Source of the DNA: Thermodesulfobacteriota bacterium
Lineage (GTDB): Bacteria; Desulfobacterota_D; UBA1144; Nemesobacterales; UBA2774
Length of the DNA: 64,000 nt
Direction of reading: 5' to 3'
Assembly: GCA_965216785.1 (NCBI GenBank)
Contig: OZ244197.1
Span: 32,001 to 96,000 of the forward strand
The notes below the pieces were generated by a model. It had not been told where the DNA came from. It worked only from the letters and a program-made list of their open reading frames with translations, and ran no database searches. Made by a program: the position numbers and the translations under genes. Of this stretch, positions 1 through 64,000 are shown in pieces (the first letter of the stretch is position 1; the number at the start of each line of letters is the position of its first letter).

Positions 1-873
1 TACAAGCTCTTCCCATTTAAGCTCACAGGCGATGCGGAGCTTGGTCCAGAAGATTGCTCAGTAACAGCTTCGTGCGTAATCAATTTTTACGGCAGGGCCT
101 ATTTACTCAGAAATATTCTTACATGCCTTAGCCAGCAGAGATTTGCAAAAGAGAGCTTCGAGGTGATTTTAGCCGAGGACAGGGGCGGCACAGAAGAAGG
201 GAAACAGATAGTCCGGGAGTTTGAGAAAGAACTGAATATAAAATACTTTACTCTCAACGAGAATTTCGGCGTAATGGGCTACGCAAGAAACTTTGCCCTT
301 TCAAAAACCACGGGAAATTACGTGCTGTTTTTGGACGATGATACCGTGATTTTAGAGCGCGATTTCCTGAAAGTGCTAGTAAGAGAATTTGAGGAAACCG
401 CAGCAGACGCCGTAATGCCATACGGCAGCGCGAGCTTTTCAGTAATTAAAGACAAATACGATTACCATGACCCCTACTTTCCGACCAACAGGTGTATGGC
501 ATACAGACGTGAAGCGCTCAAAGAGCTTTCAGGATTCGTATCTGAAATCATTGGTCAGGAAGACGTGGAATTTACCGTTAGACTAATTGCATCTCAGAAA
601 AAGATCTATCGCTCAAATATGCTTTCATACATGCACCCGCCTCTTATTTACAAGGATACGAATAAAGCCGCGGCAGTCGGCTACTCGTTTACCAGACTGA
701 GGAGCAGATATCCCCTTATTATCTGGCTATTACTTCTGTTAAACGGGCTTAGATACCTTCCGCTTTATCTTCTTCCCTTCAGCACCAAATACAGAATGCA
801 GGCTAAATTCAGCCTCGGCTTCGCAAAAGGAATCTGGTATTCGATAACAGGCAGAAAAATCGAGTACAGTTAA
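1..873 (+). CDS. Glycosyltransferase family 2 (5'-truncated by window edge)
   Basis: Frame 1 is open from position 1 (YKLFPFKLTG...SCVINFYGR...FEVILAED) to TAA at 871-873; GT2 motifs ARNFAL and VLFLDDD. Confidence 0.85.
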   Translation, partial: YKLFPFKLTGDAELGPEDCSVTASCVINFYGRAYLLRNILTCLSQQRFAKESFEVILAEDRGGTEEGKQIVREFEKELNIKYFTLNENFGVMGYARNFALSKTTGNYVLFLDDDTVILERDFLKVLVREFEETAADAVMPYGSASFSVIKDKYDYHDPYFPTNRCMAYRREALKELSGFVSEIIGQEDVEFTVRLIASQKKIYRSNMLSYMHPPLIYKDTNKAAAVGYSFTRLRSRYPLIIWLLLLLNGLRYLPLYLLPFSTKYRMQAKFSLGFAKGIWYSITGRKIEYS

Positions 874-1027
874 GGTTCTAATATATAGCAAGCTCTGTTA
901 ATCTATAATTTAATCTATTACATGTCTGAACACATACTAGGTGTTAAACTATTTACATTAATTAAATCGAGAACAGCATTGTATCCAAACTTTACATAAT
1001 TGGCTTAATAGAGTTAGGTAAGCACAA

Positions 1028-1834
1028 ATGTTTGATTTAGAAAAAGATAGATCACTAAGAGACCTTATCGAAACACAAAACAATAATGTTATAGACAAAT
1101 GGGAAGGATATTTCAGTGTTTATGACGATGAAACAGAATACTTAAGAAACAAACCAATAAATCTATTGGAAATTGGTGTTCAAAATGGCGGCTCATTAGA
1201 GGTATGGTGTAAATATTTCAGCAAAGCTAAGAATGTAATTGGAGTTGATATTGATCCCAACTGCAGTGGTATCTCATTTGATGATAAGAGAATAAAGGTA
1301 ATTATCGGCGACAGCAATTCCACATCACTAAAAGATGAATTACAAAATGTATGTCCTTATTTCGACGTAATTATAGATGATGGATCTCACAAATCCTACG
1401 ATATAATTAAGACGTTCACAGATCTTATACCGTTATTGAATTCTAATGGGGTATATATAATCGAAGACCTTCATTGTAGTTACTGGCAAAATTTCCAAGG
1501 CGGAGTTGAAAGACCGGACTCATCATTAAGCTTTTTTAAAAAAATAGTGGACGTAATTAACATTGAACACTGGCGGAATGGAAAAGATCTTAACTGGTTA
1601 TTTAGAGATGTGGGTCTTGTAAATATCAACAGTGAATCCATCGAAGCGTTAAGCAGAATAAAAAGCATCTCATTCTATAATTCAATGTGCATTGTTAAAA
1701 TGTCAGACGGTAAATATCAAACAATCGGTAAGAGATATGTAAGGGGAAGCGTCGGGACAATAGAAAAGAACGAATCTGATGGCACAGATATATCAGACGT
1801 AGATGAGCAGCAAGACTTAAACCCGTATAGTTAA
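1028..1834 (+). CDS. Class I SAM-dependent methyltransferase (Methyltransf_24-like, polysaccharide-locus type)
   Basis: LLEIGVQNGGSL, GVDID, FDVIIDDGSH and GVYIIEDL motifs; AT-rich. Confidence 0.85.
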   Translation: MFDLEKDRSLRDLIETQNNNVIDKWEGYFSVYDDETEYLRNKPINLLEIGVQNGGSLEVWCKYFSKAKNVIGVDIDPNCSGISFDDKRIKVIIGDSNSTSLKDELQNVCPYFDVIIDDGSHKSYDIIKTFTDLIPLLNSNGVYIIEDLHCSYWQNFQGGVERPDSSLSFFKKIVDVINIEHWRNGKDLNWLFRDVGLVNINSESIEALSRIKSISFYNSMCIVKMSDGKYQTIGKRYVRGSVGTIEKNESDGTDISDVDEQQDLNPYS

Positions 1835-1849
1835 TGTAAAAGCATTATA

Positions 1850-4800
1850 TCACTTTCTGTGATTTATTAAATCTGCATACCTGGAATTAAACAGTCTTAA
1901 TGCTTTTTGATATAACTCAAAATCTAAAGAATTCAACTCTGTAATCAAATTCATTAAATTAAGATCCAGATTTTGTACTTTCTCTATGTAGTTCTTCCCT
2001 ACATTCCGGACTAGGTATGGAATATCGAGCCCGAAATTAGCATTGAGTAAATGTAGCGATTTCTTATACTGCTCTGTTATACCGATAAAACCTATGTCTT
2101 CAGGTATAAGACCATTAATAAATTCAAACTGTCTATTTTGAAATTTTTCCGTATGCACAAACTCCAACAAAGTCCCCTTATATCCGTGATGATTTACAAA
2201 ATGATTATAGTCAGACAATACTCGTTGGACAGGCTCTCTGAAAAATACGATACAACGTTCTGGATTAACTATGCCCCGGTACCTTATAATCGGATAATGA
2301 CCTATTATAAAAATTTTGCCCTCTGAGACAAGCCTATTCCTCAGAGATTTCAGGTCATTGCTTTCGTACACAAATTGTCTTATGCAGGGCGATGTCAGGG
2401 ATTCATCTATTCCATAGTCATACGCTATATATTCCTCACCATAAGTTTCTTCTATGCCATTCCTTAAGCTTGTACCCGCGGTTTTTGGAATATGTACGAA
2501 AAAGATTGGATCTTTAAAGCTAATATCGAAAGTGTCTTCTCTTCTAGCGCCGGGTTGAAATGTTTTTAAAGTATTAACGGACGTTGCAGAATTGTCATTT
2601 ATATATTCAGAAACTGCAGATTCCAGCCATGGTTTATATACTTTTGTAGATTGCGCAATCTCAAACGATGAAGAATATAGAGAAAGATTGGGATTATAAA
2701 ATGGATCATTATCCAATGTATATCCCCATTTTGTTCTCATATAAGATATTTCTTTCTTAAATCTGTTTAGTTTCTCTGGCTCAGAATCATATCCTCGAGA
2801 CTTGCTTTCTAAATGGTAAAGCTCTGCATGAGGTGTCCATATAATCTTGTAACCGGCCTGCCGAATACGGATACAGAAATCCACATCATTAAATGCCACT
2901 GCCAGGTCTTTTTCATTTAGCCCTCCGATTTCATCAAACACTTCTCGTCTTACTGCCATACAGGCAGCAGTTACACAAGACAAACTATGAGTTAACATGA
3001 GCCTACAGAAATACCCAGGAAACTCTCGATCAGCATAGCGGTGTACATGGCTAGCAACACCTTCGATACCCAGAATAACTCCACCATGCTGTAGTGTATT
3101 ATCGGAATAGTAGAGTTTGGCACCGACAGCGCCGACCTCGGCCCGAATTACATGGCTTACCATTTCGTCAAGCCAGCCTGGATTTATGATCTTGGTATCA
3201 TTATTCAACAAAACACATACTTCTCCAGACGAACCGGCAATTCCATTGTTGACAAGTCGTGAAAAATTAAATGGACCTGGATCTTTTACTACCCTAACAT
3301 TATTGTTTGATTGGACATTCTCAAGAAACTCGAGAGCATCCTGCTCACTACTCCCGTTATCAACAATAATTATTTCAATTGGCTCATAATCAGTGCGGTT
3401 AAAAAGCCCGTCAATACAGGTCATGAGAAGCCCACTCTGATCTTTTGTAGGAATAATTACTGAAACGTGAGGACACTTTAAAGGTAATTCACGTTTTATG
3501 GATTGAAAACTTGAGTGGCCTTCGGAATTGGCTCTAGCACTCTGATTTGTCCGTTCGAAGTGTTCGTTTACTAACCTCTGTGCGGCATCGCGCGCTAGTT
3601 CTGATGAGCTGTTTGAAAAAGACGCATCAATTTCTCTCCAGTGATAAAGAATAAAAGGAATATGATATATCTCTGATTCCCTTATTATTTCCACTACCCT
3701 GAGAGCAAAATCCCAGTCCTGAGACCCCTCGAATCCTTCGCGGAATCCTCTCACTTTTTGGGCTAGGTCAGCTCTGTAAGCACCGAGATGACTGATCAAA
3801 TTCTGACCCAGGAAAAGATCATAGTCCCAGTCGGGTTTAAAATAAGGGGCAGAGCGCCTCCCTTCTGAATCTATCCGGTCTTCATCAGAATAAATTATTG
3901 CCGCATTAGGATTTTCATTTATTACATCTGTGACCAGATATAGTGCGTGCTCGGATAGTAAATCATCATGATCCAGAAGAACAATCCAGTCTCCGCTTGC
4001 CATTTCAAGAGCTGTGTTTGTACAGGCTGAAATGCCCCCGTTTTCCTGACGAAATGAGGGTCTTATTCGGGAGTCTTTCTCCTCATATTCCCTTAGAATA
4101 TTGTGTACTTCCATCGAGGTCGAGGAATCATCAACTATGCAAAGCTCCCAGTTTTCATATAGTTGTCCTAAAACAGAATCGATGGCTTGTCTTAGATACT
4201 CGCCTTTCGTATTATATACAGGCATAAGTACCGAGAACTTTGGATTGCTATCAAAAGACTTGATATGATTCCGTATCAGAGAGCGGTCTTTATCACTTAA
4301 GGTGTCATTTCCCTGTATCCATTTATAGTAATCGATATTATTTGAAGCATTCTTTTTGTTGAAGTATCTGGAGGTTCGTGGAATCTCATGCGGGAGCCGC
4401 TTTCCCCTCAGGTACCAGTATAACCTACCGGAGAATGTCTCTATTCCTTCATTTTTAAGCAGCTCTATCCCCAGCCCGGCATCTTCATACAAAAACGCTA
4501 CCTTGTTTTTGAGTAAAACGAACAGGTCAGCAATGCCCCTTAAAGGATGTGTAATCCGCCATGACCAAGTTACAAGTATGTTGGCTATTGTTTCCTGCTG
4601 TTCTCGAACCTGTTTTGATAATTCTAGATTCTTCCTATCTGATTCACTCAGCTTTGACTTTAGGCTATAAATTTTACTCTTATAGATTTCTTTTTCTTGT
4701 TGCAATATCTTGAAGCGTTCATCTGAGGACAAAAGCACCTCTTGCTCACCACTTAGTTCTTCAAGACGCTTTAGCAAGAGGTTTGTCTTTGCGAATGGAT

Positions 4801-5920
4801 TCGATGTCGAAGAAGAACAAGATGGGCGATGCTGCCTACAGATATCCGCTATGTAGTCCCAGTGCTTTTCAAGCTTGCCCTGTGCTGCTTTCGTAAATGA
4901 ACAAATACGAGGTGTTCCTGATTGTACCGCCCGCGCAAACTTTGCAATCGCACCTGAGTCCTGCGGCGAGGCATAGTAAACATTGTCTGATGCTTGCAAC
5001 AGTGTGTATTTGCCACCTTTGGCTTCGGCAGGCCGGAGCACAGGCAAGCCATATGCTAGCGCCGAAATCGAGAGATGCAGGCTCTGGGCAATGACACCGG
5101 CGCTATGCGCTACGAGCCCGGCAATTTCAATGGGTGATGGCCACTCCGGCAGATGCTTCGCCTTTGGGAGGACTTTTAGAAAAGGCGAGACATCGTCACC
5201 GAGAGCGGGTCCGATCGGCAGCACGAGGACATCGAGATCGGAAGGCACATCAGGATGGTAGAGTAGAGCTTCTATAATTGCTACCATTGATGGGTACGCC
5301 TGAACAACGATGTATCTATCTCTTAATTTAAGACGAGAGAGAAGGTTCTTCACCCGACTGCGTAAATCCTTTCGGGGAAAGTGGCGCGAGATTGCAAAGA
5401 CGGTATCAGGAACAACACTGCACGTGCCGTCGAAACCGGCCCTGCGGAGCGCATCGACACTAGAACGATCTCGTAGAGCAACATAGTCGCTATTTTCGAG
5501 TACTAAAGGTAGGAGTTTTTCAGACCATTCTGGAAATGCATCCGACGCACTTGGCGCATTCCAAATTACCGGCAGACCTGAACCAATACCTGCAAGAGCC
5601 GGTGCGAGCCAGTATCCTGTTGGATGAGGAATCTCCGGGATCGGCGGTGCGTAGCCAGGTGCCACAGCTTTATCAAAGCGGATGAGGTGGCCCCCTCCGA
5701 TCAGGATACAATCAAGCCTCTGTTGACCAGGCGGCTCCGTGTTCAAACTGGTGAGACTCTTAACGTCATAACACCATGACGGAGACCTCTTTTCATGATA
5801 TGAATATCGAACAAGTTCAAAATCTTCGAGCCGTTCATTAAGCTCCCGCTCCGCGATCATTGGAAACAGCAGATCGCCGTAATTCTCGACATCAAAAGTT
5901 CCGAAGATACCAATGCGCAT
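1850..5920 (-). CDS. Multidomain glycan biosynthesis protein: polysaccharide pyruvyltransferase-like + coiled coil + two GT2 domains + C-terminal sulfotransferase
   Basis: N-term NYGDLL/IGGG/LRDRSS/PDTV/SLH; coiled coil ending WSWRITHPLR; GT2 motifs SVLMPVYNT..LLDHDD and SVIIPTKD..LLNND; C-term FVHIPKTAGTS and FREPVQRVLS (PAPS-binding). Confidence 0.85.
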   Translation of the reverse strand: MRIGIFGTFDVENYGDLLFPMIAERELNERLEDFELVRYSYHEKRSPSWCYDVKSLTSLNTEPPGQQRLDCILIGGGHLIRFDKAVAPGYAPPIPEIPHPTGYWLAPALAGIGSGLPVIWNAPSASDAFPEWSEKLLPLVLENSDYVALRDRSSVDALRRAGFDGTCSVVPDTVFAISRHFPRKDLRSRVKNLLSRLKLRDRYIVVQAYPSMVAIIEALLYHPDVPSDLDVLVLPIGPALGDDVSPFLKVLPKAKHLPEWPSPIEIAGLVAHSAGVIAQSLHLSISALAYGLPVLRPAEAKGGKYTLLQASDNVYYASPQDSGAIAKFARAVQSGTPRICSFTKAAQGKLEKHWDYIADICRQHRPSCSSSTSNPFAKTNLLLKRLEELSGEQEVLLSSDERFKILQQEKEIYKSKIYSLKSKLSESDRKNLELSKQVREQQETIANILVTWSWRITHPLRGIADLFVLLKNKVAFLYEDAGLGIELLKNEGIETFSGRLYWYLRGKRLPHEIPRTSRYFNKKNASNNIDYYKWIQGNDTLSDKDRSLIRNHIKSFDSNPKFSVLMPVYNTKGEYLRQAIDSVLGQLYENWELCIVDDSSTSMEVHNILREYEEKDSRIRPSFRQENGGISACTNTALEMASGDWIVLLDHDDLLSEHALYLVTDVINENPNAAIIYSDEDRIDSEGRRSAPYFKPDWDYDLFLGQNLISHLGAYRADLAQKVRGFREGFEGSQDWDFALRVVEIIRESEIYHIPFILYHWREIDASFSNSSSELARDAAQRLVNEHFERTNQSARANSEGHSSFQSIKRELPLKCPHVSVIIPTKDQSGLLMTCIDGLFNRTDYEPIEIIIVDNGSSEQDALEFLENVQSNNNVRVVKDPGPFNFSRLVNNGIAGSSGEVCVLLNNDTKIINPGWLDEMVSHVIRAEVGAVGAKLYYSDNTLQHGGVILGIEGVASHVHRYADREFPGYFCRLMLTHSLSCVTAACMAVRREVFDEIGGLNEKDLAVAFNDVDFCIRIRQAGYKIIWTPHAELYHLESKSRGYDSEPEKLNRFKKEISYMRTKWGYTLDNDPFYNPNLSLYSSSFEIAQSTKVYKPWLESAVSEYINDNSATSVNTLKTFQPGARREDTFDISFKDPIFFVHIPKTAGTSLRNGIEETYGEEYIAYDYGIDESLTSPCIRQFVYESNDLKSLRNRLVSEGKIFIIGHYPIIRYRGIVNPERCIVFFREPVQRVLSDYNHFVNHHGYKGTLLEFVHTEKFQNRQFEFINGLIPEDIGFIGITEQYKKSLHLLNANFGLDIPYLVRNVGKNYIEKVQNLDLNLMNLITELNSLDFELYQKALRLFNSRYADLINHRK

Positions 5921-6103
5921 ATGTGTCTCACAAAGTTACTTCAGAGGAATTTGTAAAAATTTGAGTTTTAAATTCATGCTTCTCTTATTTTTATCCTTTT
6001 GCACTAAATTAGTCTGTCTGTTTTAAAAAAGAAATACAATACTCATTATTTCCTGAACATTACGAACAAAACGGTTCGGAAACTATTTCCCCCTCATAAT
6101 GAG

Positions 6104-6186
6104 TACAGAATGCAGTTTAAACTCAGCCTCGGTGTTGTACCCATAATCTGTTATTAGTGACCTGCAGAAAAATCAAGTATAATGAA
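6104..6186 (+). repeat. Degenerate direct-repeat copy of the GT2 gene 3' end (790-873)
   Basis: tacagaatgcag..aaa.tcagcctcgg...aatctg.tatt...gcagaaaaatc.agta is shared with 790-873; this copy has an in-frame stop and a 1-nt deletion. Confidence 0.75.
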
Positions 6187-6221
6187 TTCGCATTCTCACC
6201 CCTAACAGGCACATATTATCA

Positions 6222-6995
6222 ATGATTAAAAGAGTAATACCCTATAAAGACCTCTTCATAGTCTACGTATGGAGAGAATATAATATAAGATACCGCCATT
6301 CCATCATGGGATTCCTGTGGGCTATTATTCAGCCCTTGAGCATGATGCTTCTCTTTACATTCGTTTTCACATACATATTGAAGATACAGACATCGGACTA
6401 CCCGATAGCAATATTCTTTTACGCGGGACTCTTGCCTTGGACCTTTTTTTCTTCTTCAGTGAATTATTCTGTTTCAAGCCTTTCTGACAACTTTGATATA
6501 ATTACAAAGATTTATTTCCCCAGGGAAATACTTCCACTCTCTGGAATATCCGTGGCTTTTGTCGATTACCTCATAGCCTCGCTCATATTTATACCTATGC
6601 TTGTAATATATAAAATCCAAATCACATTAAATGTGCTCTGGATCATCCCTCTTTTCATTCTCCTATTTATATTTACAATATCGATGTCTCTTTTGCTATC
6701 GAGCTTAAATGTGTATTACAGAGACGTAAAACTTGCAATTGGGTTTTTGATACAACTTTTATTCTTTGCTTCTCCGATTCTTTATTCAATTGATGACCTG
6801 AGCATCAAGCTTAAATTGATACTATTGCTCAACCCTCTTACATTTATTATTGAAAATATGAGAAGATGCTTGATTGAGGGGCGAGGAGTGGTGTTGTGGC
6901 AGTTTTTAATAGCTGCATTATTGGTATTAGCATTCTTTTATCTAGCACATAAATTTTTCATAAAAACAGAAAGGGATTTTGCAGATGTCATCTAA
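6222..6995 (+). CDS. wzm: ABC-2 polysaccharide export permease
   Basis: RYRHSIMGFLWAIIQPL, KIYFPRE, YRDV, NPL motifs; six TM segments. Confidence 0.9.
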   Translation: MIKRVIPYKDLFIVYVWREYNIRYRHSIMGFLWAIIQPLSMMLLFTFVFTYILKIQTSDYPIAIFFYAGLLPWTFFSSSVNYSVSSLSDNFDIITKIYFPREILPLSGISVAFVDYLIASLIFIPMLVIYKIQITLNVLWIIPLFILLFIFTISMSLLLSSLNVYYRDVKLAIGFLIQLLFFASPILYSIDDLSIKLKLILLLNPLTFIIENMRRCLIEGRGVVLWQFLIAALLVLAFFYLAHKFFIKTERDFADVI

Positions 6996-7716
6996 CACAG
7001 TCATAGAGTTTCAAGACGTGTGGAAGAAATACTCCACACAGGACATTTTCCATAAATCCATAAGGGATGAGATCGCCAATATATTTTCCAAGACCGACAG
7101 AGAAAACCTCGGGCACGGAGAGTTTTGGGCTTTAAAGGGGATTAGTATGTCGATAAAAAGGGGTGAGTGCATAGGATTATACGGACCCAATGGTTCTGGA
7201 AAATCTACGATTTTAAAACTGATAGCATCAGTCACTTTTCCAAACAGAGGAGAGGTTAAAGTGGGAGGCAGAATAGCCCCGTTAATATCTGTAGGTGCTG
7301 GCTTTCATCCTGATCTTACAGGAAGAGAGAATATTTACACCAATGGAACTATAATTGGAATGACTATCAAAGAAGTAAGAGATAAAATAGAGGATATCGT
7401 TCAATTCTCGGATATCGATGAGAAGTTTATTGATATGCCAGTTAAGAAATATTCAACCGGTATGAATGCGCGGCTTGGCTTTTCTATTGCAATTCACAGT
7501 AGTGCGGAGATAATATTAATCGACGAAATACTCGCTGTTGGAGATGAAGCTTTTCAGAAAAAATGTCTAACTAAGATCGAAGAGCTAATTGAGAAAAAAA
7601 GAACCATAATTATCGTGTCTCATAATAAAGACAGGCTCCGAGAATTGACTCACAGAATATTATTTATTCAAACAGGTGAAATAATTGATTCAGAATACCA
7701 AGAAAAGGTACTATAA
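6985..7716 (+). CDS. wzt: Polysaccharide export ABC ATPase, no C-terminal CBM
   Basis: GPNGSGKST, GFHPDLTGREN, YSTGMNARLGF, IDEILAVGD; ATG at 6985 overlaps the wzm end. Confidence 0.9.
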   Translation: MSSNTVIEFQDVWKKYSTQDIFHKSIRDEIANIFSKTDRENLGHGEFWALKGISMSIKRGECIGLYGPNGSGKSTILKLIASVTFPNRGEVKVGGRIAPLISVGAGFHPDLTGRENIYTNGTIIGMTIKEVRDKIEDIVQFSDIDEKFIDMPVKKYSTGMNARLGFSIAIHSSAEIILIDEILAVGDEAFQKKCLTKIEELIEKKRTIIIVSHNKDRLRELTHRILFIQTGEIIDSEYQEKVL

Positions 7717-7745
7717 TTTATGTCATCACATTATTCAAAGAGGAT

Positions 7746-9173
7746 ATGATGGGATATAACCCAAAAGTAGCAATCGTAATAGTTACATGGAACAAAAAGA
7801 AGTATGTAGTAGATCTACTGAACTCACTAAAAGACATTAACTATAAAAACTATGAAATATTTGTAGTAGATAATGCGTCTACAGACGATACTTGCAAAGT
7901 AATAAAAGAAAAGTATCCATATGTGGATTTAATAGAGAATGAGGAAAATCTTGGGGGAACCGGCGGATTTAACACTGGGATGAAGTACGTTCTTGAGAAG
8001 GGCGGCTATAAGTATATATGGCTCTTGGATAACGATGCAGTGGTAGAGAAAGATACACTAATCGAGCTTGTTAAAGTTATGGAAAACGACAACGGCGTAG
8101 GTATTACAGGTTCTATAATAATGGAACCTGACAAGGAAATGATAGTTGAGCTCGGAGCATATGTATCATGGTCTATTGGAACATGGAAGCCAAATATGCG
8201 GAATAACAGAATAAGCAAAATGGAGCATCTCGAGAATGCAGAGGTCGATTATGTAGCTGCGTGCTCGTCTCTAGTACGTACTGAAGTTCTTGAAGAAATC
8301 GGAGTAATGGATGAAAGATATTTTATACATTGGGATGATATTGACCTCTCTCTGAGAGCCAAGGCTGCCGGTTATAAGGTAATGGCATCACCAAAGTCTA
8401 AAGCTTATCACGGGATCGAGGACAAACCCATTAACCCTCTAATGTCATATTATGACATTAGAAACGGGCTACTTACAATCACAAAACATCAAGACGGTTT
8501 AAGCAGGTTTATATATATAATGAACATGCTGAGGGGAACGAGTAAGGGTATCGTATACTCTATGTTAAGCGGACTTCACAATACTTCTAAGCTCCTGATT
8601 CGTGGGCCTATAGATTTCATAAGGGGCAAATTTTATAAAACTAATATTCAGGTGATCAAAAGTGAATATGATGACCCGAAAGTTAGAAAATATAAAATAG
8701 AAGATTTACCGCTCAATAATAATTCTAAAGTGATAATTCAACCTAATGCAAGCTACGCAGTCATTAAAAATATGGTACAAGAACTAAGAGAACTATATCC
8801 CGACTGCCATATTAGCTTACTGATACAGCAAGACAGACAAGAGCTTTTTAAAGGCCTTAAGATTGACCGTTTTATTACTTTTGAAGGATACAGACAATCA
8901 ACTATACAAACTATTTCGGTACTCAACAAGATACTACAATCGAATTATGATATTTGCATCAGCCCAAGCCGTTCACTTCTTCCGTTCTCACATGCTGTAA
9001 AAAAATACTTCTTGTATGATCATCAAAATGACTATTTTGTAAAGAGTAATGAAAATTTATTTGCATCCTGGAAGCTCTTCGTATCATTCTTTGCGGGGGA
9101 GTTACTAGCATTTATTCTTTTACCCTTCGTATATCTTAAGAGCTTTCAATATGAGACAGTAAAGAGCTCTTAA
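7746..9173 (+). CDS. Glycosyltransferase family 2 with C-terminal extension
   Basis: VIVTWN, VVDNASTD, NLGGTGGFN, WLLDNDA, WDDIDLSLR. Confidence 0.85.
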   Translation: MMGYNPKVAIVIVTWNKKKYVVDLLNSLKDINYKNYEIFVVDNASTDDTCKVIKEKYPYVDLIENEENLGGTGGFNTGMKYVLEKGGYKYIWLLDNDAVVEKDTLIELVKVMENDNGVGITGSIIMEPDKEMIVELGAYVSWSIGTWKPNMRNNRISKMEHLENAEVDYVAACSSLVRTEVLEEIGVMDERYFIHWDDIDLSLRAKAAGYKVMASPKSKAYHGIEDKPINPLMSYYDIRNGLLTITKHQDGLSRFIYIMNMLRGTSKGIVYSMLSGLHNTSKLLIRGPIDFIRGKFYKTNIQVIKSEYDDPKVRKYKIEDLPLNNNSKVIIQPNASYAVIKNMVQELRELYPDCHISLLIQQDRQELFKGLKIDRFITFEGYRQSTIQTISVLNKILQSNYDICISPSRSLLPFSHAVKKYFLYDHQNDYFVKSNENLFASWKLFVSFFAGELLAFILLPFVYLKSFQYETVKSS

Positions 9174-9227
9174 CTTACATCCACAAAATTATTTGAGAGA
9201 AACAAATTGATTTAGAGATAACAGGCT

Positions 9228-10139
9228 ATGTACTCTAAATTACCAAACTTTTTCATAGTAGGTGCTGCAAAATCAGGCACAACATCAATTTTTGCATATC
9301 TGTCTCAACACCCAGAAATTTTTTTTAGCCCTCTTAAAGAGCCTAAGTTCTTTTCTGTCTCAGCAAACACATTTCCTCATAAAGGACCTGGTGATAGTGA
9401 AGTTGACAATACTATAATTAAAGATAAGCACGATTACCTTAATCTGTTTAAAGGTGCTAAAGATGAAAAAGTCATTGGGGAAGCTTCAGCTGATTATTTA
9501 TATTTCTATAAGATTGCAGCACCTTTGATATACGAATGCAACCCTAATGCAAAGATACTTATAATTCTGAGAAACCCGGCTGAAAGAGCCTTTTCCGCTT
9601 ATCGACACATGCTGAAAGACAAAAGAGAAAGCCTCTCATTTGAAAACGCCATTGAAGCTGAAGAAAGTAGGATGGACAATAATTATGAGTTCATATGGTT
9701 TTACAAAGACGTTGGTCATTACTATCACCAAGTCCTGGAATATTTAAAGACTTTCAATAAAGGTTCAGTAAAAATTTGCCTTTTCGAGGATTTAACAAAG
9801 AATTCAAGCGAAGTTACAAGGGAAATTTTAAAGTTCCTTGAAGTTGATGAGTGCTTCTCACCGGATATAAGCGAAAAACATAATGTATCGGAGATAAAAC
9901 TTAACGAGTCGTTAGACCAATTCCTAAGCAGGTATAATCATCCTGTTAAAAATTTGCTTCGCCCCTTATTCCTCAACACTTTAGGTAAAGATAATACAGA
10001 AAGATTAGTGAATTATTTCAAAGGTAAGAATGTTCTTAGAATGAGATCAAAAACGAGGAAATCCCTGATTAATTTATACAGGGATGATATTATAAAACTC
10101 CAAGATTTAATAAAGCGTGATCTATCGTCTTGGCTTTAA
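9228..10139 (+). CDS. Sulfotransferase
   Basis: PNFFIVGAAKSGTTS (5'-PSB), KEPKFF, ILRNPAERAFSAY (3'-PB). Confidence 0.9.
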   Translation: MYSKLPNFFIVGAAKSGTTSIFAYLSQHPEIFFSPLKEPKFFSVSANTFPHKGPGDSEVDNTIIKDKHDYLNLFKGAKDEKVIGEASADYLYFYKIAAPLIYECNPNAKILIILRNPAERAFSAYRHMLKDKRESLSFENAIEAEESRMDNNYEFIWFYKDVGHYYHQVLEYLKTFNKGSVKICLFEDLTKNSSEVTREILKFLEVDECFSPDISEKHNVSEIKLNESLDQFLSRYNHPVKNLLRPLFLNTLGKDNTERLVNYFKGKNVLRMRSKTRKSLINLYRDDIIKLQDLIKRDLSSWL

Positions 10140-10209
10140 TTACTAGCATAATAACTTAGTAATGAAGGCTCTGAAATACAATTCCAGTTCTTGACCTCAC
10201 GTACGAATT

Positions 10210-11520
10210 CTATCTCCCAAACGCCCCACCTATGAAAAACCCGTCCTTTATGGACTCGGCAATGCCTTGGAACACCCACCTGCCATAGCGGCCTATCTGA
10301 TAGACTCCTTTTTTCTCAAGCTCTTTTATGGCATCTTCGCGCCAGCTGGAACCCGGCATAGACCAAGTGTAAGCAACGTCTATCCACGTAGGGTCTACAG
10401 TCTCGGCTTTGGTAATAAATCCCCAGGATTTAAGCTCTTTTACTACGGAGTCTGAGTATTTTTTGATCTCTTTTGCGCTTGGCTTTTTACCGTTTTGGTA
10501 GGCTTTTTCAACATATATGCTCACTCGGTTATTGGCTTTCCTTGAACTTTTGGGCATAAAAGAAACATCTACATTTGTATAGAACCCAACCCTGTGAAAC
10601 TTGGAATCGCTATCTGGGATGTAGAGCCAGTGATCCTCGGGACATTTTCTGCCTTTAGTAGCGCCGATATTGAGTACCAGAACCGAAGTGTAATTGGATG
10701 GCTCCTGATCGATTTTTACTCCCGCCATCTCCATAGCTTTATTTAGCGGCAGGGTAGATATAAGGCTTTTATAATGCGATCCCGAGCCGTCTGAAAAAAT
10801 TACTTCCTTCTTCTTTGTATTTATTTCAGCTACTTGTTTGTCATAGTTTACTTTGCAGTCTGCAGCCATTTTCTGGGCCATGGTGTTAAGACCTTGCTTT
10901 GGATATAGATACGTAACGTTGTATCCGACAGCGGGTGGAGCTTTGTCCATTGCCCCCTGCACTGCCACTTTAAGATCCACAGGGGATTTATAGGCGTCCT
11001 GAGGGGCAATATCAGTCCATAGTCCTGCCGTATAGAGTTCGTGAAACGGGGCGAAGAAAAGCTCCATTAGCGTTTTTCCAAAACTCTTCTCGAGCCAGTC
11101 CCCCATTGTCCGGGGGGTACCTTCCGGAGCGTTTATAATCTCGCTGATAGCTAGTGACGCTGTCTTTTTCCCTAGGTAGCTCAAATGGTTTTGTATTGGA
11201 TATGGAACATAAAGGTCTTGTTTACTAAAATAGACTGCCGATTTTCTCTTGTACGATTTAACCGGAGTAAGTGATTTAATATAACGCAGTATCGCGGGGT
11301 CGCCGCCGAAAATCCAGTGTCCCCCGCCTATCTCGAACCTGTAGGCTTCCTCATCTTCAGGCGCTTTAAAGAGCTTCTTATTGCTCCCTGGTTTTAAATA
11401 ATACGAAGAGCAGATTCCACCCGGCACGTCCTGTGCTTCAAATACCGGCAGACCGGAAACAAGTCCCGCGGCAAGACCCGTAATCCCGCCGCCTAAAATT
11501 AGATTGTTAGAGTTTTTCAC
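10210..11520 (-). CDS. FAD-dependent oxidoreductase (protoporphyrinogen oxidase / UDP-galactopyranose mutase-like)
   Basis: GGGITGLAAG Rossmann motif, FEA..PGG, GGHWIF, C-terminal GRYGRW. Confidence 0.7.
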   Translation of the reverse strand: MKNSNNLILGGGITGLAAGLVSGLPVFEAQDVPGGICSSYYLKPGSNKKLFKAPEDEEAYRFEIGGGHWIFGGDPAILRYIKSLTPVKSYKRKSAVYFSKQDLYVPYPIQNHLSYLGKKTASLAISEIINAPEGTPRTMGDWLEKSFGKTLMELFFAPFHELYTAGLWTDIAPQDAYKSPVDLKVAVQGAMDKAPPAVGYNVTYLYPKQGLNTMAQKMAADCKVNYDKQVAEINTKKKEVIFSDGSGSHYKSLISTLPLNKAMEMAGVKIDQEPSNYTSVLVLNIGATKGRKCPEDHWLYIPDSDSKFHRVGFYTNVDVSFMPKSSRKANNRVSIYVEKAYQNGKKPSAKEIKKYSDSVVKELKSWGFITKAETVDPTWIDVAYTWSMPGSSWREDAIKELEKKGVYQIGRYGRWVFQGIAESIKDGFFIGGAFGR

Positions 11521-11636
11521 TTTAATTTTTTCCGTCCTCCATAAAAGTTAGATCAATATATAACATGTTTAAGCCAAAGATTACAAATTTCGCACGTACA
11601 CAAAATTTGGCAGAGCGGCCAGCAGTACTTTCAGAG

Positions 11637-13628
11637 CTAGATTACCGCTGTAATATTTCCCCACTTATCTACTTCACATTTATATTCAGGTGTAATAAAT
11701 AGGGTCGAGGTTTTCTCTAGTACAATTGCAGGACCTCTGAATTTAAATCCCGGGTAAAACTCCTCCCTCCTATATATCTTAGCGTTTATTTCTTTGCCGC
11801 TTAAAATAAGAGTGCTTTTGATAAAGCTCGCTTTTCTCTTTGTTGCTATAAGCTCGGGCTGTGCGAGTTTCTTTTTCTTGCTGACTGCTCTTAAACGGAG
11901 TGTGACGACCTCGGTTTCACTTTCGGTCTTCATATATCCAAATAGCTTTTTGTGCTTTTTATGGAATGCTCTTATGAAATTCTTACCGAAGGGTATTGTA
12001 ATTTCATGGGCCTGCCTCTTATATCTCATATCGAGAAAGCGCTCGAATTTTAACTTGCCGCCCCCTATATCATCTTGAGCTTTACGCTCTAATTGTTTGA
12101 AACTCCCTTGAATTTTAGAGAGCGTTGCCTGTTTCTCAGTTAAGAATCTAGTTAAACTGTAGTCCCTGAACGTATCCGCCATAAGCATACCCATAGCGGA
12201 CAAAACTCCCGGGTCTTTTGGAAATATCACGGTGTTAATCTCCATATCCCGGGCAAGCTCGCACGAGTGAAGACCTCCAGCTCCGCCAAAAGATACAAGG
12301 GCAAAATCCCTTGGATCGTAACCCCTGCCAATCGAGATAACCCGAAGCGCCCTTTCCATGTTTGCGTTTGCTACCTTGATAACACCTTCGGACACTTCAC
12401 GAATAGTCATTTTCAGATCTCTGGCGAGCTTACCTAGCGCAGTTTTAGACTTAGATAGATAAATCCTCATCTGCCCTCCGAGAAACCATTTCGGATCAAT
12501 CCTGCCAAGAACGACATTTGCATCCGTTACAGTCGGGAAAGAACCCTTACCATAACAGGCCGGTCCGGGATCGGCGCCCGCGCTTTCGGGACCTACTTTA
12601 AGCACTCCCCCAGAATCAACATAGGCAATTGAGCCTCCTCCCGCCCCAATTGTCGTGACATCAATCATAGGGACTTTGATGGCAACTCCGTCAATGTGCA
12701 TCTCTGTAGTAAACCCTGGAGCGTTGTCACAGAGGGAAACGTCTGTTGACGTTCCTCCCATATCGTAACCAATAACCTTGCTATAACCCATTTCCCTAGC
12801 GACTCCGAAGCTCCCTACTACGCCCCCCGCGGGACCTGAAAGAAGTATCCTCACGGGTTCATCCGCCGCTTGATCGGGTGTTATGACACCACCGCTTGAC
12901 TGCATAATAGATACCTGGTTCTTATTTTGGCCATTCCCAAGCTTTTTATCCAGGTTATTGTTTTTGTTGATGTTTTCTGAGAGAGCAGTCATATAAGACC
13001 TTACTTTTGGAAGGAGATAAGAGTTTGCGACAACAGTTGAGGTCCTCTCATATTCCCTGAACTCAGGCAGTATCTCCGATGAAACTGAGACCGGTATATT
13101 GAGGCTTCTCAAATACTCCGCTACTCTCTTTTCATTTTCGGGATTCGCGTAGGAATGTAGAAATGATAGCGCAATACCTTCTACTCGGAGCTCCTTAAGT
13201 TTAATAAGAAGCTTTTTTAAATCAGCCGCTTTAACCTCTAATTCGACTCTACCCTCAAAAGTGGTTCTTTCCTTTATTCCCAACCTGCAGTTTTTGTCCA
13301 CTAGCGGCTTTGGAGCTTCCCAGAAAATATCGTAGAGCTCACCCCTGTTCTGTCTTCCGATTTCGATTACGTCTTCGAATCCCTCAGTTGTAATGAGCGC
13401 AAGACGCGCGCCTTTTCTCTCAAGAAGGGCATTTGTTGCAACAGTGCTTCCGTGGACAATGTTTAGCCCTACTCCTCGGGTATCGCCCTCAGTAATGTGT
13501 GCGAGCCCCGACAAGATAGCCTTTGAGGGATCTTCAGGGGTTGATGGTACTTTATAAGTTCGGAGCTCCGAGCCGTCATATACAACGAAGTCTGTAAATG
13601 TCCCTCCGGTATCTATGCCGATAAGCAT
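11637..13628 (-). CDS. Hydantoinase/oxoprolinase family, subunit A
   Basis: [48 protein letters not shown]. Confidence 0.9.
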
Positions 13629-13763
13629 TTAGGTATATAGACTCCTCTTATTCAGATTCTAGTAAGGAGAATCTCTGTATTACAAGTATTATTAGAAGTA
13701 TTAAATCGAAATTTAGTAGGGAACAGATCAGAAAGTACATTCCTTAATCAGTTCGAAGGAAAT

Positions 13764-13973
13764 CTAATATTCGTCCTGACCTACAGGGTATACAACTTTA
13801 ACTTTATCCTCTGCAATCTCTCTTAAAGCTGTAACAACGTCCTTATTGTCAGTTTCTTCAGAAAGAGGAACAGCACCTTTAACCAGGAGTCTCGCTCTTT
13901 TCATCGCCGCTACAGATAGTGCGAATCTGTTAACAACCTTCTCTAAACAATCTTCAATGGTTACTCTTGCCAT
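13764..13973 (-). CDS. rpoZ: RNA polymerase omega subunit
   Basis: [19 protein letters not shown]...KRAR...ALREIA. Confidence 0.95.
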
Positions 13974-14105
13974 TTGTATTCCTCTCAGTAGGGGGTTTTT
14001 ATTACTACTAAAATATAAGTGAATACAGCAGATATGTAAAGAGACTGGGCCGTGGTCTCGGAATTAGCCCATTATTTAGTTAATATTACATCCGGAGGTA
14101 ATAAA

Positions 14106-14771
14106 ATGGATTTAGATGATATCAAGTTTGACGATAAAGGCCTGGTTCCCGTAATAGTACAGGACGCCGGTAACGGACAGGTGCTAATGTTTGCCTACGC
14201 GAACAAAGAATCACTTCAAAAAACAGTAGAGACCGGAAATACTCATTTCTGGAGCCGCTCCCGGGAAAAGCTCTGGATGAAGGGGGAAGAATCGGGAAAC
14301 ACGCAAACTGTAAAAGCCATGTATATAGACTGCGATAACGACACAGTACTGGTAGAGGTGGAGCAAAAAGGGGTTGCATGCCACACGGGACAACGCACAT
14401 GTTTTTACCGATCAGCTAAAAAGGTAGAAGAAAGTGCTCCTAGCTTTGTAGAAGACTCAGCAGGAAAAACCCTCCGGGATGTATACAACGTCATAGACGA
14501 TAGAAAGCGCAACCCTAAAGAAGGCTCGTACGTGAGCGGACTCTTTGAGAAGGGGCTTGATAAAATACTAAAGAAAGTAGGCGAAGAAGCGGCAGAAGTT
14601 ATAATCGCTTCAAAGAACAGTGATAAAAAAGAGATTATTTACGAGACCGCGGACCTATGGTTTCACTCCTTGATTACGCTCTCATATGCCGAAATCTCTC
14701 CCGAGGATATATATGGGGAGCTAGGCAGAAGGTTCGGAAAGCCCAAGGAAGCCTACAGAGAAGAATCTTGA
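14106..14771 (+). CDS. hisIE: Bifunctional phosphoribosyl-AMP cyclohydrolase / phosphoribosyl-ATP pyrophosphatase
   Basis: [38 protein letters not shown], EtADLWFH; GGAGG RBS before ATG 14106. Confidence 0.93.
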
Positions 14772-14778
14772 TAGTATT

Positions 14779-16548
14779 CTACTGCTCAGGATATAGACTA
14801 GGCAGCCTTTCCGATCTATAAACTGTCCATCCGTTCATATTCTCGGGATTATCATCCTCTATAGATAGGTCAAAAACCTTCTCAGCCGGTGTTGTATGAG
14901 TTACTTCGATTATGCGTGGTGTGGTTATTGCTGTTGCAATATTATCTGTAGGAACACCTTCAGCATCCTTAGCAACACCTCCGTGAGTGATCAGCACATT
15001 ACCAGTTACAGGCATATAGTCCGCATCGCCAATGAAAGGAGCGTAAAGTATTTCATCCGCAAATTCCCCGAATTCCCAAACCTGCTCTATCTCCATGTTG
15101 TCCAGATCAAGTGAGTATTCCACAGCTCTACTGAAGTTTTCTGACGCGGGGACAGTCTCATCAAAAGGACTTGCTTTCAAATTACCGTTATCGTATATCA
15201 ATATATTTCCGTTAGGCAATACCATAGGTGCATGCTGGTGAAATTGCCAAAGGAAATTCAGTCCGATAGGGTCAAAAAGTAAGTCACCAAAAATATCTGT
15301 ATCCCAGTTAGCATGGGTACCTATTATCCAAGACAGGTCTCCAGTTGCTCTGTCGAATTTGATTACAGCGTCTTGGTGTCTCAAGGAGACAATAATAGAA
15401 TCATCGGATGGATCATATATAACGGCATTTCCATGGCTCCAATCCTTGGTTCCTTGCTCGAATTCAGGAAAGGTCGCATTCCAAAAACCTAAAAGGGAAT
15501 TATATCCTATTCTGAAAGGGTCCAGCATTTCCAGAATAGACCATTCATTTACAATAGTCCCATCTGTTGAGAGCTCTAAAACAGTATCCCCCGCAACAAA
15601 AGCACTCTCAGTCGGGGCTAACGGATCGGTATCACTAGCAGGAAAATTGTCTATTAAAATTACTTCAACGCCTAGTGTAAGTAAATTGCCATTTGGCATC
15701 TCGAACACTTCATGGTGAAACACATCAGTATTTACGACAATACTGTCAGGACCTGCCGTACTACTTAACAGTGTATGCCATTGTCTTACAATATCTCCCA
15801 ACATATTAATTTCAGTAATAGTACTATTACTTTCAATAAATAGAATGTTTCCATTTGATATTCGGGTAACATCACCGTAAGCAACATCATCAAACCTTTT
15901 GTACCAAACGACATCACCTTGTGCATTTACAGCTACTAAAAAAGAGCCTAATTCCGTGTTAGCCACACGTGGTCTCAGAGGAAATATCGTAACACCAGGC
16001 TCCATCATCTCAGGATTACTTGTTACCTCGATCGGGGGGAAACCCTCCGGCAATGGATCGGTGTCTACTAAGATTGGCTGATCAAACTGAGTTTGGTTTC
16101 CGAATGCGTCGCTTACAGTGATCTGAAGCATAAAACTGCCGTCCGGAGTAAAACCTAAAATCGGAAGTGAGTGCTCAATAGCCCGATCATCAAACTCAAT
16201 TGTCAATGACTCGAATGCGCCTCTATTTAGAGTTGTAGTAGTTGTTGTAGCTTCGGTGATTGTAACGCTCACAGATGTAGGCTCATCTGTTCCAAGCTCG
16301 AGCAGTCCCGCAAGCGGGGTGTCCGGGTTGGGCGCCAAAGTGAATATAGGCTGGGACGTGAAAACAGGAGCGGTGTTATCATTTTCTATATTAGAAGAGT
16401 CACCGGATGCGGCATCTCCTTCAAACCCATTGAAATTATCGTCACAGCCTGCAGCCAACAGGATTAATGCAAGAACTGGCACTAATACAATGTAACGATT
16501 AGATAACCTCAGAATATTAAAAAAGTGTAATACTCCGTATTGACCCAT
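14779..16548 (-). CDS. Aryl-sulfate sulfotransferase family lipoprotein
   Basis: LAAGC lipobox; FHHE, DWSHGNA, SLRHQ, QHAP, DNGN, SRAVEY, YRSER motifs. Confidence 0.8.
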   Translation of the reverse strand: MGQYGVLHFFNILRLSNRYIVLVPVLALILLAAGCDDNFNGFEGDAASGDSSNIENDNTAPVFTSQPIFTLAPNPDTPLAGLLELGTDEPTSVSVTITEATTTTTTLNRGAFESLTIEFDDRAIEHSLPILGFTPDGSFMLQITVSDAFGNQTQFDQPILVDTDPLPEGFPPIEVTSNPEMMEPGVTIFPLRPRVANTELGSFLVAVNAQGDVVWYKRFDDVAYGDVTRISNGNILFIESNSTITEINMLGDIVRQWHTLLSSTAGPDSIVVNTDVFHHEVFEMPNGNLLTLGVEVILIDNFPASDTDPLAPTESAFVAGDTVLELSTDGTIVNEWSILEMLDPFRIGYNSLLGFWNATFPEFEQGTKDWSHGNAVIYDPSDDSIIVSLRHQDAVIKFDRATGDLSWIIGTHANWDTDIFGDLLFDPIGLNFLWQFHQHAPMVLPNGNILIYDNGNLKASPFDETVPASENFSRAVEYSLDLDNMEIEQVWEFGEFADEILYAPFIGDADYMPVTGNVLITHGGVAKDAEGVPTDNIATAITTPRIIEVTHTTPAEKVFDLSIEDDNPENMNGWTVYRSERLPSLYPEQ

Positions 16549-16615
16549 TTATCCTTCCTCCTTTATCAATCAATAATACCTTATTTCGGAAATTCTACTC
16601 AGCTATTTTTTATTC

Positions 16616-17101
16616 TTATCTATTTTTCTTAGGCCTGTCCTTCTCTTCTATATACTCACCTATCTTAGTATTTCTTCTGACCGAGGGGGGAAGGTTGGAA
16701 AGGTCCGGTTTTGGCATATTAGTTGAAAGATCGCTCGTAAAAGCAAAACTAGAGACGACCTTCTCAACTTTCTTAGTGTCGCAAAACGGGCACCTGACTT
16801 TATTCTCGTCCTTATCTTCATAGATAAGCTCGGAAAAACGATAGTTCTTCCCTAGATTGAAAAACACCAGAGTCGTTCCTTCATTAAGATAAAAATCCAA
16901 ATCGACAGCGTCTTTATCACGCTTACCGTGTTCACCCAAGATTGTTTCTTTCTCCGTATCATAAACTACTACATGATTTATATTGTCATACTTCTTAACC
17001 AGCTCGGATACGGTTTTTTTATTCGCTTTATTAGCAATTGACTTCAAAGAATCATCTACGTTTTTCCTGCATACCGTGCATTCATATTCAAATAGCGGCA
17101 T
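16616..17101 (-). CDS. FmdB-like zinc-ribbon protein with large insertion
   Basis: MPLFEYECTVC ... FSELIY ... CPFC ... KVVSSF. Confidence 0.6.
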   Translation of the reverse strand: MPLFEYECTVCRKNVDDSLKSIANKANKKTVSELVKKYDNINHVVVYDTEKETILGEHGKRDKDAVDLDFYLNEGTTLVFFNLGKNYRFSELIYEDKDENKVRCPFCDTKKVEKVVSSFAFTSDLSTNMPKPDLSNLPPSVRRNTKIGEYIEEKDRPKKNR

Positions 17102-17119
17102 CTCACTCCTCCGGATCTA

Positions 17120-17623
17120 TTATCTATTGAAATATTGATTCAGATGGTCCTGACCTACCCAATCGTTTCGCTGCTCTTCATCTTTTTGCTGCTTATACTC
17201 TAAATGCCATTGGAGCTCGTCCCCTGGACCGGGCGCCCTTTTACTTTTATCCTCGAATATGGCTTTAAACGTCGAGAACACTCTCTGAAGACCCTTGCCG
17301 TCACATATCGGGCACCTGAGCTTTTTTTCATCCTTCTTGTCGTAAATTAGCTCGCTGAATCTAAAATTCTTGAGCTCAAGATAAAGGACCTTTTTGTTTT
17401 CAAGAGTATATTTAAATCTTCTTAGCGTCCTGCTATCACTTTTTTCGCCCAAGGCGAAAAGGGGCTTTTTCTTCTTCCCTTCTGTTACTTCTATATAAGT
17501 GAACCCATCGTTACTTTTCTTAATCCTGGACGCATTGGTCTTGTTGAGTTTCTCTACAAGGGTGTCAATGTCTCTGTTATACCTCTCTATGCACTCTTCG
17601 CATTCATATTCAAATAGCGGCAT
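17120..17623 (-). CDS. FmdB-like zinc-ribbon protein with large insertion (paralog)
   Basis: MPLFEYECEEC ... FSELIY ... CPIC ... RVFSTF. Confidence 0.6.
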   Translation of the reverse strand: MPLFEYECEECIERYNRDIDTLVEKLNKTNASRIKKSNDGFTYIEVTEGKKKKPLFALGEKSDSRTLRRFKYTLENKKVLYLELKNFRFSELIYDKKDEKKLRCPICDGKGLQRVFSTFKAIFEDKSKRAPGPGDELQWHLEYKQQKDEEQRNDWVGQDHLNQYFNR

Positions 17624-17776
17624 TATGTCACTCTCCTAATTCGGTAGAGAAATAATAATAACTCAAATTTTAGGTTTGCTCTAGTTATACGTAACCCGGA
17701 CGCAGTGGATTTGACAAAATATCCCCTGCTCAGATACTAATCCAATAACCCCTTATTAAGTATATCGGAAAAAATT

Positions 17777-18568
17777 ATGTCTGTTACAGATGAGCTGATA
17801 GTTGAAGAAAAAGGCGCCATATGCACGCTCAGATTTAATAGAGCAGAGAAGAGGAATTTGCTCACCCCCCAAATGCTGCTTGAGCTTAAGAGCACTTTTG
17901 AGAGACTGGCAGAAGAGAACAGGGTTAGATGTGTCGTTATTACCGGGACGGGGGATAAAGCGTTTTCCTCTGGCTATGATATATCTGCAATTGGGGAAGA
18001 CGATATGATCAGAAACCATGAGGGAGAAAACCCTCTTCCTTTGGCGGCAAGAGCTATTGAAAATTTCCCATACCCAGTGATCGCCATGATGAACGGGCAC
18101 GCATTCGGAGCCGGTCTTGAGATAGCCGTAACGAGCGACATTAGGGTCCTAGCACAAGGCTCTCTATTGGGCATGCCCCCGGCAAAGCTCGGTGTTGTTT
18201 ATTCGTACAGAGGTGTAAAAAAATTCCTGAACCTAATCGGACCCGGATACACAAAAGAGCTCTTTCTTATCGGTAAAGCAATCAACGCAGAGAGAGCTGA
18301 AGCTATGGGGCTTGTGAACTATTTGGTACCAGCAACCGAGTTAGAAAAATTTACTTACAGCCTGGCTGAGGAGATTTCGGAAAACGCTCCTCTATCGCTT
18401 AAGGCTCTTAAGGAAATGACAAAAGTCTGGGAAAGAAAAAAGATTGTGAGTCCGACTGATGAGTCGCTTTTAAGAGAGATGATATTAGATGTACAGAACA
18501 GCGCCGACTATAAAGAGGGGCAGAGGTCATTCTCCGAGAAGAGAAAGCCAAAATTTAAGGGGGAGTAG
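17777..18568 (+). CDS. Enoyl-CoA hydratase/isomerase family
   Basis: NRAEKRNLL, KAFSSGYD, PVIAMMNGHAFGAGLE, DYKEG..SF.EKRKP.F. Confidence 0.9.
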   Translation: MSVTDELIVEEKGAICTLRFNRAEKRNLLTPQMLLELKSTFERLAEENRVRCVVITGTGDKAFSSGYDISAIGEDDMIRNHEGENPLPLAARAIENFPYPVIAMMNGHAFGAGLEIAVTSDIRVLAQGSLLGMPPAKLGVVYSYRGVKKFLNLIGPGYTKELFLIGKAINAERAEAMGLVNYLVPATELEKFTYSLAEEISENAPLSLKALKEMTKVWERKKIVSPTDESLLREMILDVQNSADYKEGQRSFSEKRKPKFKGE

Positions 18569-18640
18569 ATAGATTGCGAAGCCAGCCATTTCTAAGACTA
18601 ATAATTAACCCATTTAACAACTCTTAATAATATATAATTC

Positions 18641-19537
18641 TCATTTGCCGTAGCCGAATTCACTAATAATACTATCTCTTTCAGTCCACTTATCGCTTAC
18701 TTTAACCCAGAGCTCGAGGAAAACTTTTGTGCCGAGTATGCGCTCAATGTCAGCTCTTGCTAGGCTGCCGATTTCCTTAAGCATCTCACCGTTTTTACCG
18801 ATGATTATACCTTTATGGTTTTTCCTCTCTACATAAACCACGGCGGATATTCGTACCAGATTCTGATCAGGCACGTCCGTAAATTCTTCGATCTGGACCG
18901 CAGCCGAATAAGGTATTTCCTTATGCGTAAGCTGGAAGATCTTTTCCCGTATGAGCTCCGCCGCAAGGAACCTCTCGGGCTGATCCGTGTACATATCCCC
19001 GGGGAAATATTTAGGCCCCTCGGGCAAATGCTCTTCGATCACACGTACAAGCTCCAAAGTGCCGTCAGAGTTCTTCGCCGAGATGGGAATAATGTCCGAG
19101 AATTTCCCTTCGAATTCACGAGAGAGCTCGAGGATGGTGAGGATATCTTTTTTCTTAATCTTATCTATTTTATTTATAACCAGTATTGCGGGCTTGGGCA
19201 GCCTCTCTATGATAAACCTGTCACCCTTTCCGAAGGGGTTATCTACTTCTACCATCATTAGTATAACGTCCGCTTCCTGAGAGGCCGCAACCGCAGTCTG
19301 TACCATCGCTTTGCCGAGCCTGCCTCTGGCTTTGTGAATACCGGGAGTGTCAAGAAATATCATCTGTGACGTGGGAGTGGTTCTGATCCCGAGAATCTTG
19401 TTGCGTGTCGTGTTGGGTTTGTCGGAGACGGCGGCGATCTTCTCCCCTACAAGTGCGTTTATAAGCGTAGACTTGCCTACGTTCGGTCTTCCGATTACTG
19501 AGATAAACCCTGAATGAAATTTCTCTTTATCGCTCAT
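18641..19537 (-). CDS. era: GTPase Era
   Basis: GRPNVGKSTL, TTRN, DTPG, NKID, KH-domain GIIIGKNG. Confidence 0.96.
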   Translation of the reverse strand: MSDKEKFHSGFISVIGRPNVGKSTLINALVGEKIAAVSDKPNTTRNKILGIRTTPTSQMIFLDTPGIHKARGRLGKAMVQTAVAASQEADVILMMVEVDNPFGKGDRFIIERLPKPAILVINKIDKIKKKDILTILELSREFEGKFSDIIPISAKNSDGTLELVRVIEEHLPEGPKYFPGDMYTDQPERFLAAELIREKIFQLTHKEIPYSAAVQIEEFTDVPDQNLVRISAVVYVERKNHKGIIIGKNGEMLKEIGSLARADIERILGTKVFLELWVKVSDKWTERDSIISEFGYGK

Positions 19538-19558
19538 ATGATTAATCCTGCCATGACT

Positions 19559-21037
19559 CTATTCCTTTTCATATAAATATAAATTAAGCTTGCTAAAACT
19601 CCTCACAGGTTTTAAATTATAGCCCTTTAGCACATCATTTTTAACTGATTCTTCATCGATCTTTGCGAATAGACCTATAACAACCCAAAATCTATCCGGA
19701 AGTTCACTTAATGCCTCAGAAGTAAGAGGTATGAAGTGTAAATCCTCCCTACCCTGGTAATATGCCGCCGTACTTACATCGAAAGACGGATAGACGAATA
19801 CACTGTCGTTTTCCCGGGCTTTCTTTTCCACGTAGGTGACGGTCTCTCTCCATTGATGTTTTTGCGCATCGACATAGTAGATTCTGAGAGGCCATATGGA
19901 TAGTACTAGTATAACTGCAGGGATAACGACTGTGAGTCTCTTATTGTGCAAGTTGCTGATACCTTTTGCTATGAGTAGAAAAAACGCAAGAGACGAGCCA
20001 ATGATGTATCGTGTGTGAAGTATAGGAGTTGAAATATTAGATAATACAAAGGGAATAAGAATCGGCACTAGTAGCCATAGAAGAAGTAAATACATGCTGT
20101 ATACATTTGAGAGGAAGGAATTTGGAGCAGGAGCGCCTTTAATATCTAGAATATCTCGTATATGCTTCATATTGTTTATAGCTTTGTAATTGATAAACGA
20201 AAAAGCCGAAAGTACAAGAAACAAAATGAAGAGAACGTAGTCACGGCCGGAGAAATGGTAGAAGTACCTCGCAATATCAACCACTGTGGGCTCTGAAAGC
20301 CAGAAACCGCGCTGTATAGCGAGGGTGTTTTTGTACCATATTAAGAGTCCGGGGATAAATAGCAGGCCTATTATAACTTGAAGCGCTATCCACTTGGATA
20401 GTCTCAAACTGAAAACATCTCTGTTAACGAAATAGCGGGTAAAACAAAATATATTCTGCACAACCAGTATAAACACACCGTAAAAATGAGAGTACATGAG
20501 CAGCACGCTCGTTATGACATAGCCTATAATATAGAGCGGATTCGAGCCGCTTAGGGTCTTTAAAAAGAAATAAAAAGAACATAGGGTGAGGAAAGCCAAG
20601 AGACTGTATGATCTGGCTTCCTGGGAGTACTCGATATGGAAAACCGAAACCGCTAAAATTAGTGAAGCTATTAATGCCGTAGTTTTGTTAAAAACCAGTC
20701 TCCCAACTGCGTATAACACAAGAATCGAGCCTGTTCCTACGATTGCCGAGGGAAGTCTAAGCGAGAACTCCGAATGCCCGAAGAGGGAAACCCAGAAATG
20801 CATCAGCATATAGTAAAGGGGAGGATTGTTGTCGTTCTGACTAATCATCCAAGCGATGATTTCGCTAATCTTTAGCTCCGCGACCTGAGAAGTGACGACT
20901 TCATCAACCCATATGCTCTCCCCACTAAGATCATAGATCCTTAAGACGGCGCCCAGGAGTAGAATCAGTAAAAGGAGATAATTTTCTTCTATATATTTTA
21001 GTGAATGGTGGTTTTGCAAGTCGGTTTTCTCTATCAA
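19559..21037 (-). CDS. GT-C fold membrane glycosyltransferase (PMT_2/GT39-like)
   Basis: SIWVDE, NPPLYY, LRLPS, SQEARSYSL; many TM helices. Confidence 0.85.
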   Translation of the reverse strand: MIEKTDLQNHHSLKYIEENYLLLLILLLGAVLRIYDLSGESIWVDEVVTSQVAELKISEIIAWMISQNDNNPPLYYMLMHFWVSLFGHSEFSLRLPSAIVGTGSILVLYAVGRLVFNKTTALIASLILAVSVFHIEYSQEARSYSLLAFLTLCSFYFFLKTLSGSNPLYIIGYVITSVLLMYSHFYGVFILVVQNIFCFTRYFVNRDVFSLRLSKWIALQVIIGLLFIPGLLIWYKNTLAIQRGFWLSEPTVVDIARYFYHFSGRDYVLFILFLVLSAFSFINYKAINNMKHIRDILDIKGAPAPNSFLSNVYSMYLLLLWLLVPILIPFVLSNISTPILHTRYIIGSSLAFFLLIAKGISNLHNKRLTVVIPAVILVLSIWPLRIYYVDAQKHQWRETVTYVEKKARENDSVFVYPSFDVSTAAYYQGREDLHFIPLTSEALSELPDRFWVVIGLFAKIDEESVKNDVLKGYNLKPVRSFSKLNLYLYEKE

Positions 21038-21046
21038 TCTTTACCA

Positions 21047-21079
21047 CTAGTATTTATTTATTTGGGTGAGAGGTCAATT
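21047..21079 (-). promoter_or_regulatory. Duplicated upstream/promoter element (second copy 22621-22653)
   Basis: ctagtatttatttatttg(g/a)gtgagaggtcaatt precedes both GT-C paralogs; the minus strand reads TTGACC-17bp-AATACT. Confidence 0.65.
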
Positions 21080-21115
21080 TCAGGATTAAATCAGAAACTA
21101 AGATATTCTTAAAAC

Positions 21116-22591
21116 TCATCTTCTGTAATGATAAAGTTTTAACTTGTGAAATTCCTTAAAGGACTCCACATTATAGTCTTCAAGGAGCTCCTGTGTAAGA
21201 GATTCTTTTCCCGCAGATCCGTGCCAGCTCATTACTACCCAGAAGTTATAGTTATCTTCATCGAGCTCTGAGAGTGACTCGCCGCTAAACTCTATCATCT
21301 CTAAATCATCTCTCTTCAAATGATAAAGTCCGGTTCTTAATTCATAGTCGGGAGAAACCATTATAAGCTCTCCCGCATCCGCAGCTGATTCAAGGTAGGC
21401 AACGGTTTCCCGCCACTGGTGCTTATGGATTTTAAGGTAATATTCCCTAATATTTAAAAAGGAAAAGATTAGAACGATTCCCGTTAGAACTGCTAAAATT
21501 CTTTTATTCCCAAAACTCTCAATTCCCTTGGCAACTATAATGAAAAATGCAGCTGCCCCGCAAACTGCATAACGCACCTGGTACATCGGGGTAATCATTA
21601 CTGATATCAAAAACGGGATTATTATAGGTATAGATATCCATAGGACTAGTAAATATATTTTTTGTATGTAGGGAAGCTCCGTTTCACCCGATTTATCGTA
21701 TTGGGATCTGATATAGCCGTTTAAGCTTTTTAGTCGGAATACGGATATTAGATTAAAAACCGCGAATACTGAGAAGATGGAGAACAAGACGAATAATGGC
21801 CAAGACCCGGAGTATGCTAACACCGCTCCCGGTATCTCTTTAAGACTCGGAGCACTAAGCCAGAGTCCTTCCTTAGTGGCTCCTGCCTGCGCTATTAAAT
21901 ACAGGTGCGGCAAGTATAAAACAAACAAAATAAGCTGGAGCAATACCCATCGCCCTAAGCTTAATGACTTATATTCTCTGCTTAAAAGGAAGTTAGTGAA
22001 GATAAAAATATTTTGAGCTATCAGTACAAATACGGCGTAGTAATGTGAAGATAGCAGGAGTAATGAGCTGATAATATATAAGGCACAAATCCAAAAGCTC
22101 TGTTGTTTAAGGAGCTTTGTAAAAAAATAGAAAGAAAGGATAGATAGTAACGCAAATAAGCTGTAGCTCCTGGCTTCCTGAGAAAGCTCTATTAACATTA
22201 CTGAAGTTGCTAGAATGAGAGCTGAAAGAAGAGCGGTGTTTTTATTAAATAGGAGTTTTGCCATTTTATAAACGGCTATGATAGAGAGCACCCCGAATAT
22301 AACCGAAGGAAATCGCACAGAAAAAGCGGAATCGCCAAAGAGCTTTATCCAATAATGCATAATCGAATAGTACAAAGGAGGGTGATTTTCGTTGTCCCTT
22401 AAGATTTCCTTTATAATTTCGACCGGACCATGTTTTGATATCTCTATCGTATAGGCTTCGTCAAGCCAGATACTCTCGCTACCGAGATCATAGATCCTTA
22501 AGATTGCGCCTAGGAGAATGATTAGTAAGAGAAGATAGTTCTCTTCTATGAATTTTAGTGAATGGTAATTTGGCAAGGCAGCGATCCTCAC
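21116..22591 (-). CDS. GT-C fold membrane glycosyltransferase (tandem paralog)
   Basis: SIWLDE, HPPLYY, VRFPS, SQEARSYSL; N-terminus near-identical to 19559-21037. Confidence 0.85.
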   Translation of the reverse strand: MRIAALPNYHSLKFIEENYLLLLIILLGAILRIYDLGSESIWLDEAYTIEISKHGPVEIIKEILRDNENHPPLYYSIMHYWIKLFGDSAFSVRFPSVIFGVLSIIAVYKMAKLLFNKNTALLSALILATSVMLIELSQEARSYSLFALLSILSFYFFTKLLKQQSFWICALYIISSLLLLSSHYYAVFVLIAQNIFIFTNFLLSREYKSLSLGRWVLLQLILFVLYLPHLYLIAQAGATKEGLWLSAPSLKEIPGAVLAYSGSWPLFVLFSIFSVFAVFNLISVFRLKSLNGYIRSQYDKSGETELPYIQKIYLLVLWISIPIIIPFLISVMITPMYQVRYAVCGAAAFFIIVAKGIESFGNKRILAVLTGIVLIFSFLNIREYYLKIHKHQWRETVAYLESAADAGELIMVSPDYELRTGLYHLKRDDLEMIEFSGESLSELDEDNYNFWVVMSWHGSAGKESLTQELLEDYNVESFKEFHKLKLYHYRR

Positions 22592-22835
22592 TATTTATTA
22601 ATACCAGTGCTTTATTATTACTAGTATTTATTTATTTGAGTGAGAGGTCAATTGGAATTAGGATGAGTGATAGAGGATTTTACCCCCAACCTACAATCTT
22701 CCCCTGCATTGGGGAGGGGAGATAAAATAGGCGAAAGCTAAAGGTAAGCGCACCTGATGCCGGCCCCTTGCGAATTTTATCTAAGAGGTTATGATTCCCT
22801 GTTTTTATAGACATATATATGAATAAGGAGTTTTA

Positions 22836-24638
22836 GTGATGCTTGAACTGATGGGAGACTGGCAAAGGACTGATCGCTGCGGAGCACTAAGCGCATCTGA
22901 CGTGGATAGGGATGTGCTGCTAATGGGGTGGATTCAGTCGCATAGAGACCACGGAGGGGTGATATTTATCGACCTCAGAGACCGTGAGGGACTGGTACAG
23001 ATCGTATTTAACCCCGAGATAAGTAAAGATGTGCATGAGATAGGAGAAACCTTAAGAGACGAGTGGGTAATAGCCGTTAAAGGCAAAGTGAAGAACCGCT
23101 CCGCCGAGACCATAAACCCCAACCTTCCAACAGGCGAGATCGAAGTGTTCGCAGACGAAGTAAGGGTGCTTAACACATCTAAAGTTATCCCGTTCCTAAT
23201 TGAAGACGACATTAATGTAGACGAGCTATTAAGACTCAAGTACAGATATCTGGACCTCAGGCGCACAGCGATGAAGGACAACATAATTACGAGACATAAA
23301 ACCGTCACCGCAACCAGGAATTATTTAAACTCTGTGTCCTTTCTGGAAATAGAAACTCCTTACCTTACAAAATCTACCCCTGAGGGCGCGAGGGATTTCC
23401 TGGTGCCGAGCAGGCTTAACCTGGGGCAGTTTTACGCCCTCCCACAGTCGCCCCAGATACTGAAGCAGACCCTTATGATCTCCGGGTTTGACCGCTACTA
23501 CCAGATAGTACGCTGCTTCAGGGATGAGGACTTAAGAGCGGACCGTCAGCCAGAATTCACTCAGATTGACCTTGAGATGTCTTTTGTAAACGAGTCGGAC
23601 ATCAGGGATACAGTTGAGGGAATGCTGAAAGCTATATTCAAAGAAGCCGCAGGTAAAGAGATTGTAGCACCGTTCAAACGAATGAAATATGAAGAAGCTA
23701 TGCTCCGCTACGGTACGGACAAGCCCGACACCAGATTCGGGCTCGAGCTCGAGGATATAAGCGATGTTTTCAGGGAGTCTGAATTTAAAGTATTCAGCGG
23801 CGCGCTCGGGAAAGGCGGAATTATTAAAGCTCTTAACCTGAAGGGGAAAGCGGGCGAGCTTTCGAGAAAAGAGATTGACGATCTGACTGAGGACGCCAAG
23901 ACGCTCGGCGCAAAGGGGCTTGCCTGGATAAGGGTTTCAGGGGATGAGTGGCAGTCTCCTATAATCAAGTTTTTCAGTGATGAGGAAAAAGAGAACCTTC
24001 AAAAAACCCTGAACTTGGAAGTCGGCGATATAGTTTTCTTCGGAGCCGATTCGAGCCATATAGTAAACCTGGTGCTGTCGAATCTAAGACTGAAGCTGGG
24101 CGAGAAGTTCGGGATGATCGACCACGGCAAGTTTGAGTTTCTATGGGTAGAAGAGTTTCCGCTGCTCGATTATGACGAGAACGAGAACCGCTATACCGCC
24201 ATGCACCACCCGTTTACCTCGCCCTTTGAAGAGGATATAGAGCTTCTTGAAACCGACCCCGGGAAGGTGAGATCGAGAGCGTATGATATAGTGCTGAACG
24301 GAGTCGAGATCGGGGGAGGCAGCATAAGGATTTATAGAAAGGATATTCAGGAAAAGCTATTCAGTGCAATCGGGCTGAGCAGCGAGGAAGCGGAGAGCAA
24401 ATTCGGATTCCTACTCGAGGCTCTTGAGTATGGAGCACCCCCACACGGTGGTATTGCTCTTGGGCTGGACAGAATAGTAATGCTAATAGCAGGGGCAAGC
24501 TCGATAAGAGACGTAATCGCTTTTCCTAAAACGCAAAAGGGCGCGTGCCCGCTCACTGAGGCCCCGTCGGAAGTGGATATCGCACAACTGCTTGAGCTGG
24601 GTATAAAGCTCGATATAAAAGAAGAAGACAAGCAATAA
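22836..24638 (+). CDS. aspS: Aspartate--tRNA ligase
   Basis: RDHGG.IFIDLRD, RLKYRYLDLRR, STPEGARDF, FRDEDLRADRQPEFTQ, GAPPHGG.ALGLDR. Confidence 0.97.
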   Translation: MMLELMGDWQRTDRCGALSASDVDRDVLLMGWIQSHRDHGGVIFIDLRDREGLVQIVFNPEISKDVHEIGETLRDEWVIAVKGKVKNRSAETINPNLPTGEIEVFADEVRVLNTSKVIPFLIEDDINVDELLRLKYRYLDLRRTAMKDNIITRHKTVTATRNYLNSVSFLEIETPYLTKSTPEGARDFLVPSRLNLGQFYALPQSPQILKQTLMISGFDRYYQIVRCFRDEDLRADRQPEFTQIDLEMSFVNESDIRDTVEGMLKAIFKEAAGKEIVAPFKRMKYEEAMLRYGTDKPDTRFGLELEDISDVFRESEFKVFSGALGKGGIIKALNLKGKAGELSRKEIDDLTEDAKTLGAKGLAWIRVSGDEWQSPIIKFFSDEEKENLQKTLNLEVGDIVFFGADSSHIVNLVLSNLRLKLGEKFGMIDHGKFEFLWVEEFPLLDYDENENRYTAMHHPFTSPFEEDIELLETDPGKVRSRAYDIVLNGVEIGGGSIRIYRKDIQEKLFSAIGLSSEEAESKFGFLLEALEYGAPPHGGIALGLDRIVMLIAGASSIRDVIAFPKTQKGACPLTEAPSEVDIAQLLELGIKLDIKEEDKQ

Positions 24639-24665
24639 CCGGCAAGCTTTTAATAGGCCGAATAT

Positions 24666-24887
24666 TTATTTGACAACTTCGGGGGACTTACAGTTCTTCA
24701 TAGCACTCTCAAGCCAATGATCGGCTTCCTCTTTAGTCTCAAACTTCTCTGACCATAAGGTGTCGTTCCTGTACTCAAATTCCCACACCCAGCCGTCTGT
24801 GGGACGGCCTAAGCGGATCACGAGCACCTGTTTCAGGTTTATCCAGCAAAGCTCCCCGACCTTGGATTTAATCTGAATAAACATCAC
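24666..24887 (-). CDS. Small hypothetical protein
   Basis: 73-aa ORF with AGGAGG RBS, downstream of the Gld-like operon. Confidence 0.6.
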   Translation of the reverse strand: MMFIQIKSKVGELCWINLKQVLVIRLGRPTDGWVWEFEYRNDTLWSEKFETKEEADHWLESAMKNCKSPEVVK

Positions 24888-24977
24888 ATCCTCCTATGTT
24901 ACAGTGCTAATAAACTCGGTGAATAAAATTATCAATGCTATTATTCTTTCTTTTCTTGTTAGATTAATCAAGCCTTT

Positions 24978-25931
24978 TCAATTTTGTGAAAGACTCAGTG
25001 TCAGATCATCGACATTTTTAGGGAGCTTCTTAAAGTTTTCCTTTGAGGTCGAGTATATGGTGTCCTGAGAGTCAAACTTAATATAGTACTCGTCTTCGTC
25101 TTTGCGTTTGCCGAAGAATAGTTTATGCGAGGCGCCGTTTTGGAATATCTCAATTTCAGCAGTCGGCAGATCTAATCCGAAGCTCTTTAAACTTTCGGGC
25201 TCACGGCTCACAACTCCGTTAATTTCCAGATCCGAAAGAGTCATCAGAAGCTGATCCGCCTTTTCCTGATCGAGCTTCACGTCTTCTGTAAGCGGCTCAG
25301 CAATCCATAGACCGTCTTCTCTTTCAAACTGAATGTAAAAATTCCCTACTCTTAGAACAATCCGGTTAACCAGATCGGGGATCAGAGCAATCACCCTTTT
25401 ATCCCTGAAATCCTTACCGGAGTTATCTATTAATCTTGAGGCCGCAGCGTTATCAATGATGAGCACTCTGTCTTTATCAACGTCATAAACGTATGTGCCG
25501 GTCTCGCTCGGATTCTGATTGCCGATTAGTAAGTAGTATTCGGCCCTGTCAGATATGACCATAAATTCCGAAGGGGGCTCGTGCAGACCGAATTGGTCCA
25601 GCTCAAGACCCTTTGAGGAAACAGTCTCTATAAGCTCCATAGACTTAATATCGTTGACTAAATCCTGAACATCCGCGCTGTCGGCCTTTGACCTGCGCTC
25701 CGAATCCGATACGAACCATTGTCCGTCTTCATTGTCAAGATTGATTTCAGAGCCCGGTGATTTTAGCATTACAGAGAGAATTTCTTCTTTTTCGAGAGAA
25801 GGGAAAACCATTTTTTTATCATCGGCTTCATCTTCCCCGTTAAATAGAAAGATCCCGCCCAGCAGTATGAGGAAGATCACTGCCGCTGCTAAGGTGCCTG
25901 AAAATTTTTTCAGATAAGGGCTTATTCCCAT
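24978..25931 (-). CDS. DUF4340 domain protein
   Basis: N-terminal TM; two repeats with FGL..P motif; usual partner of GldG-like genes. Confidence 0.75.
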   Translation of the reverse strand: MGISPYLKKFSGTLAAAVIFLILLGGIFLFNGEDEADDKKMVFPSLEKEEILSVMLKSPGSEINLDNEDGQWFVSDSERRSKADSADVQDLVNDIKSMELIETVSSKGLELDQFGLHEPPSEFMVISDRAEYYLLIGNQNPSETGTYVYDVDKDRVLIIDNAAASRLIDNSGKDFRDKRVIALIPDLVNRIVLRVGNFYIQFEREDGLWIAEPLTEDVKLDQEKADQLLMTLSDLEINGVVSREPESLKSFGLDLPTAEIEIFQNGASHKLFFGKRKDEDEYYIKFDSQDTIYSTSKENFKKLPKNVDDLTLSLSQN

Positions 25932-26000
25932 CTATTAAGAGTATTAGTTCAGAGTTTTATAATTACAATTTTATATGTGTCTGTATTGTCTCTTAGAATA

Positions 26001-27368
26001 TTACATCTTTCTTCTTTTCCACCATATTGCAACCCCAGAGAATAGAACCACAGCCGGTATGAGTATGACAGTAAAGAAAAAGATAATATTTGTCTGCTGA
26101 TTAGTAATGGTGAGCTTTCCCTGCTCGGCGCTCTTGGGTCTGATGGAAATAAGGTTTTCATCACCCGAGACCCAGTTTACCGTATTCAAAAAAAGGTCTC
26201 GGTTCCCTGAGAAGTCAAAGAATATGTTCGACACGAAATCTACGCTACCGAAAACCGCTATCCTGCCCCTGGAGCCGTTCTCAGATACCGCGAGTACGCC
26301 TAAAGGGCCCGTCTTGTCACTCTCTTCCTGCTGAGCCACACCCTGATCGAAATTCTCAAAATCAGTTTCCGACCAGCTGTACTGCCCAGTATGGGCCAGG
26401 ACGACTGCATTCATGCCATCGACATCGTGGGTATCTATACTCCGGGAGTAGGGAAATATGGTCGCGTAGCGAAAATCATCTGTGATTTCATGGGGGGTGT
26501 ACTCGCCTACTATTGGGGCTATATCGCCCCCGCCTTCAAGCTTTGAGCTGGGGTCGACAATGATATCCTCTGAGAGCATTATTCCGTAAGATTTAAGGAC
26601 AGATACTATCTCGCCGCCCGTACGGGGCTCGATCATAAAGACCGCCTTCCCTCCCTTTGAGAGGTATTCCTTTATATCCCCTATCTCCTTTAGAGTGAAG
26701 GCCTGTTTGGGCGCCGCAAGCACAATTACGGAGTTTTCAGCAGGAAGCGCCTGCCCTTTTGGTAAAAGTATTTCTCTTACGTTATAACCTTCGTCGATGA
26801 GCGCGTTCTTGAGCACGCCTAACCCTTCGGGCTCGACATCGTCCCCTATGTCCCTTTCGCCGTGACCGGTTATAAAATAAACTGTCTTATTAATATTTCT
26901 CGACAGTTTCAGAATAGCGTTTGTGATCTCCTCTTCGGAGTTATTTATTATGCCGCCTGAAAGCGGATCACCCAGTCTGAGCTTTATCGTTTCGTCCCCG
27001 TACGCCACAACAACAGAGCCGTATTCTTTAATTTCGTATTTCTTGGCAAGACCTGGTTCTTTGTCGGGGTTTATTACGCTTACACTTAAATTATCGGCGC
27101 GTCTGGTATAGTCCTTTATCAAGTCTTGAAACTCACTCCTGTCAGCGCCGGTGTCTTTGAAGAAGGCGATAATTTCTATGGGGCTATCGAGCTCGTTTAA
27201 CACCTCTACAGTATTATCCGAGACCGTGTAGAGCTTTGTGTCTGTGAGGTCGAATCTGAAATCGCTCTTCGAAGCCAGAAAGTTCAGGATAATGAGTATT
27301 CCGACTGTGCTTATTATGGATATGAGCGCATTGGTACCGTATATGAGCCTTCTGTTCTTCATCTCCAC
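26001..27368 (-). CDS. GldG-family ABC auxiliary protein
   Basis: RFDLT...YTVS, VYFITGHGE, GN.DLFLN.VNW, C-terminal TM + WWKRR. Confidence 0.85.
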   Translation of the reverse strand: MEMKNRRLIYGTNALISIISTVGILIILNFLASKSDFRFDLTDTKLYTVSDNTVEVLNELDSPIEIIAFFKDTGADRSEFQDLIKDYTRRADNLSVSVINPDKEPGLAKKYEIKEYGSVVVAYGDETIKLRLGDPLSGGIINNSEEEITNAILKLSRNINKTVYFITGHGERDIGDDVEPEGLGVLKNALIDEGYNVREILLPKGQALPAENSVIVLAAPKQAFTLKEIGDIKEYLSKGGKAVFMIEPRTGGEIVSVLKSYGIMLSEDIIVDPSSKLEGGGDIAPIVGEYTPHEITDDFRYATIFPYSRSIDTHDVDGMNAVVLAHTGQYSWSETDFENFDQGVAQQEESDKTGPLGVLAVSENGSRGRIAVFGSVDFVSNIFFDFSGNRDLFLNTVNWVSGDENLISIRPKSAEQGKLTITNQQTNIIFFFTVILIPAVVLFSGVAIWWKRRKM

Positions 27369-28111
27369 CTCTCTGATTCTAGCGCGGTGTGAGCGAGAAA
27401 GAGCCCGAGGTATACAAGCGATCCATAGTATACTAGATCTTTAATTCCGATAATACCTTTACCGAAAGGCTCGAAGTGGTTAATGACGGATATATAGCCG
27501 AGGATACTGCCGTCCACAGGTGACATAGCGCCCACCAGCCAGAGCACGAGGAGAACGCCGAAAGAGATTACGGCCGCTATTAGCTGGTTATCTGTGAGAG
27601 AGGAAGCAAAAAGACCGATTGCGAGAAAAGAAGCTCCAAGCAGAAAGAGCCCGATGTAACCTGATGTGACGGCGCCGATATCGGGGTTACCGTGCACCAT
27701 TAAAACAAATACATTTATCGAGGAAAGCGCAAGCATAATAACGAGAAGGATTAAGGCCGCAAGGTATTTACCGAGTATTATGGTTCTAAGCTTAATAGGG
27801 GAAGTGAACAGAAGCTCCGCGGTGTAGCTCTTTCTTTCATCCGCCAACTGTCTCATGGTTATAAGCGGTATTATGATGAGCAGCACCAGAGTGATGGTAC
27901 CGAAGTAGGGAGCTAAAACCAGGTTGTTTAGGTTAAGCTCACCCCTTTGGAGCTGAAAACCGGGATCTAGCTGTATGTGCAAAAAACCTTTTAAATATAG
28001 GAAAAAGAACCAGGCAGATATCGCCTGAAAGACTACGATGATGATATAGGCGAGCGGGGAAGCAAAATAGGATTTAAGCTCTCTTTTTAAAATAGGTGAT
28101 ATCGAATTCAT
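27359..28111 (-). CDS. ABC-2 permease (GldF-like)
   Basis: RELKSYFASPLAY, ITMR.LADER...ELLFTSP, GLFASSLT.NQ. Confidence 0.85.
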   Translation of the reverse strand: MNSISPILKRELKSYFASPLAYIIIVVFQAISAWFFFLYLKGFLHIQLDPGFQLQRGELNLNNLVLAPYFGTITLVLLIIIPLITMRQLADERKSYTAELLFTSPIKLRTIILGKYLAALILLVIMLALSSINVFVLMVHGNPDIGAVTSGYIGLFLLGASFLAIGLFASSLTDNQLIAAVISFGVLLVLWLVGAMSPVDGSILGYISVINHFEPFGKGIIGIKDLVYYGSLVYLGLFLAHTALESERWR

Positions 28112-28114
28112 TTC

Positions 28115-29038
28115 TCAGCCTTCGGATGAAATAACCTTTAGAAATATTTCCTCTAACGTATGCGTGAGGGGTCTTAGCTCAAGGAGGCCCCAGTCGTTTT
28201 GTACGGCCGTCTTTGCAAGCTCATCCCTTACATCGCTGCCGTTTGAAGGAACAATGACATACTCGCCCGGAGCGCTCATATTTACCTTTGATATGTTTTC
28301 TATGGACTCAATTTTTTCTTTTACGTTATCACCGTCATGCCTTAGCTTTAAGTAGAGACTCTCAGAGCTCTTAAGGTTCAAAGAGAGCGACTCAAGGGAT
28401 TCTTCCAGCGCAATCCTGCCCTCGTTAATTATTATCACACGGCTGCATATCATAGTGACCTCGGGAAGTATGTGCGTGCTAAGTATTATGGTACGCTCAC
28501 CGGCGAGGCTTTTGATGAGCTCGCGTATCTCGATAATCTGCACCGGGTCAAGCCCGTTTGTAGGCTCGTCGAGTACGAGTACCGAGGGGTTATTAATGAG
28601 CGCTTGGGCTATACCGACGCGCTGTTTGTAGCCCTTTGACAGATGGGCTATGATCCGCTTGCTTACCGATGTGATACCGCACTTGTCCATTACGTAGAGG
28701 ATCCTGCCCTTTTTTTCCTTTGAGGGTACTTTTTTGATGTCGGCTACAAAATCAAGGTAGTCCTCAACATCCATGTCATTATAAAGAGGCGGGTTTTCGG
28801 GCAGATATCCGATCTGTTTTTTCGCCTGTAGCGGGTGGTCAAATATGTCGACGTCCTCAATGCGTACAGAGCCTTTTGTAGGAGGCATATAGCCCGTAAT
28901 GATGCGCATGGTCGTAGTTTTACCCGCTCCGTTGGGACCTAAAAACCCAAGCACATCGCCCTTCTCGAGCTCAAAAGAAATGTTTTCAACGGCACGAAGG
29001 CTGCCGTAGTTTTTAGTGAGATTATGAACGCGTATCAA
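28115..29038 (-). CDS. ABC transporter ATP-binding protein (GldA-like)
   Basis: GPNGAGKTT, LSKGYKQRVG, LDEPT.GLDP. Confidence 0.9.
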   Translation of the reverse strand: MIRVHNLTKNYGSLRAVENISFELEKGDVLGFLGPNGAGKTTTMRIITGYMPPTKGSVRIEDVDIFDHPLQAKKQIGYLPENPPLYNDMDVEDYLDFVADIKKVPSKEKKGRILYVMDKCGITSVSKRIIAHLSKGYKQRVGIAQALINNPSVLVLDEPTNGLDPVQIIEIRELIKSLAGERTIILSTHILPEVTMICSRVIIINEGRIALEESLESLSLNLKSSESLYLKLRHDGDNVKEKIESIENISKVNMSAPGEYVIVPSNGSDVRDELAKTAVQNDWGLLELRPLTHTLEEIFLKVISSEG

Positions 29039-29428
29039 ATAAGTATGTACTCCCGATGCCTATTACCCAATACCCTAAACCCACTCCGTATATATTTGAG
29101 GACTGCAAATAGAATAACCGTACCTTAATTCTATTCCAAACTGATTATTAATGATAGTTTTAATTCTCTGAGATTTGGGTAGAATTTACGGTTAGCCAAA
29201 GAAAATTGACTAAGCGTTATAACTATGATATTAAACTGGATGTATTATTAAATAAGGGTGGCAATTTAGAGATATACCGATATTAAGAAAACGGATATTT
29301 AATCATATTTACGAACACCATAGCATCGAAAATACATCATATACAATACAGGACTTGGAAGGCCTATTATTAAAAGCCTAAAAGCCGTGTTCTGTAAGTG
29401 ATAAGACTACCGAAGAAGGGAGTTTTTG

Positions 29429-30709
29429 ATGAGTAAAGAAGAGCTTAGTAACGACGACAAACTAGTGCTTGCGGTCAAAAAAAGGTACCACGATATGCTC
29501 GCTGAGGGTGTTGACCCCTATGAGTGGGCTTATGCGTGGCGCTCTGAGATTAACCGAGGCGGTTTTAAAGCGGTTGATTTCCTTATGGACGAAATAGTGG
29601 ATACTGGTAAGTGCGTCGGGTGCGCAGCCTGTGTGACAATTTGCCCGACCGATGTATTTGACTATAAGGACGAGCACCCTGTGGATACGAGAAAGGACGC
29701 ATGCGTGCTGTGCGAGCTTTGCGCAGACGTTTGCCCGGTTCTCAGACCCCTGGATAAGGATCTGCACACACTTTTGGGCTTTAAGCAGCCGGTAATTGAC
29801 GAGGGGTTCGGCCCTTACAACTACGCCGTAATAGCACGGGCAAAGAATAAGGAGTTTTTGGAGAAGGGACAGGACGGAGGAGTAACGAGCGCGCTTTTGG
29901 TGCATCTGCTGGAGCAGGGCGCCATAAACGGTGCGGTGCTCGGAGACGTGCTTCCGGAAAACCCTCAGGTAGGCGTGCAGAAACTCGCCACCACTTCAGA
30001 GGAAATAGTTCAGTGCAGCGGCTCGCGATACACATATTCGCCCAACACTGTGGCATTGACCGAGGCTATGAGACAGGACGTGCGTCCTCTGGCAGTAGTT
30101 GGCGTGCCTTGTCAGGTGGACGGAGTTCGTCAGCAGCAGTATAGCAGCATACGACTTGAAGTGGCCAAATGGTATCAGAAAAACGTAAGCCTGGTAATCG
30201 GGCTGTATTGCTCTGAGAGCTTTACTCACGAGCACATTACATATATAGCGAAAGAGCTTGATGTTGAGCCAAAAGATATTGTTAGAGTGAACGTAAAGGG
30301 CAAGGTAATAATCGAGCTCCGCGACGGCAGGGAAATAATTATGAAGCTCAAGGACTTTCATCCTTTCGCGCGGCCCGCATGCCTTTATTGTCTTGACTAT
30401 TCCGCTGAGCACGCTGATATCGGAGTGGGAGGTATAGGGCTTGACGGATGGACATTTGTAGCTGTCCGCACAGAAGCGGGGCACAAGGCGTGGCAGGCGG
30501 GAGTGGATGCGGATCTTTTTGAAATCATGGAAGTAGATGAAGTACCAAAGGCAAAGAGCCTGCTCATAAGGCTCTCTGAAATGAAAAGAAATAAACCCCT
30601 CCCTGCACTTATGCCTACGCTGCAGGAGAGGATTGAAATGGGCAACACAAACCCTAAGACTTTCTATAAAGATTACAATCCAAGCGATGGAGGAAAAAAC
30701 GGTAAATGA
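29429..30709 (+). CDS. FrhB-family (F420 hydrogenase/dehydrogenase beta-subunit-like) protein with N-terminal 2x[4Fe-4S] ferredoxin domain
   Basis: CVGCAACVTICP and CVLCELCADVCP; GQDGGVTSALL, GSRY, VGVPCQ, IGLYC, CLYCLD..AEHADI.VG. Confidence 0.85.
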   Translation: MSKEELSNDDKLVLAVKKRYHDMLAEGVDPYEWAYAWRSEINRGGFKAVDFLMDEIVDTGKCVGCAACVTICPTDVFDYKDEHPVDTRKDACVLCELCADVCPVLRPLDKDLHTLLGFKQPVIDEGFGPYNYAVIARAKNKEFLEKGQDGGVTSALLVHLLEQGAINGAVLGDVLPENPQVGVQKLATTSEEIVQCSGSRYTYSPNTVALTEAMRQDVRPLAVVGVPCQVDGVRQQQYSSIRLEVAKWYQKNVSLVIGLYCSESFTHEHITYIAKELDVEPKDIVRVNVKGKVIIELRDGREIIMKLKDFHPFARPACLYCLDYSAEHADIGVGGIGLDGWTFVAVRTEAGHKAWQAGVDADLFEIMEVDEVPKAKSLLIRLSEMKRNKPLPALMPTLQERIEMGNTNPKTFYKDYNPSDGGKNGK

Positions 30710-32511
30710 GCTCCAATAACGGCCAACCCGTACTCGAAGATATAAGCGTGATCGTAGCCGGACAGGGAGGTGACGGTTCACTTACAGTTATTACAATGCT
30801 TGCAGACCTGTTCCGGAACAGCGGGCTTAACGTATACACGGAAAGAGACGTGCTCTCGCGTATCCGCGGCGGACACGCGGCGGCAACGATGAGAGCGTTT
30901 ACCGGCCACCGCTACTGCATAGGGAGCAAGATCACTCTCCTAGTGGCGCTTGACGAAGAAGCGGTAACGAAAAATGCGCGTCATCTGGACTCTGACAGTG
31001 TGATAGTGTTCGATGACTCAAGCGGCCCTCTACCCGACGGATTATTACCCAAGGGCGCCAAGCTCTATGCGGCCCCTTTCAATAGAATCGCTATGCGTAC
31101 GATGAGACGCGAGTTATACAAAAACAGTATCGCTTTCGGAATGGTGGGGCGTCTGCTAGGACTTGAAGACGAGCACATGCGCGAGACTTTCGTAAAGCGC
31201 TTTGAAAGACGTGGGCAGGTAATTTTAGACTATAACTTAGAAGCACTCGGCCTTGGACTGCACATGGCGGACGAGCTGGATATTAAGGAAGGACACGGAC
31301 TTTATAGAATAGAGCGCACGGACCCTGAGGAGCACCTCTTAATAATGGGGAACGAATCCGTGGCTTTCGGATTCATGGCCGCAGGCGGAAGATTCTTCAC
31401 CGGCTATCCGATAACGCCCTCTACAGAGGTGCTTGAGACGCTGCAGAAATGGCTGCCAAAGTGCGGGGGAGTGGTAAGACAGACTGAGGATGAGCTTGCT
31501 GGCATAAATATGGCCATAGGCGCTGCGCTCACAGGCGCAAGGACTATGACCGCCACATCAGGACCCGGGTTTTCACTCATGCAGGAAGGAGTGGGACATG
31601 CCGGCTCTGCTGAAGTACCTATTGTCGTTGTGGACTGTCAGCGCTCGGGACCGAGCACCGGAATGCCTACAAGACCGGAGCAGAGCGATCTGAACCTTAT
31701 GATTTTTGGAGGTCACGGTGATTTCCCGAGATTCGTTCTAGCCCCGGGACACCCGGAGGACTGTTTTTATCTCACTGTAGACGCTACAAACCTGGCAGAT
31801 AAATATCAGCTGCCCGTGTTCATAGCAATGGACCAGGCGCTTTCACAGAACATTGCAACCGTAAAGCCCTTCGACCTGGACGAAATAACTGTTACACTAG
31901 GGAAGAGACTTAGCGCGGAGGATGTTGCAAAACTGGATACTTATAAACGCTACAGTTTCTCTGAGGACAATATCTCGGCGTTCGCCGCACCGGGAACACC
32001 GGGTGGAATGTCGCTTGTGACCGGAAACGAGCACGATGAGTTCGGCCTCGTATCAACAGACCCCGATAACCGTTTGCGTATGATGGATAAACGAATGAAT
32101 AAGATGGAAGACGCCAAAAAAGACCTTCCCAAAGGAAGGCTTTACGGGGATCAGGAATCTAAAATCGGGTTTATAGGCATAGGAATGATGTACGGCGTCA
32201 TTTTAGAAGCCATGGAGAGGCTCGAACAAGAAGGAATCCACACAAAATATTTACAGCCAAGAACAATATGGCCTATGCTGGATGAGACAATAGATTTTAT
32301 AAACGACTGTGACCGCGTATATGTAATCGACTTAAACGCCGGGGCTCAGCTGGCGCGTCTATTTATGCACCAGGGAGCTGAGAAGAATAAGATAATAAGC
32401 ATTACCAGATACGACGGGCTGCCTTACAGACCTGGTATACTGGTTAAACAGATACTTGAAGAAGAAGCTAAACTCTTAAACGGCCAAGGTAAGGAGGCAA
32501 AGCTGTTATGA
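30706..32511 (+). CDS. 2-oxoacid:acceptor oxidoreductase alpha subunit (gamma-alpha fusion)
   Basis: GQGGDG, SRIRGG, YPITPS, EDE, TSGPG, QRSGPSTGMPT; start overlaps the FrhB stop. Confidence 0.92.
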   Translation: MSSNNGQPVLEDISVIVAGQGGDGSLTVITMLADLFRNSGLNVYTERDVLSRIRGGHAAATMRAFTGHRYCIGSKITLLVALDEEAVTKNARHLDSDSVIVFDDSSGPLPDGLLPKGAKLYAAPFNRIAMRTMRRELYKNSIAFGMVGRLLGLEDEHMRETFVKRFERRGQVILDYNLEALGLGLHMADELDIKEGHGLYRIERTDPEEHLLIMGNESVAFGFMAAGGRFFTGYPITPSTEVLETLQKWLPKCGGVVRQTEDELAGINMAIGAALTGARTMTATSGPGFSLMQEGVGHAGSAEVPIVVVDCQRSGPSTGMPTRPEQSDLNLMIFGGHGDFPRFVLAPGHPEDCFYLTVDATNLADKYQLPVFIAMDQALSQNIATVKPFDLDEITVTLGKRLSAEDVAKLDTYKRYSFSEDNISAFAAPGTPGGMSLVTGNEHDEFGLVSTDPDNRLRMMDKRMNKMEDAKKDLPKGRLYGDQESKIGFIGIGMMYGVILEAMERLEQEGIHTKYLQPRTIWPMLDETIDFINDCDRVYVIDLNAGAQLARLFMHQGAEKNKIISITRYDGLPYRPGILVKQILEEEAKLLNGQGKEAKLL

Positions 32512-33386
32512 CCACAGAGCCCAAGACTAAAACCTTTACACCCGCAAGACCTATATGGTGCGCTGGATGCGGAGACTTCGCTGTACAGGGAGTGCTTGAG
32601 AAATCACTCAAGAACATGGGTATACCGCCTCATAAATTTATGTTCCTGGCCGGTATAGGCTGTTCAGGCACTATCCAGAATAACGTTAAGTGCTACGGCT
32701 ACCACGCGCTCCACGGAAGGGTATTGCCCGCTTCGATCGGAGCAAAGCTCGCAAACCCAGATTTAACCGTTGTTGCCGCGGGCGGGGACGGAGACGGATT
32801 CGCGATAGGCGCAGGCCACCTGGTTCATACGTTTAAGAGTAACCCCAGCATTACATATATAGTGATGAATAACAGCAATTACGGCCTCACAAAGGGCCAG
32901 GCTTCACCTACAAGCCCCACAGGGTACAGAGACAACCCGGAAACGGGACTGGACTCGATACTTCTGGGTCTAAGTTTTCCCTCAACGACATTTTTAGCGC
33001 GCGGTTTCAGCGGCAACGCCGCTCAGCTGGAGAGCCTTATGATGGCGGCGCTCGAGCACACGGAGGCGGGAAGAGGGTTTGCTTTCCTCGAAGTGCTCTC
33101 CCCATGCGTCACCTATTACGACACGCACAGGGAATGGCGCGCCAAGGTATATAACATAAACGAGGAAGAGGGATTTGACACTTCGGACAGGGCCAATGCT
33201 TTCAAGAGAGTTCTGGAGCTTAAAGAGGAAAAACGCATCCCTATAGGTCTTATTTACAAAGGCGAGAACACTTCGCTAGAGAAGCTTATAGTGAACGAAA
33301 ATGAAACCTACCCGGCTTTGCAGGAGATCGGCCACACGGATCATAGAGCCGAGTATGATAAGTTCATAAAGGCTTATCTGGGATAA
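32508..33386 (+). CDS. 2-oxoacid:acceptor oxidoreductase beta subunit (TPP-binding)
   Basis: WCAGCGDF, GIGCS, HGR, GDGD...NN..YGLTKGQ, SPCVT. Confidence 0.92.
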   Translation: MTTEPKTKTFTPARPIWCAGCGDFAVQGVLEKSLKNMGIPPHKFMFLAGIGCSGTIQNNVKCYGYHALHGRVLPASIGAKLANPDLTVVAAGGDGDGFAIGAGHLVHTFKSNPSITYIVMNNSNYGLTKGQASPTSPTGYRDNPETGLDSILLGLSFPSTTFLARGFSGNAAQLESLMMAALEHTEAGRGFAFLEVLSPCVTYYDTHREWRAKVYNINEEEGFDTSDRANAFKRVLELKEEKRIPIGLIYKGENTSLEKLIVNENETYPALQEIGHTDHRAEYDKFIKAYLG

Positions 33387-33705
33387 CTAATCGGCTACAC
33401 TGCCCTTTATTCAATTTTTAGGAAATCCCAGGGTGTTTTTGTACCTAATTCACTCTTTTCCTAGACAAAATCCTAGTTGAATCTATAATGTCTAGTACCG
33501 TATCGGAAATGTGTATTTCAGCGTGAAATCCATAACGTTCGATTCGTCCAAAGATTTTGTTATTACAATAGGAAATATGGGGATTTTACGGGCCGTTTGA
33601 GATTGCGGGTCATATATTCTTATGCTAAAATTATAAGCGAAAATTGATGGATAAATATATCTCTCCCCAAAAAGCAACTCATAGTAATTCAACAGGATTA
33701 AAAAT

Positions 33706-36519
33706 ATGAATATTACCGATATGTTTCACGGACCTAACTCGGGCTATATACTCGAGCTTTACGACCGTTATCTGGAAGACCCAAGCTCCGTAGACTCGGA
33801 AACAAGAGCGATTTTCGATAACTGGAAGCCCGAATCCGAAGACGGAGCGCACGTAGAAGCCCGTCCGCAGGACATGGAGAAAATTGTGGGCGCGGCTAAC
33901 CTTGCCCTGGCAATCAGGGCATTTGGTCATCTGGACGCTAAAATCAATCCTCTGGGAATCAAATGCTCAGGAGACCCCTCGCTTGACCCCGCGACACACA
34001 AAATAACGGAAGAGGACCTTTTTCAGCTGCCTTCAAGCCTGATCGGAGGCCCGATAGCAGAAACCACGACCAACGCTGCGGAGGCGATAGATAAGCTCCG
34101 CTCTGTATACTCGTCATCAGTGGGCTATGACTATTACCACCTGCACTCTATTGAAGAAAGAAGGTGGTTAAGACATGCGGCGGAATCTGGGACATTCAGA
34201 CCCCCTAATGATCCTATTAATGAGAAGAGACTCCTCGAGAGCCTTACTCAGACAGAGGTACTTGAGAGGTTCCTTCATAGAATATTCCCCGGAAAATTCC
34301 GTTTTTCCATAGAAGGCGTGGACACTCTGATCCCTATGTTTAACGAGATCGTGGGTCTGGCCGCAGAGTCTGACATCTATCATATTCTTATAGGGATGGC
34401 TCACCGCGGACGCCTGAACGTCATGCACCACGTCATGAACAAACCCTACAAGGGGACACTGATTAAGTTCAAAGACCCTGTGCTTCAGAGAGACTTCAGG
34501 GACTATATGGGCTGGACAGGTGACGTAAAGTACCACGAAGGAGCGAGGCACGCTATTAAAAAAGGCAGGCCGATCGACATGGAAATCACGCTTGCCCCGA
34601 ACCCCAGCCATCTTGAGTCGGTAAACCCGGTAGTAGAAGGTATGACGCGCGCGGCGGGAACGAAAGCGGATAGGCCCGGGGCGCCTGAGTTTGACCGCAC
34701 TGTCTCGATGCCAATAATCGTTCACGGCGACGCTGCGTTCCCGGGGCAGGGAATAGTGTCGGAGACACTTAATCTGTCTCGTCTTCCGGGATACAGCACT
34801 GGCGGGACAATACATATAATTACCAATAATCAGCTCGGTTATACCACACTGCCAAGGGACAGCAGAAGCACTCTTTACGCAAGCGATCTGGCAAAGGGGT
34901 TTGAGATACCGATAGTGCACGTAAACGCGGATGACCCTGAGGCATGCATCGAATCCTCGAGGCTCGCCTTCGCGTATGTAGAGGAATTTCACAAAGACTT
35001 TCTGATTGATCTGGTCGGCTACAGGCGGCACGGCCACAACGAGGCCGATGAGCCAGCTTTCACACAGCCAAAATTATACGAGATTGTAGATAAGCATCCT
35101 ACGGTTAGAGAGATCTGGTCAAACACCCTAATTGAAAGGGGCATTATAGATAGTGAAGAATCTGAAGAAATATTAAACAAATACAATGAGCAGATGCATA
35201 AAGACTTTGAATCGCTCGCGCCTGAAGACATACCAGAGGAGTCTCAGTCTGAGAGGCCGCCTGCGGGCGCGGCACAAAAGGTGAAGACATCTGTATCGGC
35301 AGGGGCGCTCAGGGAACTGAACCAATCGCTGCTTAAAGTACCGCCGGATTTTAAAATAAACCCCAAATTAAAGCGCGCAAGAGAACGCTGGGCGAATGCA
35401 CTCGAAGGCACAGATAGCAAGACAGTGGATTGGGCGATGGCAGAGCAGCTCGCGTTTGCCTCTATACTGGCTGACGGCACTCCGATACGGCTGACGGGGC
35501 AGGATTGCGAGCGCGGCACATTCAGTCACCGCCACGCTGTGCTTCATGACTTTATGAGCGGAGAGTCTTATAACCCTCTCCAAAATATCCCTCAGGCGAA
35601 AGCGGCTTTTGAAATCTACAACAGCCCGCTCACAGAGAACGCGTGCATCGGCTTTGAGTACGGCTACAACATACATAAGCCCGAATCACTCGTAATCTGG
35701 GAAGCTCAGTACGGTGATTTTATAAACGGCGCGCAGACTATCCTTGACGAATACCTGGTATCGGCAAGAGCCAAATGGGGCCAGACGCCTTCTCTTGTAC
35801 TACTTTTACCGCACGCATACGAGGGACAGGGCCCTGATCACTCATCAGGCAGAATGGGTAGGTTCTTAGATTCGGCTGCTGAAATAAATATGCGCGTTGC
35901 CAACTGCACGACTTCGGCTCAATACTTTCATTTACTTAGACGTCAGGCCGGAGTGCTGGATATAGACCCGCTTCCGCTGATTATTCTGACTCCCAAGAGC
36001 CTGCTTAGAAACTCATTAATATTCTCATCCTTGAAAGAGCTGACGCAAGGAACTTGGCAGCCGGTTATCGATGACGATATGGATGATAAACAGGCTAAAA
36101 AGGCCAAGCGTCTGATACTGTGTAGCGGAAAGGTATACTGGGACCTGGTATCGAGTGAATACTATGAGAAAAACAAGGGGGATATCGCGATTACCAGGGT
36201 GGAGCAACTCTATCCCATACCGACGGTCATGATTCGTAAGGTGTTTAGCAGATATCATAATCTTAAAGAAGTCGTATGGCTTCAGGAAGAGCCTGAAACG
36301 ATGGGGGCCTGGATGTTTATGTTCCCGTTCTTCAGAAAACTGATCGACGGCAGGTTTCCGCTGCACTACATGGGCAGGAAGCGTAACTCGAGCCCCGCTG
36401 AAGGGTCGCTGTCGATGCACAGAGTAAATCAGCAGGCTCTGGTCCAGCAAGCATTCATGCTGGACAAAGAACTGCCCAATCTGGATGAACTTGGTATTAC
36501 GTGGGTAAAAAATGTATAA
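33706..36519 (+). CDS. sucA: 2-oxoglutarate dehydrogenase E1
   Basis: [52 protein letters not shown]. Confidence 0.96.
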
Positions 36520-36536
36520 ATTATCGGAGAGAAAAC

Positions 36537-37805
36537 ATGTCGATTGATATTAAAGTTCCTGAGCTTGGAGAATCCGTAGTCGAGGCGACCGTAATCAGAT
36601 GGTTCAAGTCCGTAGGAGACCCCGTTAAAATAGGTGAGGCTCTCGTCGAGCTTGAAACCGAGAAGGCCAATTTTGAGGTTGCCGCTGAGAGACAGGGAGT
36701 ACTGACTGATATTGTTAAAGGGGATGATGAGGACGTTGAGGTCGGAGACGTAATCGGGGTGATGGAGGAAGGCGCCGCAGCACAAAGCGGTGCGGAAGCA
36801 AAGGCAGAAGCTCATGAAGCCGAGGAAGTTAAAATTGAGGTGAATGAGGAAATAGAAGAAGTTACCGAAAGCGAGAAAGTGACGCCGGTTGCAAGACGTA
36901 TAGCGGAAGAGCACGGAATCGATATAAACCTGGTAGCCGGAACCGGGCATGGAAACCGCGTGACTAAGGAAGATGTTGAAAACTTTATCGCAAATCAAGG
37001 GAAAGGGGAACCTCGGGCAGAGGAAGTGTCAAACGCCGAGCCGATACGTAAAGATGTAGCACCGATTCCGGCAGAGCAGGCCCCGCAGATCACATTAGGA
37101 AGAGACGTAAGGGAAGAGCGCATCAAGATGTCCCGCAGGCGCAGAACCATTGCGCGCCGCATGCTAGAGGCCAAGCAGACGACAGCCATGCTTACGACGT
37201 TTAACGAGATAGACATGGGCGCTGTGATGGAGCTGAGGAAGCGAAGAAAAGAAATATTTAAGGAAAAATACGGTGTTGGCCTCGGGCTTAATTCGTTTTT
37301 TGTTAAAGCCGCCATCGGAGCGCTGAAAGAGTTCCCTCAGATAAACGCAGAGATCGACGGCGACGACATGATTATTAAGCATTATTATGACATCGGGATA
37401 GCGATCGGAGCCTCTGAAGGGCTTGTCGTACCTGTGCTCAGAAACGCTGACAGTATGACGTTTGCCGCAATAGAAAAAGCTATTAAAGAGTTCGCTCAAA
37501 AATCTGAAGACAACACGCTGTCGCTGGAGGACATAATGGGCGGCACGTTTACCATCACTAACGGAGGCGTATTCGGCTCAATGATGAGCACGCCCATATT
37601 AAACCCTCCGCAGGTCGGGATATTGGGGCTCCATAAGATAGAGCCAAGACCGGTTGTAATTAACGGACAAATTGAAATTAGATCGATGATGTACGTTGCC
37701 CTCAGCTATGACCACAGGATAGTGGACGGACGAGAGGCGGTGCAGTTCCTGGTGAGGTTAAAGGAGCTTATCGAGGATCCGGAGTCGCTGCTTCTAGAAG
37801 GGTAA
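36537..37805 (+). CDS. sucB: Dihydrolipoyllysine-residue succinyltransferase E2
   Basis: Lipoyl motif ELETEKA, E3-binding domain, [17 protein letters not shown]. Confidence 0.95.
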
Positions 37806-37824
37806 AACACTCTCGGACGCGGCT

Positions 37825-38541
37825 CTAGTTTTTAAAACCTACTTTGTTTTCTTCCCAATAGGGATCCGCGTACTTTTGAACCCCTAAACCAAGTAGATCG
37901 AGGAACCATATCTTAATATCGCTTGCTAGAACCCGGTAGATGCCGCCTTTGTTAAAACGTCTTGGCGAGGTTTTTACGGCTCTGCTCAAAAGCTCTAACT
38001 TCCCTTTATTCCTTAATATTCTGCAGAAGTGGGCTGACTCTAAAAGAGGTATACCGGGGTAACCCCCTACCCTGTTAAATACCTCAGCGCGTACGAATAT
38101 ACCCTGGTCTCCGTAGTAGCGCTGCCTGACTCTGTAGCGCACGCGGTTTACAAGTTCGACCACGCGGAGTCCGAATTCAGAGCCGCTCAAAGAGAATTCA
38201 AACGCTCCGCCTATGGTAGCCGCATCGCTAAGAGATTTCTCGATCAGGAGATCATACGCGGGAGGAAGGATGGTGTCGGCGTCCAGAAACAAATACACAT
38301 CTCCGCTAGCAATGGAAGCGCCTTTATTCAGTACATGTGACTTTCCCGAGTTATTATCATCACATTTGACGAGCTTTGCTCCTAAACTCTTTGCAATCTC
38401 GGGCGTCCCGTCCCAAGAACCTGAGTCCACGACTATGAGCTCATAAATATTTTTTGAGTATGCGTTTTCTTTTGCCTTGAGAATGGTGTCGGGTAGGTAA
38501 TCGGCTTCATTAAGAGTTGGGATTATTATGCTCAGCTTCAT
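37825..38541 (-). CDS. GT2 glycosyltransferase (TIGR04283-like)
   Basis: SIIIPTLNEA, LFLDADT, YGDQGIFV, TSPRRF. Confidence 0.8.
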   Translation of the reverse strand: MKLSIIIPTLNEADYLPDTILKAKENAYSKNIYELIVVDSGSWDGTPEIAKSLGAKLVKCDDNNSGKSHVLNKGASIASGDVYLFLDADTILPPAYDLLIEKSLSDAATIGGAFEFSLSGSEFGLRVVELVNRVRYRVRQRYYGDQGIFVRAEVFNRVGGYPGIPLLESAHFCRILRNKGKLELLSRAVKTSPRRFNKGGIYRVLASDIKIWFLDLLGLGVQKYADPYWEENKVGFKN

Positions 38542-38656
38542 GGTCGTATCTGGAATCAATTGGGTTATCTAAAGTATAGATAAGTATTAGATGAGAAAGT
38601 AGGGATTTGTATTCAAAAAGCAAGAATTTCTCAGATACTAGCTAACAATTTGATAG

Positions 38657-41185
38657 TCATGAAATGGCCGGAAGATCGGCTACAGAACTGAATTTTCTGA
38701 GAACCTCTTCTAATAGGCCCGGGTATTCAGAGAGCTCGGGGTCGGCCCTGACAAGATCGAACGCTTCTTCTCTGGCCTCGCTTAAGATCCTAACATCTCT
38801 CAAGAGATTCGCGAACATGAACTGAGGTAGACCGGACTGCTTTGTGCCGAGGAAATCACCAGGGCCGCGTATTTGTAAATCGGCCTCAGCTATCTTAAAC
38901 CCGTCTGAGGTCTGCTCCATAATTGTAAGCCTCTTGTCGGCGTCCTCTGAGCGCTTGAAACCTGAAAGCAGAATACATATAGAATCGTGCTCTCCCCTTC
39001 CGATCCTGCCCCTTAGCTGATGGAGCTGGGTGAGACCGAAGCGCTCTGCGTTTTCTATAACCATTACGGCGGCGTTCGGAACATCGACCCCTACCTCAAT
39101 GACCGTTGTCGAGACAAGAATCTGTAAGTGGTTTGAGATGAATCTCTTCATTACGGCTTCTTTTTCCTCGGTCTTCATCCTGCCGTGGAGGAGCCCTACT
39201 TTGTACTCGGGGAAGACGTCATTACTTAACTCCTCCGCCATTTGAGTTGCGTATTTCAAATCTTTGAAATCAGGATTCTCGGACTCTTCAATCATTGGAT
39301 ACACAACGTAGGCCTGTCTTCCTTTCTGAATCTCCTTCCTTACGGTTTCATATGCTTTTTCACGCGAGCCTTTGTGATCATAGTAGAGTTTTGTTTTAAT
39401 TTTCTTTCGTCCCGGTGGGAGCTCGTCCAGGACCGAGACGTCGAGGTCGCCGTAAACCGTAAGGGCAAGTGTGCGCGGTATGGGTGTTGCCGTCATGACC
39501 AGCACATCGGGGTTTGTGCCCTTACTCATAAGCTCGGCCCTTTGCATTACACCAAAACGGTGCTGCTCGTCTATGACAACGAGCCCGAGGTTCTTGAAGT
39601 CCACTTTTTCCTGAAGGAGCGCGTGAGTGCCGACTGCTATCTGCGCTTCGCCCGACTGAAGAGCTTTGTAGTAGGTATTTTTCTCGCTCTTTCCGAGGCC
39701 GCTTTTGAGAAATACGACGCGCATACCCATAGCTTTTACATAGCTCAACACTGAGGCTAGATGCTGCTCCGCCAGGATTTCCGTCGGGGCCATGAACACT
39801 GCCTGGTAGCCGCACTCTACTGCCTTTAGTATAGATAGCACGGCAACTATTGTTTTACCGCTGCCGACATCGCCCTGAAGGAGCCTGTTCATTGGTGTCT
39901 CAGAGCGCATGTCGTTTTCTATCTCGGAAACTGCTCTTTTCTGAGCCTCCGTGAGATCGAATGTGAGGCGGGTGAGGAGTTTTGATGTAAGCTTTCCCGT
40001 GGGTGAAAAGGTTATCCCGGGAAGCCTTGCGACGTCACGTTTCTTGAGCGCAAGGCCAAGCTCCGTTAAAAAGAACTCGGAGTAGGCAAGCGTCTTATGC
40101 GGCTGCGAAAGATAAACGGAGTCCGCATCTGCTAGGTCCACTACACGATCGCCCCGGGCCGGGAAATGGACCCTTTCAAGCGCGTTATCAAAAGGGAGAA
40201 GCGCTCTATTTTTGTTAACGTATTCGGGGAGACTGGATTTTAGCGCCGGGCTGTACGTGTCGACGACAAACTTCATGATACTTCTCATCCGTCTCTGCCC
40301 TATACCTTCGGTTAAAGGATATATGGGAACAATGCGGTTAAAATGGACGTTGTCGTGGTCTATATCCTCCCCTTTATCAATTACCTCTATATCCTCAGGT
40401 CTCGGGTGAACCACCTGAAGCGCGTCCCTGTATCCGAACGAGACCTCGCCGGTGAGTATTACGGAAGCCTCTTTCTTGTAGGCCGCCCTTAGATATTTCT
40501 CACTGAATTTAAACCATACGAGGGTAACCATCCCCGTACCGTCAGATACGACGACCTGATACATGGAGCCTCTTCTGGTGCGCACCCTGCCGGAGAGCAT
40601 TATCTCACCCATAAAAGTCTCACGCTCTCCGGCTACTAGCTTTGAGATGCTCTTTACAGTAGTTCTGTCCTCGTACTTTCTGGGGAAATAGTAGAGCGCG
40701 TTTTCGATATTCTCTATACCCTTTTTCTTTAGAAGCGATGCTATTCTGGGCCCTACCCCCTTTACGTACTGTATGGAGATTTCAGACAAATCATCACCCT
40801 TTGACACAGTTTCATTGCTAATACGCTCTGGGGTTTTAGAATTACGAGAAGGTTCTTTTTTCTCCGTGGGTTTTGGCGTTCCTGCCTCTTTGGCCACATC
40901 TTGCGCCGCCTCGCGCATCATTGCCCGCACATCGTGAAGAGCTCTTTTAATTAGCTCTTTTTTATCAGGCTCTGAAAGCCCGTCATAACCTGAAAATGAA
41001 TCTTTAAGGGACTGGAGGACTGATATGGTCTTTTGGGATAACGGAAGTGAGAGCGCTTTTAGTGTGAGATCGTCTACGAGCCCCGACAGCGACTTTACTT
41101 TATCTATATTTGAATAATTGTTCTTTGAGATAAATGTAAGCGGTTTCTCTAGCGTAGTTAATATTGCTCTTAGCTCATCTGACAT
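38657..41185 (-). CDS. recG: ATP-dependent DNA helicase RecG (N-terminally extended)
   Basis: RLLQGDVGSGKT, IDEQHRFG, MTATPIPRTL, QLHQLRGRIGRG, GPGDFLG.KQSG. Confidence 0.96.
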   Translation of the reverse strand: MSDELRAILTTLEKPLTFISKNNYSNIDKVKSLSGLVDDLTLKALSLPLSQKTISVLQSLKDSFSGYDGLSEPDKKELIKRALHDVRAMMREAAQDVAKEAGTPKPTEKKEPSRNSKTPERISNETVSKGDDLSEISIQYVKGVGPRIASLLKKKGIENIENALYYFPRKYEDRTTVKSISKLVAGERETFMGEIMLSGRVRTRRGSMYQVVVSDGTGMVTLVWFKFSEKYLRAAYKKEASVILTGEVSFGYRDALQVVHPRPEDIEVIDKGEDIDHDNVHFNRIVPIYPLTEGIGQRRMRSIMKFVVDTYSPALKSSLPEYVNKNRALLPFDNALERVHFPARGDRVVDLADADSVYLSQPHKTLAYSEFFLTELGLALKKRDVARLPGITFSPTGKLTSKLLTRLTFDLTEAQKRAVSEIENDMRSETPMNRLLQGDVGSGKTIVAVLSILKAVECGYQAVFMAPTEILAEQHLASVLSYVKAMGMRVVFLKSGLGKSEKNTYYKALQSGEAQIAVGTHALLQEKVDFKNLGLVVIDEQHRFGVMQRAELMSKGTNPDVLVMTATPIPRTLALTVYGDLDVSVLDELPPGRKKIKTKLYYDHKGSREKAYETVRKEIQKGRQAYVVYPMIEESENPDFKDLKYATQMAEELSNDVFPEYKVGLLHGRMKTEEKEAVMKRFISNHLQILVSTTVIEVGVDVPNAAVMVIENAERFGLTQLHQLRGRIGRGEHDSICILLSGFKRSEDADKRLTIMEQTSDGFKIAEADLQIRGPGDFLGTKQSGLPQFMFANLLRDVRILSEAREEAFDLVRADPELSEYPGLLEEVLRKFSSVADLPAIS

Positions 41186-41275
41186 TGATAAGATTTTACA
41201 GTGACTTATGAATCTATTTCAAGTTTTGGAGCAGGGAAGTCTTAATCTATTGCTATGAAAAGATACACGAGTAGC

Positions 41276-41291
41276 TGTGTAATATTGCACA
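41276..41291. promoter_or_regulatory. Palindromic UAS candidate TGTGTAATATTGCACA
   Basis: TGTG-N8-CACA, 85 bp upstream of a sigma54 box; matching motif at 42726. Confidence 0.5.
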
Positions 41292-41376
41292 ACTCTTGAG
41301 CTTTGGAGTCTCCTTTGTGCAAACACTGATTATCTAAGCTGCTGTGATTACAACAAATATTGAAATTTCATATAAG

Positions 41377-41392
41377 TGGCATATATATTGCA
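41377..41392 (+). promoter_or_regulatory. sigma54 -24/-12 promoter (sigma-factor gene)
   Basis: TGGCATATATATTGCA fits TGGCAC-N5-TTGCW. Confidence 0.7.
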
Positions 41393-41506
41393 AATTTTAA
41401 GATAAAAACCGGATTAGGTAGGATGGCGGAGGATATTTACAGACTTAATAATTGTCCGCTCGGGGTTTATTCACACCAATTTATATCTAAATAAAGGAGA
41501 GTGACA

Positions 41507-42649
41507 ATGAAATATCAAGAAGCTCAGACAGCTCAGAACGAAAGCCCTTCCTTTAGTGATACATATGATAAATCCGCGGACAGTGTGGGCAATGAGAGGG
41601 AGCAGTTCTTCAATGTCCAAAATAGCGAAAGCGATTCGATAAAAGAAAACCACTCTGTACTGCGCCCACAGGAAAATAGAGCCCATACGGACGACCAATT
41701 CAGAATAATGAACGATTACTTTAGTGATATAGCCAATGAACCCTTACTTACCCTGAGAGAAGAAATAGAGCTTCCGACAAAGATTAAAAAATGCGAATCT
41801 AAAGCAAAACAGATAGAGTCGTGGCTCGAATCAGAGGAGCAAAGCAAACAAAATGAGAGGGGCTGTCAATGCTTAATAAAAAACACTCAGAGATTACAAG
41901 CCTCACATAGAGCGTACACAGAAAGATCCAAACAGCTTAAGAAGAGATTTGCTAACGCTAACCTGAGGCTGGTCATAAGTATAGCGAAGCGATACGTGAA
42001 TCATGGCCTTCCTTTTCTAGACCTCATACAGGAAGGAAATATAGGGCTTATGAGGGCTATAGACCGATTTGATCATACAAAGGGATACAGATTCTCGACC
42101 TATGCTTCCTGGTGGATATACCAGTCTATTACAAGGGCGATATTGGTGCATAGAGGAGCAGTTAGGGTCCCCGTATACCTGCTTGAGGTAACGAACAGAG
42201 TCTACAGAACGAGATCAATCCTACTTAAAGAAACCGGAAAGAACCCCACTTCTGAAGAGATAGCGGAGCAGTCCGGTGTGCCGATTAAGTATGTTAAGCG
42301 AATACTTAAAATTACAAATGAATCAGTTAGCCTGGACTCGCCTATTGACGGTGAAAAGAGAACGCTCTACGATTTCATAGAGAACAGCGATTCGATTTCC
42401 CCTGACTATATTATCGTTGAGGATGAGCTCAAAAAAAGCATACGTCATTCCCTGTCGCTACTGAGCCCTAAAGAAGAAGAGGTACTTAGAATGCGGTTCG
42501 GAATAGACAGGAAAGATACCGTGACACTGGATGACATAGGCAAAAAATTTCAACTTACGCGAGAACGAATCAGGCAGATTGAGAAAAAGGCTCTAAGGAA
42601 ACTATCTGTTTGCAAGATGAGGGAAGCTCTTAAAAACTTCCGCACATAG
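41507..42649 (+). CDS. Alternative sigma70 factor (RpoD/RpoS-like, no region 1.1)
   Basis: [45 protein letters not shown]. Confidence 0.9.
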
Positions 42650-42725
42650 AGCTATTTGATAAGAAATCTGGAAATAATAGCAACTTTGTTTAATTTGCTA
42701 CTGCTTTAAATAACACTACTTCACT

Positions 42726-42841
42726 TGTGTGATTTGACACATTTGAGTGAATCTTATATAATGTTTTTTCACAATACCTGCACTAAGCAATTGATATTAT
42801 TATATATTGCAAAATAACAGTGTCTTGGTACGGAAATTGCT
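42726..42841 (+). promoter_or_regulatory. sigma54 promoter with UAS and IHF site
   Basis: TGTGTGATTTGACACA (42726-41); IHF consensus TATCAATTGCTTA on minus strand (42784-96); TGGTACGGAAATTGCT (42826-41). Confidence 0.7.
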
Positions 42842-42897
42842 CTAATCAATAATGCCGGCCATAGGTGGCAGGCAAATCAATCCAGGAGGGTTACATT

Positions 42898-43125
42898 ATG
42901 AGATTACTCACCTATTTGTTCGCGCTCATGCTGGTAATGGGCGTTTCATTCGGCGGGGCTTCAATTATCACGAGCCAGCCAGTTATGGCAGAAGAAGGCG
43001 AAACTGCAGGCGGCGAAATGACAGATGAGGCCGCAGGCGATGACGAAGGCGCGGAAGCAGCTACAGATGAAACCGCTGAAGGCGAAATAGAAGGCGGCGA
43101 AATGGCTGATGATGCCGAGAAATAA
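42898..43125 (+). CDS. Small secreted, highly acidic low-complexity protein
   Basis: GGAGG RBS, signal peptide (..PVMA), then E/D/A/G-rich tail. Confidence 0.75.
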   Translation: MRLLTYLFALMLVMGVSFGGASIITSQPVMAEEGETAGGEMTDEAAGDDEGAEAATDETAEGEIEGGEMADDAEK

Positions 43126-43149
43126 GATTTTGAGTTTTTGACTATAATC

Positions 43150-43171
43150 GGGGGGAGTACCATGCTCCCCC
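43150..43171 (+). terminator. GC-rich stem-loop after the small acidic gene
   Basis: GGGGGAG-taccatg-CTCCCCC; weak U tract. Confidence 0.5.
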
Positions 43172-43226
43172 TTGATTGCCTCCAACCTATCTATAAAGTA
43201 ATAAAATCCTATGATATCTTTTAGGT

Positions 43227-43439
43227 ATGTCTTTTCTTACGGCGGTATTGGTTGTATCGAATTTTTATCTGGCGCAAATGGGATCTGAATCTATCCAGAT
43301 ACAAAACCATCCGAAACTATATTGCGACAGGGCGTATGAGATATGCCTGACAAAGATATGCATGAGCCAGGACCCGGTGGAGAAACAAAAATGCATGGAC
43401 CGCTGTTACCAAGATTTACTGGAATGTGAGAAGAGGTAG
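43227..43439 (+). CDS. Small Cys-rich putative secreted protein
   Basis: Hydrophobic N-term; C-x6-C-x4-C ... C-x3-C-x6-C. Confidence 0.55.
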   Translation: MSFLTAVLVVSNFYLAQMGSESIQIQNHPKLYCDRAYEICLTKICMSQDPVEKQKCMDRCYQDLLECEKR

Positions 43440-43518
43440 TTGAAGGGACTCGGTATTCACCTTACGATTGTAAATTCTAATAGTTTTAGCCCTCCGGATA
43501 TTTAATCGAAGATCAGCA

Positions 43519-43830
43519 CTATGTATTATCAGTATCGTTAGAATTATTGGTATCGTCGTCAGCCCGTCTGGAAAAAAGCCCTTTTATCTCTTTTCCGAGA
43601 ATAGACCAGAAATCTTTAAGATTGGTATATTTATGGTCGATTTCTTCCAAATAATCGTCTAGATTGTCGATGGCTTCGTGCTGCTCCTCTTCCTTCTCTT
43701 TATTTAACTGCTGCTTTAGATTTGTCAGAGAGTCTTCAAGATCGGTTATTTTACTCTCAAGCTCTTTTTTGCGGTCATTTGTCAATTTCATATTCATCAC
43801 CTTACGCTCTCCTGGCTTCAATCTACTCAC
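43519..43830 (-). CDS. Coiled-coil hypothetical protein
   Basis: Heptad-rich charged ORF coupled to the Na/Pi symporter gene; true start may be the downstream MNMKLT. Confidence 0.6.
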   Translation of the reverse strand: MSRLKPGERKVMNMKLTNDRKKELESKITDLEDSLTNLKQQLNKEKEEEQHEAIDNLDDYLEEIDHKYTNLKDFWSILGKEIKGLFSRRADDDTNNSNDTDNT

Positions 43831-45032
43831 CAGCCAAGTATTTGGCTTACAAAGATAAATATCAAAGGCACTATGAAAAATACTGAAAAAATATACGCAA
43901 CAACATAAAGCTTATTCTTTACGGCAGCGTAAGCAAGCTTTTGTGCCGCGATTAGCGGTATTGTTCGCAAAAACGGAATACCGAATATCACTACGACACC
44001 AAGCACATTATAGACCAGATGGATTAATGCTATCTCTAACGCAAAAATAGCATTTGACCCGGTAATCGCGGTTGCGGCAAGAAGCGCCGTTATACATGTA
44101 CCTATATTAGCTCCCAACGTAAACGGATACACTTTTTTCAGACTAAAGACACCGCTCCCCGCAAGCGGAACGATGAGGCTCGTTGTCGTAGATGATGATT
44201 GTACAAGAACAGTAATAAGCGCTCCCGCGGTAATCCCTGAGAGGGGACCGCGTCCCACGGCGCTGTGCAGTATTTCCTTTGCGCGCCCGACCATTAAAAT
44301 CCTGAGCAATTTGCCTATGAACGTGATTACCAGAAATATCAGCGCTATGCCGATCACTATCATCGCTATCCCCGCTATAATTTCGGGAAGCCATCCTAGT
44401 ACGGTTTCATGCAAAAAGTTAACCGGAGGGTTAATTATAGGCTTCATAAAATTCAGCCCTTTCATGGACATTGGGTTACCGCCAACCAGGATCTTGGCCA
44501 GAAACGCGCCTATTTTGTCCAAAATACCAAAAGCTATTTCCAGAGGCAGGAATATCAGAACATTCATAATATTAAAAGAATCGTGGACTGTAGCTGCCGC
44601 AAACGCTCTTTTGAATTCATTACGTTCTTTTACATGCCCTAAGCTGACAATGGTATTCGTTATCGTCGTGCCAATATTCGCGCCCATCACCATCGGAATG
44701 GCTGTGGTTACGGGAAGTCCACCCGCTACAAGACCAACTATAATTGAAGTGACGGTGCTCGAGGATTGAACAAGCGCAGTGGCAAAGGTGGCGATGAGAA
44801 GCGCGGTTATGGGGTTACTTGCAAAGGCAAAAAGCTGTTTTGCCTGATCGCCTGCGGCCAGTTTAAAGCCACTCCCGATTAAAGCTACTGCAACCAATAA
44901 CAAATAAATGAGACCAATTATGAAAAGCCACTGTACCCATTTGGATTGAGTAGAAATTCCGGATAAACCTTCCGACTTATCGGCATGTCCAGTAACTGTT
45001 GAGGGTATGGTTTTACCTCTTGTGATATCCAT
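43827..45032 (-). CDS. Na+/Pi cotransporter family protein
   Basis: Two QSSS repeats and GANIGT motifs. Confidence 0.92.
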   Translation of the reverse strand: MDITRGKTIPSTVTGHADKSEGLSGISTQSKWVQWLFIIGLIYLLLVAVALIGSGFKLAAGDQAKQLFAFASNPITALLIATFATALVQSSSTVTSIIVGLVAGGLPVTTAIPMVMGANIGTTITNTIVSLGHVKERNEFKRAFAAATVHDSFNIMNVLIFLPLEIAFGILDKIGAFLAKILVGGNPMSMKGLNFMKPIINPPVNFLHETVLGWLPEIIAGIAMIVIGIALIFLVITFIGKLLRILMVGRAKEILHSAVGRGPLSGITAGALITVLVQSSSTTTSLIVPLAGSGVFSLKKVYPFTLGANIGTCITALLAATAITGSNAIFALEIALIHLVYNVLGVVVIFGIPFLRTIPLIAAQKLAYAAVKNKLYVVAYIFSVFFIVPLIFIFVSQILGW

Positions 45033-45159
45033 TTATAATCTCAGCAATAACTTTAACCAAATACGCTTTATGTGCAAAAGGTAAGCTACAACATAAATCC
45101 AGGGTTATATCGTTTTGACAACCGGATAATTAAATGTATTAGGGAGTTCCAAGAGGAAA

Positions 45160-45207
45160 TGGTCGGGGTGGCCGGACTTGAACCGGCGGCCTCTGCGTCC
45201 CGAACGC
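45160..45207 (-). tRNA. 3' fragment of tRNA-Pro(CGG): attachment-site remnant, not a full tRNA
   Basis: Minus strand GCGTTCGGGACGCAGAGGCCGCCGGTTCAAGTCCGGCCACCCCGACCA: anticodon loop, T-arm, acceptor 3' strand and CCA; D-arm and 5' acceptor strand absent. Confidence 0.85.
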
Positions 45208-45323
45208 GTAGGGACAAAAAGTCCTAAACGTTTGATATAACTATAAGTTCCTGAATATATTCGAATAAAAGAGATTAACCACAATTCTAATATATCGATT
45301 GTTTAGAATGTTTTGATTTAGTA

Positions 45324-45347
45324 TAGACACCTATTTGGACACCTAAT
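45324..45347 (+). repeat. Tandem direct repeat GACACCTA (12-bp period), candidate integrase arm-type sites
   Basis: tagacacctatt/tggacacctaat about 120 bp inside the att remnant. Confidence 0.5.
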
Positions 45348-45480
45348 CGACTGAATATGCAGAGTGGGTCAAACCTCACCAAACATAGCGCCGACAACTA
45401 TTATTGATTGGTATATCTTTGGTTCAATGTTTATGCTTGGCATCTTTGCATTTATACATGCTTAATTTTATCTCAATCGA

Positions 45481-46437
45481 CTATTTCTTATTTACCTGTA
45501 GAAACCCGATATTTTGGTGCTTATCAAAAGACATAATGATATTATCAATATCATATTTGGGAATATCGCTCGTACAATCTAACAATTCAAACTGATCACG
45601 ACCAATGAGTTCCCAATCCATAAAGCTTTCCATATAACCTATTTCTCTCATTTCTGGTAGAACATTTGTAATTAATAGCACACCTTGCGGCGATAGTTTC
45701 TGAAATAGTTTGTGAGTAAGCTTTTGTGCTGTTCTTTGTTTCAAATAATCATATAACCCTGAAGCATAAATTAAGTCATATCCTGAATGCTTGAAATTGT
45801 TTCTCAAAATATCGACAACAGAGACAGCACTAGCCTGGACACTACTACCAGAGTAATTTCTGTTCACGTAGTTAACACTTTCTATGTCCTGGTCTATTGC
45901 AGTGTATTCTTCTATTTCATCATTTCTAAAAGATTCAGATAGTTCAATCTCTCTTAGATGACCGCACCCTATCGACAGAACTTTTGTCTTATCGGTAGCA
46001 CGGGCAACGCTGTCTATGACTCTAGCAATATATTGCCTCCGAAGGCGTACGGAATCACATGCAGTCGTATTGAAAGTGTATTCTCGGATTTCGTTACCGA
46101 GTTCGTTAACACCATCAAAATTCACACTTGGATGTCCATATATCATATCCAATAGGTATGCATCTCCAGCATATCCCCTGGGCTTATTGTAAGCCCTCTC
46201 TGTTATAGGGTCTTGATATATAAATTCTTTTATAGGATGGTCCATTAGATAATTCCCTACGATATATTTCCACTCACCTACAGAGCAATTTAGCTTTAGA
46301 TGTCTTAACCCGGCGTAAAAATTATCTAGCGCCTCAGTAATTTTACTATTATTTATTTGATTGTATGCTTCCTCTAGTAGACAAGACGTAAAGTCATCAC
46401 TATATATTTTCCGGGCTAAATTATTTTGTGTCATCAT
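45481..46437 (-). CDS. Class I SAM-dependent methyltransferase, PhcB-like (hydroxy fatty acid methyl ester signal synthase family)
   Basis: KPRGYAGDA..LD.IY, SVR.RR, VLSIGCGHLRE, DQD, YDLIYASGLYDYL, YME.FMDW.LI.R. Confidence 0.7.
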   Translation of the reverse strand: MMTQNNLARKIYSDDFTSCLLEEAYNQINNSKITEALDNFYAGLRHLKLNCSVGEWKYIVGNYLMDHPIKEFIYQDPITERAYNKPRGYAGDAYLLDMIYGHPSVNFDGVNELGNEIREYTFNTTACDSVRLRRQYIARVIDSVARATDKTKVLSIGCGHLREIELSESFRNDEIEEYTAIDQDIESVNYVNRNYSGSSVQASAVSVVDILRNNFKHSGYDLIYASGLYDYLKQRTAQKLTHKLFQKLSPQGVLLITNVLPEMREIGYMESFMDWELIGRDQFELLDCTSDIPKYDIDNIIMSFDKHQNIGFLQVNKK

Positions 46438-46469
46438 TCTCTCCTTTTAGATTATGGTTTCAAGTAGCT

Positions 46470-46652
46470 TTATGAGATTTCAATATTTCCAACTACATCC
46501 TTTAACTGTGATCCGTCCTCATGGGTGTATAAAATGTAAAGGGATACTTCTTTCACCCTCTCCTCTTCGGACTCTTCTGAACTTGCGGCATTAGCCGTCT
46601 TCTCCAGAAATGCTTTCACAACTGCTAAATCTGATTGCTCTATTATCATCAT
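46470..46652 (-). CDS. Small acidic hypothetical protein, first gene of a sigma54 operon
   Basis: AGGAGG RBS 8 nt before ATG 46652; directly follows a sigma54 promoter. Confidence 0.6.
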   Translation of the reverse strand: MMIIEQSDLAVVKAFLEKTANAASSEESEEERVKEVSLYILYTHEDGSQLKDVVGNIEIS

Positions 46653-46689
46653 GACTAAGACCTCCTTTTTCATTATGTGACTTTATAAA

Positions 46690-46705
46690 TGCAACCGGTA
46701 TGCCA
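46690..46705 (-). promoter_or_regulatory. sigma54 -24/-12 promoter
   Basis: Minus strand TGGCATACCGGTTGCA. Confidence 0.8.
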
Positions 46706-46758
46706 AATATATAACTCTCCTTCATCATTAAGTTTTCTAAATTTCAATCTTGTCGGCA

Positions 46759-46795
46759 TGTAAACTACGTTTACATATCGTAAACTCCGTATACA
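46759..46795. promoter_or_regulatory. Tandem palindromic UAS shared by divergent sigma54 promoters
   Basis: TGTAAACTACGTTTACA (46759-75) and CGTAAACTCCGTATACA (46779-95), 20-bp period. Confidence 0.8.
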
Positions 46796-46849
46796 TATCA
46801 GTGATTCACACACACTAACTTATTTAATGATTAAAGAGGCTTACGTTTT

Positions 46850-46865
46850 TGGCATTCTGATTGCT
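46850..46865 (+). promoter_or_regulatory. sigma54 -24/-12 promoter
   Basis: TGGCATTCTGATTGCT. Confidence 0.8.
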
Positions 46866-46900
46866 CTTTAAGGATATAGAACTTTAAGGAGGTAGTTAAA

Positions 46901-47695
46901 ATGAGGATATTGATATTTCTGAGTGTTTTATTTAGCGGTTTATACTTTTCACAGGATGTAACTGCCGAGGGTATAGTATTCTGCCAGAGTAAAATCTTTA
47001 AAGTCGTAAGATACAGGGGCGGCGAGCCCGGAAGCTGTAAACGATTTGAAAATGAGATTGTTATAACTACCGAAATCGGTGAGGCTGGACCTCCCGGGCC
47101 TCAGGGACTAGCTGGACCTGCAGGACCTCAAGGTGATCCTGGACCGGATGGACCAGCCGGACCTGAGGGGCCACAAGGACCGGCAGGACCTATGGGAGAT
47201 GTCGGACCGGAGGGCCCACCAGGTGATATAGACCAAGGTCTTTTGGATGATCTTCAGGAACAAATTGATATTCTAGCAAGTAAGGCATGTGGAGATGGAG
47301 AATTAGATATAATTTTTGGTGAAGAGTGTGATGATGGAAACGAATTAGACCAAGACAGTTGTTCATCTGATTGCTTAATCACAGGCCCAAGTGGTCCTTT
47401 TTGCGGTAATAGAACAATTGAAGATCCTGAAGTATGTGATGCCGATATAATTCTGACTAGTTGTATAGACTTGGGATTTGTAACAGGAGACCTAAGATGT
47501 TCGGACGACTGCCTATCTTTTGATACATCAGGTTGTCTTGACTCAGTATGCGGCAATAACAACCAGGAAAGTGGTGAAGTTTGTGATGGAACAGATTTGG
47601 TTGGTATAGATTGTACTGACTTTGGATTCACAGGAGGTTCCTTAGCATGCGGTTTTGACTGTGTTAGTTTTAATACATCTAATTGTTCTAATTGA
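46901..47695 (+). CDS. Secreted collagen-like (Gly-X-Y) protein with myxobacterial-type Cys-rich repeats (DUF4215-like)
   Basis: Signal peptide; about 17 GXY triplets; CGDG...EECDDGN...CS.DC and CGN.....E.CDG repeats. Confidence 0.8.
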
Positions 47696-47801
47696 ATAAA
47701 GATGTCTCTGACGAATTAGGTTGTTTTATCTTGAATCTTTATAATTTATTGTCAATACTAGGTTAATTATGATTTCATAGATTTTGAAAGGAGTATGTTC
47801 T

Positions 47802-50800
47802 TTGGAGTGTTCAGCTTGTAAATCTGCAATCACATCAGGTGAAAAATTCTGCGGCAATTGCGGAAAGAAAGTAGGGGTTGAGTGTCAGAGCTGCGGCAAT
47901 GAAAATCCCCTTAAGAACAAGTTCTGCTCAGAATGCGGCAGCAAACTGAGTAACGGAACTGTATCTAAACCTGAGAGCTTCTCAAAAGATATTCCTGTAC
48001 AGCTTGCCAGAAAGGTGATAGAAGAAAAAGCACATCTTGAAGGCGAGCGTAAACAGATAACGGTCCTATTTGCGGACATATCAAATTTTACAGCATTATC
48101 CGAGAAGCTCGATCCGGAGGACGTAAAGAACCTAGTGGACGGATGCGCCAAGCTTATCATTCAGGATATTTACCACTATGAGGGTACGGTAGACAAATTT
48201 ACAGGCGATGGTGTTATAGCCCTATTCGGCGCTCCAATTTCACTAGAAGATCATGCAGCCCGTGCATTGAGCTCAGCGATTAAAATCCAGGAATCTGTGA
48301 AGGAATACAGCCGTAAAATAAAGAGCGAATTTGGGTATGAATTAGAAATGAGGATCGGGATAAATACAGGGCTCGTTGTGGTGGGGAGTATAGGGAACGA
48401 CCTTAGCATGGATTATACGGCTATGGGCGATACGATTAACCTCACTTCGAGACTCGAATCGTTTGCTGAACCCGGCACAATTCTGGTCAGCGAAAATACT
48501 CAAAGGTTAGTGAGTGACAGATTCAGTTTCGGTCCGGGCGAAGAATACCGAGTAAAAGGAAAAAAATCGGCCGTAACAGCTTACAAGGTATTAGATACGA
48601 AAGAGGATGTAACGCTTCGCGACTTTCAGACTGAAGGTAGACTGACCAGATTCGTCGGGAGAAAAAGAGAGATAAATACCCTCACTGATAGAATCGACCT
48701 GGCAAAGGAAAGCCAGGGGCAGATTATCTCCGTTATAGGGGAGGCTGGACTTGGGAAAACCCGCCTTATCCATGAGCTTAGAGACTTATTAGGAAATGAA
48801 GACCTTAGATGGGTAGAAGGCAAGAGCCTGTCTTATGGCAAGTCGATACCATATTTCCCTATCATTAACCTGCTGAAAAGTTTTTTTAGGATCGAGTCTG
48901 ATTATAGCGAGCGGGTAACTAAAAATAAAATCGAGAAGGAAATCAGAGAGATTGACTCAGATTTATTGTGGACTCTTCCATTCTTATACAGCCTGTTATC
49001 AATCGGCCCCTCCGATAAGAGTATTGAGCAAATGCACGAACGGGAGATAAGGAGGAAGAGCTACGAGGCTGTTAATTCCATCTTCCAGAGACAGAGCAGA
49101 AAGCAGCCGCTACTTTTAGTAGTCGAAAACCTCCACTGGGTGGACAGCGCTTCAGAGGAGCTTATAAATCACATTGTGCACAATATCGCCAGAAGCAGAA
49201 TTATAATACTGGTCTCAACCCGTCCGGGACATTTACATCTGTTTTCCGATAAATCCTACTATACTCAGATAATTCTAAGCCCCCTTTCAGACGCCGATTG
49301 CGAATCTATGATCAAGCAGATCCTGAAAACTCAAGACGTGTCGCGGGACTTACAGGATTTAATTTTGAACAAATGCGAAGGAAACCCATTGTATCTGGAA
49401 GAGGTCGTTAAGGATCTATTAGAGCAGGGCGCTATAAAGGTATCCATGGGAAAAAGCTCTCTCAGTAAAAAGGGCCATGAACTGGCAGTCCCGGGGACGA
49501 TACTTAGTATTATAATGAGCCGGGTGGACAGATTAGATGAGAACCTTAAAAATACGCTCCAGTGCGCCTCCGTGATAGGGAGAGAGTTTTCGTTCCCTCT
49601 ACTGAACGGCATTACAGGCGGCGGCATAGAATTACATGAAGACCTTGAAAAACTGAAAGAACTTGAGCTGATATACGACAAAGGACCCTCACCTGAGCCT
49701 GAATACTTGTTTAAGCACGCGCTCACTCAGGAAGCCACCTACAACAGCCTTCTCTTCGGTAGAAGAAAAGACCTTCACCTATCAATCGGGAAGCTACTCG
49801 AGAACACACATAAAAACAGGCTCGAAGAATATTATGAGACCCTGGCTTACCACTTCTATCACGGTGAAGACGTAGAGAAGTCTTTAGAATATATGACTCT
49901 AGCTGGAGACAAGGCTTTCAGGCTCCACTCTACTAGAGAGGCCATGGAGTTCTACCAAAAAGCTATTGAGCTCATTATTAAGCAGCCTGAAACCGAGGAA
50001 AATAAATCAAAAAGAGCAAACCTTACCATAAAGCTGACAAGGGTGCTCAGATTTTTCGAATCCCCTAAAAATATACTAGAAATGCTCAAAAGCATTGAGG
50101 ATATTGCTGATACACTCGAAGACTATAATCTAAGGTCCAGAATAATGTCTCTGATCGGTTTATTTACTGTGCTATTGGCTAAGAATCAGGAAGCCGGAAT
50201 CCCCTATTGTGAGAAGAGTATCGAGATCGCGAGCACTTTGAAAGATGAAAAAATCACATCACTGGCGTTCTATAGCCTCACAATGGCCTACTATTTTACA
50301 AGAGGAAAAAACGAAGGAGCCGACCTTTTCAAAAAAGCTTACAAAATTTCAAATAATGCCGGAGATTATTTTGAGGCGAGTCATATTCTGCTGCTCCATG
50401 GTATTTCACTTTGGCATTGGGGAGACTATGAGAAAGCCCAACAATACATAAAGAATTCTCGGGACTACGCTGAAAAAAGAAAAGCTCCTACAATGGCTGC
50501 ACACAGTTATTGCGCACATGGGGGTTACGGGGTGTTTTATGGAAACTTCACACAAAACTACGTCGACGACTGTAAAAAAGCGATGCAAATGTTTAAAGAA
50601 TTAGACGACGTGTACTACTATCTTATAGTTTCAGGCTGTTACTGGTACGGAGTTTACAAAACGACAGGGAATAAAGAAGCGGTTAAAAATCTCGAGGAGA
50701 CAATAAAGAAAAAAGAAGAAAATGATATGTGGATATGGCAGCCGATGCTTTATTCATATTTAGCTGAAGCATACTGTGATTTAGGTATTGAAAGGGAAGC

Positions 50801-51155
50801 GCTCGCATCATGTAAAAAATCGATAGAAATAGCAGAGGGAGCCGGGAACAAATTAGAAGCAGGCAGAGGCAGGATCGCCTTAGGAAAATATTATATAGAT
50901 AAACAAAATCGAGACTTGAAAAAGGCGGAAGTGAGTTTTAAAGAAAGTGTTGAAAACTTTGATGTTATTGAAGCAAATTCGGGCCTTTGTATGAGTTATT
51001 TCAATCTCGGTGCACTTTATAAAGAACAGAAAAACTATAAAGAAGCAAAAGCTTATCTTTCTAAAACTATACCGATGGCTAAAAAAGCGGGGTTATGGTG
51101 GTATTTACGGAGCTCAGAACTCCTCTTAAACGATATAAAGGAAAGCACATCATAA
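47802..51155 (+). CDS. Double zinc ribbon - class III adenylyl cyclase - STAND NTPase - TPR protein
   Basis: Four CxxC; FADISNFT, DKFTGDG, YTAMGDTINLTSRLE; Walker A GEAGLGKT; GNPLYLEE; FKHAL; TPR tail; TTG start after AAGGAG. Confidence 0.9.
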   Translation: MECSACKSAITSGEKFCGNCGKKVGVECQSCGNENPLKNKFCSECGSKLSNGTVSKPESFSKDIPVQLARKVIEEKAHLEGERKQITVLFADISNFTALSEKLDPEDVKNLVDGCAKLIIQDIYHYEGTVDKFTGDGVIALFGAPISLEDHAARALSSAIKIQESVKEYSRKIKSEFGYELEMRIGINTGLVVVGSIGNDLSMDYTAMGDTINLTSRLESFAEPGTILVSENTQRLVSDRFSFGPGEEYRVKGKKSAVTAYKVLDTKEDVTLRDFQTEGRLTRFVGRKREINTLTDRIDLAKESQGQIISVIGEAGLGKTRLIHELRDLLGNEDLRWVEGKSLSYGKSIPYFPIINLLKSFFRIESDYSERVTKNKIEKEIREIDSDLLWTLPFLYSLLSIGPSDKSIEQMHEREIRRKSYEAVNSIFQRQSRKQPLLLVVENLHWVDSASEELINHIVHNIARSRIIILVSTRPGHLHLFSDKSYYTQIILSPLSDADCESMIKQILKTQDVSRDLQDLILNKCEGNPLYLEEVVKDLLEQGAIKVSMGKSSLSKKGHELAVPGTILSIIMSRVDRLDENLKNTLQCASVIGREFSFPLLNGITGGGIELHEDLEKLKELELIYDKGPSPEPEYLFKHALTQEATYNSLLFGRRKDLHLSIGKLLENTHKNRLEEYYETLAYHFYHGEDVEKSLEYMTLAGDKAFRLHSTREAMEFYQKAIELIIKQPETEENKSKRANLTIKLTRVLRFFESPKNILEMLKSIEDIADTLEDYNLRSRIMSLIGLFTVLLAKNQEAGIPYCEKSIEIASTLKDEKITSLAFYSLTMAYYFTRGKNEGADLFKKAYKISNNAGDYFEASHILLLHGISLWHWGDYEKAQQYIKNSRDYAEKRKAPTMAAHSYCAHGGYGVFYGNFTQNYVDDCKKAMQMFKELDDVYYYLIVSGCYWYGVYKTTGNKEAVKNLEETIKKKEENDMWIWQPMLYSYLAEAYCDLGIEREALASCKKSIEIAEGAGNKLEAGRGRIALGKYYIDKQNRDLKKAEVSFKESVENFDVIEANSGLCMSYFNLGALYKEQKNYKEAKAYLSKTIPMAKKAGLWWYLRSSELLLNDIKESTS

Positions 51156-51187
51156 TTGACAATTTACTCATGGATAGAAGGTGAACT

Positions 51188-51937
51188 ATGGCATTTGAAG
51201 AAATAGAGAATAAAGTTGTTCTAATAACAGGGGGCTCGGAAGGTATAGGATTTGGGATTGCAAGAACTTTCGTCAATGCCGGTGCTAGAGTAGCTATCAC
51301 AGGACGAAATATAAATAAATTGGACAAAGCCAAAGAGCTTCTTGGAAATGATGTATTTTCGATTAATGCAGATGTTGCTCAAACCGAAAATTCCGCTGCC
51401 ACTATTGAGAGAGTTGTCAGCGAATTTGGGAGATTGGACATACTAATTAACAACGCCGGAGAGGGGAATCAAAAACCGTTATCTAAATGCGATATTAACG
51501 ACTATGACTTTGTTTTTAATACGAACGTAAGGGGGTTATTCGCTCTGACTCAGGCCGCAACCCCTGAGCTTAAAAAAACAAGTGGGAATATCATAATAAT
51601 AGCTTCGTCACTCGGTTTAAGACCGGCGCCCATGTACGGGGTCTATTCGGCTTCCAAAGCAGCTGTTATCATGTTCGCTCAGATGTGGGCTAAGGAACTT
51701 GCTCCGGACGTAAGAGTCAATTCGATAAGCCCCGGCGGTGTAGATACACCGTTATGGGACAAGCTGGTTGGTAAGGAAAAAAAGGAAGATGTTCTCAGCT
51801 TTGTCAAAGAACGTCATCTGGTAAAAAAGCTCGGCAGCCCGGATGAGATCGGAGGAGCGGCTCTTTACCTTGCTACTGAAGACTGGGTAACCGGAAGTAA
51901 TTTGGTGATAGACGGCGGTCTTTTCTATTCGATATGA
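51188..51937 (+). CDS. SDR family oxidoreductase
   Basis: TGGSEGIG, NNAG, YSASK, VRVNSISPG. Confidence 0.92.
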   Translation: MAFEEIENKVVLITGGSEGIGFGIARTFVNAGARVAITGRNINKLDKAKELLGNDVFSINADVAQTENSAATIERVVSEFGRLDILINNAGEGNQKPLSKCDINDYDFVFNTNVRGLFALTQAATPELKKTSGNIIIIASSLGLRPAPMYGVYSASKAAVIMFAQMWAKELAPDVRVNSISPGGVDTPLWDKLVGKEKKEDVLSFVKERHLVKKLGSPDEIGGAALYLATEDWVTGSNLVIDGGLFYSI

Positions 51938-51987
51938 CTCTAAAATTCACGAATTAGAATCCCAAATTAGCTTCACTTTTCTTCAAC

Positions 51988-52170
51988 TGTAAACATCCAT
52001 TACAGTTAAAATAACTATTTTCTGTTGTTAAGTTCCTTAAATCTCCCAAATTTTAAGTATATATTCAAATTCCAAGATTCACCCTCCTGGCAATCTCTGT
52101 AAGCAGGGTTGACACTTCTGTCAAATTATTCAATGTTTTCAGATGTTTAGAATTTGGCACACTGCTTGCA
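51988..52170 (+). promoter_or_regulatory. sigma54 promoter with two single UAS-like palindromes
   Basis: TGGCACACTGCTTGCA (52155-70); TGTAAACATCCATTACA (51988-52004); TGTAAGCAGGGTTGACA (52098-52114). Confidence 0.75.
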
Positions 52171-52207
52171 AAAATATTAAATCAAAAATCACTTGGAGGT
52201 GATCGAT

Positions 52208-52549
52208 ATGATAGTAGTTCAGATTATTAACTTTAACTTAAGCGGTATGAGTGAGACGGAGTATGAGCAGACCTGTGATAATTTAGCCGGCTCATTCGCT
52301 GAGGTTCCAGGACTTCTGGCCAAATACTGGCTATCTGACCGGGCCAATAACAGTTACGGCGGGGTGTATTTATGGGAAGACCGTACGTCGCTTGAGCGTT
52401 TTACCCGCTCAGAGCTTTTTAATAGTGTTGCCACTCATCCCAATCTGGTAAACATCTCTTCACAGGTATTCGATGTGCTGGAGGGCCCTACCCGAGTTAC
52501 AAGGGGCTTTGACGCTGTAAGCGCAATTGAAAAAGCCCGTGCGGTTTAA
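52208..52549 (+). CDS. YdhR-family putative monooxygenase
   Basis: F..VPGL..KYWL.D......GGVYLWED. Confidence 0.8.
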   Translation: MIVVQIINFNLSGMSETEYEQTCDNLAGSFAEVPGLLAKYWLSDRANNSYGGVYLWEDRTSLERFTRSELFNSVATHPNLVNISSQVFDVLEGPTRVTRGFDAVSAIEKARAV

Positions 52550-52576
52550 GTACAAAAAACTCAAGGAGGTGTACAA

Positions 52577-52852
52577 ATGAAATTTATAGCGGTCCATCCA
52601 CTAAATAGTCCTATAAGAGAGGACCAGATTACCGACGCAGCCAGAGCGTGCAGGGCGGAGAACAGTAACAACGCCTGCTGGATAGACAGCTGGACCCAGC
52701 TTAACGACGAAGGAGAGATCACAGTTATCTATTGTCAGTACGACGCAAAGGACGCAGAATCCGTAGCAGATCTTCTTAAAAAGGGAGCACCAGACCTTCC
52801 GGTCGAGGGTATATACCTTATGGGTAAGCTCGAAGCAGAAAATTACAGGTAA
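52577..52852 (+). CDS. DUF4242 (SCO4226-like) protein
   Basis: MKFIAVH...W.DSW....IYCQYDA.DAESV......LPVEGI. Confidence 0.65.
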   Translation: MKFIAVHPLNSPIREDQITDAARACRAENSNNACWIDSWTQLNDEGEITVIYCQYDAKDAESVADLLKKGAPDLPVEGIYLMGKLEAENYR

Positions 52853-52861
52853 AAACAGTTC

Positions 52862-52892
52862 GGGCGTTAGGTACGTATTGTATCCAACGCCC
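52862..52892 (+). terminator. Stem-loop after the YdhR-DUF4242 operon
   Basis: GGGCGTT...AACGCCC inverted repeat. Confidence 0.5.
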
Positions 52893-52915
52893 TTATACCT
52901 GGGCGAGAAAGTGTC

Positions 52916-52945
52916 TTGAATTAAGAAAATCTAAAGTGATATAAT
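52916..52945 (+). promoter_or_regulatory. sigma70 promoter of the bEBP-STAND gene
   Basis: TTGAAT-18bp-TATAAT with extended TG. Confidence 0.55.
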
Positions 52946-52963
52946 GTCTTAGGGGAGGTTGAC

Positions 52964-55624
52964 ATGCAGCGTTCCGCGGTAGAAAAAAATAAGATCATCG
53001 GCTCAAGCGCAAAGCTTTCTGAGGTCGTGGACTTAATTTTGAAAATCGCCGATACACCGACCAACATACTTATCACTGGTGAAAGCGGCACAGGAAAGGA
53101 GCTTGCCGCAAGTCTACTGCATGAAAAGAGCAGCCGCTCAGATAAACCTTTTATGGACATCAATTGTGCGGCTATACCCGAGACGCTTCTGGAGAGTGAG
53201 CTCTTCGGTATTGAAAAAGGGGTCGCGACGGGGGTTGAGAGAAGAGAGGGTAAAATCGAGCTATCCGCAGGGGGGAGCCTTTTCCTTGACGAAATAGGCG
53301 ACATGAGCCTCGGCGCTCAGGCAAAGCTGCTCAGGGTCCTTCAGGAAAGGAGCCTTAAAAGAGTAGGCGGCAAAAGCGACATCGCCGTTGACCTGAGGAT
53401 AATCGCAGCCACGAACAAAGACCTTCTTTCGGAGATAAAAAAGGGGAAATTCAGAGAGGATCTTTATTACAGGATCAACGAAGTACATATTAAGATGCCT
53501 TCCCTGAGGGAAATACGTGAGGATATACCCAGTTTGTCCGAGCATTTTCTTCATTCACTCTGTCATGAGCTCAATATGAATACACTCCGGTTTAGTGATT
53601 CAGTCCTGGACCGACTATCGAGCTACAGCTGGCCCGGAAACATCAGAGAGCTTAAAAACGAGGTTAAAAGGGCAGCGCTCCTGGCCGATGGCCATATAAT
53701 AGAAGAAAGAGATTTATCTCCAGATATTTTGAATTTCTTTAAAAACAAGGATGCCAGTCAAGGTCTTGTAAGTGAAGCAACTTCGCTACCTCGAGCAGTA
53801 GAAGAGCTCGAAATCCAGATGATAAAGCAAGCCCTAAAATCATGTCAGGGAAACAGGGTAAAGGCCTCTCAGATGCTTGGAATATCAAGGCAGGGACTAA
53901 TAAAAAAGATAAGCAGATACAGGATAGATCAGGGTAGCTCTCAGAAAAAGAAAATTTCAGACCGATTGCTCAAGTCAAGCAAAAGATCGTTTGTCGGAAG
54001 AGCAAATGAGATTAAAGAAATAAAGGATCTAATCAAGTCCAAGAAGTCTACTTACTATGTCTTATTTATTCACGGCATAGGAGGGATTGGGAAGACAAGT
54101 ATGGTTAAGGAACTTTTAAATTCCTTGGACGCTAAGGTTAGTACAATTTACCTTGATTGTAGAGACATAGAGCCGACGGAGAACGGTTTTCTAACATCGC
54201 TGGGTAATGAACTTAATCTCAAGAGCACCAGAATTACAGTAGAGCGTGTTTTAAAGAGTTTGGAGAAGAGAAAGGAAAGAACACTACTGGTACTCGACAC
54301 CTATGAGACTTTCGGACTTATGGATACCTGGCTCAGAAAGACTTTTATACCATCTCTACCTGAGAATTTTCTTACAATAATCATCGGAAGACACCCGCCA
54401 AATAATTCATGGTTTACAAGCTCAGGCCTTGGGACTCTTATTAAGAGTATTGAGCTTGAGGAGCTTTCTTATGAGGACGCGATCAACTTCTTAATACTCC
54501 GTGGGCTTACGTCAGAAGAAGCAGAAAAGACCTATTCATTCGCCCGGGGGCACCCGATGGCTCTTGAGCTAGCAGCAAATTCGGTATCATCAAAACCCAC
54601 TCGAGACATTTCATACAAATCATTCCCTAACATTATTCATCAGCTGACGCAGGATTTCCTGCTGGGTCTAGATAAGAAGACCAGAAAGACGCTCGAGAGC
54701 CTCTCTTTAGTGAGGCGCTATGACGACACCCTACTGAAACACTTACTAAACGAAGACTACGAAGAAGGTATCTTTGACAATCTCTTAGAGCTCCCATTCG
54801 TCAGCCTAACAGGAGAAGGATGCTTGATACACGATATAGTAAGGGAAACTATAGCTCGTGAGCTATCACTCCGTGATCCGAAGAGGTATAAGGATTCGAA
54901 AAAAGCCGCATGGGTATATCTGAATGAACAATCGCTTGCGAAGCACGGTGAATCACTCTGGCAAGCTACTGCCGATTTGCTATACACTATAGAAAACCCG
55001 GTTGTAAGGGATGCTTTCTTTCCTAAAGGTGCAATGGGTTATGTCGTCGAGCCACTATCTCATGAGGATAAAGAGCATGTAATTGATATTGTGCGTGAGT
55101 CCGAATCGGGTGAACCTGCCGATATAATTGAGAACTGGCTCACATATTATCCGGGCAGTTTCAGTGTTGTTAAAGATATAACCGGTGAAGTTGAGGCGTT
55201 CTTTATTTTATGCGAGCCTAATGAGATCGATAGGAGCCCTTTATCTGAGGATAAAATACTCGACGTTTGGTTTAAGCACTTGGAATCTAATCCTCTAGAT
55301 TCCACAGACAAAGCGCTATTTCTAAGGAGGTGGCTCAGTAGAGGACATGGTGAAGGTCTTTGTCCTGCACAAGGAGCTTCATGGCTCGACGTTAAGAGAA
55401 ACTACATGGAGCTTAGACCTAAATTAAAAAGGCTTTATACAACACTGACTGATTTAGAAAACTATAAGCCTGTCGTATTACCGTTAGGTTTTTCTCTTTT
55501 AGATAGTTCAGAGATTGAGCTCGAAGAAACAACTTACTATTCCGCCATTATTGATTTCGGACCGGACAGCGTCGACGGATGGCTCAGAAAACTTATCGGT
55601 CTTGAGCTTGGTATTGGTCAGTAA
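52964..55624 (+). CDS. sigma54 enhancer-binding protein (AAA+, Fis-type HTH) fused to a C-terminal STAND NTPase
   Basis: GESGTGKE, ESELFG..KGVATGV, FLDEIG, WPGNIREL, HTH GISRQGL; then FVGR..E, GIGGIGKT, LVLDTYE, GHPMAL. Confidence 0.85.
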   Translation: MQRSAVEKNKIIGSSAKLSEVVDLILKIADTPTNILITGESGTGKELAASLLHEKSSRSDKPFMDINCAAIPETLLESELFGIEKGVATGVERREGKIELSAGGSLFLDEIGDMSLGAQAKLLRVLQERSLKRVGGKSDIAVDLRIIAATNKDLLSEIKKGKFREDLYYRINEVHIKMPSLREIREDIPSLSEHFLHSLCHELNMNTLRFSDSVLDRLSSYSWPGNIRELKNEVKRAALLADGHIIEERDLSPDILNFFKNKDASQGLVSEATSLPRAVEELEIQMIKQALKSCQGNRVKASQMLGISRQGLIKKISRYRIDQGSSQKKKISDRLLKSSKRSFVGRANEIKEIKDLIKSKKSTYYVLFIHGIGGIGKTSMVKELLNSLDAKVSTIYLDCRDIEPTENGFLTSLGNELNLKSTRITVERVLKSLEKRKERTLLVLDTYETFGLMDTWLRKTFIPSLPENFLTIIIGRHPPNNSWFTSSGLGTLIKSIELEELSYEDAINFLILRGLTSEEAEKTYSFARGHPMALELAANSVSSKPTRDISYKSFPNIIHQLTQDFLLGLDKKTRKTLESLSLVRRYDDTLLKHLLNEDYEEGIFDNLLELPFVSLTGEGCLIHDIVRETIARELSLRDPKRYKDSKKAAWVYLNEQSLAKHGESLWQATADLLYTIENPVVRDAFFPKGAMGYVVEPLSHEDKEHVIDIVRESESGEPADIIENWLTYYPGSFSVVKDITGEVEAFFILCEPNEIDRSPLSEDKILDVWFKHLESNPLDSTDKALFLRRWLSRGHGEGLCPAQGASWLDVKRNYMELRPKLKRLYTTLTDLENYKPVVLPLGFSLLDSSEIELEETTYYSAIIDFGPDSVDGWLRKLIGLELGIGQ

Positions 55625-55652
55625 AATTAATCTAATTTATTATTGGATTAAG

Positions 55653-55698
55653 CAATTAGGGTATAGCGTGTAATTCTCAGCACGCAATACCCTAATTG
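55653..55698. terminator. Long inverted repeat between convergent genes
   Basis: CAATTAGGGTATAGCGTG...CACGCAATACCCTAATTG. Confidence 0.65.
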
Positions 55699-55706
55699 TT
55701 AAATTA

Positions 55707-55988
55707 CTACCTGTAATCTTCACCATATACCTCGGCTATCTGAAAGATACCATCAGATGGCGGCAGCTCTGGTACGGATGATGAGAGGGTCGCGTGAATG
55801 GAATTAACATCTTTACTGTCCCACTCACAAAAAACTCTCGACACTTTTCCGTCATCAGTCAACTGAAGCCAGCTCCTGACCCAGTAAGCATCAGTGCTGA
55901 GGTTGGCCTTGCACTTTTGTGCAATCGGCACAACGTCCTCGCCGTTTACTGGTGGGTTAACCGGGTGAATAGCTATATATCTAGGCAT
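55707..55988 (-). CDS. DUF4242 (SCO4226-like) protein, paralog of 52577-52852
   Basis: MPRYIAIHP...WVRSW...GKVSRVFCEWD...LP.SDGI. Confidence 0.65.
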   Translation of the reverse strand: MPRYIAIHPVNPPVNGEDVVPIAQKCKANLSTDAYWVRSWLQLTDDGKVSRVFCEWDSKDVNSIHATLSSSVPELPPSDGIFQIAEVYGEDYR

Positions 55989-56030
55989 ATACTTATACCT
56001 CCTATTAGGATTTAATAATTTAGATTTCGA

Positions 56031-57134
56031 TCAATACCGAGACATAATATTCTCATGAAAACTATTCATAGCTTTTATAGGATCAGGCACAGGGGCTATC
56101 ATTATCTGATTTATACCCTGTGACTCCATCCTTTTAATCGTGTCGATGATCTCGCTGCTGGTTCCAACGAGAACTGATGCTTCTATCATCTCCGGCGTGA
56201 GCACATCGTTAAATTCCTCGTTCCAGAAAAAATAGTTACTGTAGTAGGCAAGGTGTCTTCTTTCGGGGTTGTCCAGGTCTGAAGGATACGCGTTTGTGAA
56301 TTTCATGACCCCGTCCCTTAAGCTCTCAGGAAGCGGCTCGCCCGGAGTTGTACCTGTGTTTTTCCCGTGGTTTTCAAGTGACTTCGCGAGTATATTCAGA
56401 CATACAGAGACCATAGGTCCCAGCTGATGTCTGACTGATTCAGTTTCAAGAGATTCGCCTTCATCCAGAATATAAAAAGCGCTAAGAACCATGGTATATA
56501 TGTCCTCAGGGTTTCTTCCTGATTTCTTCGCGCCCTTTCTGATTCGCTCCATACAATAATCTATGTACTCCTCGTCTATCGCCCCAAGAAGCATTACACC
56601 GTCCGCAAGCTCTCCGGCAAGCTCAAGAGTCTTTGGTCCGCTTCCGGCCATAAATATTGGTATTTCGTCTTTGGTATTTATAAAGCCCATATCTGGACTC
56701 AGGAATTTAACAGGTCTCTTCCTCTCCTGAGATAAATACTTATCCGGGCCTTCACTGTATTCCGCCTCTTCACCCTTGAGCATTTTTCTATATATGCCAA
56801 CGTCATTCCGAAGCTCATCAAGCTTAGCTATCGGCATACCCCAGGCCCGTCTCGCGGTGTTACCGGTACCGATCCCGAGAACACACCTGCCGGGCGCAAG
56901 CTCGTTTAGAGTAGCCATGGCTCTTGCGGTAACTGGAGTCATCCTGGCGCGCGGGCATGTGACGCCAGGGCCAAGCTTTATTTTTTTTGTATTGGTGGCG
57001 CAAAGGGTTAACGTTTCAAAAACATCGCTCCCTATGCTGTCATACGGCATAAAATGTGTGAACCCCTTATCTTCGCCATGGGCCACCCATTGCCATGAAT
57101 GTATATGTGAGGGAAAATGCAATCCAAAGTCCAT
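56031..57134 (-). CDS. LLM-class flavin/F420-dependent oxidoreductase (Mer-like)
   Basis: T.KIKLGPGVT, ATLNELAPGR.VLGIGTG, IPIFMAGSGPKTLELAGELADG. Confidence 0.85.
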   Translation of the reverse strand: MDFGLHFPSHIHSWQWVAHGEDKGFTHFMPYDSIGSDVFETLTLCATNTKKIKLGPGVTCPRARMTPVTARAMATLNELAPGRCVLGIGTGNTARRAWGMPIAKLDELRNDVGIYRKMLKGEEAEYSEGPDKYLSQERKRPVKFLSPDMGFINTKDEIPIFMAGSGPKTLELAGELADGVMLLGAIDEEYIDYCMERIRKGAKKSGRNPEDIYTMVLSAFYILDEGESLETESVRHQLGPMVSVCLNILAKSLENHGKNTGTTPGEPLPESLRDGVMKFTNAYPSDLDNPERRHLAYYSNYFFWNEEFNDVLTPEMIEASVLVGTSSEIIDTIKRMESQGINQIMIAPVPDPIKAMNSFHENIMSRY

Positions 57135-57180
57135 TTTTTAGCACCTCCAAGATTTCTTTTCAACTTCTGTGAATATTATT

Positions 57181-57286
57181 TGCAAGGTGTGTGCCAAATC
57201 TATAACTAGCTGATATCGTTAGATTATATTCTCTAACTTGTCGGAAATACGTAAACTAAATTTACGTATTGTTAACTAGATTTACT
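57181..57286 (-). promoter_or_regulatory. sigma54 promoter with IHF site and tandem UAS
   Basis: Minus strand TGGCACACACCTTGCA (57181-96); IHF-like TATCAGCTAGTTA (57203-15); CGTAAACTAAATTTACG (57250-66) and TGTTAACTAGATTTACT (57270-86). Confidence 0.8.
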
Positions 57287-57326
57287 GTCTGTTGGATAGG
57301 GACTGATTCTTGTCCAGAATGGTCTA

Positions 57327-58859
57327 TCAAATGTTGTATCTCTTCATTTTTTTGAAGAGCCCTTGCCTAGTTATATCAAGGAGCTCAGATGCTTTTTGTT
57401 TATTACCCCCGGTTCTAGCAAGGGCGTCTTTAATCATCTTGACCTCTATTTTCTCGACAACGCTCTTAATAGTTTGAGACGCGTCAAATTCCTCTAATGA
57501 TGGTGTACCGTCTTCTCCACTATCTTCTAATATATAGTGAGAAAGGTCTTCTTCTTGAATCACATCTCCTGAAGACATTATAATCGCTCTTTTCATTTCA
57601 TTTTCTAGCTCTCTTACATTACCAGGCCATGTGTATCCTTGAAGTCGCACAAGAGCGTCATTTGACAGACTTAGGGGCTCTCGAGAATATTCTTTAGAGT
57701 ACTTTTGTAAAAAATATTTGGCTAAAGTTTCAATATCTTCTTTAATGTCACTGAGAGAAGGCATTTCAATATGTACTACGTTTAAGCGGTAGAAAAGGTC
57801 CTCACGGAATGAATCTTTTTTGATCGCCTTTTTGAGATCCTTGTTTGTCGCCGCTACAACTCTGATGTCTACGTTAATCTCTTTCTTGCCGCCTAGCCTT
57901 ATAACTTTCCTTTCCTGAAGAGCTCTCAGGAGCTTAGCCTGTGCCGCCAGGCACATATCCCCTATCTCATCGAGGAACAAGGTACCGCCGTTTGCCATCT
58001 CAATCTTTCCTTCCCGTCTATCAACTCCGGTGGCGACACCTTTTTCAATTCCGAAAAGCTCGCTCTCGAGAATTGTGTCAGGTAAAGAGGCACAGTTTAT
58101 ATCAATAAAAGCCTTGTCTGAGCGGAGACTGTTATAGTGAATCATTCTGGCTGCGAGCTCCTTGCCAGTCCCGCTTTCTCCAGTTATCAGAACATCCAAA
58201 GGGCTCGATGCTATTTTTTCAATCAGTCTGACCACTTCAGCAATCTTTGGACTTGTACCCACTAATTCATTTATAAAAAACTTCCCTTCACTCCTTTCTC
58301 TCAGGATTTTGTTTTCGCGCTCCAGGCTTTTCTTTGATCCCTCAAGGTTACGTATGTGCTTTGCGTTTTCGATTGCGACAGCTGCGTTCGAAGCAAAAAT
58401 TTCGAGTATGTCCCTATCATTTGAGGTGAACTTGCCCCCGGTTTTGTTTATGGCTTGGAGAACACCTACCGACCGACCCTGAAAGTTTTTAATCGGAACA
58501 CAGAGTAACGATTTGGTTCGGTATCCCGTGCTTTTATCAATAGCAGGATTGAATTTCTTATTTTTGTAAGCGTTGTCTACAATTACAGATTTTCCTGAAA
58601 CAAATACCTCCCCTGCTATGCCATCATTGGAATCGAAGCGAACTGTCTCATTTGTACCGAGCGCAATCTTAGACCAAAGCTCATCTGTGAAGTCATCGAA
58701 TAGAAAAAGCGTCCCCCTGTCTGCTCCTACGATTTGTGCTGACTCCTGCACAATGAAGTCAAGAAGCAGATCGAGGTCTTTCTCCGCCCTCATCATACTC
58801 CTAAGGTTATAAAGGCTTTGATATTCTGTTTCCTTATTTATCATTTCATTTTTAGACAT
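57327..58859 (-). CDS. GAF-domain sigma54 enhancer-binding protein
   Basis: GAF (GIAG.V...FN..ID..TGYRTKSLLCVP...QAINK...F...D), GESGTGKE, GVATGV, WPGNVREL, Fis HTH DITRQGL. Confidence 0.9.
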   Translation of the reverse strand: MSKNEMINKETEYQSLYNLRSMMRAEKDLDLLLDFIVQESAQIVGADRGTLFLFDDFTDELWSKIALGTNETVRFDSNDGIAGEVFVSGKSVIVDNAYKNKKFNPAIDKSTGYRTKSLLCVPIKNFQGRSVGVLQAINKTGGKFTSNDRDILEIFASNAAVAIENAKHIRNLEGSKKSLERENKILRERSEGKFFINELVGTSPKIAEVVRLIEKIASSPLDVLITGESGTGKELAARMIHYNSLRSDKAFIDINCASLPDTILESELFGIEKGVATGVDRREGKIEMANGGTLFLDEIGDMCLAAQAKLLRALQERKVIRLGGKKEINVDIRVVAATNKDLKKAIKKDSFREDLFYRLNVVHIEMPSLSDIKEDIETLAKYFLQKYSKEYSREPLSLSNDALVRLQGYTWPGNVRELENEMKRAIIMSSGDVIQEEDLSHYILEDSGEDGTPSLEEFDASQTIKSVVEKIEVKMIKDALARTGGNKQKASELLDITRQGLFKKMKRYNI

Positions 58860-58900
58860 TTTTATCTGTTATTCCGAATATAACATATCACTTAATATAA

Positions 58901-59006
58901 CGTCAACATCGTTTACAAATTGTAAACGCTGTCTACATCAATTTTCTTACCAATAGGTATTTATCCAATGATTCATGGTGTTTAGTGTTTTGGCATACGC
59001 TTTGCG
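58901..59006 (+). promoter_or_regulatory. Tandem UAS plus sigma54 promoter; UAS overlaps the divergent sigma70 -35 of the GAF-bEBP gene
   Basis: CGTCAACATCGTTTACA (58901-17), TGTAAACGCTGTCTACA (58921-37), TGGCATACGCTTTGCG (58991-59006); minus strand TTGACG (58901-06) and TGnTATATT (58877-85). Confidence 0.8.
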
Positions 59007-59041
59007 ATTAGTATTCTCAAAACTTTGAGGAGGTAGTAATC

Positions 59042-59617
59042 ATGAGATATACATGTTTAATTTTGAGTGTTGTTTCATTTATGTGGTGTTCAATGTATGT
59101 GGAGGCCCAGGAAGATAAGTTTTTGACAGATGAGGAAATAATAGAACAAAAACTTGTTGAACCTTGGTCCCCTGATGCAGTCGGAAAAACCCAGTTTCAG
59201 AAACTTATGGATGATACTATTCGTAGAACAGTTGCTTGGAAGTTCATGCAACTTACATTACCTGGTACGGGTCAACATGTTACTAATATTAGAAAGAATA
59301 ACGACTACGAATTATGGACTTATGTCTGGAATAACGGAACAGAATTATCTATAAATCCATTACGTGTACGAGTTGTAGGTAAACCCGGGGAAATTAAATT
59401 TTATAGATCTTGTCGTCGACAAAACTTAACAAACAGTAACAGGATAAGTGTTAGTTTTTCAGATTTCCTTCCTGGTCGAACGAAATACCTATCTGTTTGT
59501 TTCCGTGCAATGAAAAATATGTCAGTTGCAAACTTTAGTGTCAAACTAGGATTGTACGGAAAAATAGATCCTATAGGTAGTTCATGGCTTACCATGAATC
59601 CTAGAGTTTCAGAGTAA
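59042..59617 (+). CDS. Secreted hypothetical protein
   Basis: GGAGG RBS, signal peptide ending VEA, beta-rich mature region. Confidence 0.7.
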   Translation: MRYTCLILSVVSFMWCSMYVEAQEDKFLTDEEIIEQKLVEPWSPDAVGKTQFQKLMDDTIRRTVAWKFMQLTLPGTGQHVTNIRKNNDYELWTYVWNNGTELSINPLRVRVVGKPGEIKFYRSCRRQNLTNSNRISVSFSDFLPGRTKYLSVCFRAMKNMSVANFSVKLGLYGKIDPIGSSWLTMNPRVSE

Positions 59618-59789
59618 AAAGATATTATAAGATGGATTTAGTATGGGTGTGGGTTAGCCCACACCCTTCAAACCGAGAACATATAAATACAATGAATTGG
59701 ATAGAAAAAATATAAGATGGACTAGGTAGATACTGCAGTTTGTTCCAAAAATATATTCTAAGCTCTGCAAAATCCGACGTTGTTTTCAA

Positions 59790-59870
59790 GGTTCCTTTAT
59801 TACCCCAGCTTGCTCTCTCATGGTAAATCACTGTTGCTATTTCTTCGTCTGATAGCTGATCGCTCAAGAC
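59790..59870 (-). pseudogene. Remnant of a cytochrome c C-terminus
   Basis: QLSDEEIATVIYHERASWGN resembles the class I cytochrome c C-terminal helix; no CxxCH and no proper start. Confidence 0.45.
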
Positions 59871-60058
59871 TTATAGCAAACATGCTACGAATCAATACGC
59901 TAAAGTAACCATATTAGGATCTATAGGAGACTCTAAAGACTAAACATTACATTATTCTGAAAACACTCCTTCTTCGCAAACAGATCAAAGCCATTCTTAC
60001 AGTGGACAACATCTAGTATTGAAATAACTTCCTTATAGTAGTTATAATCACTAAGTAA

Positions 60059-60994
60059 ATGAAGCCTTCTATGAAACCTTCTTTTAATCAATTATGCGAG
60101 TGGGAAGAATTAAATAAACAGGGCTTGCTTCCTGAAAACATTAAAATGACGTTTGAGCAGGCACAATATCAAGTGCAACAAGTTATTAATGCTTCAGGTT
60201 TAAGAGAAGCGCTCTCCAAGACAAAATCTCAAATTCAAGAAGTAATAGATACTTCAGGATTGAAAGAAGTGCTCTACGGGGTAAATGCTCAAATGCAAGA
60301 ACTCTATGAAAACATCAAACCATCATTAATACTCCTCGGTGAATTTTACGAACGAAAAAAAGATCATGATGAGAACTATCAAAAAAAATATCCATTAGGT
60401 TATTACTGCTTTAGTAATAAAAGTAGTGATGTATCTTATCGAATACTGAAAGATAAGGTTCGAATGAGAGTAAAAGAATATGGGATATATTTTGATAATA
60501 GAAGGAATTTTAATAGATCCTCTAAAGGTGAATTAGCTGAAACCTTGTTTGAGAATGAATATCTAAAAATTTTTCAAGAAACAAAAGAACTCTATTCACT
60601 ATCTGCAGTCGAGTTTGAGAATGCGGATTTCGGTCTAGATTGTATTAAAAGAATTGATAAGCTTCCTGAAAGAGTACGAAGCAATTTTCGTTATAAACTG
60701 GATAGTTTGAATAAACAACAGTCATTTGAAGAAAATTTAGAGAGAAGATTAGAACTCGAAGCTGAATTGCTTATGTCTGATTCATTAGAACTATCTGAAA
60801 TTATAGAGATTGTAGAAGCAATAGAAAATCTGCCAGATAAACAACAAGAAGCAATAAAGATGTTTTACATTCAGGGGTACACACAAGCAGAAGCGTCACG
60901 ACAATTAGAAATATCAGAACCTAGCTTCAAAGAAAGATTAGATAATGCACACAAAACCCTAAGAAAGAAATTTCAAAATATTTTCGTACAATAA
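60059..60994 (+). CDS. Sigma70 region-4 HTH protein of the mobile element, with N-terminal 20-aa repeats
   Basis: AIENLPDKQQEAIKMFY..GYTQAEAS..LEISE..FKERL..A..TLR; 60-bp repeat starting at 60170 and 60230. Confidence 0.7.
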   Translation: MKPSMKPSFNQLCEWEELNKQGLLPENIKMTFEQAQYQVQQVINASGLREALSKTKSQIQEVIDTSGLKEVLYGVNAQMQELYENIKPSLILLGEFYERKKDHDENYQKKYPLGYYCFSNKSSDVSYRILKDKVRMRVKEYGIYFDNRRNFNRSSKGELAETLFENEYLKIFQETKELYSLSAVEFENADFGLDCIKRIDKLPERVRSNFRYKLDSLNKQQSFEENLERRLELEAELLMSDSLELSEIIEIVEAIENLPDKQQEAIKMFYIQGYTQAEASRQLEISEPSFKERLDNAHKTLRKKFQNIFVQ

Positions 60995-61062
60995 AAATTC
61001 TACCCTAAGAATCGCCCATTTAGGTTACCTATATATATTAGAAGCAGTAATTGGAGGTAATC

Positions 61063-61251
61063 ATGATAAATGGCCGCATAGCAATAACTCTCTCTCAGAA
61101 AGGCATAGATACCGTTTCATTTGTTTCAAGTAATAAAGCGGAAGCTCTGAATCTATTTCTGATCATAAAGGAAGAGCTCGAAAATTTTGAAGATAACATC
61201 AAAAAATTGATTGAAAGTCATGAGGTGAAAGAAAATGACTTTAACCAATAG
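61063..61251 (+). CDS. Small hypothetical protein
   Basis: GGAGG RBS; overlaps the next ORF. Confidence 0.6.
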   Translation: MINGRIAITLSQKGIDTVSFVSSNKAEALNLFLIIKEELENFEDNIKKLIESHEVKENDFNQ

Positions 61252-61441
61252 AGGTAAGCTTCTTACTCCCAAAAAGGCTAAAGAAACTTATGGTATCGAG
61301 ACTACGAAAATTTATAACTGGATACGTAATCGCCGGTTTACATTCATCAAATTGGATAAGGAGATCTTATTTTGGGAGAAGGACCTATTGGATTTTTTGG
61401 AACAAAATACTAGCTATTCATGTATTGATATTGGTGAGTAA
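61235..61441 (+). CDS. Excisionase/AlpA-like HTH protein
   Basis: LLTPKKA...YGI..TKIYNWIR......IKL...ILF...DL..FL. Confidence 0.75.
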   Translation: MTLTNRGKLLTPKKAKETYGIETTKIYNWIRNRRFTFIKLDKEILFWEKDLLDFLEQNTSYSCIDIGE

Positions 61442-62234
61442 TTTGAGAGCAGATAAAGAATCAAATTTGGACGATCGCATATTAACATCAGAGTATGGTT
61501 ATTTCCAAATACCAAATTCTATTTTTAATCTCAAATTACCACCTAATGAATTACTAGTGCTCTTTAATCTTATTAGGCGAGCAGATAAAACCGGAGAGTG
61601 TTACCCAAGTATCCCAAGAATAGGAAGAGATACAGGAATAAAATCAGAAAATACAGTTAGAAAAGCACTAAGGGGAATAATGAATAAGAAACTCGTTAGG
61701 AGAACCGGCAGAACATATCGTAATGTGCATATAATGAAGATAACCCCCAGCATCTATCAAAGCATTATAAGATCGAGTGAAAAGAATAGAATTACGAAAA
61801 ATGTAAAGCGTGATAGTTATATTAACCCTTCAATAATTGAAGTGGTGACCCCTTCAAATAATGATCTACAACCCCATGAATATTTGAGTACTAAGGAAGA
61901 AAAGAATGAATACCCATTTTTTAAGGAAAACAAAAAGGGATACAGCACGAATTCTCTCAAAAAAAATTCATTTAGGAGGAAATGCAATAAGAACGACAAT
62001 GATCCATCAATAATAACAAAGTTAGATTTAGAGATTCCAGTAAATCAGGCAAAAAGAATATTAGGGGAATTCGGGATAAAAGAAAATAACCAGCAAGGGA
62101 ATCCATTATATTATTCCAATTTGGATCCTAAGCAGACAAAAGATGCTATAGATGAGCTTGAAAGGATAAAAACAATAAATATGCGAGAACATCCGAAAGT
62201 ATATGAAAATAATTTGGATCCCTTCGATATATGA
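61434..62234 (+). CDS. Phage-type replication initiator (HTH_36-like)
   Basis: FQIPN, L...ELLV...L.R.AD..G.CYPSI..I..DTG..S.NTVRKAL; GTG start overlaps the xis stop. Confidence 0.7.
   Translation: MSNLRADKESNLDDRILTSEYGYFQIPNSIFNLKLPPNELLVLFNLIRRADKTGECYPSIPRIGRDTGIKSENTVRKALRGIMNKKLVRRTGRTYRNVHIMKITPSIYQSIIRSSEKNRITKNVKRDSYINPSIIEVVTPSNNDLQPHEYLSTKEEKNEYPFFKENKKGYSTNSLKKNSFRRKCNKNDNDPSIITKLDLEIPVNQAKRILGEFGIKENNQQGNPLYYSNLDPKQTKDAIDELERIKTINMREHPKVYENNLDPFDI
61826..61887 (+). repeat. Iteron-like repeats within the initiator gene
   Basis: cccttcaataattga / cccttcaaataatga / cccatgaatatttga at 23-24 bp period, followed by an A-rich tract. Confidence 0.55.
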
Positions 62235-62246
62235 TAAATGGTCTAA

Positions 62247-62345
62247 GGGAGGGGGGTGTAATTTGTTACAACCTAAATCATGGAGACCGACGGGGCAGTC
62301 AATTTCTTGTATAGTCAGCAAAAAAACTTTCGAGCGTAAAAAAAT
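62247..62345 (+). other. Candidate cos/packaging-initiation region
   Basis: GGGAGGGGGG...GGAGACCGACGGGGCAG GC island immediately upstream of a P27-type terS, as in HK97-like cos regions. Confidence 0.45.
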
Positions 62346-62367
62346 CTCGTGATGGAGGTATTAACAA

Positions 62368-62817
62368 TTGCCAAGAGGTGGACATAATAAAAAACCTGAA
62401 TCTTTGAAAATTATTCAGGGAACATTTAGAAAAGACAGAGCAAATCCAAATTCTCCAAAACTAAAGTCTATAGCTCCTAGTCCATCATATAGCCTTCCCA
62501 AACAGGCAAAAAATGAATATTTAAAACTCAGCAAGTTATTGCTCGACATGGGAGTACTCTCAGAACCAGATCAGGGTGAACTTGAGAACCTTTCGATAAT
62601 CAGAGCTCAGATAAAGTATCTTTCAAAGAGACTTTTCAACGTGACCGATATGAATGAATTCCGAAAAGTACAGATAGCAATTAATGATGCAATAAAGATA
62701 AGCAATGCATTGTCTATAAGATTTGGATTAAGTCCTGCAGATCGAAGTAGAGTGAATTTATCGCAGGAGAAGAAACATAACAAGTGGGAAGAATTTGAAA
62801 GGAGAAATAGCATATGA
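62368..62817 (+). CDS. P27-family terminase small subunit
   Basis: MPRGG..KKP..LK..QGT.RKDR, AK.EY..L...L...GVLSE.D, FGLSPADRSRV. Confidence 0.8.
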   Translation: MPRGGHNKKPESLKIIQGTFRKDRANPNSPKLKSIAPSPSYSLPKQAKNEYLKLSKLLLDMGVLSEPDQGELENLSIIRAQIKYLSKRLFNVTDMNEFRKVQIAINDAIKISNALSIRFGLSPADRSRVNLSQEKKHNKWEEFERRNSI

Positions 62818-63218
62818 AAAAAACAAAAATACCAGACATAAAAATTATAAGTGGTGAATTTAACAATAACATTCCTGAGATGCCGAAAGATCTTTCACAT
62901 GAAGCTAAATATTGGTGGAAAAGACTTATTAAAAGTATTGATTCTAAAGTCTTAATGCCATGTGATGATCTAGCCTTAATTCTACTAGTTGATTCGTTGG
63001 CTGCTTATCATAAAACTAAAATGAATATTCGAAAATTCGGTGATTCATATGAAACTGTAGATGATGAGGGACACAAAAAGAGATATATGAGGCCAGAAGT
63101 AGAAATTTTATCTATATTCTATCGATCTGTTATTTTCGGGCTTCGAGAATTTCTAATCAGCCCGTATTCTAGAGAAGATTTTAGTGATTTTATAGATGAT
63201 AGTACTGATAATATATGA
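62814..63218 (+). CDS. Second P27-family terminase small subunit-like protein
   Basis: P.MPKDLS.EAK.WW, D..AL..L, G..Y.......RPEV, LREF.ISPYSR; ATG overlaps the previous stop. Confidence 0.65.
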   Translation: MKKTKIPDIKIISGEFNNNIPEMPKDLSHEAKYWWKRLIKSIDSKVLMPCDDLALILLVDSLAAYHKTKMNIRKFGDSYETVDDEGHKKRYMRPEVEILSIFYRSVIFGLREFLISPYSREDFSDFIDDSTDNI

Positions 63219-63437
63219 AATACCACTTGAACAAATTAGATTTAATTTGTGTGTAAGAATTTGATTTAACTAGTTCAGGAATGTTCATTAGATTATACTG
63301 AGTTTTTGTTAAAATTGATTTTGTATCTTGATTGTAATTAAGGATACTTCATAAGTGTTATAATATATGAATGAAAAATACAATCCGACCAATCAATATA
63401 GAGAGTCAAAGATTATGACGTAATTTGGGTATTTGAT

Positions 63438-64000
63438 ATGATTGCAATATTGAAAAGAGCTTATTTTTCACCTTACCACTTATTTTCTGCTAACAATTTC
63501 CTAGATCGTGCATCATCAATTGAGTTTAAACATACCGGGAAAGATAGATTTGATTTCAATCATAACTCTTATGTAATTAGTTCCATTATATCATCTGTCG
63601 CATTTTTAGAAGCGGCTATTAATGAACTATTCCAAGATGTATATGATGATCATGAAAGTTACACAAGCCTCATCGATAATGATGTCAAAAAAACTATGAA
63701 AAAAGTGTGGCAGATGTTAGAAAGAAGACCCGTATTAGAAAAATACCAACTAGCACTAGAACTATCAAATGTAAAAGCTTTTTCAAAAGGTCGCAATCCT
63801 TATAGTAGTACAAATTTAGCAATTCTATTGCGCAACGAGTTAGTACATTACAAACCCAAAACTTTCGGAGCAGGTAAAGTACATAGCTTTGCTAATAAGC
63901 TCAAAGGGAAATTTGAATTAAACCCACTTATGTCAAACCCATCAAACCAATTTTTCCCTGATCAGTGCTTGAGCAAAGGATGTGCAGAATGGGTATTAAT
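63438..64000 (+). CDS. HEPN-like protein (3'-truncated by window edge)
   Basis: Open frame from ATG 63438 to window end; AFLEAAINE helix and RNELVH (R-x4-H) at 63831-48; absent from the ORF track. Confidence 0.7.
   Translation, partial: MIAILKRAYFSPYHLFSANNFLDRASSIEFKHTGKDRFDFNHNSYVISSIISSVAFLEAAINELFQDVYDDHESYTSLIDNDVKKTMKKVWQMLERRPVLEKYQLALELSNVKAFSKGRNPYSSTNLAILLRNELVHYKPKTFGAGKVHSFANKLKGKFELNPLMSNPSNQFFPDQCLSKGCAEWVL

What the first reader, a model, noticed from the sequence alone, without database searches (positions are those of the whole stretch)
52964..55624. Inverted-architecture bEBP: sensor-less sigma54 AAA+-HTH followed by a ~550-aa STAND NTPase module
Seen: the AAA+ domain starts about 8 residues from the N-terminus, the Fis HTH is mid-protein, and a second P-loop (GIGGIGKT, LVLDTYE, GHP) plus a C-terminal region (FLRRWLS..G..CPAQ..WLD.KR.YM.LRP) follows. 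Canonical bEBPs have an N-terminal sensor and a C-terminal HTH. From memory, this STAND-type module usually ends in a winged HTH next to YdhR/DUF4242 genes; here it appears rewired to a sigma54 output. Two oligomerising ATPases share one chain.
Basis: partly seen in the sequence, partly recalled or inferred. Interest (0 to 1): 0.75.

Follow-up and report, generated by a model that had tools for sequence, protein, structure and literature searches.

The report
Sigma-54 activator with NLR-like switch
This gene encodes one protein in which a sigma-54-type transcription activator core lacking its usual front-end sensor is joined to an immune-receptor-like ATP switch and a predicted acetyltransferase-fold domain, and it likely turns on the neighbouring ydhR operon when that last domain binds a still unknown small molecule.

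Summary
Confirmed. The 886-aa ORF is intact: sigma-54 AAA+ (11-258), Fis HTH (279-319), then a STAND ATPase (about 331-690). The unexplained tail (about 691-880) is predicted to have a GNAT (acetyltransferase) fold. The fusion is not an artefact: 17 protein clusters share it (47-83% identity), as one clade in both halves. It is rare: 1 of 120 genomes in the phylum.

The STAND-GNAT unit is a portable module. Elsewhere it carries a winged HTH, adenylate cyclase, LuxR, LytTR, SARP or kinase domain. The scan had noted this loop on other DNA, and published views of it conflict.

A -24/-12 promoter with two TGTAA-N7-TTACA boxes precedes ydhR-DUF4242, with the same spacing in two relatives. ydhR travels with the module across phyla.

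Best reading: an NLR-like effector-switch-sensor protein whose effector is a sigma-54 activator. Ligand, direction of control and activation itself are untested. A neighbouring GAF-bEBP with a similar HTH is the main rival regulator. Related activator cores also precede cyclase-STAND-TPR proteins, so two ATPases in one chain is not unique. No description was found in 10 literature searches.

The parts
52964..55624 (+). Fusion gene, 886 aa: bEBP AAA+ - Fis HTH - STAND - GNAT-fold
52994..53737 (+). Sigma-54-type AAA+ domain and lid (aa 11-258); Walker A/B, sensor I, arginine fingers and sensor II intact
53219..53236 (+). Sigma-contact loop GVATGV (aa 86-91) in place of GAFTGA
   Evidence: 13 of 13 aligned fusions
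53798..53920 (+). Fis-type HTH (aa 279-319); recognition helix RQGL shared with the neighbouring GAF-bEBP
53921..53953 (+). Short linker, predicted flexible (pLDDT under 50 at aa 323-334)
53954..55033 (+). STAND module (aa ~331-690): FVGR, Walker A GxGGIGKT, Walker B hhhhDxYE, sensor-1 R476, GxP, xHD
   Evidence: 105 rows; fold match to MalT 8bob Z 20.2, rmsd 4.2, 335 aligned; Foldseek E 2e-8
55034..55603 (+). Predicted GNAT-fold domain (aa ~691-880), no Pfam match; likely sensor
   Evidence: (Naa60 Z 13.5, RimI Z 13.3); no Pfam hit
52155..52170 (+). Sigma-54 -24/-12 consensus site before ydhR
   Evidence: same site in L087 and L093, and before ydhR in L094
51988..52004 (.). Distal candidate enhancer box TGTAA-N7-TTACA (offset -166)
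   Evidence: offsets -166 and -165 in L087 and L093
52098..52114 (.). Proximal candidate enhancer box (offset -56, one mismatch)
   Evidence: offset -56 in L087 and L093
52208..52549 (+). ydhR-family gene (putative monooxygenase), only copy found in the genome; likely target
52577..52852 (+). DUF4242 / SCO4226-like gene a; likely target
52862..52892 (+). Hairpin after the ydhR-DUF4242 pair (weak here, z -1.8; z -3.5 and -3.7 in L087 and L093)
52916..52945 (+). Sigma-70-type promoter with extended -10 in front of the fusion gene, conserved in L087 and L093
55651..55700 (.). Strong hairpin between convergent genes (z -7.6), likely bidirectional terminator
55707..55988 (-). DUF4242-like gene b (below the Pfam cut-off; 36-39% identical to gene-a homologues)
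56031..57134 (-). Luciferase-like (LLM) oxidoreductase gene
57181..57196 (-). Second sigma-54 site, before LLM-DUF4242b, with tandem boxes at 57270-57286 and 57250-57266 (offsets -89/-69)
57327..58859 (-). GAF-AAA+-HTH paralogue with the same GVATGV loop (57% identical core); rival or partner regulator

Best explanation
The protein joins a sigma-54-type AAA+/HTH core to a STAND ATPase and a predicted GNAT-fold domain, and it is likely a one-component activator of the sigma-54-type promoter in front of ydhR-DUF4242, likely held off by its resting STAND module until a ligand would bind the GNAT-fold domain. Shown: domain order, intact motifs in both ATPases, conservation of the fusion, and the promoter and two boxes with conserved spacing. 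Predicted: the GNAT fold and flexible tethers. Inferred from MalT-type STANDs: the closed ADP-bound form opens on ligand binding, takes ATP and oligomerises. Inferred from GAF-type bEBPs such as NorR: the core descends from a GAF-repressed activator and should be active once unrestrained, so STAND opening would release and cluster the tethered AAA+ domains into a ring on the boxes, which would remodel sigma-54 through the GVATGV loop. The gene is likely made at a steady level from its own sigma-70-type promoter. My guess for the ligand is an acyl-CoA or a small organic substrate of the YdhR, LLM or SDR enzymes; this step is the weakest.
For: Fusion in 17 clusters, found alike by two searches; one clade in the STAND tree (16 rows, SH-like 100) and in the bEBP tree (15 rows, 98). 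All bEBP catalytic motifs and STAND motifs kept at 47-82% overall identity. rpoN present. All 5 sigma-54-like sites in the 16-kb island have two boxes, against 0 of 23 elsewhere in the genome. Four of them use -89/-69 spacing, also seen at loci with a GAF-bEBP where no fusion was found (L089, L090, L131); the -166/-56 spacing was seen only at fusion loci (window, L087, L093). ydhR sits beside 3 fusion loci, once on the other side of the gene (L094), and beside 2 winged-HTH forms of the module in Acidobacteriota, but at 0 of 25 GVATGV bEBP loci and 0 of 80 other bEBP loci. 10 of 25 GVATGV loci have a sigma-54 site within 1.5 kb (0.4 expected), against 11 of 76 GAFTGA-type loci (1.3 expected). 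Kazakov 2015 (PMC4641369) predicts a sigma-54 regulon for GVATGV-bearing DVUA0100. NorR lacking GAF is constitutive (PMC2941729). STAND cycle: PMC6468293 abstract.
Against: The loop lacks the phenylalanine: Francke 2011 (PMC3162934) lists replacements other than Tyr as inactive and files GVATGV under inactivated EBPs. The neighbouring GAF-bEBP has the same loop and a similar recognition helix, so it could serve every box in the island. The ydhR promoter of L094 has no 17-bp box by my rule (an 18-bp palindrome is visible), and the one sigma-54 site in L088 has none. Only 3 of 8 sigma-54 sites near GVATGV genes in other genomes have a box. The box rule was drawn from the ydhR region and its thresholds set after looking, so p = 1e-5 overstates. 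2 of 17 clusters are split inside the C-terminal module. The direction of control rests on analogy alone. In the smaller bEBP tree the fusion clade had only weak support (48).
Confidence: 0.5

Rival explanations
1. Same activator and target, but control is purely positive: the sensor-less core cannot assemble alone and needs the ATP-bound STAND oligomer as a scaffold.
For: STANDs act by oligomerising. The full-length model shows separately folded domains with no fixed mutual orientation (pTM 0.60, against 0.84 for the module alone), so there is no predicted repressive interface. The module drives many unrelated outputs at either end, which suits clustering better than a tailored contact.
Against: The core nests among GAF-bEBPs, and the GAF-type activator NorR is active once the GAF domain is removed. 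A low pTM in a single-chain model says little about docking.
Confidence: 0.22
2. The fusion does not activate sigma-54. It binds the boxes as a repressor, competitor or helper subunit, and the neighbouring GAF-bEBP (or a sigma-70 route) does the activating.
For: No phenylalanine in the loop. Shared recognition helix with the GAF-bEBP. The proximal box is closer to the promoter than in the other four promoters.
Against: The GAF-bEBP has the same loop, so a dead loop would leave the island's five promoters without a local activator. All AAA+ catalytic motifs are conserved in 13 of 13 fusions. GVATGV genes lie near sigma-54 sites far more often than chance.
Confidence: 0.17
3. The GNAT-fold domain is an active acyltransferase (for example one modifying a partner such as DUF4242, or the AAA+ domain), and the fusion couples two outputs, not a sensor and an output.
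For: GNAT fold. The query has R-x-x-G-x-G after strand 4, and G796 is invariant in 105 rows.
Against: The motif (recalled, from no call) is complete in about half the family (G or A at 798 in 52 of 105), carries a near-invariant Glu and is followed by prolines. No Pfam acetyltransferase match. The domain occupies the STAND sensor position and is nearly always paired with a separate output domain.
Confidence: 0.09
4. The fusion is an assembly error or a chance read-through of two neighbouring genes.
For: In related genomes a GAF-bEBP gene lies about 300 bp upstream of a STAND-GNAT-cyclase gene (L089, L114, L131). No listed independent contig bridged the junction.
Against: 17 clusters from several sources, down to 47% identity, with a constant linker and neither GAF nor cyclase domain.
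Confidence: 0.01

Closest known systems
DVUA0100 of Desulfovibrio vulgaris Hildenborough (Kazakov 2015, PMC4641369; passages read)
   Same: GVATGV loop; a sigma-54 regulon predicted from promoters and a binding motif
   Different: DVUA0100 has a long N-terminal region and is tied to type III secretion genes; the passages read mention no STAND or GNAT part and rest on prediction
PspF / HrpR-S type (Francke 2011 type Ic; PMC3162934 section 6 read in part)
   Same: AAA+ begins at the N-terminus and is followed by an HTH, with no N-terminal sensor
   Different: PspF is controlled in trans by PspA and ends at the HTH; here 560 further residues follow in cis, and the loop is not GAFTGA
LevR type (Francke 2011 type II)
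   Same: Regulatory domains lie C-terminal to the AAA+ domain
   Different: LevR has an N-terminal DNA-binding domain and PTS-phosphorylated PRD/EII domains; here the HTH is central and the regulator is a STAND plus a GNAT fold
MalT and PH0952 STANDs (8bob, 6mfv; PMC6468293 abstract read)
   Same: Best structural matches of the switch module; a STAND used for transcription control
   Different: MalT has a TPR sensor, a C-terminal LuxR HTH and works with sigma-70 (last two recalled); here the sensor is GNAT-fold and the output is an N-terminal AAA+ activator
NLR / Avs tripartite STANDs (e.g. Avs5; abstract start in the search listing)
   Same: Order: N-terminal effector, NOD, C-terminal sensor
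   Different: No repeat sensor, no toxic effector and no defence genes seen nearby; the Avs4 model scores 21.7 bits against a cut-off of 1500
bEBP-HTH-cyclase-STAND-TPR proteins found here (18 rows, some partial)
   Same: Sensor-less GVATGV core at the N-terminus of a STAND protein, from the same bEBP subclade
   Different: A different STAND class, with cyclase and TPR domains; separate branches of the tree, so likely independent fusions; no paper on them was seen

Membership tests
Canonical sigma-54 bEBP | PF00158 AAA+ domain with Walker A/B, sensor I, arginine fingers, sensor II | tested here: met
Canonical sigma-54 bEBP | GAFTGA loop with aromatic residue at position 3 | tested here: not met
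   GVATGV in 13 of 13; so not filed as canonical, although it likely works like one
Canonical sigma-54 bEBP | Fis-type HTH after the AAA+ domain | tested here: met
   HTH_8 at 279-319, but not at the C-terminus
Canonical sigma-54 bEBP | rpoN in genome; -24/-12 site with upstream palindromes nearby | tested here: met
Canonical sigma-54 bEBP | ATP-dependent activation of sigma-54 polymerase | not testable with these tools
   needs a reporter or in vitro assay
GVATGV-loop bEBP clade (DVUA0100-like loop) | GVATGV loop and placement among GVATGV proteins | tested here: met
   nested in a 123-row GVATGV clade, SH-like 98; DVUA0100 itself was not in the tree
STAND NTPases | Walker A, Walker B, sensor-1 Arg, GxP and xHD motifs (motif names recalled) | tested here: met
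STAND NTPases | NBD-HD-WHD-arm fold | tested here: met
   MalT Z 20.2 (rmsd 4.2, 335 aligned), NRC2 17.8, PH0952 17.6, Apaf-1 17.0
STAND NTPases | Inducer-dependent ADP/ATP exchange and oligomerisation | not testable with these tools
   biochemistry needed
MalT family | TPR sensor and C-terminal LuxR HTH | tested here: not met
   no TPR or GerE match; NCBIfam MalT 26.7 bits against a cut-off of 537
GNAT acetyltransferases | GNAT fold | tested here: met
   predicted model only; Naa60 Z 13.5 (rmsd 3.0, 156 aligned), RimI Z 13.3
GNAT acetyltransferases | CoA-binding motif (R/Q)xxGx(G/A) (recalled) | tested here: inconclusive
   present in the query; G invariant, last position G/A in 52 of 105
GNAT acetyltransferases | Acyl transfer activity | not testable with these tools
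   none
LevR type II bEBP | N-terminal DNA-binding domain; PRD and EII domains | tested here: not met
AVAST/Avs defence STANDs | Family model above cut-off; TPR sensor; defence neighbourhood | tested here: not met
   neighbours are metabolic and regulatory genes; PADLOC was not searched

The most novel reading that the evidence does not exclude
A ring-builds-ring regulator: an NLR-like STAND with a GNAT-fold metabolite sensor oligomerises on ligand binding and templates the hexamer of its own tethered sigma-54 AAA+ activator across two boxes 110 bp apart, activating through a phenylalanine-free loop. This would be a new class of bEBP control, and would define STAND-GNAT as an unrecognised, widely reused one-component sensor.
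Probability: 0.3. Interest if true: 0.8.

Novelty: new variant of a known kind. Interest (0 to 1): 0.58.

Why it matters
It offers a compact, testable unit (one gene, one promoter, two defined boxes) for two open questions. The first is whether a bEBP with a phenylalanine-free GVATGV loop can activate sigma-54, on which two published analyses disagree. The second is how a STAND switch controls a second oligomeric ATPase in the same chain. It also exposes an apparently undescribed STAND-GNAT sensor module that has been plugged into at least seven output types; a sigma-54 reporter would be a convenient screen for its ligand. The fusion itself is confined to a few uncultured lineages, which limits its breadth.

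Tried and rejected
Genome-collection scan with the full-length alignment: swamped by the common bEBP Walker A pattern, only 1/64 of the collection scanned; no fusion found, and the loci served only as bEBP controls. Sequencing runs: no RNA holder listed; other runs cover only scattered pieces. Chloroflexota sample: module not found in 301 genomes at E 1e-60, although P0016 is named from that phylum; Pseudomonadota 1 of 401; Acidobacteriota 4 of 401 and Myxococcota 1 of 301, with a different query. Plasmid collection: only 8 distant (24-28%) matches. Sequence search of the PDB found cyclase domains and PH0952, and no GNAT. ESM Atlas: top clusters unnamed; an acetyltransferase cluster at 0.89 with 12% of members annotated is a lead only. 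The first tree run did not finish; FastTree trees were used without an AU test. Frameshift or chimera: rejected. Anti-phage STAND: rejected on model scores and neighbourhood. A three-part intermediate (bEBP-STAND-GNAT-cyclase) was not among the listed hits; proteins over about 1600 aa were not searched. The paper on GAFTGA phenylalanine mutants (PMC2764435) is not held, so that evidence is second-hand through Francke 2011.
Full report
Observation. Window 52964-55624 (+) encodes 886 residues without a stop. Pfam places Sigma54_activat at 11-176, the AAA+ lid at 182-258, HTH_8 at 279-319 and AAA_16 from 343. One public contig covers 51900-57300 without a difference but may be the window's source; among the listed pieces of the three other runs laid, none bridges the junction (106 records not shown). 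The proof that the fusion is real comes from homologues. A search with residues 330-886 listed 120 of 835 hits, and 17 clusters (the query included) carry the bEBP part in front. A profile search returned the same 17 as the only hits covering 73% or more of the query. Thirteen full or near-full-length ones align at 47-82% identity with a 9-13 residue linker. Two are N-terminal fragments, and two end inside the C-terminal module, with the remainder as a separate protein on a contig of equal length. Source names among the hits point to Thermodesulfobacteriota / Candidatus Dadabacteria; the lineage of the window is my inference. In the 120 genomes of the phylum the module occurs in 5, and is fused to a bEBP only here.

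The C-terminal module. An AlphaFold2 model of residues 330-886 (pLDDT 85, pTM 0.84) matches STAND proteins best: MalT Z 20.2 (rmsd 4.2, 335 aligned), NRC2 17.8, PH0952 17.6, Apaf-1 17.0. Its last ~190 residues match GNAT proteins: Naa60 Z 13.5, RimI 13.3 (Foldseek agrees). Pfam does not recognise that domain. STAND motifs are nearly invariant in 105 rows. The CoA-loop motif is present in the query but complete in only about half the family, so enzyme versus sensor is open; the position after the STAND arm favours sensor (inference).

The module is portable. Among the best 120 near hits I classed 87 as cyclase-tailed (the default class; Pfam checked on a subset), 17 bEBP, 7 LuxR, 5 kinase, 1 winged HTH and 3 none. 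At the 50% level, 555 representatives score E 1e-30 or better. Of 74 that I scanned, chosen from the best 150 for near-full length or extra domains, 54 end in Trans_reg_C, 4 in LuxR and 1 in LytTR; 3 carry a kinase, 4 an N-terminal BTAD, 1 an N-terminal winged HTH and 1 DUF4062; 6 had no hit at E 1e-11.

The activator core. All catalytic motifs are conserved, but the loop is GVATGV in 13 of 13. Two of the genome's 14 other bEBPs share it, one being the GAF-bEBP at 57327-58859. Kazakov 2015 (PMC4641369, passages read) predicts that GVATGV-bearing DVUA0100 still activates sigma-54 promoters. Francke 2011 (PMC3162934; section 6 part 1, passages and supplement rows read) lists GVATGV among inactivated EBPs. 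My test: 10 of 25 GVATGV loci from other genomes have a -24/-12 site within 1.5 kb (0.4 expected from shuffles), against 11 of 76 GAFTGA-type loci (1.3 expected). The two sets differ in GC content and relatedness. Earlier notes of this scan reached the same view on other DNA; they are not independent support.

Cis elements. rpoN is present. A consensus -24/-12 site at 52155-52170 precedes ydhR-DUF4242a, and another at 57181-57196 precedes LLM-DUF4242b. Two TGTAA-N7-TTACA boxes lie at offsets -166 and -56 from the first (shuffle P 0.0002), and at the same offsets in L087 and L093. Of 28 such promoter sites in the genome, the 5 in this island all have two boxes and the other 23 do not (the rule was derived from one of the five and tuned after looking). 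Four use -89/-69 spacing, as do promoters at loci with a GAF-bEBP where no fusion was found (L089, L090, L131); -166/-56 was seen only with the fusion. Against: L094's ydhR promoter and L088's site have no box by this rule; 3 of 8 sites near other GVATGV genes have one, and controls 0 of 20. A hairpin and a conserved extended -10 sigma-70-type promoter separate the target genes from the fusion gene.

Target assignment. ydhR is single-copy here and lies next to the fusion in L087, L093 and, on the other side, L094. It also flanks winged-HTH forms of the module in two Acidobacteriota loci, but none of 25 GVATGV bEBP loci or 80 other bEBP loci (the HMM was built partly from these hits, and Pfam confirms L094, L166, L168). 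Overall only 8 of 55 module loci show YdhR or DUF4242, and many contigs are short. ydhR thus follows the STAND-GNAT module, not the GAF-bEBP. That paralogue nevertheless has a similar recognition helix and cannot be excluded as a regulator of this promoter.

Origin. The fusions form one clade in the module tree (16 rows after dropping one short row, SH-like 100) and in the bEBP tree (15 rows, 98; only 48 in the smaller tree), nested among GAF-type GVATGV proteins. In related genomes a GVATGV GAF-bEBP gene lies about 300 bp upstream of a STAND-GNAT-cyclase gene, a plausible pre-fusion layout: loss of GAF and cyclase would give this protein (inference; no AU test). Eighteen further sensor-less GVATGV cores have long C-terminal extensions. 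Of the 9 scanned, 5 read cyclase-AAA_16 plus a TPR or long tail, 1 is cut after cyclase-AAA_16, and 3 have no strong match after the HTH. They fall on separate branches, so placing this core in front of a STAND seems to have happened more than once.

Mechanism. STANDs rest closed on ADP and multimerise on induction (PMC6468293 abstract). The GAF-type activator NorR is constitutive without GAF (PMC2941729 passages). I therefore favour a core that is active when free, restrained by the resting STAND, and released and clustered when the GNAT-fold domain binds ligand (0.5). A purely positive scaffold (0.22), a non-activating role (0.17) and an active acyltransferase (0.09) remain. The full-length model folds each domain but fixes no mutual orientation (pTM 0.60; low confidence at 262-275 and 323-334), which does not decide the direction.

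Novelty. Ten full-text searches, judged from listings and abstract starts, showed no description of this fusion or of a STAND-GNAT regulator. The STAND survey (bioRxiv 10.64898/2026.01.04.697583, passages) has no GNAT mention, and the 7 held supplements of its journal version (PMC13581612) have no Sigma54, HTH_8 or GNAT term. PMC12316311 (passages) filters on GAFTGA and would discard this protein. Subscription reviews of bEBP and STAND architectures are not in the library and may list it. Known precedents cover each part: sensor-less bEBPs, C-terminal control in LevR, STAND transcription factors, and the GVATGV loop. The combination is a new variant of a known kind. Interest 0.58.

Noticed in passing
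window 46705 (-) and 46850 (+): Two divergent sigma-54-like sites share one tandem pair of boxes; they face a methyltransferase gene and a collagen-like cysteine-rich protein gene.
   Followed up: partly
window 58991 (+), ORF 59042-59617: A fifth sigma-54-like site with -89/-69 boxes precedes a 191-aa ORF with no Pfam match.
   Followed up: partly
window 59600-64000: GC falls to 31-36%; the ORFs include a sigma70 region-4 protein, an HTH_36 protein and two small ORFs that look like phage terminase small subunits (recalled, not tested). Possibly a prophage edge.
   Followed up: no
L133:8517-8852 (G068): A sigma-54 site, a DUF4242 gene and a 111-aa bEBP fragment 78% identical to the fusion's N-terminus, ending just after the loop, abut a STAND-GNAT-cyclase gene: a deletion product or a misassembly.
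   Followed up: partly
G000:C1:2998876-3002008 and 2135559-2135999: A third GVATGV GAF-bEBP has its own sigma-54 site, one box and a DUF4242 gene; another DUF4242 gene follows a sigma-54 site with a loose box. DUF4242 genes may belong to GVATGV regulons generally.
   Followed up: partly
proteins P0141, P0142, P0144, P0148, P0164 and relatives: Sensor-less GVATGV bEBP-HTH followed by cyclase, STAND and TPR or long tail regions (1430-1590 aa), apparently separate fusions in the same lineage.
   Followed up: partly
window 47784-51937; L087, L089, L131: A zinc-ribbon-cyclase-STAND-TPR gene and an SDR gene recur near the module in relatives.
   Followed up: no
L134:3710-4693: Three tandem DUF4242 genes and an FAD oxidoreductase lie upstream of a STAND-GNAT-cyclase gene; DUF1326 recurs as neighbour or fusion partner of the module (L131, L164, P0047).
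   Followed up: partly
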